Source: Prasinococcaceae sp. CCMP 1430 (taxonomy: Eukaryota; Plantae; Prasinodermophyta). From it: a DNA stretch of 64,000 bases. A model generated the notes under the pieces. The model did no database searches. It was given only the letters and a program-made list of their open reading frames with translations, and was not told the origin of the DNA. Shown one piece after another: positions 1 through 64,000 of the stretch (position 1 is the first letter of the stretch; each line of letters starts with the position of its first letter). The stretch is taken from the NCBI GenBank assembly GCA_013416795.1, contig RQSC01000029.1:291248-355247 (forward strand). The letters are read 5' to 3'. Made by a program: the position numbers and the translations under genes.

Positions 1-115
1 GGGGGGGGGGGGGGGGGGGTGGGGGCAGGCGGGCGGGCGCCGCCCCCTGTGGCGCCACCCCACCCGCGCACGCGCGCAGCCGCCGCCGCCGCACCGGCAC
101 CGCCGCTGAGGCCAT
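1..115 (-). CDS. Possible 5' end of a gene running off the window start (MASAAVPVRRRRLRACAG..., transit-peptide-like)
   Basis: ATG at 115 on the minus strand followed by Ala/Arg-rich codons. It lies divergent to the golgin across an AT-richer spacer carrying AAACCCTA and TATAAAA. No domain is visible. Confidence 0.25.
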   Translation of the reverse strand, partial: MASAAVPVRRRRLRACAGGVAPQGAAPARLPPPPPPPP

Positions 116-524
116 AGAACAAACCCTATCAATATAAAAACCCAATAGACGCTCAACGTCAACTTCGGTTCCAAATTCTCAATGATTCAGGAAGGACTTC
201 AGGAAAGACTGAACCCAAACCTAAACCTGACGTCGCTGGCCGGCCGCTGCTGCTGCTGCTGCTGCGCGAGGCTGTTGGGCGGGTGGGTGGGTGGGGTGGG
301 GATGGGGGGTCGGAGGGCGCCAGAGCGCGCGCTGGGGCCGCGCGGGAGGCGAGACCGCCGCGCGGGGCGCGCGGTCTGTCCCTCCCTCCCGCGCCCTGCC
401 CTGCCCTGCCCTGCACCCGCTCCCCACCCCGCCGCCGTTGGCGTGCCACGGGCTGTGCGCGTGCGGCCGCGCTCGCGCGGGTGCGGCGCGGTGCGGGGCG
501 CGCGGCGGCTCCCTGACGGCGGCG

Positions 525-3500
525 ATGATGGCGGGCGAGACAGTGGAGGCGGGCGGCGCCGTGCTCGCGTCGCCAACGAAGCCGAAGAAGAGCAGCAGCG
601 GCAGCGGCAGTGGGTCCGGCGAGGGGGCGTTCGGCAAGCTCTCGCGCCCGGAGATGGTCAAGCTGTTGACTGAGTCCGCCAAGAAGCTGAAGAAGTATTC
701 GAAGGCAAACGAAGCGCTCAAGAAAACGAACGCGGAACTCGAGCAGGAAAGGGACAGGCTACGCGGCGAGATCGCCGGTGAGGCGGGTGAAGCGCTCTTG
801 AACGACGCCGAGCCATCGACGACACTGCCGCGCAACATCGCGGAGCGGCAACATGCTGAGGCCGAACTCGCACAGGCCGAAATTGCGTGCGCGCGCGCGC
901 GTGCCGAGGAAGTCGAGAGAGAGCTCGAGCAGACGCGCGAAAAGCTATCCAGCATGTCGGGCGGGGTTGACACGGTTGAGGCGCTCGCCGCGGCCAACGC
1001 AGCGAAGGCCGAGCTGAAGGCTGAGATCGACGAGGCTCGGTCGCGTATCGCTGATCTCGGCGCTCAGCTTGCTGCATCGGCGGGCGCGCTGAAGGAGACA
1101 CAGGCTGAGCTTGAAGTACTGAAGGGCCAGCAGGCGGATGCGACCAAGTCCACGGAAAAGGCAGTAGAAACTGCGCGGGCCGAGCTCGAGGCCGCGCGCG
1201 AGGCGCATGCCAAGGAGACGGCGGAGCTGCGCGCTGCTGCTCAGGAGGCCCGCGATGCCCTGGAGGAGATGAAGGCGGACGCCGATGCAACTGCGAGCAG
1301 GGCTGCGGAGCAGACTGCGGTGACAGTTGCCGAACTACAAAAAAAGCTTGATGAGGCTGCAGGCGACGCAAAGCGACAGAAGGCCGAACTTGCCGACTTG
1401 GCAAGAGTCACCGAGGAGGAGCGCGCGGCCGCGATGGCCGAGCTCGAGGCCGAAAGAGCAAGGCGTGCGAAGGAAGGGGCGAAGGCGCAGGAGGCGGCTG
1501 ACGAGGCGAGCCGGACCGCTCGCGAGGCCAACGCGGCTGCTGCCGAAATGGCGCAGAAACTCGAAGACGCGCAGGCAGAGGTGGACAGGCTACGGAAACA
1601 GCAGGCCCAGGAGCTTGGGTCAGCCGGCGAGGCGGCTGAACGATTGCAGGACGAGATGACAACGCTCAGGAAAACCTCCGAGGAGGCCGTTCGCGAGCTC
1701 AAGGCCAGGGCTGCGAGTGACGCCAAGGCCGCTGAAGCTGCGAACGCTGAGCTTGCCTCAAAGCTTGAGAGGGCTGAGGCTGAGGTAGAGTCCCTCACTG
1801 CTCAGCAGACACACGAGGCGGCTTCGGGGAGTGAAGCACGCGCCGAACTCGAGGCGATGCGGGAGAAGCATGCCGAGGATATTGCTGAGTTGCGGGCCGC
1901 AGCGGAGGCGGCCAAGGTGTCAGCGGATGAAGCAGCTGCGAAGCTGAAGGCCAAAGCCGAAAGCACTGCAGCTGAGGCAGCCGAGTCGGCGGCGGATCTC
2001 GCAACAAAATTGGAGGCCGCTCATGCTGAGATAGCGTCGCTGAAGGGAACCATGAGCGCGGCAGGCTCTGCGGAGGAGGCGATTGCGGCGCTGAAGGCTG
2101 AATTTGAGGCGTCACGCGAGGAGCACCATCAAGAGCTCTCCAAGCTGCGCGAGGAGGCGGAAAGCGCAAGAGAAGATGCGGAGAACGAGATGGCGCGCCT
2201 CAAGGCCAGCGTCGACGACGCACAAAGTGATGCAGCGGCTGCGCGCGATGAACTGGCTTCCGCGCGTGCTCGCGCCGAGGGCGCAGGCGAGGCCGAGGAG
2301 GAGGTCGAGCAACTCTCCGAAGAGATTGACGAGCTGCGCGCTACGCTCGCACAACGTGACAAGCAGCTGGAGGAATCGCGCAGGATAGCTTCAAGCAAAG
2401 AGCAGGAGCTGCTTGACGTGCGAGGCACCTCGGACGCTGCAGTGGAGGATGCTCGGCTCAAGTGCGTCGCGCTCGAGGAAGAGCTGGAAGACAAGGTCTC
2501 CTCGCTTCGCCAAGAGGCGGACGACCTGGTGGCGCGGCTCGAGAGTTCGCAGCAGACGGCGAACGCGAACGCGGAACGACTCGCGGAGGTTGAGGCGCGA
2601 GAGGCCGCGGCCAGCCTTGCAACAAAAGAGGAGATCGCCATCCTCACCGAGCAGCTGCGAATCGCCAAAGGCAAGAGCCAGAACATGCAAAGCGGTGTGG
2701 ACTCGGAACGCGAAAAGGTCAAGCATGCGCTCACAGAAATTAAAAAGAGGGCCGACCGCGCTGAGAAGGGTCGCAAAAAGGCCGAGGCGCTCAACGAGAC
2801 GCTCAAAACGCAGGCCGCCACCCAGGCGGACGCCGCTGCGGCGGCGCTCCGCGAGGCGAATGGGCGCTGCGAGGCTGCGGAGGGGGCTGCCGCCGCTGCC
2901 GAAGCCGAGCTCGTCGCGTACCGCGAACGCGCCAGCGCGCTGCTGAAGCGCAAGGACGAGGAGCTCGAGGAGGCGCAAGGCGGTGATGCGCGTGCCCAGC
3001 TCGAACGTGATCTCTCCGATGCGCGAGAGGCTGAGCACAGACTGCAGGCAGAGCTCGATGCGGCCACAGCTCGTGTTGACGCTCTCGTGACGTCCTCAGA
3101 GGCGGCCGCCGCCGACGCCGAAGCCGAGCTCGAGGCGATGGAGGCGAAGCTCCAGGGCGTGCAATCCCGGCTGAAGGCGAAGGAGAAGACGGAACAGCGT
3201 GTAGAGGCTGACCTTCGCGCCAGATGTGCCGAGCTCGAGGGGCGCCTTGCCGAGGCAGAAGGAGCGCTGGCGCAAGCGGATGGCTCATCGACGGGCCCAA
3301 ACCAAGCGCCCGAGGGCCCAAGCTCGCTCTTGGGATCGCCCAGACGCGGCCACGAAAGTGCGCGAAGCAATCCCAGCGTGAGCACCGCATCCGCCGCGGC
3401 GGACGCCGGCTCGCTTGTCACCTTGCGTAGCGAATACAATGCGCTGAAGGAGGAGTTCGCGCACTTCCGTGAGCTGTCCGCCAGCATGCTCGAGGCAAAG

Positions 3501-4076
3501 GACGCCGAAGTGAGTCGGCTGCTGCAGGAGGCTGCGAACATCCGGCTTCAGCCGCGCGCCGCCGGCGTTGGCGTGGGGGGGGCGGCAGTCGACACGACGG
3601 CTGCGAACGGCGGCGCCCTGCAGCGTGCTAACAGCGACATGGAGGCGAAGCTGCTGCAACTCGCCGCTGTGCAGTCGACACGTGACGAGGAGCTCGCCGG
3701 CGCGCGACGCGAGGCGATGGAGGCGATTGCGGAGATGCGCGAGTACGAGTTGGACGCCGAGCGCAACGCGCTGCAGTGCAGCGTGCTCAAGGACGAGATC
3801 CGTGCGCTGCGCCGCGCCGCCGAGCTCGAGCGCATGGGCAAGGAGGTCACCGACATGGAGTACCTGAAATGCACGATCGTCAAGCTGTTGGAGACGGGCG
3901 AATTCGAGGCACTGCTGCCTGTCGTGGCGACCTTGCTCAAGATGTCGCCGGAGGAGGTGAAGCGCATTCGCACCGCATATGAGACGGCTGCGGCGGGTGC
4001 CGTGCCGCTCGCGGGCGCGGCAGCCGCAGCAGACAGCGCAGGGGCGTGGCTGTCTTCCATGTTCGGCGCGTCATGA
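525..4076 (+). CDS. GRIP-domain golgin (long coiled-coil Golgi tether), single exon, about 1180 aa
   Basis: An Ala/Glu-rich heptad coiled coil spans most of the ORF. The C-terminus has a GRIP motif (TDMEYLKCTIVKLL...LLPVVATLLKMSPEE) and the aromatic tail AWLSSMFG. The start is placed at the ATGATG at 525. Confidence 0.85.
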   Translation: MMAGETVEAGGAVLASPTKPKKSSSGSGSGSGEGAFGKLSRPEMVKLLTESAKKLKKYSKANEALKKTNAELEQERDRLRGEIAGEAGEALLNDAEPSTTLPRNIAERQHAEAELAQAEIACARARAEEVERELEQTREKLSSMSGGVDTVEALAAANAAKAELKAEIDEARSRIADLGAQLAASAGALKETQAELEVLKGQQADATKSTEKAVETARAELEAAREAHAKETAELRAAAQEARDALEEMKADADATASRAAEQTAVTVAELQKKLDEAAGDAKRQKAELADLARVTEEERAAAMAELEAERARRAKEGAKAQEAADEASRTAREANAAAAEMAQKLEDAQAEVDRLRKQQAQELGSAGEAAERLQDEMTTLRKTSEEAVRELKARAASDAKAAEAANAELASKLERAEAEVESLTAQQTHEAASGSEARAELEAMREKHAEDIAELRAAAEAAKVSADEAAAKLKAKAESTAAEAAESAADLATKLEAAHAEIASLKGTMSAAGSAEEAIAALKAEFEASREEHHQELSKLREEAESAREDAENEMARLKASVDDAQSDAAAARDELASARARAEGAGEAEEEVEQLSEEIDELRATLAQRDKQLEESRRIASSKEQELLDVRGTSDAAVEDARLKCVALEEELEDKVSSLRQEADDLVARLESSQQTANANAERLAEVEAREAAASLATKEEIAILTEQLRIAKGKSQNMQSGVDSEREKVKHALTEIKKRADRAEKGRKKAEALNETLKTQAATQADAAAAALREANGRCEAAEGAAAAAEAELVAYRERASALLKRKDEELEEAQGGDARAQLERDLSDAREAEHRLQAELDAATARVDALVTSSEAAAADAEAELEAMEAKLQGVQSRLKAKEKTEQRVEADLRARCAELEGRLAEAEGALAQADGSSTGPNQAPEGPSSLLGSPRRGHESARSNPSVSTASAAADAGSLVTLRSEYNALKEEFAHFRELSASMLEAKDAEVSRLLQEAANIRLQPRAAGVGVGGAAVDTTAANGGALQRANSDMEAKLLQLAAVQSTRDEELAGARREAMEAIAEMREYELDAERNALQCSVLKDEIRALRRAAELERMGKEVTDMEYLKCTIVKLLETGEFEALLPVVATLLKMSPEEVKRIRTAYETAAAGAVPLAGAAAAADSAGAWLSSMFGAS

Positions 4077-4235
4077 GTAAGAAAAACGCGCAGGAGCTGG
4101 TGACCACCTGGATGCACGACGCCATCCGTGTGATGTGACGCGAGACGCGAGCGCGTGTGTACAGTCAAAAATGTTTACGTGCGCGCGTTCTCGCGTACGA
4201 GGGCGTGTGGCACATCCGCTTGGGAGCGAGCAATC

Positions 4236-5010
4236 CTACGTGCCGCCACTGTAGGTGTCAAAGCGGTGCTCCGGGGCCAGATACCGCGGGCTCGTCTTCA
4301 GCCATGAGTCGTTCATCTTCCATCCCTTGACGTCCTTCATCTTGAAACGCTCCCACGCGTCCCACATCGACTGCCTCTCCAGGAACCTGTGCCGCGTGCA
4401 GTGGGCGGGCGTGGCAGCGGGCGGCGCACGGTCAGCAAAACGCCCCAGCATGGCGGCGCACACATCCCGGCGCGCGATGCGCGGGGGCGCAAGGCGTTCG
4501 TCGCGCGCTTGCGGCCGCCCCGAAGCGGGGCCCACACCGCGCATTGGCGCACCAGCCTCAGCTCGTATCGTGATTTAGGGTTCGCACCCTGTGCTCGCGG
4601 CGACGCGCCGCGGCGCAGGCGCAGCGCGGCGCGGCGCGGAGCCGGCGCGCAGCAGCACCCAAGCGCTGCGTAAGATCCTCCCGCACCCGCTCGCAAAGCG
4701 CGCCCACTCACTCTTTGTCCTCATACGCCTGCAGGACGGGCGCGGTCACCATCCTGTTGAAGTACCTCTCTTGCTTCTTCGTCCACCACACCTCAGTCGC
4801 GGCCTTCTGGCGGTACATGCCGTAGCAGAAGAGCGTGAACGCGCCCGCCATGAGCAGCGCGCCCGAGGGTCCCGCGTTGGGCATGGAGCGCGAGAAGCGG
4901 ACCGCGGGATACCCGCCCGACGGCGGCATCTCCTGCTTGATTGGCAGCCGGTGGACAGAGTCCACGCCGGACACGCCTGCGCGCCTCGTTCGGATCACAT
5001 AGTCGGTCAT
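4236..5010 (-). CDS. NDUFA13: Complex I subunit B16.6/GRIM-19, two exons (5010-4712, 4386-4236)
   Basis: QEMPPSGGYPAVRFSRSMPNAGPSG motif, one TM helix and a KMKDVKGWK tail. The intron 4711-4387 (GTGAGT...CAG) restores the frame (YEDKE-FLER). Confidence 0.9.
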
Positions 5011-5714
5011 CGCGGCCGCCGCAGCGCGCTGCCACACGCGCGTGCGGGCGGCACGCCTGTGTGTGTGTGTGTGTGTGTGTGGTGGTGGTGGTGGTGGGGG
5101 GGGGGCTCCGCCTCGCCCTCCGCGTCAGCCGGCCGGCCCAAGCGCGGCGCGGCGCGGCGCGGTGTGGCCCCCCTGCACCTCCGCCCGCCCCTCCCCCACC
5201 CCACCCGCACCGAAAAACAATCTCGCTCTTCAAAAAAAAGCTCCTTTTTCTTTTTTTTGCAGGCGTGTGTTTCCAGCCAACACCCATCAAATGATCCACA
5301 AAGCGCTCACGTGGGAGGGAAGCCGTCGGGGCGGCCTGGCGCCCCACCACGCCGCGGATTGAGAAAGCGCGGAGACGCAAGCTTTCTCTCCGACTGAAGA
5401 AGTGCGCGTTTTTAATTAAAAGAATAAAAAGATTTCTCTTCTTTTTCAGTTTTTTTTTTCCTGACGTTGTTTTTGCTGCTTGGCAACTTGGCATGCCTGG
5501 TGGAGGGGGATGCGACACGGCGCGCGGCGCCGGCCGGCCGCAGCCTGTCTGCGGGCGTCCCAGGGGGGCGGCCTCCAATCCGCTCCACAGGGCGCGCGCG
5601 GCGCGCGCCAAAAAAAGGTGCCCGCGCGCGGCGGGGTTGGTTACGGGCTCACGCTCGCGAGCCACAGCCTCTCAGCGGGCGTCCTAGGAGACCGGCCTTC
5701 GCTCTGCGGGCGCC

Positions 5715-6350
5715 ATGGGGGGCGGCTGCCCGTTCCTGCACGGCGGCATGACGTCGGCGCGCGCGGGCCGCACGCCGCGCGATTGGTGGCCCGAGCGCCT
5801 CGACCTCTCACTGATGCGCCAGCACGGGAGCGGTACGGACCCGATGGGCGCTGGCTTCGACTACCGCGCCGCTTTCGCCAAGCTCGACTACGACGCCCTG
5901 AAGGCGGATCTCGCCGCCCTGATGACCGATAGCAAGGAGTGGTGGCCCGCCGACTGGGGGCACTACGGCCCGCTCTTCGTCAGAATGACGTGGCACATGG
6001 CCGGCACCTACCGTGCTGGTGATGGGCGAGGTGGCGGTAACGCCGGCAACCAGAGGTTTGCGCCGCTCAACTCATGGCCGGACAACGGAAATCTCGACAA
6101 GGCGCGACGGCTGCTGTGGCCAATCAAGAAGAAGTACGGCAACAGCATCAGCTGGGCGGACCTGTTCATCCTTGTCGGGGTCGTGGCGATAGAGTCGATG
6201 GGCGGCCCCGTGATTGGCTTCGGCGGCGGTCGGCCTGACATTTATATGCCTGAGGCAGACACGTACTGGGGCAAGGAAGCGGAGTGGCTCGGTGACAAGC
6301 GCTACGGCGCCACGCGCCAGTCGCTGGAGGCCCCGCTGGCGGCGGTCCAG

Positions 6351-6382
<32 letters not shown>

Positions 6383-7856
6383 CGGCGGCATCCCCGACCC
6401 CCTGCTGAGCGCGCAGGACATCCGCGAGACGTTCGCTCGGATGGCCATGAACGACGAGGAGACCGTGGCATTGGTTGCGGGAGGTCACACCTTCGGGAAG
6501 TGCCACGGTGCGGGCGATGCGGCGCTCGTGGGCCCGGAACCGGAGGGCGCGCCCATCGAGCAGATGGGCTTGGGCTGGAAGAGCGCACACGCCAGCGGGA
6601 AGGGGCGCGACGCCATCACCAGTGGGATCGAGGGCGCGTGGACACCCAACCCCACCACGTGGGACCGCGGCTACTTCGACATGCTCCTCGGGTACGAGTG
6701 GCAGCTAAGCAAGAGCCCCGCCGGCGCGCATCAGTGGGTGCCGGTGGGTGCCGGGCCCGAGCACATGGCGCCAGATGCGGGCGATGCGTCCGTGCGCGTG
6801 TCGTGCATCATGACCACGGCGGACATGGCGCTCGCGAAGGACCCCGCGTACGCGGCCATCTCCAAGCGCTTCCGCGAGGACCACGCCGCGTTCAGCGATG
6901 CGTTCGCGAGGGCGTGGTTCAAGCTGCTCCACAGGGACATGGGTCCCAAGGCGCGATACCTGGGCCCGGACGTTCCCCAGGAGGACTTCTTGTGGCAGGA
7001 CAACGTGCCTGCCGGCAACGCCGACTACAGCATCGACGGCCTGAAGAGCGACCTGCGTTCGAGCGGTCTGAGCGCCGCAGAAATGGCGGAGACCGCCTGG
7101 GCGAGCGCGGCCACCTTCCGTTGCTCCGATTTTCGCGGCGGCGCGAACGGCGCGCGCATTCGCCTCGAGCCGCAGCGCGGGTGGGAGGCAAACAAGCCAG
7201 AACAGCTTGCCAGGGTCCTCGACGTCCTCACGCCCCTCGCCAAGAAGCATGGCGCCAGCGTGGCGGACACCATCGTGCTCGCCGGCGTGGTCGCCGTCGA
7301 GGGCGCGCTCGCCGCCAGCGCCGACGCTGACGTGCGAGCCGTTGACGTGCCCTTCCGTGCTGGCCGTGGCGATGCCTCGCAGGAGGAGACAGACGTGGAG
7401 TCCTTCGCAGTGCTCGAACCGGTCGCAGACGGCTTTCGCAACTTTCTGAAGCCAGGGCTCGGCGTGGCGGCCGAGGAACTTATGGTCGACAGGGCACAGC
7501 TTCTCGGCCTCACCGTGCCCGAGATGGTCGTGCTCGTCGCCGGCCTGCGCTCGATGGGCGTGAGCTCCGATGGGAGAGGCCTGTTCGCAGGCGGCGAAGC
7601 GCAGGGCCTGTCCCCGGCGTTCCTCAGCACGCTGATGGACACGATCGAGTGGCGCAAGACTGGCGAGGACGCATTCGAAGCACACGGCCCAGGGGGCACC
7701 ACGCTCACTGCCTCTCGCTGCGATCTCATCTTCGGCAGGCACTCGGAGCTACGCGCGGTCTCCGAGGTGTACGCGCAAGACGACGCCCCCGCAAAGTTCG
7801 CGCGAGACTTCGTGGCTGCGTTCGACAAGGTCATGGAGAACGGCAGGTTCGACTGA
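5715..7856 (+). CDS. katG: Catalase-peroxidase (bacterial-type KatG), intronless, 713 aa
   Basis: The distal RMTWH motif, the [10 protein letters not shown] adduct loop, proximal [10 protein letters not shown] and the duplicated C-terminal domain ([11 protein letters not shown]) are all present. Confidence 0.97.
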
Positions 7857-8106
7857 CACGGTTGAATGCCTCACACCCGAGACGCCCCTCCGCCCGTGGC
7901 AGCCTTGGCAGTGCCGAGACTGGGGCCTGAGAGCTACCATCGATGACACGTCGAGATAGTGCGTAGGAACTACCAGCTGTTCCCCTATAAGAAAGAAACA
8001 GAGTGCTGGACACGTGCATTTGATTGTGTAGGGAGTGCCGCGATTGCAAGCGCCGCAGAGGCAAGTTGGAATAACCGCCAGACGGCGCGGTGCGCGCGCG
8101 GCGCCG

Positions 8107-8862
8107 ATGGGTTGCGCGTCGAGTAAGGGCACGGGGGGGGCGTCGGCGCCAAGGATTGTCGGCGCGGCCGGCAGCGCGGCGGGGGCCGCGAGCGCGGCCG
8201 GTGTCGACGCGAAGAATCTGCGCGTGAAGCTCGTGCTGCTTGGCGACAGCGGGGTCGGCAAGAGTTGCATCGTGCTGCGATTCGTTCACGGGCAGTTCGA
8301 CCCCAGCAGCAAGGTCACAGTGGGCGCGGCATTTCTCTCACAGGTGCGCTCGCGCGCCTTGGCTGCGCGGTCCCTGCTGCGGGCCTGAGCGCCGCGCCTT
8401 GCCCGCGCGCCTTTTCTTTTCGCGCGGGCTGCAGTTGACGCAAATGGCTCCGCGCACGTGCGGCTGGGTGCCCCTCAGACGGTCGCTCTCGCCGACTCCA
8501 CCTCGGTGAAGTTCGAGATCTGGGATACAGCCGGCCAGGAGCGCTATGCATCGCTCGCGCCGCTGTATTACCGCGGTGCGAGCGCTGCTGCTGTCGTGTT
8601 CGACATCACCGACGTCGAGACGCTCAAGAAGGCCAAGTTCTGGGTCAAGGAGCTGCAAAAGCACGCGAGCGCGACCATGACCATCGCGCTGGTCGGCAAC
8701 AAGAGCGACCTGGAGGAGCAGAGGGAGGTAACACGGGAGGAGGCCGAGGAGTACGTCGCTGAGGTGGGCGAGGGCATGTTCTACATGGAGACCAGTGCTA
8801 AGACGGCGTCCAACGTCAACGAGCTCTTTGCCGCCATCGCCGAGAATCTCTCGAAGGCGTGA
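8107..8862 (+). CDS. RABF1: Rab5-family GTPase of the ARA6/RabF1 type, exons 8107-8343 and 8479-8862
   Basis: [29 protein letters not shown] and ETSAK motifs. The N-terminus is MGC (myristoylation/palmitoylation) and there is no C-terminal prenylation Cys. GT-AG intron 8344-8478. Confidence 0.92.
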
Positions 8863-8948
8863 GCGAGGAAGCGAGGTGTAAGCAACGCCCGCGCAGGGCG
8901 GGTGCAAAACGCGTGTACGTTATCATATCCATATCTCTACGTGTCTGT

Positions 8949-11861
8949 TCACGAGGCCACCACCTCAACTGCGGCCGACGGGGCCGCGACGGCGGGAGCT
9001 GCATCGGTCGCCTCGCCGTCGGCAGCGCCCGCCTCGGTCTCACCAGCCGCGCGGAGCGCGTGCTTGGCGCAGAGGTGCGCGAGCGCGCCTTGCCAGTCGT
9101 CCTCCCCGACGTCAGCGTCGCCTCCGACTGCCTTGACAGCCGCGGCGAGTTCGGCCGCAGCGGCTGCCGCCGCGATGCTCGACTCGAGCTCGACGTCACC
9201 AACGATGCCGAGAGGCGCGGCGTCGCCCGCGACGGCGAGCACAGCTGCGGCCGCATCCAGGGCGCGATCGAGCGCGGCGCCGCCGCGGCCGCTCTTGCCT
9301 GCATCATCGACTTCAGCGGCGGCAATCGCCGACGCGGCGGCTGTGCATAGCTCCTTCATTGCCTCGGCAGCCTCAGCCGGGTCGCTCACATCGCCAAGCG
9401 CGCAGTGCAGCGCGGTCTTGGCAGCCGCAACCGTCAGGTCGGCTGAGTCCTCGCCCTGCGAGAGCGCGGCGAGCGCGGCGCCGTGCACCGCTTGCCGGAG
9501 TTCGATCGCCACATCGGCGTCATCCAGCAGCTCGTCACGCGTAGCTTTCTGCTGCAAGAGCATCTCAACATAGCGCGCCGCGTCGCATGCCGAGAGCACG
9601 TCCACGCTCTTCCCATCCTCGGCGTCAGACGCCGCCTTCTTCGAGCGCTTGCCACCGCCCTTCTTGGCATGCTTTGTGCCGGCGACCTGGAGGGTCTCGG
9701 TGAGTGCGACGGCCAGGTCGCCCACACCGCCCCAAGAGCACGTCAACTCGAGAATGGCGAGCGCCTCGTCGCGCCACGCCGCGTCAGCGGCAGACGGCGT
9801 GCCCACCTCGGTCGCTTGCGACGAGCGCGCGGGGGCCGGCGTGGACAGCACTCGCCCACAAGCCTTCACGAGGGCTTGCTCTGCAGCGCTCGGCGGCAGC
9901 GCGGCGGCGGTGCGAAGTAGGGCCGCGCGCGACACGGGATCCGTGGCGTGCGGCAGTGCCTTGGCGAGCAGCGCTCCGTCCAGAGAGGATAGCGCGTCGC
10001 GGCAATGCCTACGCGCGGAGGACGCGAGCTCGGCGAGCGCCTCCATCGCGGGTGCGAAGAGCTCAACTGGGAGGCGCACGGAGTTGTCGCCCGCCTCGGC
10101 GGAGGCCTTGGCCTTCTTCTTGCCGCCCTTGGCCTTCTTGGCAGCCTGTTTGGACGCATCAGAGGGGGCATCGCTCGGGCCTTCGGCGAGCAACTCGGCG
10201 AGCAGCGAGAGCGCCTCGCCGACCGCCTCTGGCGTCGCGCCCTTTGCCGGTGCATACTTGCAGAAAGGGGCGGCCGCGGCGGCGTCGCTCTCGAGAAGCG
10301 AAACCAGCCTGAGGGCGGCCTCCGCGGGAGGCTTTGACGGAGGAAGGAACGACGGGACGAGCACTTCCGCGAGCGCCCCAGCGGCGGTGCGATCGGTCTC
10401 GCGCGCCATGCGCGCGAGCAGCTTCTCTGAGGCCACCACCTCCGACGACTTGATGGCACGCACGCCACGCACGGCCTTCAGCACCCCCGCGAAAGCGGCG
10501 CGCGCGCGCGCGTTCGAGTCGGTAAGGAGGTGAGCGCAGCGCGGCAGCGCCTTTTGAAGCACCGGCTGCGCCAGCGGCTGCTCGACGAGAAACGCCAGCC
10601 CCATGGCGACTGCCGCGCGCACGGGCCCGGACGACGCATCGCGCGCGAGCTCGTCGACGAGCGTGGCAAGCAGCGCGCCAGCCGTGGCAGCTGACATCAT
10701 CTCCCAGTAGGTGTCAAGGATGCGGCAGGTGCCTTCGACAGCCGCGACGCGCACGGCGGGGCACTCGTCCTTGAGCGCCTCACTCAGCGCGTTGAACTGC
10801 CGCTGCAGAAGCGCCTCGGCGTCCTCGTGCTTGGCGGAGGGGTCCTGCAGAGGGAAGGCCTCCGCGAGCGCGTGCACGGCGTTGCGACGCACCGCAGCGT
10901 TGGCGGCTGTGAGCGACTTGAAAAGAATGGGCTCCCAGAGCCTGGCCATGAGGGCCTCGACGTCGCGCAGCTTCTTCTTGGAGTGAAAGGCCGACAGCAC
11001 GCGCCGCAGTGACGTCGCCAGCGAGGGCGTGCGCGCATGCAGGCACGCGCGCATGAGATCCTGCACGCGGTTCTCCAGCGCCTTGAGCGACGGTCCGGAG
11101 GCGCCCTTCCACGCGCGGAAGAGGACGTCGCTGTACGCGTCCAGCAGCGACTTGCGGCCGCAGAGGATGTTGTTGCGCACGACCTGCAACAGTTCGTCAA
11201 CCAGCCCGCTGTCCAGGTGGAGCAGCCCCGAAAGGAAGCGGCGCCCGTCCGGCGAGCGCAGGAAGCCGGGCGCGAACATGGTGAGCTGGAGGAGGTGCCT
11301 AATGGTCGCCGTGCTGGGATCCGCGAAGTCAAAGAGTGCGAGCGCGTCGCGCATCGCGTAGCAGCGCTTGACGTCTGCCGCGCGGCCGACGTCGATCGCG
11401 CGGCCGATGACGTACACCACGGTCTGCGGCACGAGCTCATCGCGCCCCGCCGTGCCGTTCGCCCACCACGCCTCGCAGAGCGACGAGATGGCCTCCTGCA
11501 CTTCGGGCGCCCTCTCCAGGGAGGTCAGCAGGTTGTCGTGCAGCTCCTGTGCGAGCGCGAAGAGCGTCGGGCCGGGCGGTGAGGCCTCTGTCGAGCAGTC
11601 GTAGCCGACCTGCGCCACCAGGGCGCAGAGCAAGAGCTCGTCACGCGCGCGCTTCCCCTCGGCGCTGGGCTCGCCGCCGGCTTCACCCTCGCGCATCTCC
11701 GTGCGCATGTCCGCCGCGGCGCTCTCGGCGCGCGGCGCCAGGGCTGCGTACAGCTCCGCCGCGGCCGCGGACTGCGCCTTTGCGGCCTTTGCAGCCGCTG
11801 CGGCTTTGCGCGTAGCCATCGCCTCGCTCTCCGCCGCGAGCAGCTCCTCGAGCGCGCCCAT
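8949..11861 (-). CDS. NCAPG2: Condensin II non-SMC subunit CAP-G2, single exon
   Basis: HEAT-like protein with FLRSPDGRRFL, LWEPILFKSLTAANAAVRRNA and AFPLQDP motifs typical of CAP-G2. The start is placed at MGALEELL (11861). Confidence 0.85.
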   Translation of the reverse strand: MGALEELLAAESEAMATRKAAAAAKAAKAQSAAAAELYAALAPRAESAAADMRTEMREGEAGGEPSAEGKRARDELLLCALVAQVGYDCSTEASPPGPTLFALAQELHDNLLTSLERAPEVQEAISSLCEAWWANGTAGRDELVPQTVVYVIGRAIDVGRAADVKRCYAMRDALALFDFADPSTATIRHLLQLTMFAPGFLRSPDGRRFLSGLLHLDSGLVDELLQVVRNNILCGRKSLLDAYSDVLFRAWKGASGPSLKALENRVQDLMRACLHARTPSLATSLRRVLSAFHSKKKLRDVEALMARLWEPILFKSLTAANAAVRRNAVHALAEAFPLQDPSAKHEDAEALLQRQFNALSEALKDECPAVRVAAVEGTCRILDTYWEMMSAATAGALLATLVDELARDASSGPVRAAVAMGLAFLVEQPLAQPVLQKALPRCAHLLTDSNARARAAFAGVLKAVRGVRAIKSSEVVASEKLLARMARETDRTAAGALAEVLVPSFLPPSKPPAEAALRLVSLLESDAAAAAPFCKYAPAKGATPEAVGEALSLLAELLAEGPSDAPSDASKQAAKKAKGGKKKAKASAEAGDNSVRLPVELFAPAMEALAELASSARRHCRDALSSLDGALLAKALPHATDPVSRAALLRTAAALPPSAAEQALVKACGRVLSTPAPARSSQATEVGTPSAADAAWRDEALAILELTCSWGGVGDLAVALTETLQVAGTKHAKKGGGKRSKKAASDAEDGKSVDVLSACDAARYVEMLLQQKATRDELLDDADVAIELRQAVHGAALAALSQGEDSADLTVAAAKTALHCALGDVSDPAEAAEAMKELCTAAASAIAAAEVDDAGKSGRGGAALDRALDAAAAVLAVAGDAAPLGIVGDVELESSIAAAAAAAELAAAVKAVGGDADVGEDDWQGALAHLCAKHALRAAGETEAGAADGEATDAAPAVAAPSAAVEVVAS

Positions 11862-12672
11862 CGCCGCGCGCGTGCCCGTCGAGGCGCGCAGACAGGGAAC
11901 GGCGAGAGGCCGCCGCTCGACCCTGTCCCTCCCCTCCGCCGCCGGCGGAGCGAAGGAGTGCCCCACGCGCCGAGAGCCTCCCGTGTGGCGCTCCTCCCCC
12001 ACGCCCCTCACACATTGCCCGGCCGGGACCCGCTGGCCGGCCCGCCCGCCCGCAGAGCGCCCGCAGAGCGCACGCGCGCGCGGCGTCGATTTGAATTTAT
12101 CGCGGAATCGCGCTCAAAATGTGCGCATACGAAAGCACTTGCCATCACAAAACACGCGTCCTCAAAACATACGGATCTTGAAAACGCAGCGGCAGCCGCG
12201 CGAAGCGAAACCAACGGGCCGGCCACGCTTCTGCGCGCACAAAAAAAAAAAAGCAACAGAAAAGGAGGGTGATGAAAATTTAACAAACCCTGAAATAATA
12301 CGTACTTAAATCTGCCGCGAGGAAACCTCGCGTTGAAACCTCAACCCAACCAGGCCTCGCGCTGCCGGACTCGCGGACTGGCGGTCAAAGTAGTTTAACC
12401 GCAGGTTTAAAAGATGTATAGTGGGCTGCATGGGAGAAGTTTGCGGGGATGAAATATGTTCCCCGAGCCCGCGCGGGCCCGCGCGGGCTGGCTGACCGCC
12501 GCGGTGCTGCTCCCCCGCCTCTGTGCCGTGGCCGGCTGCCCTCCTCTATGCACGCGCTCGCACAGCCCCCCTCGGCTGCTGCCGCCGGACCGCCGGCCAG
12601 ACCGCGCGCGCACGGCGCGCGGCCCCGGCTCGGCCAACGCGGCGCGGCGGCGAGGCGAGGCGTGGCGTGGGC

Positions 12673-15600
12673 ATGTCCGCTGGCGGTGCTGGCGGAGGCG
12701 GCGAGGGGCGTGGGCTCGCACAGCCGGGCGCGGCGTCCGACGGCGTGAGGCAGGAGGACGACAGTGGTGAGGGGGGGGCTGAAGCGCGACCGCATCAGCA
12801 GGATAGTCAGGCTCAGGCGCAGTCGCGGTCGCAGCCGCAGCCGCGGACGGGCACGCAGCCGCAGACGGGCACGCAGCCGCGACCGCAAGACCATGAACAC
12901 GGGCCGCAGGACCAGCTGCAACCACTCCCAGGGGTGGACGGGGGTGAGGAGGGTGAGCGACGCGAGGTGGACGCGCGGGGTGGGGGCGATGTGGAAAGAA
13001 GCGCGTCGGACGTGTCGCCGCTGCGCGCAGACCCTGGATCCAGTCCAAGTGCAGGGGCGGATGCTCAGCCTCCGCCTCCTGATGGCGACATGAATGCTCT
13101 CGTCGAGTCGCTGCGTGTGCCTTGCGGCGACGCGCGCGTACTGCGCGACGAGGCGCGGCGGCTGGCGGTAGTCGCAGCCGGCGCCGCCACCGAGCACAGA
13201 GGCGAGGGGGGTGGCAGGGACGCGTCCGCATCGGCCTTGGACACAGTCTTTGAGCTGCTCGTCCGCAATCGTCTGATGGATGTCGATGGATGGGAGCACT
13301 CGCTGTCCGCGTCGCATCGCCTCCACGCGCTCCAGTGCGTGCGGCTGCTGCTGCGCGGCGCGCGCGCACAGTCGTACTGTGCGGCGATGGCCAGTGCAGG
13401 TGCTGTCGGGCGCGTGGGCGAGCAGCTCGCACACCTCGCGCGCGACGTCCTCTGGGCGGCGCAGCCGCGCGGCATTCGCTCCGAGCCTCTGGCACGCGAG
13501 ATGATGCATGAGTACGCGTCGGTGGTGAAGAAACTCGCGCTCGTGGGTGGCAGCGAGTGTCGGCGGTTGCTGCTGAGCGGCGGCGTCCACGAGACTCTCG
13601 TTGCCCTGCTGCGCACAAACGATGGCGTGCTGCTGCCATCGGCGCTGGTCGCGCTAATCGCACTCGCCGCGAATCCATCCGCGGACGGCGCCGGCGATGG
13701 CGCTGGCGGCGATGGCGCGCAAGCCCCGGGCGAGGCTGCCGAGGGCAACGAAGATGACCATAAGACGCGCACAGGTGCTGCTGTCCTCGTCGAGGTGGAC
13801 TGTCTGGCAGCAACACTTTCGCTCATTCGTGCGCGTGGTGCGGCGGGCGTCGGGCCATTTGAACAACTCGCAGCCGAGCTCCTGTTACATCTGTGCCGCG
13901 AGCCGCGCGCGCACGAGGATTTCTTGCAGGGCGGGGGCACGGCTATTGTAGTGGGTGCATTACAGGCAGCCGTGAAGACAGCGGAGGCGGTGCACACGGC
14001 ACGCGCAGCAGCAGATAGCGACGGCTCGCGCGCGCACGGCGAGGGCAAAAGCAGAGACAACGCGCGCGCAACCGCTAAAGCGCAGACGACGAACGGCCAG
14101 CGACCGCGTTCCCGGGGGCGGCGCTTCTCAATGTCGGACGTGGAGGCCATCAACTCGCTCTTAGCGACGCTGCTGCGCCTAATCGACGCGCTGGCTGCCG
14201 AGGCGCGCTGCGCGACGAGTCTCGTCAAGGCGGGTGCCGTGCGGGTGCTCGCGAGCATGCTCTCGACCGCAGCATCGCGGCGTGCGGCACTACCTGACGC
14301 GCTCACGCGCCGCACTTGCTGCTCGGCGCTCGCACGTCTGAGCGTAGACGATGAGGGCGCACTGTCCATCGGGAGGGAAAACGGTGTGTACTCGCTCGCC
14401 AGCCTGCTCCTCGAACACGCCAGAGACGGCGCAGTGGGAACGCCGAGCGACGAGGACTCCGTTGCGCCGCACGTCTTTCGCGCGCTACGCTTCGTCTTTG
14501 GGTCGGGCCGCAACCGGCCGGCGTTCAAGCGCCTCTTCCCACCTGAGCTCTTCGCCGCCTTTATCGATGTCGGCCACTATCAGTGGGCGCTCGGGGCGTA
14601 TGTGGTCCTCGCCAGGATGCTTGCAGCGCTCACGGCCCAGCAGCTCGCGGGCGTGGCATCTGGCATTCAGGAGCTCGCTGGGCAGGGCGACCACGGCGAT
14701 GCTGATGAAGGAGGAGGGCGCGACTCCACGGCCGAGGGTGGCGGGGGGAAGACTGGCCGTGGCAGGGACGTGCAAGGCCGGGGTAGCCGCGGCGCTCGCG
14801 TAGTGCGCGGCTACGAAATCCACGAAGTGATTGGCACGGGAGCTTTCGGCGCCGTACATCGCGCGCGGCGCTTCGCGGGCGGCGCTGCAGCGACCGCTGC
14901 CACAGCCGATGCCGACGGTGGCAAGCGGGCGCGCTCACAGTGGGCGGCACTCAAGGTGCTGCCCATGGACAGCACCACGCACTTTGGAGCCACCGCGCCC
15001 GAGCGCGAAGCCAGCTCGCGCGGCATGCTGTCCGAAGTGGCCATCCTCTCCGAACTCGACCATCCGAACATCGTGGCCTTCTACGACTCGTTCGTGGAAG
15101 AGCAGGAGCTCTTTATTGCGATGGAGCTCGTCGATGGCGCCTCCCTCGCGGACTGGCTCACCAGTCTTAAGGAGAAGGGCCAAACGCTTGAAGAGGACGC
15201 CGTCTGGGACATCTTGCTGCAGCTGATGGGTGCGCTGCACTACTTGCATGCCGAACGGCGCATTGTGCACCGCGATCTGTCGACGGCCAACGTGCTAGTT
15301 GAGGCACGCTCGCGGCAAGTGAAGCTTACAGACTTCGGGCTCGCGAGAGTCCGCCGCAAGCAGAACGACCGAGAGTTCTCCGTCATGCAGTCGGTCGTGG
15401 GCACCATGGCGTATTCATGCCCAGAGATCATACAGCACATGCCGTACACAGACAAGGCCGATGTGTGGAGCCTCGGGTGCATACTGTATCAGCTCATGGC
15501 GCTCAGGCCGCCCTTCGAGTGCACCAATCCGCTTGCTTTGGCCATGCGCATTGTCGAGATGGAGTACGACCCCCCGCCTGAGAGATTCAGCCCGGAACTA

Positions 15601-16488
15601 CGGCAGGTGGTCAAGTCGCTGCTGACCGCAGACCCGGACCAACCTCCGAACATTGCGGGCATCTCGGCGCTACCGGGCGTGGCCGAGAGGCTCATGCAGC
15701 GGCTCAGCGCGGCGGAGCGCGAGGCAGTGCGCCTGCGCAATGCGCTCGAGCAGGAAAGTGGGGCGCGCCGGCGGCAGTCGCATATCACCGCAGCCGCTGA
15801 GGCGCGCCGGCGGCTCTCGCTTACTCGCAGCGGTGCGCACGTGGCGCGAAACAACAACAGCGCGTCCGGCGGGGTGCCCACCAGCGGGGATGGCGCCCGC
15901 TCATCTTCCACAGCGCGGCGCACACTGCCGCCTCTTGACCACGCCAGTGGCCCAGACGCGAGCACGGGCGGGGGCATGAGCTCTTCGAGTGGGGAACACC
16001 CAAGGCGGCCGGCCGAGCGTGGCAGGCTTGACGGTGGCAGGCTTGACGGGATGCTGCAGCCCAGGCGCATGCTCGGAGCCTCCGCCCCGATTCGATGGGG
16101 CAGGCGCTCTTTGGAACTTTCCACGCGCGCCGGTGGAGGCTTCGGCCCTGCAGCCATGGTGACGATTCAGCGGCGCAAGCTGCGCCCGCTCGCGGACCCT
16201 ACCGCGCAGCTGCTTGCGACGATGCACAAGCTTCTGCACGTGCAGCAGCTACCGCCACTCCCGGGCAAGCAGCCGCGCCGGCGGCTTGTGGAGCGCTTCG
16301 TGGCGCACCTCTCGCGGCCGGAGACAAGCGCGGGGCAGCTCAAGGCCGAGTTGGCCAACCTAGCGGCGCGTTCGAGAGATGCACTCGACATTGTCGGCGC
16401 AGGCGAGGGCGACCACACCACGTACGAGGAGCTCGCCGCTGCGGTGGAGGCAGAACTGAGACGGGCGGCATTCTACACGAATAGATAA
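12673..16488 (+). CDS. NEK10: NEK10-like kinase (armadillo repeats, NIMA-type kinase, conserved C-terminal domain), single exon
   Basis: FKRLFPPELFAAFIDVGHY, HRDL, DFGLA and SVVGTMAYSCPE motifs, plus C-terminal DPTAQLLATMHKLLHVQQLPP...RRRLVERF, all recalled NEK10 signatures. Confidence 0.85.
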   Translation: MSAGGAGGGGEGRGLAQPGAASDGVRQEDDSGEGGAEARPHQQDSQAQAQSRSQPQPRTGTQPQTGTQPRPQDHEHGPQDQLQPLPGVDGGEEGERREVDARGGGDVERSASDVSPLRADPGSSPSAGADAQPPPPDGDMNALVESLRVPCGDARVLRDEARRLAVVAAGAATEHRGEGGGRDASASALDTVFELLVRNRLMDVDGWEHSLSASHRLHALQCVRLLLRGARAQSYCAAMASAGAVGRVGEQLAHLARDVLWAAQPRGIRSEPLAREMMHEYASVVKKLALVGGSECRRLLLSGGVHETLVALLRTNDGVLLPSALVALIALAANPSADGAGDGAGGDGAQAPGEAAEGNEDDHKTRTGAAVLVEVDCLAATLSLIRARGAAGVGPFEQLAAELLLHLCREPRAHEDFLQGGGTAIVVGALQAAVKTAEAVHTARAAADSDGSRAHGEGKSRDNARATAKAQTTNGQRPRSRGRRFSMSDVEAINSLLATLLRLIDALAAEARCATSLVKAGAVRVLASMLSTAASRRAALPDALTRRTCCSALARLSVDDEGALSIGRENGVYSLASLLLEHARDGAVGTPSDEDSVAPHVFRALRFVFGSGRNRPAFKRLFPPELFAAFIDVGHYQWALGAYVVLARMLAALTAQQLAGVASGIQELAGQGDHGDADEGGGRDSTAEGGGGKTGRGRDVQGRGSRGARVVRGYEIHEVIGTGAFGAVHRARRFAGGAAATAATADADGGKRARSQWAALKVLPMDSTTHFGATAPEREASSRGMLSEVAILSELDHPNIVAFYDSFVEEQELFIAMELVDGASLADWLTSLKEKGQTLEEDAVWDILLQLMGALHYLHAERRIVHRDLSTANVLVEARSRQVKLTDFGLARVRRKQNDREFSVMQSVVGTMAYSCPEIIQHMPYTDKADVWSLGCILYQLMALRPPFECTNPLALAMRIVEMEYDPPPERFSPELRQVVKSLLTADPDQPPNIAGISALPGVAERLMQRLSAAEREAVRLRNALEQESGARRRQSHITAAAEARRRLSLTRSGAHVARNNNSASGGVPTSGDGARSSSTARRTLPPLDHASGPDASTGGGMSSSSGEHPRRPAERGRLDGGRLDGMLQPRRMLGASAPIRWGRRSLELSTRAGGGFGPAAMVTIQRRKLRPLADPTAQLLATMHKLLHVQQLPPLPGKQPRRRLVERFVAHLSRPETSAGQLKAELANLAARSRDALDIVGAGEGDHTTYEELAAAVEAELRRAAFYTNR

Positions 16489-16612
16489 TAGAGTGGGGCG
16501 CGCGCGCGCGCGCGCAGGCGAGGATGCGCGCATGCAAAGCGACTCGCTCATACTAATATGATTAATCGCATACCGATGCGAGCACGCACGCTCTCTCGCG
16601 CGCACGAGCGCA

Positions 16613-17828
16613 TCAGAGCTCGACCTCGCCCTCTCCGTACCGCTCCATGAAGCTGGCGAAGCTGGCGTGCTTGGGGGTCCAGCTGAGCATCTGCCGCGTC
16701 CGCGGGTTTTCCATGCGGCGTCCCATGGGCCCCTGCCCCTCGGTGGTGAAGCGCACGCCGCCCTCTGGGGCCAGCTCGCCAAAGCGCCCCGAGGAGATTG
16801 TTGCGTCGACAACGTCTTCTTTGGATACTGGGCTACCGTCGACGCCCATGTATCTTCGGCAGCGCCCGCCGTTTAGCAGCACCTCGACGACGAGGTCTGC
16901 GGCGTCGTCGTAATGGATCAGGTTGAGCATCGCGTCGCCACGCCCGCGCACCTCCCCGGCCTTGAGGTAGTACATGTGTGCGCCGCGCGTGGCATGGTAG
17001 AGACCCGCAAGTCTCACCACGCACCCGCCGTGGTCGACGCAGGCGTCCTCCGCGCGCAGCAGGCGGTCGGAGCGCTCCGAGGCGCCCAGTGGCAGCGCGG
17101 GCGTGTCCTCCGTGCAGAGCGCACCGTCCTCACCATAGTACACTGCGCTGCTGCTCGTGAAGACGCAACCGCCCGACTTCTCCCACAGCTGGCAAGCATC
17201 GTACACGCTCTGCGCGTAGTCCTCGCCTGCCGCCGCCGCGCCTGAGGGCGGCGCGCAGTACACCACGTACGGGAAGCGCTCCACGCGCGCCTGCGCCTCC
17301 AGCAACGCCGACACACCACCGTCGAGGTCGCCCTCGGGGATCGACGTGGCGGCAGGGCCGCCGTCGTCACCGTCGCCACCGCTGAGCTCGCCAGCACCGA
17401 AGTCGACGCCCCCAACGGCGCCCACTCCCCCCACGCCAAGGCCACCCACGGCTGCGGGCGCATCTGCCCTGGCGTCGAAGCCCTCGCCCTCGCCCGCCTC
17501 GCCCGCCTCGCCAGGCGCCCCAACGCGCAACTCGAGCCCTTCGATTCCCATCGCGCGCAGCTTGTCATGGTTGTTGGCCGTGCGTGTCTGTGCGACGACG
17601 CGCGCGCCGGGGAAGCGGTTCGCCCAGCGGCTGGCGACGCGCGCGCCCAGCTCGCCCGGCCCCACGATGAGGATGTCCTTGCACCGGCTGAGTCCCTCGT
17701 AGTCGCCGGCGTCCGCGAAATCGTCATCGAACGGAGGAGGAAGCGTGCCGAGGTCAACTGCCTCGCCAGCGCCTGCGAAACTCGCCTCGGGCGCGCCGAC
17801 TGAGCGCGCGTGTTGAAAAAGGGGGGAG

Positions 17829-17862
<34 letters not shown>

Positions 17863-18094
17863 GGGGGGGGGGGGGGGGGGTCAGCGAGGGTGGCGCATCG
17901 CGCGTTCGATCGCACGTGCCATGCGCAGGCAAGGGTGCGGCCACGCACGGGCGGGCGTGCTTTCGTGGACGTGAGAGCGCGAGCGGGCGTGCGTCGAAGA
18001 GACGCGGCATCGCACCTGCCCCCTGCTGCGACGGCGGTCCTGCGGGCCCGTTGGGTGGCCGCGCACGCCCCGGCGGCGGCACGGCGCCTGGCAT
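16613..18094 (-). CDS. Atypical SDR / NAD(P)-binding Rossmann protein (YeeZ-like, plant plastid family); 5' end uncertain, intron 18015-17800
   Basis: ILIVGPGELG dinucleotide-binding motif, YVVYCAPPS, FTSSSAVY, VVRLAGLY and LNLIHYDDAA. The phase-1 intron GTGCGA...CTCAG contains a CTGAC branch point. Confidence 0.8.
17830..17880. repeat. C31 run directly followed by G20 run (loop-less inverted homopolymer) inside an intron
   Basis: Read directly from the sequence. Confidence 0.9.
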
Positions 18095-18447
18095 CGGCGG
18101 GGGCGGCTTCCCGGCCGCGCCTGCGTGGGCATGGTCGTCGTCCTTCACCTTCCCCTGCCGCACCCGCCCCCTACCCCACACTCCCTGCCCCGCCCGCGGC
18201 GCGACGCGCTGTGGCGACCCACGCCAACCCGCGCGCGCCGCACACGCCGGGGGATTTGGTGCGTTTTGATATGCGTTTTGGTGCTCGCCAGTGGGTTTGC
18301 ATGAGCCTTGGGTTCTGGATAAGATGGTGAAGGTCGAGGCCGTTGGCGCGTGGGGCGCCGGCCTCGCCGCGCTTCGCGTCGAGCTCGGCGCGACGAGCTG
18401 GGCGCGCTGTTCGCGCGCGGGGGGGGGGGGGGGGGGGGGGGGGGGGG

Positions 18448-18465
18448 NNNNNNNNNNNNNNNNNN
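18448..18465. other. Assembly gap flanked by poly-G
   Basis: N-run between G tracts. Confidence 0.99.
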
Positions 18466-18643
18466 GGGGGGGGGGGTTGTCGCGAGACTCAAGGATGGCG
18501 AACGCTCGCCCGCGCGCTCGCTTGCTCACTCGCTCGGAGTCCTCACTACTGCAAAGAGATATTTATGTTTTCAATCATGCACCCACCGCGTGGGGTGGGT
18601 GCCGTGTTTTTGGGGCTCGCAGACTCATCACGTCTGGTGCGCC

Positions 18644-20466
18644 TCACCTGGGCGGCATCGCGCCGTGCTCGGGCTCGGAGTCGCGAGACACGCTGGGGCT
18701 GACCCTGGGCGGCACCTGCAGCACCGCACGCCCCGACCCGAGGCTCGGCGTCCTCGGCGGCGAGGTGTGCTCTTTCGGCATCAGCGGGGTGGCCTCGTAT
18801 ACCTCCGCGAGCACGTTGAGGATCTCGCGAAACGCGGGGCGCGCCTTGGGATTGACGTTCACGCAGCGGTCGATGAGCGACTGCAGGCGCGGGTCGGCGC
18901 CCTCGGAGAGCACGAGCATCGGCGGCGCCGAGCCGAACGCGATGGCAGCCGCCACCTGCACGGGGTCCATGTTGGAGAAAGGCCGCTGGTTCTCCATGAT
19001 CTCCCACAGGCAGATGCCAAAAGCGAAAGCGTCGACCGTGTGGTCGTAGGCCTCGCCGCGCAGCACCTCCGGCGCAGCGTAGTGCGGGGTGCCGACGCTG
19101 CCGCGGCTCGCGGCCGAGACGCGGTCCGCCTTGAGGATGCGACTCAATCCGAAATCACAGACTTTCACTGACATGTCGGAGGTCACCAACAGGTTCGCCG
19201 GCTTCAGATCCCTGTGGATGATGGGGGGGTCGTGTTCGTGCAGGAAGGTCATGCCGCGCGCTGCCTGCACGGCCAGCCGCAGGCGTTGTCGCGTGTTCAG
19301 CGGCACGCCTCCCTTGCTGTGCAGCAGCTTGTCGAGCGAGCCCCTCGGGCAGTATTCCATGACCAAGGACACGTCCGGCGGCTGCAGGCAGACCCCCATG
19401 AAGAGCACCACATTTGGGTGACGCAGCGACGCCAGCACCGCCGCCTCGCGCTCGAACGCCGACACGTCGATCTCCCCCGCCTCGTCGAGCCACAGTTTCT
19501 TTAGGGCCACGTCGGTACCCTTCCACTTGCCGCGCATCACCTCACCGAACCCCCCGCGCCCGATGCGCCCCACCACCTCGACGTCCTCGGACAGGATCGC
19601 CAGGCTCGCGCCCGAGGCAATGCCCTCGAGCCGAGTGAGGGTGTCACTCGCGCGCAGGTCGCGTTCGCCCGCGTTGGCGCCGCCGGGAGCCCCGTGCGAG
19701 GTCTGGCTGGCACCCCTGCCGCCCCCACCGCTCGACCCAGCCGCCGCGCTGCCGCGGCTGCTCGCTGATCCGCCGCTGTTCAGCACGCGGCGCGTGCCGT
19801 CGCTGCCGCTGCTCAGGAGCTCGGCCTCCGCCTCGGCCTCGGCCAGGGCGGCCTCCTCCGCGACGCGGGTGGCACCCTCCACCAGCTCTTCCTCGGTGCC
19901 GTGCCACCGAGACAGCAGGTCGTTGTAGCTCACCACGCCGGCCATCTTGTACCTGTTTTTCGTCGCCGTCACGAAGAACCTACGAATGCCCAGCGCGTCG
20001 AGCAGGTACGCGCACTGGAAGACGCTCGCGTCCTCCGCGATCGTGAGCACCGGGCAGGTCATGATCTCCCCCGCCTCGACGTCGGACGGCGTCTTGGACG
20101 CGTCCAGCACCTTTGACTGCACGTCGCTCTGCGTGATGATCCCCGGCATGCAATGCTCGCACGTCACGAGCACCGACGAGACGCCCTTCTTGCGCATGAG
20201 CGAAATCGCGCTCTCGACGCTGTCCGTCGCGTCGACGCCAACCACGGGCGTGCTCATGCACACGTGCACGCGGTCGCGCGGCGCGGTCCCATCGCCATTC
20301 CCATCGCCCGCCTGCGCGCCTCCGCGCCCGCGCGCGTCCGCCGTCGGCGTTATCTGCCTGGGCAGCGCGCACGCGTACGCGTCCTCCCGCGCGCGCTCCT
20401 TCGCCTGCGCGTCCTTGCCACCGGGCGCTCGCCGGCGCGTGCGCTGCCGCGTGCCTGCGAGCAGCG
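18644..20466 (-). CDS. CBS-domain pair fused to a Raf-like (TKL) protein kinase; frame stays open into the N-gap at 20467-20526
   Basis: CBS pair (MSTPVVGVDATDSVESAISLMRKKGVSSVLV...GIITQSD...IMTCPV...GIRR...GVVSYNDLL). Kinase motifs: GRGGFG, VALK, HRDLKPAN, DFGLS, GTPHYAAPE. Confidence 0.88.
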
Positions 20467-20706
20467 NNNNNNNNNNNNNNNNNNNNNNNNNNNNNNNNNN
20501 NNNNNNNNNNNNNNNNNNNNNNNNNCTCCCGCCCGAGGCGCCGCCCGCCTCGCGCGCGCGCTGTGCGCGCGTGCCGCGCGCGCGCCCTCAAAAACCCGCG
20601 CAAGAAAAAAGAAAGAAAAAAAGAAAAAGAAAAAAGCGACGATGGAAAAGAACGACGGCCCCATCCCAAACGTCGCATCGAACCGCTGCGGTGGGAAGCT
20701 GCCGAG

Positions 20707-20868
20707 GATTTTGATTTTTGATTTTTGATTTTTGATTTTGGTTTTGATTTTGCTTTTGGTTTTGATGGTGGTTTTTTGATGCCGCGGCGGCGGGCGACGC
20801 CGCGAACGCACACTGTACTGTGCCTTCGATTTTGACTTCGATTTTGATTTTGATTTTGATTTTGATTT
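20707..20868. repeat. Degenerate (GATTTT)n microsatellite in two blocks
   Basis: Read directly from the intergenic sequence. Confidence 0.9.
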
Positions 20869-21204
20869 AATTGCTAAAAAAAACGCGCGCCCGGCCGCGC
20901 GCGCAGTGACCGGTGCGCGCGGGCGCGGCGCGAACCCAAACCTCATCCGCGACTTTTTTGGGAGGAGGTCGCACGCGCCTCCTCAAAAAGGGTTTGAATC
21001 CGCGCCCGCGCATTCTGATCTGCCCATATCAAAACACGCGTTTGGAGTCTCCCGTGAGCACAAGTGATATGCATGCAAATGTGAAGTGTTCGTGAGGGAC
21101 GTGCGCGCGCGCGTGCAACGGTTGCGGGGTCGCCGCGGCGTCGTTCGAACGGGTGGGCGGTTCCCCCGCAGTGTGCGTGGGTGTGCGGCTCCTGCCCCCC
21201 CCCC

Positions 21205-24200
21205 ATGATCGGATCGCATGGCCTCTCGGCGCCGTCGGGCGGCGGCGGCGGCGCGGAGCGCGAGCCGGGCGTGGGGGCCTCGGCCGTGGGCATCGACGTC
21301 AAGGTGATGAACGACGGGGTCGACCGGCTGGCACTGTCGGCGAGCGCCTTGCCCGCCGGCGCAGCAGCTCCTGACAGGGGAGACTGGGCGGTGGGCGTGC
21401 TCCATGGCAGCAGCGCGAGCGCGGCCGCGCGCGGCGCGCGCGGCACCCATGGCGGCGCCAGCGGCGGCGCTGAGGCGGCCAGCCCAGTGCTTGGTGAGGC
21501 GCCCGTCGCGACAGTGGACTTCGCCAGCGCCGCCGTGGAGGGGCGCGCGACGTCCACCGACAGCACACAGGACAGCGTGCTGCTGGGTTTCATGGCCATG
21601 CGAGCACGCCGACGTGCGGCGGCGACCGGTGGCGGAGCGCGCTCGGCGCACGGCGCGCTAGCCACCACCGAGCTCAGCGCGCTCGCCGCCGATGAGCTCC
21701 GCCTCCTCAAGCATGCGCACGGCGCGGAAACCGCCACTGCCGGTGAGATGGAGGTTGGACCCGAAGAGGACGAGCTTTCCACCCCCGCCGTCGACCGCGA
21801 GTGGGGCGATGCGCACATGTGGGGCGACAAGGAGACCATCGAGTCGGTGGTCGGCAGGCGAGCGCACGGCGTCGACCTGGGGCCCAAGCGCTTCCTCCCC
21901 GGCGTGAGCGGCTTGGACGTGACGGAGAGGTACACGCAGCACGAGAGGGAGGCCGTGCGCGCCGTTGGTGACCACATGCACAGCAAGGCGCGCGAGGGGC
22001 TGCTCAAGAATGTCGACGCGGAGCGGCGAGCGGCGCTGCGCGAGGCGGGCGTCGCGCGCTACGGTCTGCAGGCGAGCGAGCGCGACGAGGTGGTCGTCGG
22101 CGAGGCCGTTGGTGCAGACGACTTCGAGCTCCCCGAAGTTCCCATCGCGATCGCCACGGCGAAGCTCGCGGCGGCCAAAACTCGCAAGGGCACTTCCTTC
22201 GACGCCCACAAGCTGCCGCGCGTCGATGCGCGTGGCGACATCGACCGGGTAGTTGGCCAGGGCTACGCGGGCTTGGGGGCGGAGGGAGAGTGGGAGAGTG
22301 GCGCCGACGCGTACGCGACGCCCCCTGACGAGGCAAAGACCAGTCTGCTGCTGCGGCGCGCATCGCATTGGGCTGACATGTGGAAGCTGCCCGCGAAGGA
22401 GGCGGTGGACGCAGCGGAGCGCGCCGCGCAGCGGCGCCTCGGCGGGGGAGGCGACGGGCCGGGAGGGGTGGAGGAGGCGGCGGCGGCGCACCCCGCGTGG
22501 ACAGAGCAGCCGCCGGGCGTCGGCGCGAACGCGGGTGTGGCAGGGGTCGAAGCAATCCTCGATGCGCTCGACGTGGAGCGCGATGCGGCACTCGAGAGCG
22601 CCGCTGCCGCCGGTCGCACACCTGCCCGCACGCCGAACACGCCAGGCGCGCCGGGATCCGGCGGGAGCGCTCGCCACCACAGGCGTGGTGCTGTGGCACC
22701 TTTCCCAGAGGGCGTCCCTGGCACAACCAACACGGCGGTCATGGCACAGGCATTTCGCGCTCAGAGATTCATCCCAGGCGCCGGTGGTGGCATGCGCGTG
22801 CTCGCCAAGGCAACCAAGGCACGCTTCCCGCGACTCGGCACGCTGGGAGAGCATCACTTGGTGCTGCGCAACGCGCTGGTGGCCCTGCCCGGCGGGTCGG
22901 TCGCCGCACCCGGCGCGGGCCAGGTGGATGGTACTGCTGTAGAATACGTCGAGGGCGTCGCGGTGCAGAAGGGACCGCCGCCACATCTCGCTCCCTTCAT
23001 GTGGCCGCGCCGTGCGCAGCTGCCCATCGGCTGTCGAGTGGACCAGGTCAGCGTTGGAAACGACCACGTTGTTGCGCGCGTCTCGGGTTCGCGGTTGGAG
23101 CCGCCTCGCGAAGAATTCGCGAGCGCGAGTCGCGAGACACCCGCCGCGGGCCTCGGGAGCGCCGTTGATGGGGCTTCAGGTGCGCCTCCCAAGGAGGTTG
23201 CACCGCCTGGCCCCGACCACGGGCTTATGGTTGACCGAAGTGTAGGAATCTCGCACGCGCACGGGTCAGCGTTGTTTTCTTGGGGAGAGAGGTGCGACTG
23301 CGCATGCGTGCGCCCCGCCGCACGCGCGCGGGCGCGGCGGGCGGCCAGGTGCGTTAAGGTGCGTGCCGCAGCGGCTGCAGTGTCCGGCGCTGACAGGAGA
23401 AATGCGATAGGTACGACGGTCTCGTGGTGAGTATGGGGTCCGGGAGGCATGGGCAGACGGGGCAGCAGCACACACGCGACACGCACGCCCCTGAGCTTTT
23501 AGAAACACTCACAGAGGCGGACGTGCGTGCGTTGGACTGCGGCGACGAGCACACGTGCGTGGTGACTGCCACTGGAGACGTGGCGGCATTCGGCCGTGGC
23601 GACGGCCTGCGGTTGGGCACAGGCGAGGAACAGAGTTCTAGCGTTCCCCGCGTGGTCTTCTGGGTAGGGCAGGGTACTCACAAGATCAAGGCCGTGGCCG
23701 CAGGGGGTGCGCACACGCTCCTCCTCACCGAGGCGCAGAATGTGCTGGCGTTTGGCTCGAATGGCGATGGGCAGCTGGGCATTGGCACCACACGCGCCTC
23801 TGCCAAGCCTGTGGAGGTGCGGACGGTGCGCAGCTTGCGGGTGACTGCGATCGCGTGTGGCTCCCGTCACTCGTTGGCAATCACGAGGGAGGGGCTGCTC
23901 TATGCCTTCGGGAACAACGACGCAGGGCAGCTTGGGCTTGGCTCCGCCGGCGACGCCATGCTCTACCAGGCCGACCGCGAGTATGAAAGCGACGAAGAGG
24001 ACCACGAGGAGCTCGCGCGTCGGATTGCCGAGGACCTTGCGCGACATGAGCGTGACGCGCAGCGAGTGCTCAGCGCTGGAGATGACCTTGGCGACGAAGA
24101 CTACGAGGGGACAGACACCGACGCAGCTCTCCGTAGCCGGGTGACGGACGGCGGCAGCGAGGCCGGCGAGATGGGCGAGGGCCCATTCTGGCGGCCCGCG

Positions 24201-26110
24201 CCCTCCCAGAAACTCCCGTGCCGCGTGCGCCACCCAGAGTGGCGGGGTGGCGACAGCGGCACTGAGCAGTTTGTGAGCGAGTCTGCCGCAGCGGCATCTT
24301 CGGCCAGCCTCGCAATGGGAGACACGGGCGCTGCTGTGATGGCTGTATCCGCTGGCGAGATGCACTCGGTGGTGCTCACTTCGTCAGGCGCAGTGTATAC
24401 CTTCGGCGCCGGCGACCGCGGCCAGTTGGGTCATGGGGATGCCATGGATCGCCACTGGCCATGCTGCGTGGAACGCCTGAGCGGCGGGCGTGGTGGGCAG
24501 CGTGTGGTCATTCAGCAGGTGGCGGCAGGCGCCGCACACACCGTCGCTCTGTCGAAGCTCGGCCTGGTGTACACGTGGGGCGCCGGCGAGCTCGCGCAGC
24601 TTGCCAACGGCGTGCTCGATGACGTGCACCAACCCGAGGTCGTTCGCGCGCTAAGCACCGTGCGTGTCGGCCAAGTGGCAGCAGGCGGCGGCTGCACGGC
24701 CTTCGTGCTCCGGCACGACGGCTCGCTGTGGACGGCGGGCTCTACGGCGTACGGGCGGCCGGGAGAACGCAACCCGACGCGGCTGGCGGTGCTCATGCGC
24801 CGACAGCTCAACAGGCGAGACCAGAAGAAGGTGCTGGTGATGTTGAGCACTATTGACATGCTCACGCCTCACGAGATGCGCTTCACAGACCTAGAGCAGC
24901 AGACTATCCTCTATGGACCTTTCGGAGAGGAGGTGCTCGCGCACTTGCTCGACGCGCTGCTGCAGCGCATGCTCGCGCACCCCGTCTTCCTGCACATGCT
25001 GGTGAGGTTTGTCAAGAGCGTCGCGGACCACGCGTTGGGCATCTGCAAGTACTCGTTCCGAAGGCTGCTGGTGGATGCCATCGAGCACACCGGCGTGCAT
25101 CTGTTGAAGGAGCAGCGCGACGACATAGAGATCATCCGCGAGCGAAAGGCAAACATTTGCAAGCAAAACTCGCATGAAAACGGCGGCAGTGGAACCACCA
25201 CCTCCGCAGCCACGCCTAGCGCCAGCGTGATGGCATCCACGTCGCCAATGACGTACTTCGGCCACGTCCACGATAAGGACAGCTTCGAGCGCTACACTAG
25301 ATGGCGCATCCGCGCCCGCTCGCTTGGACGTTTCGTGCAGGAGGCCGCCCGCGCCCACATGCTCGACGGGACTGACATGGCGGACATCGAGGCAGCGTGC
25401 CCCGGCTCGCTGCACTCCCTGCACATCACCGACTCGGCAATGGCAGAGACGAAACTCGATCTCTTCCGCACCCTCGTTTGGCGCACAACGGCGGGCCAAG
25501 GCGGCGAGGGCCACAGTGGACGTAGCGGCGGGTCCCAGGTCACGGGTGCGCGCGGAGGCGCTGGAGCCAACGACGGCACTGCGGGTGCAACAGCGAGCTT
25601 GCTGTCCGGCACACGCGTGTACACACGCGCGTCGGAGGACACCGCCTATTCGGGCTTCGTTCCGGGCCTCGAGGGGTCCGAGGAGGGCATCGCCGAGGTG
25701 GAGAGCTGGAGGGCGCACCTCCAGCGGCGCGCAGTTGAGCGCGAGCAGCTCGTGGGGTTGCGCGGCCTGTCATCGCTCGCAGTCGAGCAGGCGGAGCGAG
25801 CGCAGCGCGAGCGTGTGGAGGCACTTAAGCGCGAGGCGGAGGCGTATGCGCCGGGGAAGACAGGCGCGCTGGGCACCGGCGCTGGCCCGCCGAGCGCGCA
25901 GGCGCCCAAGGTACATCCGCATGAGCAGGCACCTGAGGGTGCGGACGCGGTCACCGCACGGGGCGGCTTCAGGGAGGGCGCGCCGCCGGGGCCGAAGGTC
26001 GCAGTTCGCGGCGTTGGGACGATAGACACGGACGGCGCCATGAGGAGGCTGGCGGACGGGGCGAGGAGTATCGAACCGAGCATGTTGGCGGAGGTGCGCG
26101 CGCGCGCGCG

Positions 26111-26147
<37 letters not shown>

Positions 26148-26749
26148 GCCTGTCTGTGTGTGTGTGTGTATCCTACATGTACATAAATGCGAGAGGCTGA
26201 GCCGCACGCGCAAGTGCTTGCTCTCGCACCCCTGGTGCGTGCTGCGTGCGTGCGCCATTGGCTGACCCCACCGTGCGCACGCGCCGCGCCGTGCCTGCGC
26301 CGCAGATGCCGCTCGTTGAGAGGCCGAAGACGGGGCCCAGCACGCCCCTCAACGCGTTGGTCGACATTAGCCGCGAGGAGGCCGCCTGGGTCGACCAGAT
26401 GGCAAAGTTGGGATCCATCGCCGAGGGGGACGAGCGCCTGCACACGGACGGCAGCGGCATCCACGAGTGTACTGCTCCGGCCCCGCGCGAGCGCAGCGGC
26501 AGTGAGCAGTCCGTCCCGCCGATGAGCAACATCTTCGCGCCCATGCAAGCGGGCACCACCAAGGGCGCGGGTGCCGCGCACGCGCCCGCGGCCAGCTCCA
26601 GCGCCAGCGAAGATATCAACATCACGTCCGAGCGCGCCGATTTCCTGGCCGAGTGCGCGCGCATGCGCCAGGTGGCCGCCAAGTACGCCGAGCCGCCGCC
26701 GAGGCCCCTGCGGGGAGTGGAGAACGGCGTGAGGCCAGGGCGGAACTAG
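21205..26749 (+). CDS. Large RCC1-repeat protein with a downstream MIF4G-like helical domain. Exons approximately 21205-about 23290, 23397-26093, 26306-26749; first donor uncertain
   Basis: Several RCC1 repeats (CGDEHT, AGGAHT...FGSNGDGQLG, CGSRHS...FGNNDAGQLG, AGEMHS...FGAGDRGQLG, AGAAHT). The intron 26094-26305 is GT-AG and contains a (TCTG)n/(TG)n microsatellite. Confidence 0.75.
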
Positions 26750-26910
26750 CTTTTGCCGTCACGGCATCGCTAGCCGCGGAGGATCGCAGTAATGCAGGTG
26801 CACAGTTGTACGCGCGGGCGGTGGCACGCTGCGCGCGCATGCGCGTATGTGTCTGTGCCCGCGCGCGCACGCGCGTGTGTGCGTTCGCCCCTCGCCTCGC
26901 GCGATGCGCG

Positions 26911-27843
26911 CTATCGGGCGCCGGCGTCGCCGTCGCCAGTGGCTTCGACGAGCTCCGAGTCTAGCAGCGAGAGCACCGCCATGTGGCCCGGCGCGTGTGT
27001 AATCGCCAACGGCACGGCGTCGCCGGCCGCCTCGAGCGCGCACTGCGTGCTCACGCCGCACGCCCAGAAGACGGGTACCTCGCCCTCCCTGACGTCCACC
27101 GCGTTGCCAAAGTCCGGCTCGTTCATGGGCGTGGCGATGCCCAGCGCGGCGACGCCGTCCTCGCCCCACGCGAGCGGCGCGCCGTGGGCACCCGGGTAGC
27201 GGCCGGTGATCTCGCACACGCGCGGGATGTCTGCCGGCGCGTACGGCCGCATAGACACCACGAGGTTGCCGCGGAAGGGTCCGGCGGGCTCGTTGGGCAC
27301 CGCTGTGCGGTACATGGGCACGTTGCGTCCGAGCTCGACGTGGCGTGGCACGAGGCCGGCCTCGGCGAGCGCGGCCTCCCACGAAAACGAGCAACCGAGC
27401 GCAAAGGCGACCATGTCGCCGCTGGCAAGCTCGGCAACGTCCGTGGCCTCGCGTTCGGGCTCTCCGTCTTTCCACACGATGTAGCGAGGCAGGTCGGTGA
27501 AGACGTCGCAGCCGGGCGCAGCGAGCGGAAGCGAGCGACACCCAGGCGAGCCCACATCGAGCAGAGGCGCCTGGCGAGGGTTGCGCAGGGCGAAGCATAG
27601 GAAATCGAACGCGTGCGCCGCGGGGAGCACGACCAAGTTTGCCTGCGCGAGACCTGGCGCGGCTCCGGGCGTCGGTGCGTCAAAGCGGCCCTCACGACAT
27701 CCGCGCCAGAACACCGCAGCCTGCGCGCGGCAGGCGCCGCCACCGGCGCCGGCGCCGGCGTCATCGTGAGTGCTGGTTGGCGCGACGAACGTTGGTGGGA
27801 GACCCGTGCGCAGCGCGCGCGGAAGTGGCTGCTGCGGCGGCAT
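26911..27843 (-). CDS. DUF1445/UPF0317 putative hydro-lyase (D-glutamate cyclase-related), intronless
   Basis: QANLVVLP, DFLCFALRNP, TDLPRY, LGCSFSWE, NVPMYRT, LVVSMRP, HGAP and PVFWACGV motifs. The start codon is uncertain. Confidence 0.85.
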   Translation of the reverse strand: MPPQQPLPRALRTGLPPTFVAPTSTHDDAGAGAGGGACRAQAAVFWRGCREGRFDAPTPGAAPGLAQANLVVLPAAHAFDFLCFALRNPRQAPLLDVGSPGCRSLPLAAPGCDVFTDLPRYIVWKDGEPEREATDVAELASGDMVAFALGCSFSWEAALAEAGLVPRHVELGRNVPMYRTAVPNEPAGPFRGNLVVSMRPYAPADIPRVCEITGRYPGAHGAPLAWGEDGVAALGIATPMNEPDFGNAVDVREGEVPVFWACGVSTQCALEAAGDAVPLAITHAPGHMAVLSLLDSELVEATGDGDAGAR

Positions 27844-27962
27844 CGGCGGCTCGCCAGCGAGGTGAAGCGCGCCGCGCGGCGTGTGGCGCACTGCGTGTGC
27901 GCACGCATACACAGGCAACCTCTCGTGCACGTGTGAACGCCACAGTGCGCGCACGCGCGCAC

Positions 27963-28985
27963 ATGGAGGCGGCGGCAGGATGTGGCAGCGGAAGTGATGA
28001 GTGGGAGGTCGCGGGAGGCCGCCGGCGCGCCCGCACGCGGCGCGGTGGCGGTGGTGACGGCGACGTTGACGGCGGTGACGGGCTGCGGCGCTTGCTCGCG
28101 CGCGGCGGTGCACGGCTGCGCGCGGACCTTGCGGCCGTTGCCGCGGGCGCGCGGCCGGCGATGCTGCTCGACTATGCTGGAGCGCCGACGGCGGCGGTCG
28201 CAGTAGCCCTCGATGCCGCGTGTGCTCCCCATGGCCCACGTGTGCGCGCTTGGCTGCTTGCTGACGGCTTTCTGTACGTCGTCAACTCGACAACCGTGCG
28301 TGCTATGGGCGCGTGCGCATCAGGGGCTCACCCGCTGCCTAGACTCATCGTGCTCGACGGGCGCAGCGACGCTACCGATGAGGACAATGGCGCAGGCGAC
28401 GGCAATGGCGGCAGCAGCGGCGGTGGTCGAGTCGGTGGCATCGGTGCCGCGCCTCGGTGGGGCACAGAGCACGAGCAGGCCGCGCTGCGTGCACTCGTCT
28501 GCGAGGTGTGCATTGCGGGCGAGGAGGCGGCGGGCGAGGGCGAGGGCAAGGATGAGGGCGCCTTTGGTGAGACGCCGCGGTCAGTGGTCGACCTGCGCGT
28601 GCGCGCGGCGAGCGCATGTGCTCGCGCAGCGCTCGCGCTGCCGTGCCTCAGCGGCGCACTGCTTGGCTACCCGGTGACGTACGCGTTCTCGCCGACCGAA
28701 GCAGGCGCAGCCGCCGCGGGCAGGGCGCTTGGCGGCAGTGGCAGCGCGCTTACGCTCTTCGAGGCGCACGCGAGGAGTGAAAGCGCGCGCAGCAGCACCT
28801 TCGCCGCGCACGAGACACCGGAGCCCATCGCGGCCTTCACCGTGCCCTCGGCGCTCTGCCCGCTCGGCGCGCGCGAGGGATGGGCGCGCGCTTGGGGCGA
28901 GCGCCTCGGAGGCTTCAACGGCCGCCTGTGGGAGCGCGCGGTGCTCGTCGCCGCTGCTGCGCCGTCGCAGCGGCTCGTGCTCTGA
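27963..28985 (+). CDS. DUF4504 / C1orf74-like protein of unknown function
   Basis: DLAAVAAGARPAMLLDY, LSGALLGYPVTY and FTVP motifs recalled for this family. It starts about 120 bp from the divergent DUF1445 gene. Confidence 0.6.
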   Translation: MEAAAGCGSGSDEWEVAGGRRRARTRRGGGGDGDVDGGDGLRRLLARGGARLRADLAAVAAGARPAMLLDYAGAPTAAVAVALDAACAPHGPRVRAWLLADGFLYVVNSTTVRAMGACASGAHPLPRLIVLDGRSDATDEDNGAGDGNGGSSGGGRVGGIGAAPRWGTEHEQAALRALVCEVCIAGEEAAGEGEGKDEGAFGETPRSVVDLRVRAASACARAALALPCLSGALLGYPVTYAFSPTEAGAAAAGRALGGSGSALTLFEAHARSESARSSTFAAHETPEPIAAFTVPSALCPLGAREGWARAWGERLGGFNGRLWERAVLVAAAAPSQRLVL

Positions 28986-29341
28986 GGGAGGGGAAGGGCA
29001 GAGGAGGGGGGCGTGCCTCAGGCTTGGCCCTGCTGCCACGCTCCTCGCGTTGTAGCATGTGTGCTGTACTGTGCGATTTTGGTAAACGATTTCTGTCAAC
29101 GACGTGCGCAAGCACGTACACACGCACGGTTCTCGCGTGCACAAGCACGAACGCGACTGCGCGAGCGAGCGCGCGCTCGAGGCGCTGCTTTCCAAGGGGC
29201 GGCGACACCCCCAGCGCCGGCAGGAGCGCCATCAACTGCTTCTCGACAGAAGGTGATTTCAAACAGGCATTATACATGGGAGTAGAAGGGAGGGAAAGGG
29301 AGGGGAGGGGGAAAAGGGACGGGGTCCACCGCCCCCGCCCA

Positions 29342-32300
29342 TCAGCGCGCCAGCCTGGCGTGCTCGCTCTTGAGCTCGTACACGGTGGGGAACGCGGCGT
29401 TGGCGACGTCCGCCGGCTGCCCGGCGTAGTACGATGCCATGAATCTGGGCGTCGACAGGCGCTTGTTCCCGCGCCAGTCTGGCATTCGAAGCGGCACCAG
29501 CCTGTGCGGAGTGCCGACCCTGCCCTGGAGACTGTCGGCCGTGATGGAGCCGAGATCGGACACCGTGTCGGTCCACTCGGAGCTGCCGTCGAGCACGAGG
29601 AGGGAGCCGTCGATATTAAAATTCGCGCGCGCGGTGTCGCCATGCGTCTGGACGTCCACCGCGACGTGCGCGAGCGACACGGCCGCGCTGAGGTCGTACG
29701 CGATCTTGCCGATGACGCTCTCGACGCCCCCCATGCGCATCGACATGACCTGGCAGATCTTCTTGCCGTCAGCGTCCAGGCGTGCGTCAAACCTGAAGAA
29801 ATTGTCACCGTCCTGGACGTCAAAGACAACACCCAGCGAGCTGTTGGGCGTGAGCACGCCCTCGATCGCGATCTCTGTGGGAAAGTAGCCAGCCTCCCAG
29901 CTGCTCTCGGCGTCGCTGCCCATGAGGAAGGTAGGAGTGTACGATGTGCTGTCGCACAGCGAAGGGTCGCTCTGGTTGAGATTGAGCTCCAGGAGAGAGG
30001 CGGGGGCCTCTATGCCTTCGCCGGAGATGAGCGACCACGTCAGGTCCTGGCCACTCTCGCTCAGCGTCTTGGAGACGTCGTGAGGGCCGAACCAGAGCGG
30101 CCGCCTGCTGTCCTCCTCAGGCAGGTCGCTGAGCGTCGAGAAGTCGATGCTGTCGACGAATGTGTCGTTGGACAAGGCAAAGGAGAGCGCAGCCTCCACG
30201 CGCGCCACCCTCTCAGAGGTCTCTTGCAGCCAATCGCGCACCGAGCGCGCGCTTCCGTCGTCCTCGTTGACCACGATGACGTCGTCGACGGTGAGCGTGC
30301 CATCATAGCCAAGGGCCCCTGCTGCGCTCGCATCGTTGCGCGTCATGGCCATGTGGTGCTTGAAGACGGTGCTCCTCCAGCCGAAGGCGGTGGTGCCATC
30401 TTCGCCGCCCTCGGGGCTGATCCTCTGCGCGGTATCGACGCCGCACACCAGCGGGCACACGTTGGGCTTCCCCGGGCTCGCGTTTTCGTGGCCGCTCCAC
30501 ACGTAGCTGTCGCCGCAGCGCTGCAGGCTGCCCATCGACTCGTCGTACGAATCAGGGTAGTCGAAGTTGTAGGAGACGTAGTGGGCGTCCTCGTGGTCGA
30601 CGTCGGGGTGGCGCAGGTAGTACGTCTCGCCGCCTGAGTCCAGACCGCTCGGCAGAGGGCGATCCACGTCGGCGAGCTCGCAATCCGAATATTGCGAGTC
30701 CTTGTCCATCTCGTCGCACCCGAACCAGATGCCCCCCGCTCCAAGGATAGCGTCGCGGAACGTCAACGGCGCGCCATCGTCCTCAAAGCCGCCGTCGTAG
30801 TCGTACTGGTCATACAGCTTCCAGCCCCTGAGGTTGCACGGCACGTCGCCAATGTTGATAATCTCCAACCAGTCCTCAGGATCGCCGCGCGGGTGCACTT
30901 CGTTGATCTTGAGGGCGTCTACTTCGCACACCAAAGGCACGTAGTCGTCGGGGACCTCTATGACGCCTGTGTCTCCCACGCCCACAGCTCGTGGGGGGGT
31001 GCCAAAGAGATCGTCCAGGCTGAAGCCAGGAGGAAGGTCATCGAGCCAGCCGCCGGGCGGAGGCGGACTCAGCAGGTCGTAATCACTGTACTCTTGGTCG
31101 TGGTACTCACTGTACTCTTGGTAGTTGTACTCACTGTACTCTTGGTAGTTGTAATCACTGTAGTTTTGGTCGTGGTACTCACTGTACTCTTGGTAGTTGT
31201 AATCACTGTAATTTTGGTCGTGGTAATCACCGTACCCGTAGTCGTAGTAATCACCGTAACCATGGAGGTGGTAATCACTGTACTCTTGGTCGTGGTACTC
31301 ACTGTACTCTTGGTAGTTGTAATCACTGTAATTTTGGTCGTGGTACTCACTGTACTCTTGGTAGTTGTAATCACTGTACTCTTGGTCGTGGTACTCACTG
31401 TACTCTTGGTAGTCGTAATCACTGTAATTTTGGTCGTGGTAATCACTGTACTCTTGGTAGTTGTAATCACTGTAATTTTGGTCGTGGTACTCACCGTACC
31501 CGTAGTCGTAGTAATCACCGTAACCATGGAGGTGGTAATCACTGTACTCTTGGTCGTGGTACTCACTGTACTCTTGGTAGTTGTAATCACTGTAATTTTG
31601 GTCGTGGTAATCACTGTACTCTTGGTAGTTGTAATCACTGTAATTTTGGTCGTGGTACTCACTGTACTCTTGGTAGTTGTAATCACTGTAATTTTGGTCG
31701 TGGTAATCACTGTACTCTTGGTAGTTGTAATCACTGTAATTTTGGTCGTGGTACTCACCGTACCCGTAGTCGTAGTAATCACCGTAACCATGGAGGTGGT
31801 AATCACTGTACTCTTGGTCGTGGTCCGGCGAGGGCGCGTCCGGCGAGGGCGCGTCCGGCGGCGGCGAATCAGGCGGCGCGGAAGGTGCGCTCGGCACGTC
31901 CGTCTGGCCGAACAAGTTCCACCCCCAGCAGAGGATTTCGACGTCGGTCTGCGCGACGCCGCACGTGTGGTACGCTCCGGCGCTCACGGAGGACCACGTG
32001 CCCACGCCGCTGGGAACAGTTGTCTGGCCGTTGATATTGTATCCCCAGCAGTGCAGCGCGGAGTCCACCTGCGCGATGCCGCACGTGTGCCGAAGTCCGG
32101 CGCTCACCGAGGACCACGCGCCCATGCCGCTTGGAACGGTTGTCTGGTCGTACTCGTCATATCCCCAGCAGTGCAGCACGCCGTCCGCCTGCGCGATGCC
32201 GCACGTGTGGTAACCTCCGACGCTCACGGAGGACCACGCGCCCACGCCGCTTGGCACGTCCGTCTGGCCGTAGTCGCCATATCCCCAGCAGTGCATCGCG

Positions 32301-35300
32301 CCGTCGCCTTGCGCGATCCCACACGTGTGAAGTCCTCCGGCGCTCACGGAGGACCACGCGCTCACACCGCTCGGCATGGTAGTCCGGTTGTAGGTGCTGT
32401 GTCCCCAGCAGTGCAGCGCGCCATTGCTCTGCGCGATGCCGCACGTGTGCTCATGCCCGGCGCTCACTGAGGACCACGCGCTCACATTGCTCGGCACGTC
32501 CGTCTGGCCATGCCCTGTTGCTCCCCAGCAGTGCAGCGTGCCATCGTCCTTCGCGATGCCGCACGTGTGCTCATGTCCGGTGCTCACGGAAGACCACGCG
32601 CTCACATGGCTAGACACGTTCGTGGGCCTGCGGTACTCGTCGTCGCCGTCGTATTCAGAATCGATGTAGGAGGTATCTCCCCAACAGCGCAGCTCGCCGT
32701 CGGCGTGCGCGAGGTCGCACGTGTGGAACAGTCCGGCGCTCACAGAGTGGGGTGGGCTCGGCGGTGGGCTCGGCAGTGGGCTCGGCGGTGGGCTTGGCGG
32801 CGGAGACGGCGGTGGGCTTGGAGGGGAGCTCGGTGTGTGCGGGCTCGGATCGTAAAAACCCCACACCATCACGCCGCCAGGAATGTTCGTCTGGCCTTGC
32901 TCGTCGGCTCCCCAGCAGTGCAGCGCGCCGTCGGCCTGCGCAACGCCGCACGTGTGGTAGGAACCGGCACCCACGGAGGACCAAGCACTCACGACCACAG
33001 GCACGTCCGTCTGACCATATTCATTCCATCCCCAGCAGTGCAGCGCGCCGTCGGCCAGCGCGACGCCGCACGTGTGGTAGGAGCCGGTGCTCACGGAGGA
33101 CCACACACTCACGACCACAGGGACGTCCGTCTGACCATATGCATTCCATCCCCAGCAGTGCAGCACGCCGTCGGCCTGCGCGACGCCGCACGTGTGGTAG
33201 GAGCCGGTGCTCACGGAGGCCCACGCACTCACAACGACCGGAACGTCAGTCTCGCCATTGCCATTATATCCCCAGCAGTGCAGTGCACCGTCGGCCTGCG
33301 CGATGCCGCACGTGTGGTAGGAACCGGCGCTCACGAAGGACCACGCACTCACATTGACCGGCACGTCCGTCTGGCCATCGCTGTTAGATCCCCAGCAGTG
33401 CAGCGCGCCGTCCGCCTGGCGCTACGGCGTGCACACCATCCTCGGCCGCGAGTGGGAGGACCACGCACTCACAACCACCGGAACGTCCGTCTGGCCAACG
33501 CCGTTATATCCCCAGCAGTGCAGCGCGCCGTCGGCCTGCGCGATGCCGCACGTGTGGTAGACACCGGCGCTCGCGGAGGACCACGCGCTCACAACCACCG
33601 GCACATCCGTCTGGCCCTCGCCGTTCGATCCCCAGCAGTGCAGCGCGCCGTCGGCTCGCGCGATGCCGCACGTGTGGTACTGTCCCGTGGCCCCGGGGAA
33701 AGCCTCGCCAGCGGCGGCCGACGGGTCCTCCGGCGAGTACGGTGAAGACGGAGTAGGGCTCGGTGTGTGCGGGCTCGGATCGTAAAAACCCCACACCATC
33801 ACGCCGCTAGGAACGTTCGTCTGGCCTTGCTCGTCGGCTCCCCAGCAGTGCAGCGCGCCGTCGGCCTGCGCGACGCCGCATGTATGGTAGAAACCGGCAC
33901 CCACGGAGGACCACGCACTCACGACCACAGGCACGTCCGTCTGTGCAGCGCGCCGTCGGCCTGCGCGACGCCGCATGTATGGTAGAAACCGGCACCCACG
34001 GAGGACCAAGCACTCACGACCACAGGCACGTCCGTCCGACCATCGCTGTCGACTCCCCAGCAGTGCAGGGCGTCGTCGGCCTGCGCGATGCCGCACGTGT
34101 GCTGGCTTCCAGCGCTCACGGAGGACCACGCACTCACGACGACCGGCACGTCCGTCCGACCATTGTCGTTCGATCCCCAGCAGTGCAGCGCGTCGTCGGC
34201 CTGCGCGATGCCGCACGTGTGATACCATCCGGCGCTCACGGACGACCACGCACTCACGACCACAGGCACGTCCGTCTGACCACCGCCATTAAATCCCCAG
34301 CAGTGCAGTACACCGTCGGCCTGCGCGATGCCGCACGTGTGGAAGGAGCCGGCGCTCACGAAGGACCACGCACTCACATTGACCGGCGCGTCCGTCTGGC
34401 CATCGCTGTTAGATCCCCAGCAGTGCAGCGCGCCGTCCGCCTGCGCGATGCCGCACGTGTGGTAGGAGCCGGCGCTCACGGAGGACCACGCACTCACAAC
34501 CACCGGAACGTCCGTCTGGCCAACGCCGTTTGTTCGTCTGGCCTTGCTCGTCGGCTCCCCAGCAGTGCAGCGCGTCGTCGGCCTGCGCGACGCCGCATGT
34601 ATGGTAGAAACCGGCACCCACGGAGGACCACGCACTCACGACCACAGGCACGTCCGTCTGGCCACCGCCATTAAATCCCCAGCAGTACAGCGCGTCGTCG
34701 GCCTGCGCGATGCCGCACGTGTGGTGGACTCCAGCGCTCACGGAGGACCATGCACTCACGACGACCGGTACGTCCGTCTGGCCATCGCCGTTAGATCCCC
34801 AGCAATGCAGCACGCCGTCGGCCTGCGCAACGCCGCACGTGTGGTAGGAGCCGGCGCTCACAGAGGACCACGCACTCACAACCACCGGCACGTCCGTCTG
34901 ACCATCTACATTCCATCCCCAGCAGTGCAGCGCGCCGTCCGCCTGCGCGATACCGCACGTGTGGTACTCTCCGGCGCTCACGGAGGACCACGCACCTACG
35001 CTGCTCGGCACGTGCGTCTGGCCCTCGCCGTTCGATCCCCAGCAGTGCAGCGCGCCGTCGGCCTGCGCGATGCCGCACGTGTGGTAGGAGCCGGCGCTCA
35101 CGGAGGACCACGCACTCACATTGACCGGCACGTCCGTCTGGCCCTCTATGCTGCGTCCCCAGCAGTGCAGCGCGCCATCGTCATGCGCGATGCCGCATGT
35201 GTGCTCACGTCCTGCGCCAACGGAGGACCACGCACTCACATTGACCGGCACGTCCGTCTGGCCGTACACGTTGTCTCCCCAGCAGTGCAGCGCGCCGTCC

Positions 35301-37340
35301 GCCTGCGCGATGCCGCACGTGTGCGTGTATCCTGCGCCCCCGGGAAAAGCCTCGCCAGCGGCGGCCGACGGGTCCTCCGGCGCGTACGGGCTCGGCGGTA
35401 GAGATGGCGGTGGGCTCGGCAAAGAATTTGGCGGGGATGGGCTCGGCGGTGCGCTCGGCGGCGGCGGGCTCGGCGGCGGGCTCGGCGGCGGGCTCGGGGG
35501 GAGGCTCGGCGGCGGGCTCCGAACAACGCTACTCGCGCGAGCTCTGCGAGGTGTGCATCCGCCGCCGCTGCCGCTGCCACTGCCGCCGCCGCTGCCGCCG
35601 CCGCGCGTTTGCGTGCACTGCGCCGCATCCCCCCGGCAGTTTCCCTTTTTTCTTTACGTTTGATCTTTGGATTAGCAAAGCGCGTTGAGTGCAAAGTGAT
35701 ACGGAATTGTGGACAGAAAAAATACGAACATTTTAATCGCACTGTAATCGCACCCTTCCAAGAAGAACTACTCACTGAACAGAGTGATGATGGTAGTAGT
35801 TTTCACAGAGTACTGGTCAAGACTACGAGGGCATTTTGGGCGCCCTCCTAGGCGCCTGATTGCGCGCCCGCTCTCTCTCTCTCTCTCTGCTCTCTCTCTC
35901 TCTTCCTCTCTCTCTCTCTCTCTCTGTCGTAAGTTTAGCCACGCATCCTCAGCAGTATGCGCAAGGCACCGGATCGCAGAGCGCCTCTCTGCATGGCCAC
36001 GTTGGCAGCTTACGACGTACGACCGCGCGACGCCATCCTTTGTCGGCCAATCAATACTCATACAGCAATTGCCCCTCCACGAAGCGGCGCGGCGCAGTCG
36101 CGACCAGCAGGCTGCCATCGCGCGCGAGGTCGACTTAGAACGGCGGCGGCGCGTCCGGCGGCGGCGCGTCCGGCGACGGCGGCCACGCCGCGTTAGGAAA
36201 GCCCATGGGAAAGCCCATTGGCGAGTCATGGGAAAGAAGGCCCCGCGTTGGCGGGCTCGGCTTGAAAAAGTCCCACGCGATCACGTCACTCGGAACGTCT
36301 GTCTGACCATCGCCGTTGTGTCCCCAGCAGTGCATCGTTCCGCCGGCCTGCGCGACGCCGCACGTGTGATCTTCGCCGGCGCTCGCGGAGGACCACGCGC
36401 TTACATCACTCGGCACGCCCGTCTGACCATCGCCGTTGTATCCCCAGCAGTGCAACGATCCGTCGGCCTGCGCGACGCCGCAATTGTGATACGATCCGGC
36501 ACTCACGGAGGACCACGCACTCACGCCACTCGGCACATCCGTCTGACCGTTGGCATTGTATCCCCAGCAGTACATCGCGCCATCGGCCTGCGCGATACCG
36601 CATGTGTGCTCCCCTCCGGTGCTCACGGAGGACCACGCGTTCACGCCGCTCGGCACGTCCGTCTGACCGTAGTTGTCGTCTCCCCAGCAGTGCATCGCGC
36701 CGTCGCCTCGCGCGATGCCGCACGTGTGATACCATCCGGCGCTCACGGAGGACCATTCGCCCACGCCGCCGGGAACAGTTGTCTGGCCGTTGCTATTCCG
36801 TCCCCAGCAATGCATCGCGCCGTCGTCCCGCGCGATGCCGCACGTGTAATATCCTCCGCTGCTCACGGAGGCCCACGCGCTCACATGGCTCGGCACGGTA
36901 GTCTGACCATCGCCGTTATATCCCCAGCAGTGCATCGCGCCGTCCGCCTGCGCAACGCCACACGTGTGGTATTTCCCGGCGCTCGCGGAGGACCACGCGC
37001 CCACGCCCCTCGGCACGTCCGTCTGACCGTAGTTGTTGTCTCCCCAGCAGTGCAGCGCGCCGTCGTCTTGCGCGATGCCACACGTGTGGAAACTTCCGGC
37101 GCTCGCGAAAAAGGAGGAGGAGGAGGAGGAGGAAGAGGAGGGGGCATGGGGGGCACGAAGGCTGTCCACAGCATGGCGGAGGCCGCCGCTGCGCGCGTCG
37201 CGCGATGAGGAGCCCTCAGCGGCGGTGGCGCCGTACGGTGCGGCGCACAGCGCGAGCAGCAGCGCGAGCAGCAGCGCGAGCAGCGGTGCTGCGAAGGGCA
37301 CGGCCAGCCATTGTATGCAAGCCCGAGGCCGGCAGGCCAT
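29342..37340 (-). CDS. Giant secreted/surface protein locus: signal peptide, up to five 7-blade blocks of 40-aa RCC1/BLIP-II-like repeats, SPPP linkers, Tyr-rich repeat, lamin-tail (LTD)-like domain, C-terminal beta-rich domain. Reading frame interrupted; may be one gene or two tandem genes
   Basis: Signal peptide MACRPR...LLALLLALLLALCAA at 37340. Repeats HTCGIAQADGALHCWG at 120-bp period. LTD-like LKINEV...DWLEIIN...GWKL...SPGKPN. Interruptions: stop at 36135 then an AT-rich spacer or intron, frameshifts at 34530/1 and 33943/4, and a TAG at 33422 inside an anomalous 36-mer. Confidence 0.75.
31078..31822 (-). repeat. Coding mosaic minisatellite with 24-bp period encoding [HD|NY]Q[EN]YS[DE]Y, in three higher-order units each marked by HLHGYGDYYDYGYG
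   Basis: Read directly from the DNA and from the ORF 29342-33364 translation. Confidence 0.95.
31900..37110 (-). repeat. About 33-34 copies of a 120-bp coding repeat arranged in blocks (7, 7, about 5.5, 7, 7)
   Basis: The CCCCAGCA (CWG) anchor recurs every 120 bp, for example 32041/32161/32281/32401/32521, 32911-33631, 34557-35277 and 36321-37041. Confidence 0.95.
35871..35925. repeat. (CT)n microsatellite
   Basis: Read directly from the sequence. Confidence 0.95.
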
Positions 37341-37430
37341 CGTTTCCGCGAGGCACTGAGCAGGGGCGGACAGGGGCCCGCCTGCCGTCGGCGGGGGTTG
37401 CGACGCGTGCAAACGGCGCACGCGCGCGCG

Positions 37431-38281
37431 CTACGGCCGCCAGGCGATCGCCGGCCGGCCCCCCTTTCGGCCCTGTCCCCGCCCGCCGCCCCTCCCGCCC
37501 TCCTGGAACTGTTGCATGGCCTTCCATACGCCTGCGCGAGTCACCTCGGACATCGTGTCGACGAAGTACAGCCTCTCCGCCCTCAAGCGAGAGAACGGTT
37601 CGCGCGCCACTTCGTACAGGATCTCGTCCAGTTGTGCGAGGCTCTTATCAGTCGGCACCACAAGCAGCTCGACCTCGCGGTGATGCGTGTACTGCGCGAC
37701 GTCTGGATCATCGTCGAGGCGGCACTCTACCTTGCCGATCATGCAGTTGTCGATCACGCCCTGGATTTTCCTGCCGTCGTGCCCAGGCGTCGCTGTGAGC
37801 GCGACGATGCGCGCCTTGATGTTCGCTTTGCTCAACGACTCCACCACGTTGACGAAGGCATACTTGCCACTTGCGTGGTGCGCCTCGTCCACAACCACGC
37901 ACACCACTCGCTCCTGCGGGCACGATGCGTTCATGATGTCCTTCTCCACACATTGCGGCGTCGCAAACACCACGCGCTTCGTCTGCCAGAGCGCACGGCG
38001 CTTTGCGCTGGGCCCGCTCGATCCGGTCATCTGCACCACATGCGCCGGATCGAAGCCGACGGCTGCCTGGACCGCCCTCATCTGCTGGTCGACCAGCGGC
38101 TTCGTGGCGGCCAAGAAGATAATGATGCCTTGAGGATACCAACGGTAGAAGTTGGCCATCACCACGCCAGCGATGAGCGTCTTGCCCAAGCCCGTCGGAA
38201 GGCAGATCATCGTGTTCTCGAAGAGCGCCGATGCGACCATCTCGAACTGATACTCACGACGAGGGGGATACGTGGGGTACT
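37431..38281 (-). pseudogene. FANCM: FANCM/MPH1 DEAH helicase fragment (first RecA lobe only), 5' cut at the single N at 38282, 3' end missing
   Basis: YPxxxxxREYQ, LPTGLGKT, APT-like AATKPLVDQQ, VVDEAHHA and ALTATPG motifs. There is no second helicase lobe before the next gene. Confidence 0.8.
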
Positions 38282-38282
38282 N

Positions 38283-39707
38283 GCCCAAACCACGGCAGTG
38301 AATGTGGCGCCTCAGTAGGGGCTCGCCGTAAGTTGCGGCCAGCGCTGGCGCTCGTGGCGGCGTACCGGCTGTCGATGGGCGCGGGCGGGCTCGTGCACGG
38401 CGGGACGGGCGTCGACGCGCGCCGCTCCGCCGCCGAGACGGGGGGCGGGGCGGACGGCATGAGCGAGCGCGCTGATGAGCGCTCCCCCCGCATTCGGGGG
38501 CAGGGCGGCAGGGGAGGCGGCGCAGGTGGGATCGTAGCGAGCACGCGCGGGGACGGGGGTTCCGACCTGGATAGCGGCGGGAACGTTCGTGTGACGCAGT
38601 ACTCTGACTGGCTGCAGACGGTGTACCCGCCAGGGAGCGACTTCGACGTGGCCGAGCTGCTGCCCAACCTGATGCCGCTCCAGGAGAAGCACAAGGCGTG
38701 GGAGGGCGACCAAAACAACACGTTCTTCAGAGGTACGCCCGCTTTCGGCCGCGACCTGTCTGGGTGCCCTGCCGTCCACACGCGTGCGCAGGCACACAGA
38801 CCACTGCCACCACACATCGCATCACTCCGCCCCGCCCCGCTCGACAGCCTCGTTGACCCCCGCGTGCGCCTGACGCACCTCACGCGCGAACGCCGCGCGC
38901 TTCGAACGACAGTCCTCCGCCCCGCCGCCGTCGACGCGCTTCACGACAAGCTCAAGGCCGCCGAGAACCGCCGCGACGGCGACCCGGAGCCACCAGCGGT
39001 ATGGACGTACGCCGGCCAGGCCGGCAACGCGTTCATCGACGGCCGCGAGGACAACATGGCCAAGTTCAAGCCCGGCGTGTACGACATGAAGTTCGTCTTC
39101 AGCAGCAACAACGCCAAGCACACGGTGCGCACACCTTACTGGTACGAGTGGGAGAGCGTGCTGCGGCCGGTCATCGAGAGCGTGCTCGGTAAGGGCGCGT
39201 GCGAGAGGCTCATCCGGCTGCAGCTGGCGTACATGACGCCCGGCGCGCAGATCTTCCACCACAGGGACACGGGCCGCTGGGTGAAGGACGCACACAGGGT
39301 GCACATACCCCTGGAGGTGAACCCGCACACGCGCTTCCAGGTGAAGCTCCACGCGGACGACGACGAGTGGGTGCAGGTGCCCCTCGAGCGAGGCAGGTCC
39401 TTCGAAATCAACAACAACTTCATGCATAGGGTGTTCAATGACGGCGAGGAGTACCGCACGCACCTCCTCGTGGACTTGGGCGAAGAGAGGCGCACGTACA
39501 TTGACCTCAAGCCGGGAGGTGCGTCGTGGCGCTGCCTCCTAGCGCATGCGTTTCGACCGAGGAACCCCCCTCCCCCCCCCATCCCCCCGAGTATATGCTG
39601 CTCCGCCATGCTCGCAGCGCTGACGCGCTCGGCCGCGCCGTCGGTGCGAGCCCACACTAGAGCACTGCGTGTACGACAAGCTCAACAAGAGGGGCGTGTG
39701 CCACTGA
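38283..39707 (+). CDS. 2OG-Fe(II) dioxygenase of the Asp/Arg beta-hydroxylase family. Introns 38733-38912 and 39519-39660; 5' end uncertain
   Basis: MTPGAQIFHHRD (HxD), RVHIPL, FEINNNFMHRVFN (distal His) and RTHLLVD motifs. Both GT-AG introns restore the frame, which ends EHCVYDKLNKRGVCH*. Confidence 0.8.
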
Positions 39708-39966
39708 GCGCGGGCGTGCGGCCCCGACACAACGCCCGCCCGCGTCGGCTGTGCAGGCGCGGCGCTCAAGTGCGCTGAGTGGCAGGCACCGACGGCGACG
39801 GCCGCGCGTCGCGCGCGACGACGCGCCTGTGCGCCGCGGATACCATTCGCACAATAATTACTGTACAGGGCGGTTGTGGCAGGCACCACCTCGCGATGAA
39901 CGCCCGCCGCGCTGCTGCCGCCAACGCGAGCGCGTCCACGATGGCGGGCCCGCCTTATTAATTCCT

Positions 39967-41139
39967 TCAGAGATCCGCTGCCCGCCCGACGCCGCCAGCG
40001 TCAAGCAGCATGTGCTGCTTGAAGCACAGCGTGGCGGGGTCGTGCAAGTGATTCTTGCCAGTGGGCATGCTGCACGCGAGCCCGCTGGCGTCCGCAAGCG
40101 CTGGCTCGGCGGCCGCGTGCTTCGAGTGAGGCTCGGTGGCCAGCTGGCAGTAGTCCACCAGAGACACCTGCGACAGGGACACGCCGAGGTGCGTGTCGGG
40201 CGACATGCCAGGCTTGCTGAGCCGGCCGCCCACCCTGCGCATGGCGAGCGCGTGCGACAGTTTGCCGCTCAGCTCCGGACACGGCGCGTTCTGGAAGGCG
40301 TCGCCTCTCGACCCGGCGAGCGTGCGGCTCACGACGTCGGCGGTCTGCACCACCTCGTACATGTAGCCGCCGTACAGCGAGATGGCCGCCTTGTGGCGCT
40401 CGACCGAGCGGTCACCGCACGCGTCCTCCGCGACGGCGACGCGAAAGCCGGCGTTGAACGCGCCGAACACGGTGTGCTGGACGCACACCGACGTGATCAG
40501 TCCGCACACGATGATGGTGTGCACGCCCTTCGCGCGCAGGTCCGGCGTCAGGTCGGGCGCGTTCACGAACGCGCCGAACGTATCCTTGTCGACTGTGGTC
40601 TCGCCCGGCAGAGGGCTTGCCCACGGCTCCGTGGCGCGGGGGTCGACCTCGTACTGCTTGCGCCCGGGATTGAGGCGCTCGAACTGCGGCAGCCAGGGGC
40701 ACTGTTCGCGCGAGTACGCCGCGCGCACGTGGACGACCTCGGCGCCCGAATCGCGCGCGGCCGCGAGCAGCGCCGCCACGTTCTCGGGAAGGTGCGGGAA
40801 GTTCTCCCGCGCGGGCTCGCACTCCGTCCAGTAGACGGGCTGCAGGTCGACGAGCATGAGCGCCGTGCCCGGCCCCAGCGCCGCGGGCGGCGCGGGCGCC
40901 GTGCTGCCCGGCAGGGACGCGAGGTTTGCCTCCGACTGGATCGCGCGCATGCCGGTCATGCCACGCAGCCCGTCGAGACCGCCTGCGGACATGTGCCCGT
41001 GGTGCAGGGCTCGCGCCGCCGGCGGGCTCGCCGGGCTGGCAGCACCCGCAGGCCCATCGTGCCGCTCTGTGGAGTCGCCCGCCGCCGCAGCGCTCGCTGC
41101 AGGGGTGTGCCACGTGCTGCGCGAGGGCCACTCGTGCAC
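39967..41139 (-). CDS. Isochorismatase-family cysteine hydrolase with long low-complexity termini; 5' end may lie beyond the N at 41207
   Basis: Catalytic Asp (LVDLQ), Lys (DKDTFGAF) and Cys (GLITSVCVQHT), plus VAEDACG. Confidence 0.85.
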   Translation of the reverse strand: MHEWPSRSTWHTPAASAAAAGDSTERHDGPAGAASPASPPAARALHHGHMSAGGLDGLRGMTGMRAIQSEANLASLPGSTAPAPPAALGPGTALMLVDLQPVYWTECEPARENFPHLPENVAALLAAARDSGAEVVHVRAAYSREQCPWLPQFERLNPGRKQYEVDPRATEPWASPLPGETTVDKDTFGAFVNAPDLTPDLRAKGVHTIIVCGLITSVCVQHTVFGAFNAGFRVAVAEDACGDRSVERHKAAISLYGGYMYEVVQTADVVSRTLAGSRGDAFQNAPCPELSGKLSHALAMRRVGGRLSKPGMSPDTHLGVSLSQVSLVDYCQLATEPHSKHAAAEPALADASGLACSMPTGKNHLHDPATLCFKQHMLLDAGGVGRAADL

Positions 41140-41207
41140 GGCAGGCGCTTGCTCCGCGGCCAGCGGCGGCGGCAGAGCGGCGGCCGGCTGTGCGCGGGCC
41201 TGCAGAN

Positions 41208-41757
41208 GGCCAACTACAATGACCCGCTCATCGCCGAGGACGCCTCTGAGGTCCTGCAGGAATTAGTAGGCACCGCTGAGCACGCCGCAGCTGCTGTGCT
41301 CTCCCGTGCGGTGCCTGGCATTCGCTCGATGCTCACAAGTGGCAGCGCGAGCGCGAGTGGCAGCGAGGAAACTGGCATGCTCGAGGCGTCCCTGCACTTG
41401 CTTGCGTCCATTACTCGGCGGGCGCCGCCAGCCGCGGCGCGGGCAGCGTACGAGGAGCTAGCACCGGCGACTCTTGCGTGCGTGAGCAACGATGCGGACA
41501 GCGGCGTTGTCCAAGGCGCCTGCCAGGCGCTGCGCGCCTTCGTGCACGCTGCGGGCTCTGCGCAGGAACTTGCCGCATGGGCTGGTGGCGCTGCCATGCA
41601 GCACATGATCGAGTGCGCGTCCAGGTTGCTCGCGACTGGTGCGAGCGCCATGAGCGACAGGTCCATCATGTTCTCGGGAGGATTTTTGCGCACGCTGCTG
41701 GCGCGGCTGCCGGCAGGTGCCGAGGCAGACGGCGTGTCGTGCGCGATCGCGGGCACG
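41208..41757 (+). pseudogene. IPO9: Internal fragment of importin-9
   Basis: DPLIAEDASEVL, SLHLL, DSGVVQGACQALRAFV and SRLL...FSGGFLRTLLARLP match my recollection of importin-9 HEAT repeats. It starts at an N and ends abruptly in AT-rich DNA. Confidence 0.65.
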
Positions 41758-42577
41758 CAGCATTTCATCTCCGAAAATATTCCCTTGACATGGTTTTATG
41801 CATTTATACATGACGTCAATAAGGGGATTTCAACGCGCGCGCCGAACGGGTGGGTTTGTCGGTGGGTGGGTGGGTTGAGGACGGGGGAAAGGCGAGCGGG
41901 AACAGGCAGACAGACGGCCCGCATGCGTCCACGGAGGACGGAGCCGATGGACGAGCCGCACCGGCTGCAACCGTCGCGAGCCCGGGCTGGCGAGTGCCGA
42001 CCGACCGACCCCCCACACCACGCCGCTGGCCGACAGGCAGGCAGGCCGAGACCGTCGGGTGCAGCAGGGCCGCGGGTCGCGCGCTCGGTCGGTAGGTCGG
42101 CTCCGCAGCCACGTGACGGATGGAGTCGGCGGTCGATCCATGGTGGGTGGGTGTGGGTGTGAGCGGCCTGCTTGCGCGACCAGCGAGGGAGCGAGCGCGC
42201 GCCAGCCTCTCTGTCGGGCGGCCCCCGCGAACCGACATCCGACCGACCGACCGAGCGAGTGGCTGCGGCTATGCCTCTGCGCCCCCCACACCACGGACCA
42301 CACACAGCGCAGCTGTGCCCGCTTGCGCGCCGAAGGGGCGCGCGCCGCCAAGCCCCGCCGCCGCCGCCCCGCGCCGCATTCGTGTGCACTCGGGGTTACG
42401 GTATGGAATACCCGGGTATATACAGGAATACCCGGATTTATATGGACTAAGTCCCATCCTAAAGCCGAATGTCCATGGCCCATCCACGGAACTGACGTAA
42501 ATCCACCGAAGGAACATGCGCACTCGCCCTCACACCGCGAATTCGGGCGGCTCCGCAGAACTTTACTGTACGAAATG

Positions 42578-42590
42578 CCTAAACCCTAAA
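42578..42590. promoter_or_regulatory. Telo-box-like element (CCTAAACCCTAAA), one of many intergenic AAACCCTA/TAGGGTT motifs
   Basis: Related motifs occur at 121, 4574, 46065-46111, 52089-52106, 52165, 56093, 61009-61040 and 62431. Most are in intergenic AT-richer spacers; the one at 4574 is intronic. Confidence 0.5.
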
Positions 42591-43532
42591 ACCCAAAAGT
42601 CACAGATGCATTTTCAGCCCCGCGAACTTTTAACCCCGCGAACTTTTAACCCGCAATCCCTTTTTACTCATAGAGACTTTCCGCACCCCCGCCGCTGCGG
42701 CGAGGCGCCGTCGGCGAGGGGGGGGCCAAAAATCAGCCATGTTCGGGTTGCGGGACTTTTTTTTCAAATCCGTTTGATGACGGCGCCGCGGCGCCGCGCG
42801 CGTTTCGCGCGCGCGCCGAAGGGGAACTTTTCGATCAAAATCTTCTTTATTTTGCGTTGTACGCGCGCATTTCCGCGGAAAACGCCGCCGCGCGCCGACC
42901 GACGCCGACGCATTCGCAGCGCTCGCTCACCCTCCTGCACGTAACGGCCTCCGAAAAGGTGGTTGAAACAATTCGTGGCCCCAAATCCAACGGCACCACC
43001 GAGTCCATACACGAAGGGAAAAGGCGCGTTCGGTGTCGCGCCCGCAGCGTCCGCATCCTCCTCGTCGCCAGCGTTACGACACTCGCCCGCTCGGTCCGGC
43101 TCCTGCAGCTGTTTCATCGGTGTGCGTGCGTGGGTGCGGGCGCGGGCGTGGGGTGTGTTCCGAGTGCCTCGATAGAGAGTCCTACGCGCTCGCATGCGTT
43201 CGGCTCATCATCATCAAGCCACGATGGATGCGCGCGGCGTCGCGTGCTCAGCAGGGATATATTCGTCGAGGTGCGCTGCGTTGGGGAACAGTAGTAAGAA
43301 GCTTCCTGCGGCGTGCGCGCGCGCGTGCGCGCGGGTGTGCGTGCGTGCGGTCGCGTTGGGCCGGGGCGAGGTGAGGAGGCTCCACAGCCCCGCGCCCGGG
43401 CGAAGCGGCTCGCGCGCGGGCGTGTGGGCGCGAGATCGCCGGGCTCCGCGGAGGAAGAGACGAGACGCACGCGCGCGCGCACGCACGCACGTGCGCTCGT
43501 AGACGGGCCGCAGGCGGCGTGCGGGATCCACC

Positions 43533-45754
43533 ATGGGTGGGCGCGGGCGGCCCGGCTGGGAGCTCGTACGGGAGAGGCTTCTTCGGGGCGCGGGCGGCCG
43601 CGACGATGCCAGCTTGCCGGGCCGCGGCGGCGGTGACGACTGCGGCGGAGCGGCGGAGACGGCGCCGGCGCCGGCCCCCGCTGCGGAGGAGGCTCCGACG
43701 AGGGGCTCGTGCCACAAGTGCGGCCAGGCCTGGCATAGAGTACGGACTCTGCGCGCGAGAGCGAGCGAGAGCGAGAGCTAGAATATGTCTGTGTGTGTGC
43801 GCGCGCGCGTTCGTGTGTTTGTGTGTTTCCCGCACGCCCGTCGCGACCGCCCACCACCACGGAGACGCACACGCGCGCGCAGGGGCACGCCCACACTCGC
43901 GAATGCGCACAGCGGCGAGAGCGCCCGCACATGCGCTGACGTGCGCGCCATACGCGCGCGCGCGCACAGTCGCGCACAGGCACCATGCGGAGGTGCGACG
44001 TGTGCGGAGCCGTGTACCACGCGCACGACTGCGGTGGACGGCTGGAAGCCGTCGACGCGAGCCTCGTGGAGCGCTGCGAGGAGTGCCCGCGCTGCTCGGG
44101 TCTGTGCGCGTGTAACATCGGGGGGAAGGTGAGCTGCCGGGTCTCGGACCTGCGCATGTACATGCGCAAGAAGCGGAAGAGGGCGCGCGAGTTCGGGGGA
44201 GCGGCGGCATACGCGCGCGACGCGGTCGAAGCCTGCGCCTCTCCGGCTTCTGCGGGGGCAGGAGCAGCGGGAGCAGCGACTCCAGCAGCGACAGCAGCCG
44301 CGCCAAAAGCAGCACCACTCAAAAGTGCAGTACCGCCACTACTACTAGCAGGAGGAATGCCATGCACGGGCGCGGTGCCAGTGGCAGCACACCCCGCCCC
44401 GCATTTGGGGGGGGGAGCTGTGGCGAACGCCCAGCGAGTCGACGTCGGCGGTACCTTCGGCGCCGAGCCAGCCGCCCCACCGAGGGGCCTCTTGGAGGAG
44501 TTCGACGCGGCGCTCGAGGTGATAGACTTCTCAGTGCCCTCCACGAAGCCGCCGGCGCCCGGCGGTGGGGGCGGGAGCAGCGGCGCCGATGGCAACACTT
44601 GCAGCGGCTGGCGGCCTGAGGGCAGCGCCCGTGAGAGTGGGCTCAATCCGGGCGAAGTCTATAAGTTCGCGGGCGTCTCTGCGGCCACAGCGGCGGTCAC
44701 AGTGGCGCAGGTGGTGACGAGCGTAATGACCATGACCAACATCGACGGCGGCGAGGGCGGCGGGGGCGCCAGCGGCGAGCTCAGGCGGCTACTGAGGGAG
44801 GGCAACGCCAGCGCATACGTGGACGGCGCGGCGGCGGCTCAGGTGCTGGGACATAAGGGCGGGACTGAGGCGCGCCTCGAGGTCGCCCTGATCGTCGCGT
44901 CGCTGTTGCTGCAGCTCGCGGTTGTTTTGGTCTGGCACTACCGTCCCAGTGGTTGCAGGGGCAAGGGCCTCCTCGGAGACCTCAAGGCGAGCGTGCTCCT
45001 GATACGCCGCCCGCAGTGGGCCAGGCGCGCGTGCGCCATGGTGGAGCGCCGTGGCTGGCGGGTTCCTTTCTGTCGGGCGCGGTGCATTGGGATGCTTTTC
45101 ATCACTGCTTGCGTGTGGGTAACGGCGTTGCAGATGTGGCTGCCGGGTGCAAACGTGCGGACCGCGCTGGCCTTCTATGCGGCGCGTACAGCGACGGTGG
45201 CCATGATTGCTGCCATGATCATGTTTGGCAGCGATGGCTTCGACACCGGCCTGGAAGGTGGCTGCGTCCGCATGTCGCGCGTGGCGACTGCTGCGGTCGC
45301 GTGGGCGCTGCCGGCTGTGCTCGCAAGATCGGCGCTGCCGTGGTGGCAGCAGCTGGGCGTGCACGCGCTGTTCGCGCGTCACTGCGCGTTCAGCCTCGTG
45401 CTTCTTCCTTTGTCAGGCATTGGCAGCCTGGCTGAGATGCGGGCCATCCTTCGCGGCCGGGGGTCCTGCAACTGCGTCGTCGAACGCGGTGACAGCACGT
45501 CCCGTTTGTGCTCGCACCTTTGCACGCGGGCGGGCCTGGCGATGTTCCTGCTCACGCATATCGCCATGGTTACGGGACACGCGCTGCCGACCGCGGTCGA
45601 GGCGCTGCGGCCCGGCACCTTCGCGCGCACGCCCCAGCTCGTCGGGAGTGCGCCGCCGCCCGCGCAGCTCGCGGCCGCGGCCGCGCTTGTCGCGGGCCAC
45701 GCGCTCACGCTGCGCACCGCCCTCACGCTCGCGCGCCGCGGGCGCCTCGACTGA
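43533..45754 (+). CDS. Cys/His-rich Zn-finger, basic NLS and C-terminal multipass membrane region; intron 43740-43969
   Basis: Splicing GTACGG...CACAG joins CHKC to CDVC...HAHDC...CEECPRCSGLCAC. This is followed by MRKKRKR and roughly 6-7 hydrophobic segments. Confidence 0.65.
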
Positions 45755-46207
45755 GGGCCCGCCTCCTTCACGCTCCCGCGGCGATCTGTCGAGGGATCGA
45801 CGGAGACGGCACGCACACACTGCACACGCCAGCTGCAGGGCGCGGCGTTGAATCGTGGCGTCTGTCCGAGTCTCCCCAGGCACCCGAAGATCGTGGCGGC
45901 CTGCGACGACACCGACGACACCGCGCCGGGGATGAGCGCCGAGGAGGCCGGCGAGCCCTGTCATCAGCCTCAGCGTCGGAGGCCGCGGGCGCACTCTGTC
46001 ATCCCATCCATACCAAAAAAAAAAAAAAAAAAGTCCACGCGCCACCCCGACGCGAAACTTGTGTGGTTAGGGTTGAATCGAACCCTTAGGGTAAGAAGTA
46101 TTGTAGGGTTACTGTACATCCGGGCCTTGCGCCGCCCAGCGATCGGCGGCCTGCGTGTCTTATCCGCGAAAAAAAAGGCGCAAAAAAAAACCCCTCGCTC
46201 GCGTTGA

Positions 46208-47449
<1,242 letters not shown>

Positions 47450-47521
47450 CGCGCGCGCCCGCCTCGCGCCCGTGGGAGCTCGCTATTATGAAACATAACA
47501 ATTCGGCCAAACACCCCGCGA

Positions 47522-50020
47522 TCACCGCCGCGCCGCTACGTCCGCGCCCGCTATGTACGCCAGGATGCTCCCGAAAAAGCCGACACGGGGCTGCTCCGTC
47601 TCCTCGCCCTCGAAGTAGTCGTCTGGCAGGACAGCTGCGGCGGCCTGCTGCTGTCCGAGCGGCGCCGGCGGAGGGGCCGGCGCGGGCGCGCCTTGGGCGG
47701 TCGCGCGAGCGAAAGAATCGTCCACTTCCCGGCCGAGGCGGTTGATGGTCTCCGTGAGCTGCTCATTCTCCTCGAGCAGCTTTTCGATGACGCTCTGGGA
47801 GGCAGCGGCGGCAGCTTCGAGGGCGTCGGCCCGCTCCGTCGCCGCCACCACGCGTGCCTCGCCGCCGGCTTGGTCTGTGAGGCCGTGCACGCCGCCTGCG
47901 CTCTCGGCGAGGCGCTCGCGCAGCTCGGCGGCCTCCATGGACGCCAGCGCGCTCTGCTCCGTCAGGCGCTCAACCTCGAGGCGGAGCGCCGACTCGGCGA
48001 TGTGCGCGCGATCTCGCGCCGCCTCAGAGCGCTCGAGATCGCCCCTCAGCGCGTCAATCGCCGCGGCCTCAGAGGCCGCGGCCGGCGCGTCGGCACCGCC
48101 GTTCGCGCCCGTGCCGACTTCCGAGGCGACACGCGCCTGTAGCTCCGCGAGCGCCTGGTCGCGCTCGGCGGTCGCGTGCTCAAGCTCCGCGCGCAGCTCC
48201 GCCATCGTGGCGGGGGCAGCAGCGCCGGCGTGATCGCCATCAGCCGCAGTCGGAGATTCCGTGGCCCCCGCCTGAGCGCACTGCCGAAGCGCGGCGTCGC
48301 GCTCGGCGGTGAGCTCGGACACCACTGCCTCGAGGTCCACCAAAGCATTGGCATCGGCTCGGCGCGCCCCTTGGCTAGCGTCGAGCTCACGCATCAGATC
48401 GGCCACCCGCGCCTCTGCCTCTGCGCGCGCTCCCTCCGCTCTGTCGCGCTCATCACGGAGCTTCCCTAGCTCTGCTTCGGCGCGGCTTGCGGCCTCGCGC
48501 GCACTCACGCCCTCCGCCTCTGCCGCCGCGCTCGCCGCTCGGGCGGCCTCGAGCTCCCCCTGCAGCGCGGAGAGACCGGGGGGGGTGCCCTGTGCCCCGT
48601 CGCTCGGCCCGCTGTGCGCAGTGCCATCGCAGGCGCCAGGGCCGCCATCGCCGCTCTTGTCTTCGCTGCTCGTGTTATTATCAACACCCTCGGTGCTGCT
48701 GCCAGTGAGCATCAGCACCTTCTCGAGCGCCGCGATGCCCGACAGGTCACCCGCGGGGCTTCCGCTCGTGCTGCCCACCGAAGAGTGCTGGCGCGAGAGC
48801 GAGCCCGCTGCCGCAGGTCCGCGTGCCTGCTGCTGCCCTCCGCGGCCTTGTTCCGCAGCCTGTGATTGCGGCTGCAGCGACGCGTGCGTTGCGGCATGCA
48901 CCTGCATCTGCAGTTGTGGTGCGGTGGGCAGCGTACCGGCGCCCGCATGGCCGCTGCGAGCGGCTGCAGTGGCAGCGTGTCCGTGCGCTTGCGGGTGGCC
49001 CGCGCGTTTTTGCTCGAGGTCCCTCTTCGTGGCCTCCACAGCCGCCAGGCGCAGCGCGAGGGTGCCGCGCTCGCTCTCGAAGCGCGCGGCATCCTCGCGC
49101 CGCGCCGCCTCAGCCGCGTCGGCTGCCATGACGGCCTCGTCACGGGCGACCAGCGCCGCCATGAGCGACTCGGGGTCGATGCCCGTCGACTCTGCAGCCG
49201 CGCTCGCAGACGCGCGCGCCTCCTCGAGGTCCGCCTCGAGCTGGGCGATACGAGCAGACATCTCGCGCTCGCGCTCGCCGTGCTGTGCAGCCGCCTCGGC
49301 GACAGTCTGCGTGGCGCGTGCGGCCGCCTCGCGCTCAGCGGCGAGGCCCTCCTCCAGTGCTCGCTCGCGCGCGGCGGCGCGCGCGCCCGCGCTCGCGGCC
49401 GCCTCCTCCGCTTCGGCCGCAGCCCGCGCCGCGTTCGCACTCGCCACGCGCATGTCCTCCGTGCGCGCGGCCTCAAGCTCGTCGACGCGCGCGCGCAGCC
49501 TGTCGACCTCTTGCGTCTGTGCCTCGGACGCCTCGCCCGGCTGGGCCCGCTCCCTCCGCTCACGCTCAAGGCGCTCGGCATCGTCGGCGCGCTTGCGGAG
49601 CGTGGCGAACTGGGCGTCCATGGCAGTTGCGATGGCCGCCTGTGCGCTGAGCTCCTCGCGCAGCGCGTCCACCTCTAGCGACCGCGTGCGCGCATGCGCG
49701 GCCGCTGCCTCGCGCAGCTCGGCCTCGACGAGAGCGTGGCGGGTGCCCTCGGCCTCCATCTCTGACCGCAGCCGCGAATTCTCGGCCTCCGCCTCGGCGA
49801 GGCGCGCACCCAGCGACGCATCTGCGACCGCGCCCGTGTCTGCGCCCGCGTGCGAGTCTTCTCCAGCGTCAGTGCCTGCACCTGCGCTCGTGTCCGCATC
49901 TGCGCCCGCGTTTGTGTCCGCATCTGCGCCCGCGTTTGTGTCCGCATCTGCGCCCGCGTTTGTGTCCGCATCTGCGCCCGCGTTTGTGTCCGCATCTGCG
50001 CCCGCGTTTGTGTCCGCATC
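47522..50020 (-). CDS. BLISTER-like long coiled-coil protein; 5' part runs into the gap 50021-50470
   Basis: Coiled coil with C-terminal IEKLLEENEQLTETINRL and FFGSILAYIAGAD, resembling the recalled plant BLISTER C-terminus. The frame stays open upstream of 49759 through the DADTNAGA repeats. Confidence 0.6.
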   Translation of the reverse strand, partial: DADTNAGADADTNAGADADTNAGADADTNAGADADTNAGADADTSAGAGTDAGEDSHAGADTGAVADASLGARLAEAEAENSRLRSEMEAEGTRHALVEAELREAAAAHARTRSLEVDALREELSAQAAIATAMDAQFATLRKRADDAERLERERRERAQPGEASEAQTQEVDRLRARVDELEAARTEDMRVASANAARAAAEAEEAAASAGARAAARERALEEGLAAEREAAARATQTVAEAAAQHGEREREMSARIAQLEADLEEARASASAAAESTGIDPESLMAALVARDEAVMAADAAEAARREDAARFESERGTLALRLAAVEATKRDLEQKRAGHPQAHGHAATAAARSGHAGAGTLPTAPQLQMQVHAATHASLQPQSQAAEQGRGGQQQARGPAAAGSLSRQHSSVGSTSGSPAGDLSGIAALEKVLMLTGSSTEGVDNNTSSEDKSGDGGPGACDGTAHSGPSDGAQGTPPGLSALQGELEAARAASAAAEAEGVSAREAASRAEAELGKLRDERDRAEGARAEAEARVADLMRELDASQGARRADANALVDLEAVVSELTAERDAALRQCAQAGATESPTAADGDHAGAAAPATMAELRAELEHATAERDQALAELQARVASEVGTGANGGADAPAAASEAAAIDALRGDLERSEAARDRAHIAESALRLEVERLTEQSALASMEAAELRERLAESAGGVHGLTDQAGGEARVVAATERADALEAAAAASQSVIEKLLEENEQLTETINRLGREVDDSFARATAQGAPAPAPPPAPLGQQQAAAAVLPDDYFEGEETEQPRVGFFGSILAYIAGADVAARR
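49891..50020 (-). repeat. 24-bp perfect tandem repeat (at least 5 copies) encoding DADTNAGA, continuing into the gap
   Basis: TGCGCCCGCGTTTGTGTCCGCATC x5 at 49901-50020. Confidence 0.95.
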
Positions 50021-50470
50021 NNNNNNNNNNNNNNNNNNNNNNNNNNNNNNNNNNNNNNNNNNNNNNNNNNNNNNNNNNNNNNNNNNNNNNNNNNNNNNNN
50101 NNNNNNNNNNNNNNNNNNNNNNNNNNNNNNNNNNNNNNNNNNNNNNNNNNNNNNNNNNNNNNNNNNNNNNNNNNNNNNNNNNNNNNNNNNNNNNNNNNNN
50201 NNNNNNNNNNNNNNNNNNNNNNNNNNNNNNNNNNNNNNNNNNNNNNNNNNNNNNNNNNNNNNNNNNNNNNNNNNNNNNNNNNNNNNNNNNNNNNNNNNNN
50301 NNNNNNNNNNNNNNNNNNNNNNNNNNNNNNNNNNNNNNNNNNNNNNNNNNNNNNNNNNNNNNNNNNNNNNNNNNNNNNNNNNNNNNNNNNNNNNNNNNNN
50401 NNNNNNNNNNNNNNNNNNNNNNNNNNNNNNNNNNNNNNNNNNNNNNNNNNNNNNNNNNNNNNNNNNNNNN
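50021..50470. other. Assembly gap
   Basis: N-run. Confidence 0.99.
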
Positions 50471-50734
50471 GCGTCTCCGCGCCAGGCGGCGGGGGCCTCG
50501 CGCGGCGCGGGCGGCGCGTGGCCCGGCCGCGAGGGTATGAAGTGGCGGACCCGACGCTGTCCTCTGTGCTTAAAGTATTCACGGATCCTCGTAGGCACCC
50601 GCGCGCGCGCGGCAGTGCGTCGGCACTGGCGGCGCTGAGGTGCCCCACATGTCTGCCCCCTCCTCGTGGTGCGGTCGCTGCGGTCCCCGCGCGAGCCGTG
50701 GTATACGGCGCGCACGGTCGGTCACCAGCCAACC

Positions 50735-51373
50735 CTAGTGCTCCTCGTCCTCGAACAGGGCACTGACCAGCCTCTCGACGAGGTCGGCCTTGCGCCCGCT
50801 CACTGGCAGGCCATGCGCGCGCAGCTCGCTCTTGAGCTCGACGACCTTGAGCTGCTTCAGCCGAGCGCGCACCTCAGTGGCGTCGATGACAGTGTCGCCG
50901 TCCATGTTGTCAAACTGGATGGGCTCGCCGTCTGACTCTGACTCGGAGCACGAGCTGTCGGCGGGATCCGCGTCGGCGGGTTCCACGTCTCCCGTGGCGG
51001 CCACGGCCTCCTCGAGGCTCATGCCGAGCTCGCTCACGCCGTTGGCCCCAGCCTCGAACAGCACCTCTTCGGTCTCGCCGTCCTCGAGGGCGAATTCGTC
51101 AGCGGGCGTCGCCGCCGCGCCGGCGTCCTCCGCCTGGGAGGAGGAGGACGCCTCAGCGGCGCCCGCCTCGGCCTCGGCGGCGCCCGCCTCGACCTCGGCA
51201 CCGGTGCTCACCACGCGCCCGGCGCCCTCCCACACGTCGCACACCTGCAGGCGCGGAAGACCGACGCCCGGGCAGAGCTCGAGGTTGTCTCCCGGTTGCC
51301 AGTCGTGTATTTTGCCCGAAGCGTCGTCGATCTTCACGTATTTGTACTCGATGGTCTCACCAGCAGGGATTAT
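50735..51373 (-). CDS. Last exon of a CBM20 (starch-binding) + acidic linker + SAP-domain protein; 5' exon lost at the N at 51511
   Basis: C-terminal half of CBM20 (PAGETIEYKYV...WQPGDN...DVW) and a canonical SAP motif (LKVVELKSELRAHGLPVSGRKADLVERL). Acceptor GTGCAG at 51374. Confidence 0.8.
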   Translation of the reverse strand: MIPAGETIEYKYVKIDDASGKIHDWQPGDNLELCPGVGLPRLQVCDVWEGAGRVVSTGAEVEAGAAEAEAGAAEASSSSQAEDAGAAATPADEFALEDGETEEVLFEAGANGVSELGMSLEEAVAATGDVEPADADPADSSCSESESDGEPIQFDNMDGDTVIDATEVRARLKQLKVVELKSELRAHGLPVSGRKADLVERLVSALFEDEEH

Positions 51374-51511
51374 CTGCACGCGCAGGAGCGGCCGCGCGCG
51401 CGCAGGAGCGGCCGCGCGCGCGCGAGCGGTGGCGCGGCAAGCACACCAGCGCGCGTCGCAGGCGCGCGCGTCAGCGCTCTGCCGCATTCGCACCGTCGCG
51501 AGAGCGGCGGN

Positions 51512-51859
51512 CGCTGGAGCAACGAGATCCAAGAGGCCGTGCACTCGAAGTCGCCGCTCGTGCAGTTCCACGCGCTCGCGCTGCTGCACCAGATCCGCTC
51601 GAACGACCGCCTGGCCATCTCGAAGCTGGTGAGCTCCCTCACGCGCGGCACGGTGCGCTCGCCGCTCGCGCAGGTGCTGCTCGTGCGCTACACCGCGCAG
51701 GTGATAAGCGAGTCCACGCCGCCCTCCGACGGCTCCGACCGCCCGTTCTTCGACTTCCTCGAGAGCTGCCTGCGCCACAAGGGCGAGATGGTCATCTTCG
51801 AGGCGGCGCGCGCGATCGTCAACATGCGCGACGTCACCTCGCGCGAGCTCGCGCCCGCG
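51512..51859 (+). pseudogene. COPG: Internal fragment of coatomer subunit gamma
   Basis: RWSNEIQEAV...VQFHALALLHQIRSNDRLAISKLV...FLESCLRHKGEMVIFEAARAI is highly conserved gamma-COP. It stops after ELAPA with no splice donor. Confidence 0.9.
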
Positions 51860-52312
51860 CACCCTCGCCCGCACGCACGCGCGGGTCTCGGCCCTGCACC
51901 CCGCCGCCGCGTCCGGCCGGCCGACATTTTCCGGCGTTTTTTCGCGCGGCCAACGCCTGCGTTTCGGTGCCGAAACGCGGGCGTCGCGCGCGCGCTTCGC
52001 CGCGGGATCTCCCTTTTGGGGGGGTGGGAGGGAGCCTTAGCCGGCCCGTCGCCGCCCTAAAAAAAAAAAAAAAAACGCGGTGCTCGAGTAGGGTTCCTAC
52101 CCTAAATGTCGACTGCGCGGTGAGTCCCGTGTTTTCCAATTCAGCGTCCCGCCATGGTCCACGAAAACCCTAACCTGCGCGCGCGCGCGCGCGCGCGCGC
52201 GGGCGTTTTCGAAATCGCTTCGGGCGAAAATCCGCCGGATTTCGCGCGCGGTTTTCGCGCGGTTTTCGGCGCGCGGCGGTGCGGGCGGGCGGGCGCACAC
52301 GACGCCACAGGC

Positions 52313-52530
52313 CATCACCGCAGGCACAGGCACGGGCACAGGAGCACACACGGGCACAGGTGTACACAGGCGCACGGGCGCAGGCACACGCACAGGCGCT
52401 GGCACGGGCACAGGCACAGGCACAGGCGCTGGCACGGGCGCAGGCACAGGCACAGGCGCATGCACAGCAGACACGCACACACACTCACACACACACACGC
52501 AGGCAGACACAGGCACCCACACGCACAGAC
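52313..52530. repeat. Degenerate (GGCACA)n/(CA)n simple repeat
   Basis: Read directly from the sequence. Confidence 0.8.
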
Positions 52531-53250
52531 AGGCAGCGTCGCGCGTTTTTGGGCGTGCATTTATTACTAGGGCGTCGCAAAGCCTCAAAGAATTTATTTT
52601 GATTTTAGGGGCAATTTCGCTCGATAATTCGCTCGGCGTCGACCAAATTGAGTGCATTTCGATGTGCGATCGACGCCTTTTACGCCTCCGATTTTCGGCG
52701 GAAAATGCCGCCGCGCGCCGACCGACGCCGACGTATGGGCTCGGACGGGTTGAAGTGAGGCCACCTACAAATCGTCCGCCGCCACGCCGGTGTCGGTATG
52801 GTCCCTGTGGACCCCCCCGACACCGTGCCCACCTATGCCCACGCCCGTACGCGCCGTGCGCGCCACATAGCTCGGGGCGCGCGCGGCCAGACGGGTGCAT
52901 CGAATTTGCTCGGTGTGCTACAGATGCAGCGCATGCACATTGCTGCTCCTGGCTGCGTGTAAATGCATGGAGTGTCGCGCGTCGTTCCCGCCAGCCCCGG
53001 CGGCGCCCGTGCGAGGGCCGCGCGCGTCACCACAGCGAGTCCATGTCGCCGCCGCCACCGCCTTGCGGGGCGCGCGCGCGGCCGCTCGCGCGGGTGCTCA
53101 GCCGCCCACCAAGTCAAGGACACTCTGCTCATCTTATTCGATCTTGGCCGTGCGCTTCACGCATGGCGCTCTCCTACGATCCATCTAAAAGCCCTCGACA
53201 TCCGTGCGCCGTATGACTACCCCGTGCCGTGTGCGCGCGGGTCGTCCTCT

Positions 53251-53871
53251 CTACGCGTGCGCCTTGGCCGCCTGGGCCTGCATGCGCAGGATGTGAGCCG
53301 GGACCTTGGCCTTGGCGGGAGCAGGGGCGGGCGCCGACTCGAAGGACGCGGCGCGCTGGGCGAATTCCTCGGAGACGGCGTCGCGACCGCGGGGGTCCGC
53401 CGCGCCGGCCTTCATGCGCGCCGCCTCCATGCGCGCGATGTGGCCCGGCACCTTCTGCGTCCGCCTGGGCGCCACCGGCGCCGCCGCCTGGTAGCTCCGC
53501 TCCGGGGCGCGGGCAGGAGGCGGGGGGGTGTATGCGGGCGGGGCCGCCGGGGCCGAGTTGAACGACGGCCTCGCGTTGCGCGCGGCGGCCGCGCGGGGGT
53601 CCACGCCGTTCGCCTTGGCGCGCGCGGCCTCCATGCGGGCGATGTGGCCCGGCACCTTGCCGCCCGGCCTGGAGGACGCGTAGCCACCGCCAGCGACGGG
53701 CGCGCCCACCGTGCGCCCCTCGCCCTCCCAGACGTCGCACACCTGCGTGCGCGAGAAGGCGCCCTCCGGCTGGATTTCCTGGTTGTAGCCCGGCTGCCAC
53801 GCGTGCACGTGACCCGACTCGGAGTCCATGTGCACGTACTTGTACTCGGTGGCCTCACCGGCGGGGAGCAC
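53251..53871 (-). CDS. Exon of a second CBM20 protein with three KVP(G/A)HI(A/L)RM repeats; 5' exon probably in the gap 54167-54735
   Basis: LPAGEATEYKYV...WQPGYN...QVCDVWEG is paralogous to the 51373 exon and has the same intron position (GTGCAG acceptor at 53872). Confidence 0.75.
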   Translation of the reverse strand: MLPAGEATEYKYVHMDSESGHVHAWQPGYNQEIQPEGAFSRTQVCDVWEGEGRTVGAPVAGGGYASSRPGGKVPGHIARMEAARAKANGVDPRAAAARNARPSFNSAPAAPPAYTPPPPARAPERSYQAAAPVAPRRTQKVPGHIARMEAARMKAGAADPRGRDAVSEEFAQRAASFESAPAPAPAKAKVPAHILRMQAQAAKAHA

Positions 53872-54166
53872 CTGCACGCGAGAGCGCACGCGCGCGTCAG
53901 CGCGTGCGCCGGCGCGCGCGTCGGCGCCCGGCAGCGCTTGCACGCGTCCTCTCCTTCGTCCGGCCGCGCCGCCCCGCGAATTGCGCCACCGCGCGTCGCG
54001 CGGGGCACACACCACGCACGCACGCACACCGCCACGGCCACAGGACAGCCATAAGAGCGCGAGGCGGTCGGGCGTGCCCGCCTCGACTCGCCGCGTGGCC
54101 GCGAGAGGGGGCCCCGGCCTCCGCGCGTTCGGCGCGCGCGCGCGCGCGGAGCGAGGCCGCGGTCTC

Positions 54167-54735
54167 NNNNNNNNNNNNNNNNNNNNNNNNNNNNNNNNNN
54201 NNNNNNNNNNNNNNNNNNNNNNNNNNNNNNNNNNNNNNNNNNNNNNNNNNNNNNNNNNNNNNNNNNNNNNNNNNNNNNNNNNNNNNNNNNNNNNNNNNNN
54301 NNNNNNNNNNNNNNNNNNNNNNNNNNNNNNNNNNNNNNNNNNNNNNNNNNNNNNNNNNNNNNNNNNNNNNNNNNNNNNNNNNNNNNNNNNNNNNNNNNNN
54401 NNNNNNNNNNNNNNNNNNNNNNNNNNNNNNNNNNNNNNNNNNNNNNNNNNNNNNNNNNNNNNNNNNNNNNNNNNNNNNNNNNNNNNNNNNNNNNNNNNNN
54501 NNNNNNNNNNNNNNNNNNNNNNNNNNNNNNNNNNNNNNNNNNNNNNNNNNNNNNNNNNNNNNNNNNNNNNNNNNNNNNNNNNNNNNNNNNNNNNNNNNNN
54601 NNNNNNNNNNNNNNNNNNNNNNNNNNNNNNNNNNNNNNNNNNNNNNNNNNNNNNNNNNNNNNNNNNNNNNNNNNNNNNNNNNNNNNNNNNNNNNNNNNNN
54701 NNNNNNNNNNNNNNNNNNNNNNNNNNNNNNNNNNN
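54167..54735. other. Assembly gap
   Basis: N-run. Confidence 0.99.
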
Positions 54736-55811
54736 GCGGCGCGATCCCGCGGCATTCAAATCCGTCACAAAAATGGCCCGTTTCGCACCCGCGAATCGCG
54801 CGCGGGCGCCGCCGAAACGCGCGCGCGAACCGGCGATAGCGCGCGCGCGCGCGCGCGCGGGCGCGCGCGCGCGCTCCCGTCCACGAAATTCTCGGTTCCG
54901 CGACAGGGCGAATATCTTTGCAGTATCCGCGCGCCAAACGCCGCGATGTAACCTCCTTTCATGTACACATTTTCACGGAAGAAGTACGCGCTATATGACG
55001 TAACAAACACCTATAGATGCTATCTGACCTATCTCATAAGACGCGTCAAAATATATCCTTATGATCTACATTTGAAGACTATAATGTATTTTGATGTGTA
55101 AAAAAGGATTCCGGATAGGTTTGGATGAGATGCGGTATCCATGGTTTTGGCCTCATGAGAATATGAGGTGCAGAGCGCGCGAATTCGGGGGCGCGCGGGC
55201 GGGCGCGCGTGGAACCCAAATAATGGAATCCAATGTCCTATGCGATATCCAAATACCATCTTAGATGTACAATATCCAATGAGGATTCCGCAGGGGTGCG
55301 GCGCGACCCGCGGCGGCCGCCGCGCGCGCGCGGTGTGTGGCGGCGGATCTGCCCGATTGGTGGGCCAGCAGAGCTTTGCCGCCACCCTGGGTGCCCAGCC
55401 GGCCGGCATGCCTGCCACGCCGGCCGCGGTGCACCTGACTGGCAGAAGCCTTCAGTCGTCGGAGTAGGAGTACTGCAGTAGTCCGGTAGCTTGAGTGGTC
55501 ACCGCCGCGCGACAGCCCGACAGACCGACGCAGGACCGGCAGCACCCGGCTGGCCGGTCGGCTCGGATGTGAGTGCGGCGTTCACCCTGGATGGGGTTCA
55601 GTCGGTTGTCGCCATACTTCGGTCGGCTGGACGCAACACAGCACGAGCCAGCCAGGGTGTGGTGAGGGTGCGCGCTCGCACAGCCACCGCTCACATGGCA
55701 TGACGCCGCGACCTCGTGATGGTGATGGCGCATCGCCTCGGGCGCAAACGGCGTATCAAAATGCATGCGCGGCGGCGCCGGCCGCCGGCCGCGATGCTGA
55801 TCCGCAATTCG

Positions 55812-56020
55812 AAGGCGGATTTGCCATCAGAACGCCGATGCATGCGAGATCGCCATCAAAACCCGCCCCATGGCGCGGTGCGGAATTATGTAAGGCGGAT
55901 TTGCCATCAGAACGTCGATGCATGCGAGATCGCCATCAAAACCCGCCCTTCGGCGAGGTGCGGAATTATGTAAGGCAAATTTGCCATCAGAACGCCGATG
56001 CATGCGAGATCGCCATCAAA
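55812..56020. repeat. 80-bp tandem repeat, about 2.6 copies, upstream of RPS26
   Basis: AAGGCGGATTTGCCATCAGAACGCCGATGCATGCGAGATCGCCATCAAAA recurs at 55812, 55892 and 55972. Confidence 0.95.
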
Positions 56021-56291
56021 AAGCGGCGGCGGCACGCGCCCACGTCCCCGCCGCCGCCACCCCTCCCGGCGAGGGTATTGATAAAAAAAACCAAACCCTA
56101 AAAAAGAAAAAAGAATGGAAAAAAGGCGCGCGATGTGTGTGGGCAAAACAAACGCATCCTTGATCAATAAAATAAATAAATAAATATTAAATAAAATAAA
56201 ATGGGCGCGCGTCGCGTCGCGCGATCGGTGCGGGGGCGGGGGGGCGCGTGCCACACAGCGCGCGCTCGCAACGCCCGCCGCCCCGCCCGCC

Positions 56292-57341
56292 ATGGTGGTC
56301 AAGCGCCGCAACCACGGCCGCAGCCGCAAGAACTGCGGCAGCTCGGGCAAGCTCGTCAGCTGCGATGGCTGCGGCAGCCGCGTCGCCAAGGACAAGGTGC
56401 GGCGGCGGCGACGGCGGCGCGGACCGCGCGGCGCCCTTTTTTTTTTTTTTGCCTGTTAGGTCGCCCTGGCCCCGGGGGGAGGGGAGGGGCGGCTGGAGGT
56501 CAGGCGGGTGCCGCGCGCGCCCCTCGCGGCGGGCCGCATGAGGCACGGGAGAGGGCGTGCATCTCTCCGCTTCGCGCGCGCGGCGCGCGCCGGCGGGTCG
56601 GAGGCCCGTTGCGCGGCGCCGAACGCTGTCCCCTGCGCGCGCGCTCCCCATTTTTAGGGATACTTGTGCCTGCGCACGACGTGGGTGAAGCCGGCGCGCG
56701 CTGCCCGCGGCAGCGAGCCTCCTACGGCGGCGCGGAGCGTCTGCGGGGGCGCCACGAGCCCCGCGCCGGGAAGTTCCCTCCCTCCCCCTCCCCCGCGCGC
56801 CCGACGGCGGCGACGCACGAGCGACGGCGCGATCGGGCCTCGCTGCGCCGCTGCCCACGGGTGTGAGTGCGGCGCACCGGCGACGCCCATCCTCCCCTGG
56901 CGCTGACGAATGTGGGCACGCCTCCCGCCGCACGCGGCATCCGCTCGCTTGCTGCTGCCCCCCACCCCCCCCGCGTGCTCGCAATGCATGTGCTTCGGCG
57001 CCTCGCAGGCGGTCAAGCGCTTCCGCGTGACCAACATGGTCGAGTCGTCCGCGATCCGCGATCTCCGCGACGCGTCGATGTACGAGGAGTACACGCTCCC
57101 GAAGATGTACCGCAAGATGACGTACTGCGTTGGCTGCGCCATTCACCAGCGTGTGGTGCGTGGCCGCAGCAAGAAGACCGGTGCGCGCAAGGACCGCACC
57201 CCGCCCATGCGCCCGCGCCAGCTCGAGCAGAAGTTCAGCAAGGACAAGGAGCGCGAGAACAGGTCGGCCCCGGCCAACATCCCGGGCAACACGCCCGCGC
57301 CCGCGGCTGCCGCGGCTGCCGCGCCCGAGCAGACTGCGTAA
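56292..57341 (+). CDS. RPS26: 40S ribosomal protein eS26, exons 56292-56396 and 57009-57341
   Basis: KRRNHGR, CxxC..KDK-AVKRF, YTLPKMY, YCVGCAIH and DRTPP motifs. GT-AG intron. Confidence 0.93.
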
Positions 57342-57599
57342 GCGCCAAGCGCTGCTCGCATGTGCACGAAGACTAACAAGTTTCCTCGTGGGACTAACGA
57401 GTTTCTTCCTGGGCGCCGAGAGGCGTGTCGCCATCTCTCGCGCGCTGCGCGCGATCGCGTGCGCGGCATGAGCAAGTGCACGGCGCGACGGCCGCCTGTC
57501 CTTGACATATTAGGTGCTGGGAACGCACCCGCTCTCGCTCGCTCGCGCGCGCGCGCGCAGGCGCTCGCTCCCTCGCACGGTGGCAGCGATGTGCACGAG

Positions 57600-57661
57600 T
57601 CGTGGTTGGGCGACCTCCACAGCCGCCTCGTCGTGGTTGGGCGACCTCCACAGCCGCCTCG
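57600..57661. repeat. Perfect 31-bp tandem duplication in the convergent 3' region of RPS26 and GLX2
   Basis: TCGTGGTTGGGCGACCTCCACAGCCGCCTCG x2. Confidence 0.95.
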
Positions 57662-57762
57662 CTTCGGAAGAAGCCCCGGCCGTCGGCGAACCTGGCGTCC
57701 GGCGCTTGCTACGGCCTGTCAGCCCAGAGCACACCCCGCGTAGTCCGAGTCGCTCGTTCTCA

Positions 57763-58958
57763 TTAGAAGTTGTCTTTTCGCTTGCGGGTCTCGGCCCACA
57801 CCTCGCCGAGCGGGCGGCCGGCCATGCCGATGCACTCCTGCAGCGCAGGCGAGTCGGGGCGGAGGAAGGGGTTGGTCGCCTGCCGCGGGGCGAGAGAATG
57901 CAGCGGCGTGAGCACCGCGTGGACATGTGCGCGGTGCGCGCGCGCGTGCCGTTGCGGCCGCCCGGCCGCGCGCGCGCGCGCACCTTCTCGAGCGCCATGG
58001 TAGTGGGCACTGTCGCCGCGCCACGCTCGCGCATGGCGGCGACCTCTGCAACGCGCGCCTGGAGGGCAGCGTTGGTCGGCTCCACAGACATTGCGAAGCG
58101 TCCGTTGGCGGCGGTGTATTCTACGGCGTGCGATAGCGCGAGCGCGCGGGCGGGCGCGGGCGCGCGGTGTGAGCATCCGAGCACAAGCGCTCACACACGC
58201 CGGAACACCATGCTCGCGCCCCACGCGCATTGGCGCTCACCGTGGGCGCAGTATACCGTGGTGTCGTCGGGCAGCGCAAGCAGCTTCTGCAAGCTGTCCC
58301 ACATCTGCCCAGGTGTGCCCTCGAACAGGCGCCCGCAGCCCATGGAGAAGAGCGTGTCGCCCGAGAAGAGCGCGCGCGCGTCCTCGAAGTAGTACACGAT
58401 GTGTCCGCGCGTATGGCCCGGCGTGAAGATGACGCGGGCACGCTGGCTGCCGAATTCGTACGTGTCACCGTCGGACACGCCCACGTCGCGCCCAGTGATG
58501 CGCTCGTCGATCATGGGGCCCACTACGATGCAGCCGTACTTCTCTTTGAGCTCGAGGTTGCCGCCGACGTGGTCGGCGTGGTGGTGCGTGTTGAGGATGT
58601 GTGTAAGAGTCCAACCCCGCTCCTCGAGTGCGGCGACGACGGGCGCAACCTCGGGAGTGTCCACGACGGCCGTCGCGCCCGTCGCAGCGTCGCGCACCAG
58701 CCAGGCATAATTGTCGCTCAGGCACGGCACGCGCACCACCTCGAGCGCAGACGACATGGCCGCGGACTGCGCAGGCGAGAGAGACGCCGCGCAGCGCTGC
58801 GGAGCAGACTGCGGGAGAACGCGCGCGCGGGGGGGCGTGCCGCGCACCGTGGACGTCAGCGCGCGCAAGGCCTCGCCCACCACCGTCGATTCCGCGACCA
58901 GCGCGCCCGCGCGTCCGCGCTCCTGCCCGGTACGCTCGCCCGCCCCCCACGCCAACAT
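57763..58958 (-). CDS. GLX2: Hydroxyacylglutathione hydrolase (glyoxalase II), exons (58958 or 58757)-58241, 58120-57984, 57879-57763
   Basis: PCLSDNY, THHHADH, TPGHT, SGDTLF, CAHEYT and EKATNPFLR motifs after splicing two GT-AG introns. Confidence 0.93.
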
Positions 58959-58986
58959 GCTCGCGCGCTCGCGCGCTCGCGCGCGN

Positions 58987-59356
58987 TCTTCGAGCTCGAC
59001 GAAATCAGTGCGTGTGCGCGGCGGATGCGCTCGCGCGCGAGACAGGGAGTGAGAGAGAGCCCGGGCACGCGCCTCGCTGCGGCACCCACGCGCATGCCAG
59101 AGCGTGCAGGCATCGACCCCACAGGATAAAAAGCAATGATCCGCACAGCGCTGCGATCTGCGTCGCTGACCCGCTCTGCCGCCCCCCCGCTGCGCGCTCT
59201 GTAGCCGAGGGCGCCGCGCTGCAGGCGGTGCTGGAGGACATGACAGGGCAGCGCACGGTGCCCAACGTCTTCGTTCGTGGCGAGCACGTGGGCGGCTGCG
59301 ATGACACCATGCGCCTGCAGCAGCAGGGTGCACTTGCGGGCATGCTCGAGGGCTGA
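58987..59356 (+). CDS. Glutaredoxin, C-terminal part (intron 59008-59204); active-site exon lost at the N at 58986
   Basis: FELDEI-(T)EGAALQAVLEDMTGQRTVPNVFVRGEHVGGCDD motif. Confidence 0.85.
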
Positions 59357-59714
59357 GTCAACGTCGCGGCGGACGTGCGGCTGCTGCAGCGGCTGGCGAG
59401 ACGCTCGGTGCGAGCTTCAGCGAGCACTGTGGAGAACTCGCGCCGGAGGAGCGCGCTCTAACACAGGCGCAAACGCCATCGATCGCTCACCTGCTCGCTG
59501 TCGCGTAGCGTGGGCAGTCCTGTGTGTACGCATGCTCGTCGTGCGCGCTTGCGCGGGCGCGCGGGCGGCACGAGCTGATGCACAGCGCGCGGCGGCAGTG
59601 GCACGCGCGGAGGGTCTCGTAAGGACACGCCTACAAGTTATTACAGCGGCACCGCGCGCATGAGAATGGACGCACGCGGGCGCACACGGGTGCGCGAGCG
59701 AGCGCGCCGGCGGC

Positions 59715-60606
59715 TTACTCGGCAGCCGCGGGCACCGCGACGTCGGTGATCTCGGTCACCTTGGTGGTGGGAGCATCGAAGACAATCTGCGTCGGCGCAT
59801 CGGCGTACACGTCCGGGAAGACAGGCGGCGTGCGGTTGCGGTCCGAGGGCGTGAGCTGCAAGGGGCAAATGCCGGGAGCGGGCGAGGAGTTGGGTGCGCA
59901 CAGGCGATGACACGCACGTACGTGGCGAGCGCGCAGCGAGGGGTATGGCCATGTGCACGAGGGCAGCGGTGCCGAAGGGAGCCAATCGCGGTGCCGTCAG
60001 CACATGTCTCGCAACACGTCACAGGATGCGCCGCGTCGTGGAGCGCCCCCGCCGCTGCCAGCATCGCGCGCTCGTAGCGCAAGCAAGTGCGCTGCGCAAT
60101 GCCCTGCCGTGCTGCGCAATGCCTCGCGGCGGGGCGGACGCCCGCAGGCGCACGCGCGCAGCCCGAGGGGCGGCGCCGTGCTGGCGCGACGCCGCGCCCC
60201 TCCGAGCGCACGGCCGTTCGCGGAATGGCGCAGGCGAGGCCTACCGCATGTGCGCATGCGCATGCCTGGGCGCGCGCGCTCTCCAAGCACTCGTGCACGC
60301 CCCCCGAACACCACGGCCCCGACAGGCGCCGAAGGAGGGAGCGGAGGGGCGTCGGGACGGGCGGGAGAGGGGCACGGGCCGGCCCGCGCGCGCCGCGCAG
60401 CCGCCAAGGGTTTGCCCGCGCGCGCGCCCCCGAAACCCTCCCGCACACCCCGGCCGCCGCCGCCGCGCGCCGCGCTCCCCCGCTTCCCCGCGCGCACGCG
60501 CGCATCACACCTTCTTGGGCCGCGTCTTCTTGTGGTGCTTGGTGGCCTTGTGCATCACGCGCGCGGACGTCGCCACGCGCGAGGTCGCGAGCGCCGCGAA
60601 CGGCAT
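59715..60606 (-). CDS. PSRP6: Plastid-specific 50S ribosomal protein 6 (cL38), exons 60606-60511 and 59855-59715
   Basis: HKATKHHKKTRPKK spliced to LTPSDRNRTPPVFP. GTGTGA...TTGCAG intron with a CTGAC branch point. Confidence 0.8.
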
Positions 60607-61125
60607 CGTGAGCGGCGTTGGGGGGGGGGGGGGGGGGGACGCAGGCGGCGCGAGGACTGGCGCGCGCGGTGTGGCGCGCCGCCGAGCCGCACATCCGACC
60701 CGAATGCGTTTTGACCTCGCGGCGTCGAAACGCATGCGATTTGACCTTCGTTGCGCTCACTGAGGTCCCGCATTTCACCTCCGTCAATTCAATGCTTCAT
60801 TCGTATGAAATCACAACCAAAAATGCAGAACGGTTGTTAATTCGGATGGGATTCCGCGCAGTTTTCCCACCCTGGTTTGGGTTGAGGTTGTGCCGCGCAT
60901 GCATGTGCCGTACAGTACCATCGTGATGGTACGGATGTGGGTGGATCGGAGGCGGGCAGGGGAAAAAGCGTGCGGAGGCGCCATCAGCCAGCGGAGGCGA
61001 AAACGCGCGGTTTAGGGTCGTAGATCCGCTTGTAGGGTTTATTAAATGTGGGTTTGATGGCGCCCGCGCGTGCTTTTTCGGGTGCACGTTGGGCGCGTCG
61101 CCCGATCCGAAACTAGTGGCTCTGA

Positions 61126-62176
<1,051 letters not shown>

Positions 62177-62627
62177 GCAGCACCACGCCGAGCAGATGCC
62201 CCCGCCACTGTAGCTTCATTCATTCTTGCAAAGGTCCAGTCCATGCTCGCACCAGCGCGTCAATCCACCCCGCGCGCGCCGCCCACGCGCAGCGGCGCTT
62301 GCACTGCGAGGCACGGGAAGAGCGTGGCCTGCGCCCATTCGAAGCTCAGGAGCTCGCGCTCGCGCCGCCGCGCGATCCCTTGCGCGACGGCTCGCCATCG
62401 AAACGCATGCGTTTTTTGGCGCGCCATTTGAACCCTAACCGAAACATATGCACTAACCCGATACTGTACTTTCCCGACACCTTAACCCAAACCGTGCGCC
62501 AGGGCAGTGCCTGCGGGGCGCCCTCGGCGCCCGGCGGCAGGGGGGATGCGCTGGACCACTGCTGCCACATGGCCGGCGGCGGCGGCGCGGGGGGCGCCCA
62601 GGGGTGGGGGTGCACCCTCTGGCATCA

Positions 62628-64000
62628 ATGGCGCGCGCGGCGGCGCGCGCGGCAGCGCGGCTTCGGCGGCCGCGGCGGCTGCCGCGGCCGCCACCGCGGT
62701 ACCGGCGGGGGGGCGCTGTGCTGCAGCGACAGGCGCGTTCGCAGGCGGGGCGGCAGCATGGGTGGAGGGACGCCCGCTGCTGGCGCTCAGGGGGCTGGGA
62801 GAGGGGTGTCTGCAGCGTTCTGGGCACCGAGCGTCTTGCGCATGGGCGAGGTGCCCCGCGCCGTTTGGCGCGCGAGAGGCCCATTCCGGCGGGCCATGCG
62901 CGCGCAGTCACCAGTACGACGGCGCGCTCGGCGCGAACGCGCGCTGCTCGAGCGCCAAGCGCCCCTACGCGCGCGGTAGCGGTGGCAGTGCGGACGGCGG
63001 CAGGACAGATGGCGCCGTGCGCGCGGCGCACGCGGGCGGACACCGCAGTGGCGAAGAAGAGGCCGAGCATCCGCCGCCGTTGCAACAGCAGCATGTCGAC
63101 GCAGGGGGGCGGCCGCAGGAGGGCGAAGGGGCGCTCTCGCGCCTGCTAGCGTCGCCGTACGCGCGCCTCATGCGATTGGAGAAGCCCGCAGGCACGCTGC
63201 TGCTGTTCTGGCCGTGTGCTTGGTCGATCGCGCTCGCGGCCCCCTCGGGCTGCGCGCCCGATGCCACGCTGCTCGCGCTCTTCGGCGCCGGCGCCGTCCT
63301 GCTGCGCGGTGCGGGGTGCACCGTGAACGACCTGTGGGACCGCGACCTGGACGCGCGCGTGGAGCGCACGCGCACGCGGCCACTCGCCGCGGGTGAGGTG
63401 ACGCCGCTCGCGGCCACGGCCTTCTTGGGCGCGCAGCTGCTGGCGGGGCTGCAGGTGTTGCTGCAGCTGAACGACTTCTCAAAGCTACTGGGCGCGAGCA
63501 GCCTGCTGCTGGTGGGCACCTACCCGCTCATGAAGCGGGTCATTGACTGGCCACAGGCGTTCCTTGGGCTGACGATCAACTGGGGCGCGCTGCTGGGCTG
63601 GGCAGCGGTCCACGGCGAGCTCGACGCCTCGGTGGTGCTGCCGCTCTACGCGGGCTCGGCGCTGTGGACGCTATACTACGACACGGTGTACGCGCACCAA
63701 GACAGGAAAGACGACGAGGTCGTCGGCGTGCTCTCCTCAGCGCGCGCGCTTGGGGCGGCGGGAACGCCGCCCGCGCTGGCCGCCTTTGCTGCAGGCAGCG
63801 GCGCGCTGCTGGCGGCGGCTGGTGGCGCGGCCGGGTTGGACGGAGGCGCCGCCGCTGCCGCGTACGGCGGCGGCCTCGCGGCCTCGGGGGCGCTGGTGAC
63901 CACGCAGCTCGCGCGCATGGACGTGGACGACCGCGCGCAGTGCGCCGAGTTCTTCAACCAGCACGCGTACTTCGTGGGGCCGATGGTCTTCGCCGGCGCC
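62628..64000 (+). CDS. COQ2: 4-hydroxybenzoate polyprenyltransferase, running off the window end; probable exons 62628-62698 and 62908-end
   Basis: [44 protein letters not shown] and [13 protein letters not shown] motifs. An Arg/Ala-rich first exon joins in phase 2 (this first exon is less certain). Confidence 0.9.

What the first reader, a model, noticed from the sequence alone, without database searches (positions are those of the whole stretch)
33419..33454. 36-nt segment replaced by its exact un-reversed complement inside a repeat blade
The expected blade sequence is present intact in a twin copy at 34444-34479 (CGCGATGCCGCACGTGTGGTAGGAGCCGGCGCTCAC) with matching flanks. At 33419-33454 it instead reads GCGCTACGGCGTGCACACCATCCTCGGCCGCGAGTG, a base-for-base complement without reversal over 36/36 nt (exactly 12 codons). 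It introduces the only stop (TAG, 33422) between ORF 33422-34249 and the same-frame ORF 29342-33364. An inversion would give a reverse complement, and no known replication or repair mechanism gives a same-orientation complement. An in-silico error or edit is therefore most likely. If it were present in raw reads it would be extraordinary.
Basis: seen in the sequence. Interest (0 to 1): 0.8.

Follow-up and report, generated by a model that had tools for sequence, protein, structure and literature searches.

The report
Complemented 36-base patch: assembly artefact
Thirty-six bases inside a repeat gene of a marine alga's draft genome are written as their letter-by-letter complement without reversal; four independent sequencing runs do not contain this, so it is almost certainly a software error in the sequence file, not biology.

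Summary
Window 33419-33454 is the exact, un-reversed complement (36/36) of the matching segment in two sister repeat copies. It sits in register in a 120-nt (40-aa) RCC1-type blade array on the minus strand. It covers exactly 12 codons and creates the only stop between 33942 and 29342. Chance cannot give this: p is about 5e-21, and shuffles reach only 16-18 nt.

The patch is not in independent data. Contigs from two DNA and two RNA runs of this organism have depth 0 over 33423-33443. The same runs give perfect-match contigs for the blades on both sides. One contig's loose end shows the expected, un-complemented letters.

No inversion or template switch explains it, because no reverse-complement or reversed donor exists in the window.

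The scan has noted about 20 similar patches elsewhere in this genome (36-116 nt, and one 900-bp reversed-only block). None of those notes has been checked.

My reading is a half-finished reverse-complement step in building or handling the assembly. I could not reach the public record, so I cannot say whether the error is in the deposited assembly or was added later.

Verdict: not a real feature. Biological interest is low. It is a useful data-quality warning for this genome.

The parts
33419..33454 (-). 36-nt patch written as the plain (un-reversed) complement of the expected blade sequence. It covers 12 codons and contains the TAG stop at 33424-33422 on the minus strand.
   Evidence: Zero depth over it in four runs.
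34444..34479 (-). Twin copy carrying the expected sequence. It lies in a 237-nt block (34294-34530) that is about 98% identical to 33269-33505.
35066..35101 (-). Second blade with the identical expected 36-mer.
32909..33679 (-). Array of 120-nt (40-aa) RCC1_2 blades that holds the patch in register.
   Evidence: period 120, 6.4 copies; PF13540 RCC1_2, PF25390.
29342..33364 (-). Downstream ORF of the same frame: blades, proline-rich linker, a second propeller, Tyr/Asp-rich repeats, a Lamin-tail-like stretch and a unique C-terminal domain.
   Evidence: Independent environmental contigs L001 and L006 match 21227-31434 at 98.8-99.0%.
33455..33942 (-). Upstream in-frame coding part (a blade, a Pro/Ser linker and two and a half blades). 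It would join the downstream ORF if the patch read normally.

Best explanation
The patch is an error of sequence handling, not a state of the DNA. A short piece that had to be reverse-complemented to fit the consensus was only reversed, which leaves it as the plain complement of the true sequence in place. The true sequence here is a normal blade segment, as in the sister copies, and the gene is not interrupted at this point. Shown here: the exact plain-complement relation, the register, the stop, and the absence from independent runs. Inferred: which step made the error (consensus building, patching or polishing of the draft assembly), and that the other patches noted in this genome share the cause.
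For: The match is 36/36 plain complement, in register with 33 normal blades, with p about 5e-21. Depth is 0 over 33423-33443 in X1 and X2 (DNA) and in X10 and X16 (RNA), against flanking depths of tens to thousands. Zero-mismatch contigs cover 33190-33317, 33531-33652 and 33627-33728 in X1, and 33178-33315 and 33531-33655 in X10. A loose end before 33455 in X10 shows the last 11 letters of the expected sequence. No sequence in the window matches the reversed or reverse-complemented form, so there is no donor for a biological copy. The window is a gapped draft with N runs of 1-569 nt. The scan's first readers noted about 20 patches of the same kind on other pieces of this genome. These notes are unchecked leads.
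Against: All four runs are held only as assembler contigs. These are fragmented in this repeat (no piece spans the stretch) and drop rare variants, so absence is strong but not absolute. The loose end could come from the twin copy. I could not see the public record or the reads the assembly was built from, so the step that made the error is not identified. The patch covers exactly 12 codons in frame, which has about a 1 in 9 chance for a blind error.
Confidence: 0.62

Rival explanations
1. The public assembly is correct here. The patch was introduced after download, by file corruption, a processing bug, or a deliberate in-silico edit such as a control spiked into the scanned sequence.
For: The sequence and read evidence is the same as for the main reading. 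The patch covers exactly 12 codons in frame, as a designed edit might. Many patches of assorted lengths are reported in this one genome.
Against: Other notes describe clusters: four 55-56-nt tracts within 1.6 kb, two in one gene, and recurring lengths of 55-56 nt. That looks more like a process tied to particular reads or regions than like scattered edits. Those notes are unchecked. Nothing here tests this rival directly.
Confidence: 0.33
2. The patch is really present in the DNA of the sequenced strain. It would be a same-orientation complement substitution made by an unknown process, such as copying of a strand in parallel orientation.
For: Only that the letters stand in the window, and that the original reads could not be examined.
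Against: No known polymerase or repair pathway copies a template in parallel orientation (established knowledge). Four runs that hold the flanking blades at 100% identity have depth 0 over the patch. It would inactivate a blade and truncate the protein.
Confidence: 0.01
3. A biological inversion or template-switch event copied the patch from the opposite strand of a nearby repeat.
For: Tandem repeats favour template switching, and such events replace short tracts (established knowledge).
Against: Such events give a reverse complement. The patch is not the reverse complement of any blade. No position in the window matches the reversed or reverse-complemented form at 25/36 or better. The expected 36-mer is not mirror-symmetric, so an inversion cannot mimic a plain complement.
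Confidence: 0.01

Closest known systems
Orientation errors in sequence handling (a piece reversed but not complemented, or complemented but not reversed)
   Same: It yields an exact plain complement or an exact mirror of the true sequence, with sharp boundaries and no biological donor. It is absent from independent reads.
   Different: Such slips are usually seen for whole entries or primers (my own knowledge). Here it affects a 36-nt tract inside a consensus. A phrase search of the paper library found no description of such patches in assemblies.
Short inversions and template-switch mutations at replication forks
   Same: A short tract is replaced by sequence derived from the complementary strand, within repeats.
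   Different: Those give a reverse complement. This tract is complemented without reversal, and no reverse-complement donor exists.
Mirror repeats (H-DNA forming tracts)
   Same: They involve a reversed, not complemented, sequence relation.
   Different: Natural mirror repeats are short and purine- or pyrimidine-rich. In this window the only long ones are simple GTCT repeats. The 36-mer here is complex coding sequence.
RCC1_2 / RCC1-like beta-propeller repeat proteins (the host gene)
   Same: 40-aa blades match Pfam PF13540 and PF25390.
   Different: This concerns the gene, not the anomaly. The architecture with Pro-rich linkers, Tyr/Asp repeats and a Lamin-tail-like stretch was noted separately by the scan (s1-386644).

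Membership tests
In-silico orientation artefact (half-done reverse complement) | The segment equals the exact plain complement (or exact reverse) of the sequence expected at that position. | tested here: met
   36/36 against two sister copies, in register with the 120-nt array.
In-silico orientation artefact (half-done reverse complement) | Absent from independent sequencing data that contain the flanks. | tested here: met
   Depth is 0 over 33423-33443 in four runs, with zero-mismatch contigs on both sides. This is contig-level evidence only.
In-silico orientation artefact (half-done reverse complement) | Present in the deposited assembly and traceable to a read or patch placed in the wrong orientation. 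| not testable with these tools
   No tool reached the public record or its reads. The metagenome, genome and viral scans were empty.
In-silico orientation artefact (half-done reverse complement) | Recurs elsewhere in the same assembly. | not tested
   About 20 first-reader notes describe such patches, but only this window was readable. No second patch was found in this window, and none in the 10 kb compared with independent contigs.
Inversion / template-switch mutation | The tract is the reverse complement of the ancestral or a nearby sequence. | tested here: not met
   There are no matches of 25/36 or better to the reverse-complement or reversed form anywhere in the window.
RCC1_2 repeat propeller gene (host) | Repeated blades match Pfam RCC1_2 above the curated cut-off. 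| tested here: met
   PF13540 scores 63-186 bits against a cut-off of 22 in all four ORF pieces.

The most novel reading that the evidence does not exclude
The 36-nt same-orientation complement really exists in the alga's DNA, together with the other patches noted in this genome. That would point to an unknown process that writes short tracts in parallel-strand orientation.
Probability: 0.01. Interest if true: 0.95.

Novelty: not a real feature. Interest (0 to 1): 0.08.

Why it matters
As biology it does not matter, because the gene is most likely intact at this point. As data quality it matters. Core genes (beta-tubulin, pyruvate kinase) and large repeat families would be affected, which would mislead gene models, pseudogene calls and variant calls. 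Such tracts keep G+C content and length, so ordinary quality checks do not see them.

Tried and rejected
1. I looked for an independent contig across the site. Exact-flank patterns with 36 free bases found nothing in metagenome contigs, genome contigs or viral contigs.

2. I looked for a public protein across the site. A search with the unique C-terminal region gave only one distant hit. A search with the 162 aa just upstream of the patch gave only a 54% relative.

3. I tried to reach the site from the neighbouring DUF1445 (D-Glu cyclase) gene through environmental contigs.
- L001, L002 and L006 match the window at 98.7-99.0%, but none reaches past 31434: L002 stops at 29393, and L001 and L006 end at 31122 and 31434 in the Tyr-rich repeat.
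- L003-L005 belong to a relative about 96% identical, with fewer blades and no orthologous blade.
- The cluster of that protein has no named or NCBI member, so the organism is inferred only.

4. I scanned the window for further patches.
- Self-comparison found none beyond simple repeats.
- Comparison with L001 over 9.9 kb found none.
- A Markov test of reading-direction asymmetry did not even recover the known patch, so it has no power.

5. A literature phrase search for such patches gave no relevant paper. A search on the alga's assembly quality gave nothing on this point.

6. I rejected chance, inversion, template switch and mirror-symmetric sequence.

Full report
**What is in the sequence**

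Window 33419-33454 reads as the letter-by-letter complement, in the same direction, of 34444-34479 (36/36). It is also the complement of 35066-35101. The surrounding block 33260-33505 is otherwise almost identical to 34285-34530, with five single differences. The bases directly beside the patch agree with the twin, so the patch is exactly 36 nt.

Across the window, 33 repeat units carry this segment in normal form at a regular 120-nt spacing. The unit at 33419 is the only one that matches the plain complement. Nothing matches the reversed or the reverse-complemented form.

The chance probability is about 5e-21. Shuffled windows give plain-complement matches of at most 16-18 nt. The real window gives nothing longer than 19 nt outside simple repeats and this patch.

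**The gene around it**

The repeats are 40-aa blades on the minus strand. Their consensus is roughly VSAWSSVSAGxYHTCGIAQADGALHCWGxNxxGQTDVP. They match Pfam RCC1_2 (PF13540) and the RCC1-like propeller domain. Going downstream, the gene continues through:
- a proline-rich linker;
- a second propeller;
- Tyr/Asp-rich repeats (31079-31824);
- a weak Lamin-tail match;
- a unique C-terminal domain ending at 29342.

The patch begins on a codon boundary and covers 12 codons. It reads HSRPRMVCTP*R where the sister blades read VSAGSYHTCGIA. Its TAG is the only stop in that frame between 33942 and 29342.

Above that the blades are in another frame (see 'in passing').

**The organism**

The window is 67% G+C and has N runs of 1 to 569 nt, so it is a gapped draft. 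The runs that hold it are two coded organisms plus marine metatranscriptomes. A neighbouring gene has its nearest named relatives in haptophyte algae (Prymnesium 55%, Calcidiscus 53%). Tara Oceans contigs match the window at 98.7-99.0%. I infer a coccolithophore of the Emiliania/Gephyrocapsa group. This was not confirmed by a named record.

**Independent data**

I laid the Logan contigs of four runs from different studies on 33150-33750 at a lenient 85% threshold. The runs were two DNA (X1, X2) and two RNA (X10, X16).

- The bin 33423-33443 has depth 0 in all four runs.
- The bins on either side have depths from tens to tens of thousands.
- The same allele as the window is present. Zero-mismatch contigs cover 33190-33317, 33531-33652 and 33627-33728 in X1, and 33178-33315 and 33531-33655 in X10.
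- A contig in X10 that aligns from 33455 onward carries 11 unaligned letters before it. These are the last 11 letters of the expected, un-complemented segment.

Some limits apply. These are assembler contigs, heavily fragmented in this repeat, and no piece spans the stretch. Contigs drop rare variants. The loose end could stem from the twin copy. The result is therefore strong but not final.

**Attempts to see the locus in another assembly**

All attempts failed for technical reasons.
- Pattern scans with 36 free bases found nothing.
- Protein searches found no protein across the site.
- Of the environmental contigs reached from the neighbouring gene, L002 stops at 29393 and L001 and L006 break in the Tyr-rich repeat at 31122-31434; L003-L005 belong to a 96% relative with fewer blades.

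Where comparison is possible (21227-31434), the window agrees with independent contigs and shows no further patch.

**Explanation**

A plain complement is the reverse of the opposite strand. An inversion or a template switch gives a reverse complement, and no such donor exists. No known polymerase copies in parallel orientation.

A piece that maps to the minus strand and is reversed but not complemented becomes exactly the plain complement of the reference in place. If it is complemented but not reversed, it becomes a mirror copy.

The scan's first readers have noted about 20 tracts of both kinds on other pieces of this genome. The reported lengths are 36-37, 45, 55-56 (several, some clustered), 70, 95 and 116 nt, plus a 900-bp reversed-only block. 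I could not read those pieces, so these notes are leads, not evidence. If they hold, they point to a systematic fault.

I commit to a half-finished reverse-complement step in consensus building, patching or polishing of the draft (0.62). A later corruption or a deliberate edit of the file is the main rival (0.33), and I cannot separate the two without the public record. A real DNA state gets 0.01, and so does inversion or template switching.

**Comparison with known things**

This is the familiar class of orientation slips in sequence handling, here at the unusual scale of a short tract within a consensus. Exact-phrase searches of the paper library returned no paper that uses those phrases. 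It is not a member of the inversion or template-switch class, because the defining reverse-complement relation was tested and not met.

**Verdict**

This is not a real feature. Biological interest is low (0.08).

**In passing**

- The 717-nt segment 33814-34530, which contains the twin copy, lies between two copies of a 129-nt block (33814-33942 and 34531-34660, 128/130 identical).
- Its interior (33943-34530) is read one base out of frame with both sides.
- It starts with a 95-nt tandem duplication (33848-33942 and 33943-34037, 93/95 identical).
- This looks like a mis-joined or doubly assembled repeat, possibly the other allele of 33269-33505.
- A run of 31 C followed by a G run at 17830, and a 29-G run that abuts an N gap at 18419, also look like read-end artefacts.

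Noticed in passing
window 33814-34660: A 717-nt segment (33814-34530) holding the twin copy lies between two near-identical 129-nt blocks (33814-33942 and 34531-34660, 128/130). Its interior, 33943-34530, is read one base out of frame with both sides. It begins with a 95-nt tandem duplication (33848-33942 and 33943-34037, 93/95). It looks like a mis-joined or doubly assembled repeat, perhaps the second allele of 33269-33505, rather than a real frameshifted gene.
   Followed up: partly
window 17830-17880 and 18419-18470: There is a run of 31 C directly followed by a G run. About 600 nt further on, a run of 29 G abuts an 18-N gap with more G after it. These are probably read-end or tailing artefacts in the draft.
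   Followed up: no
other pieces of the same genome (scan notes s1-377758, s1-370951, s1-389843, s1-389856, s1-377767, s1-393019, s1-370966, s1-386608, s1-381916 and others): About 20 first-reader notes describe tracts complemented without reversal, or reversed without complementing. Lengths are 36-116 nt, plus one of 900 bp, and some lie in beta-tubulin and pyruvate kinase. All are unchecked. Together they suggest a genome-wide fault in this sequence file.
   Followed up: no
L003:87-3332 (ENA metagenome contig) versus window 29342-35500: A relative about 96% identical carries the same gene as a complete 1081-aa ORF. It has fewer blades, and its part downstream of the propellers is about 730 nt shorter, roughly the length of the Tyr/Asp repeat array. 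The number of propeller blades and repeats in this gene therefore varies between close lineages, or is inflated in the window's assembly.
   Followed up: partly
window 31079-31824: A Tyr/Asp/Gln-rich coding repeat has nested periods of 48 and 264 nt (97% identical copies). Every short-read metagenome contig of the near-identical strain (L001, L006) ends here.
   Followed up: no
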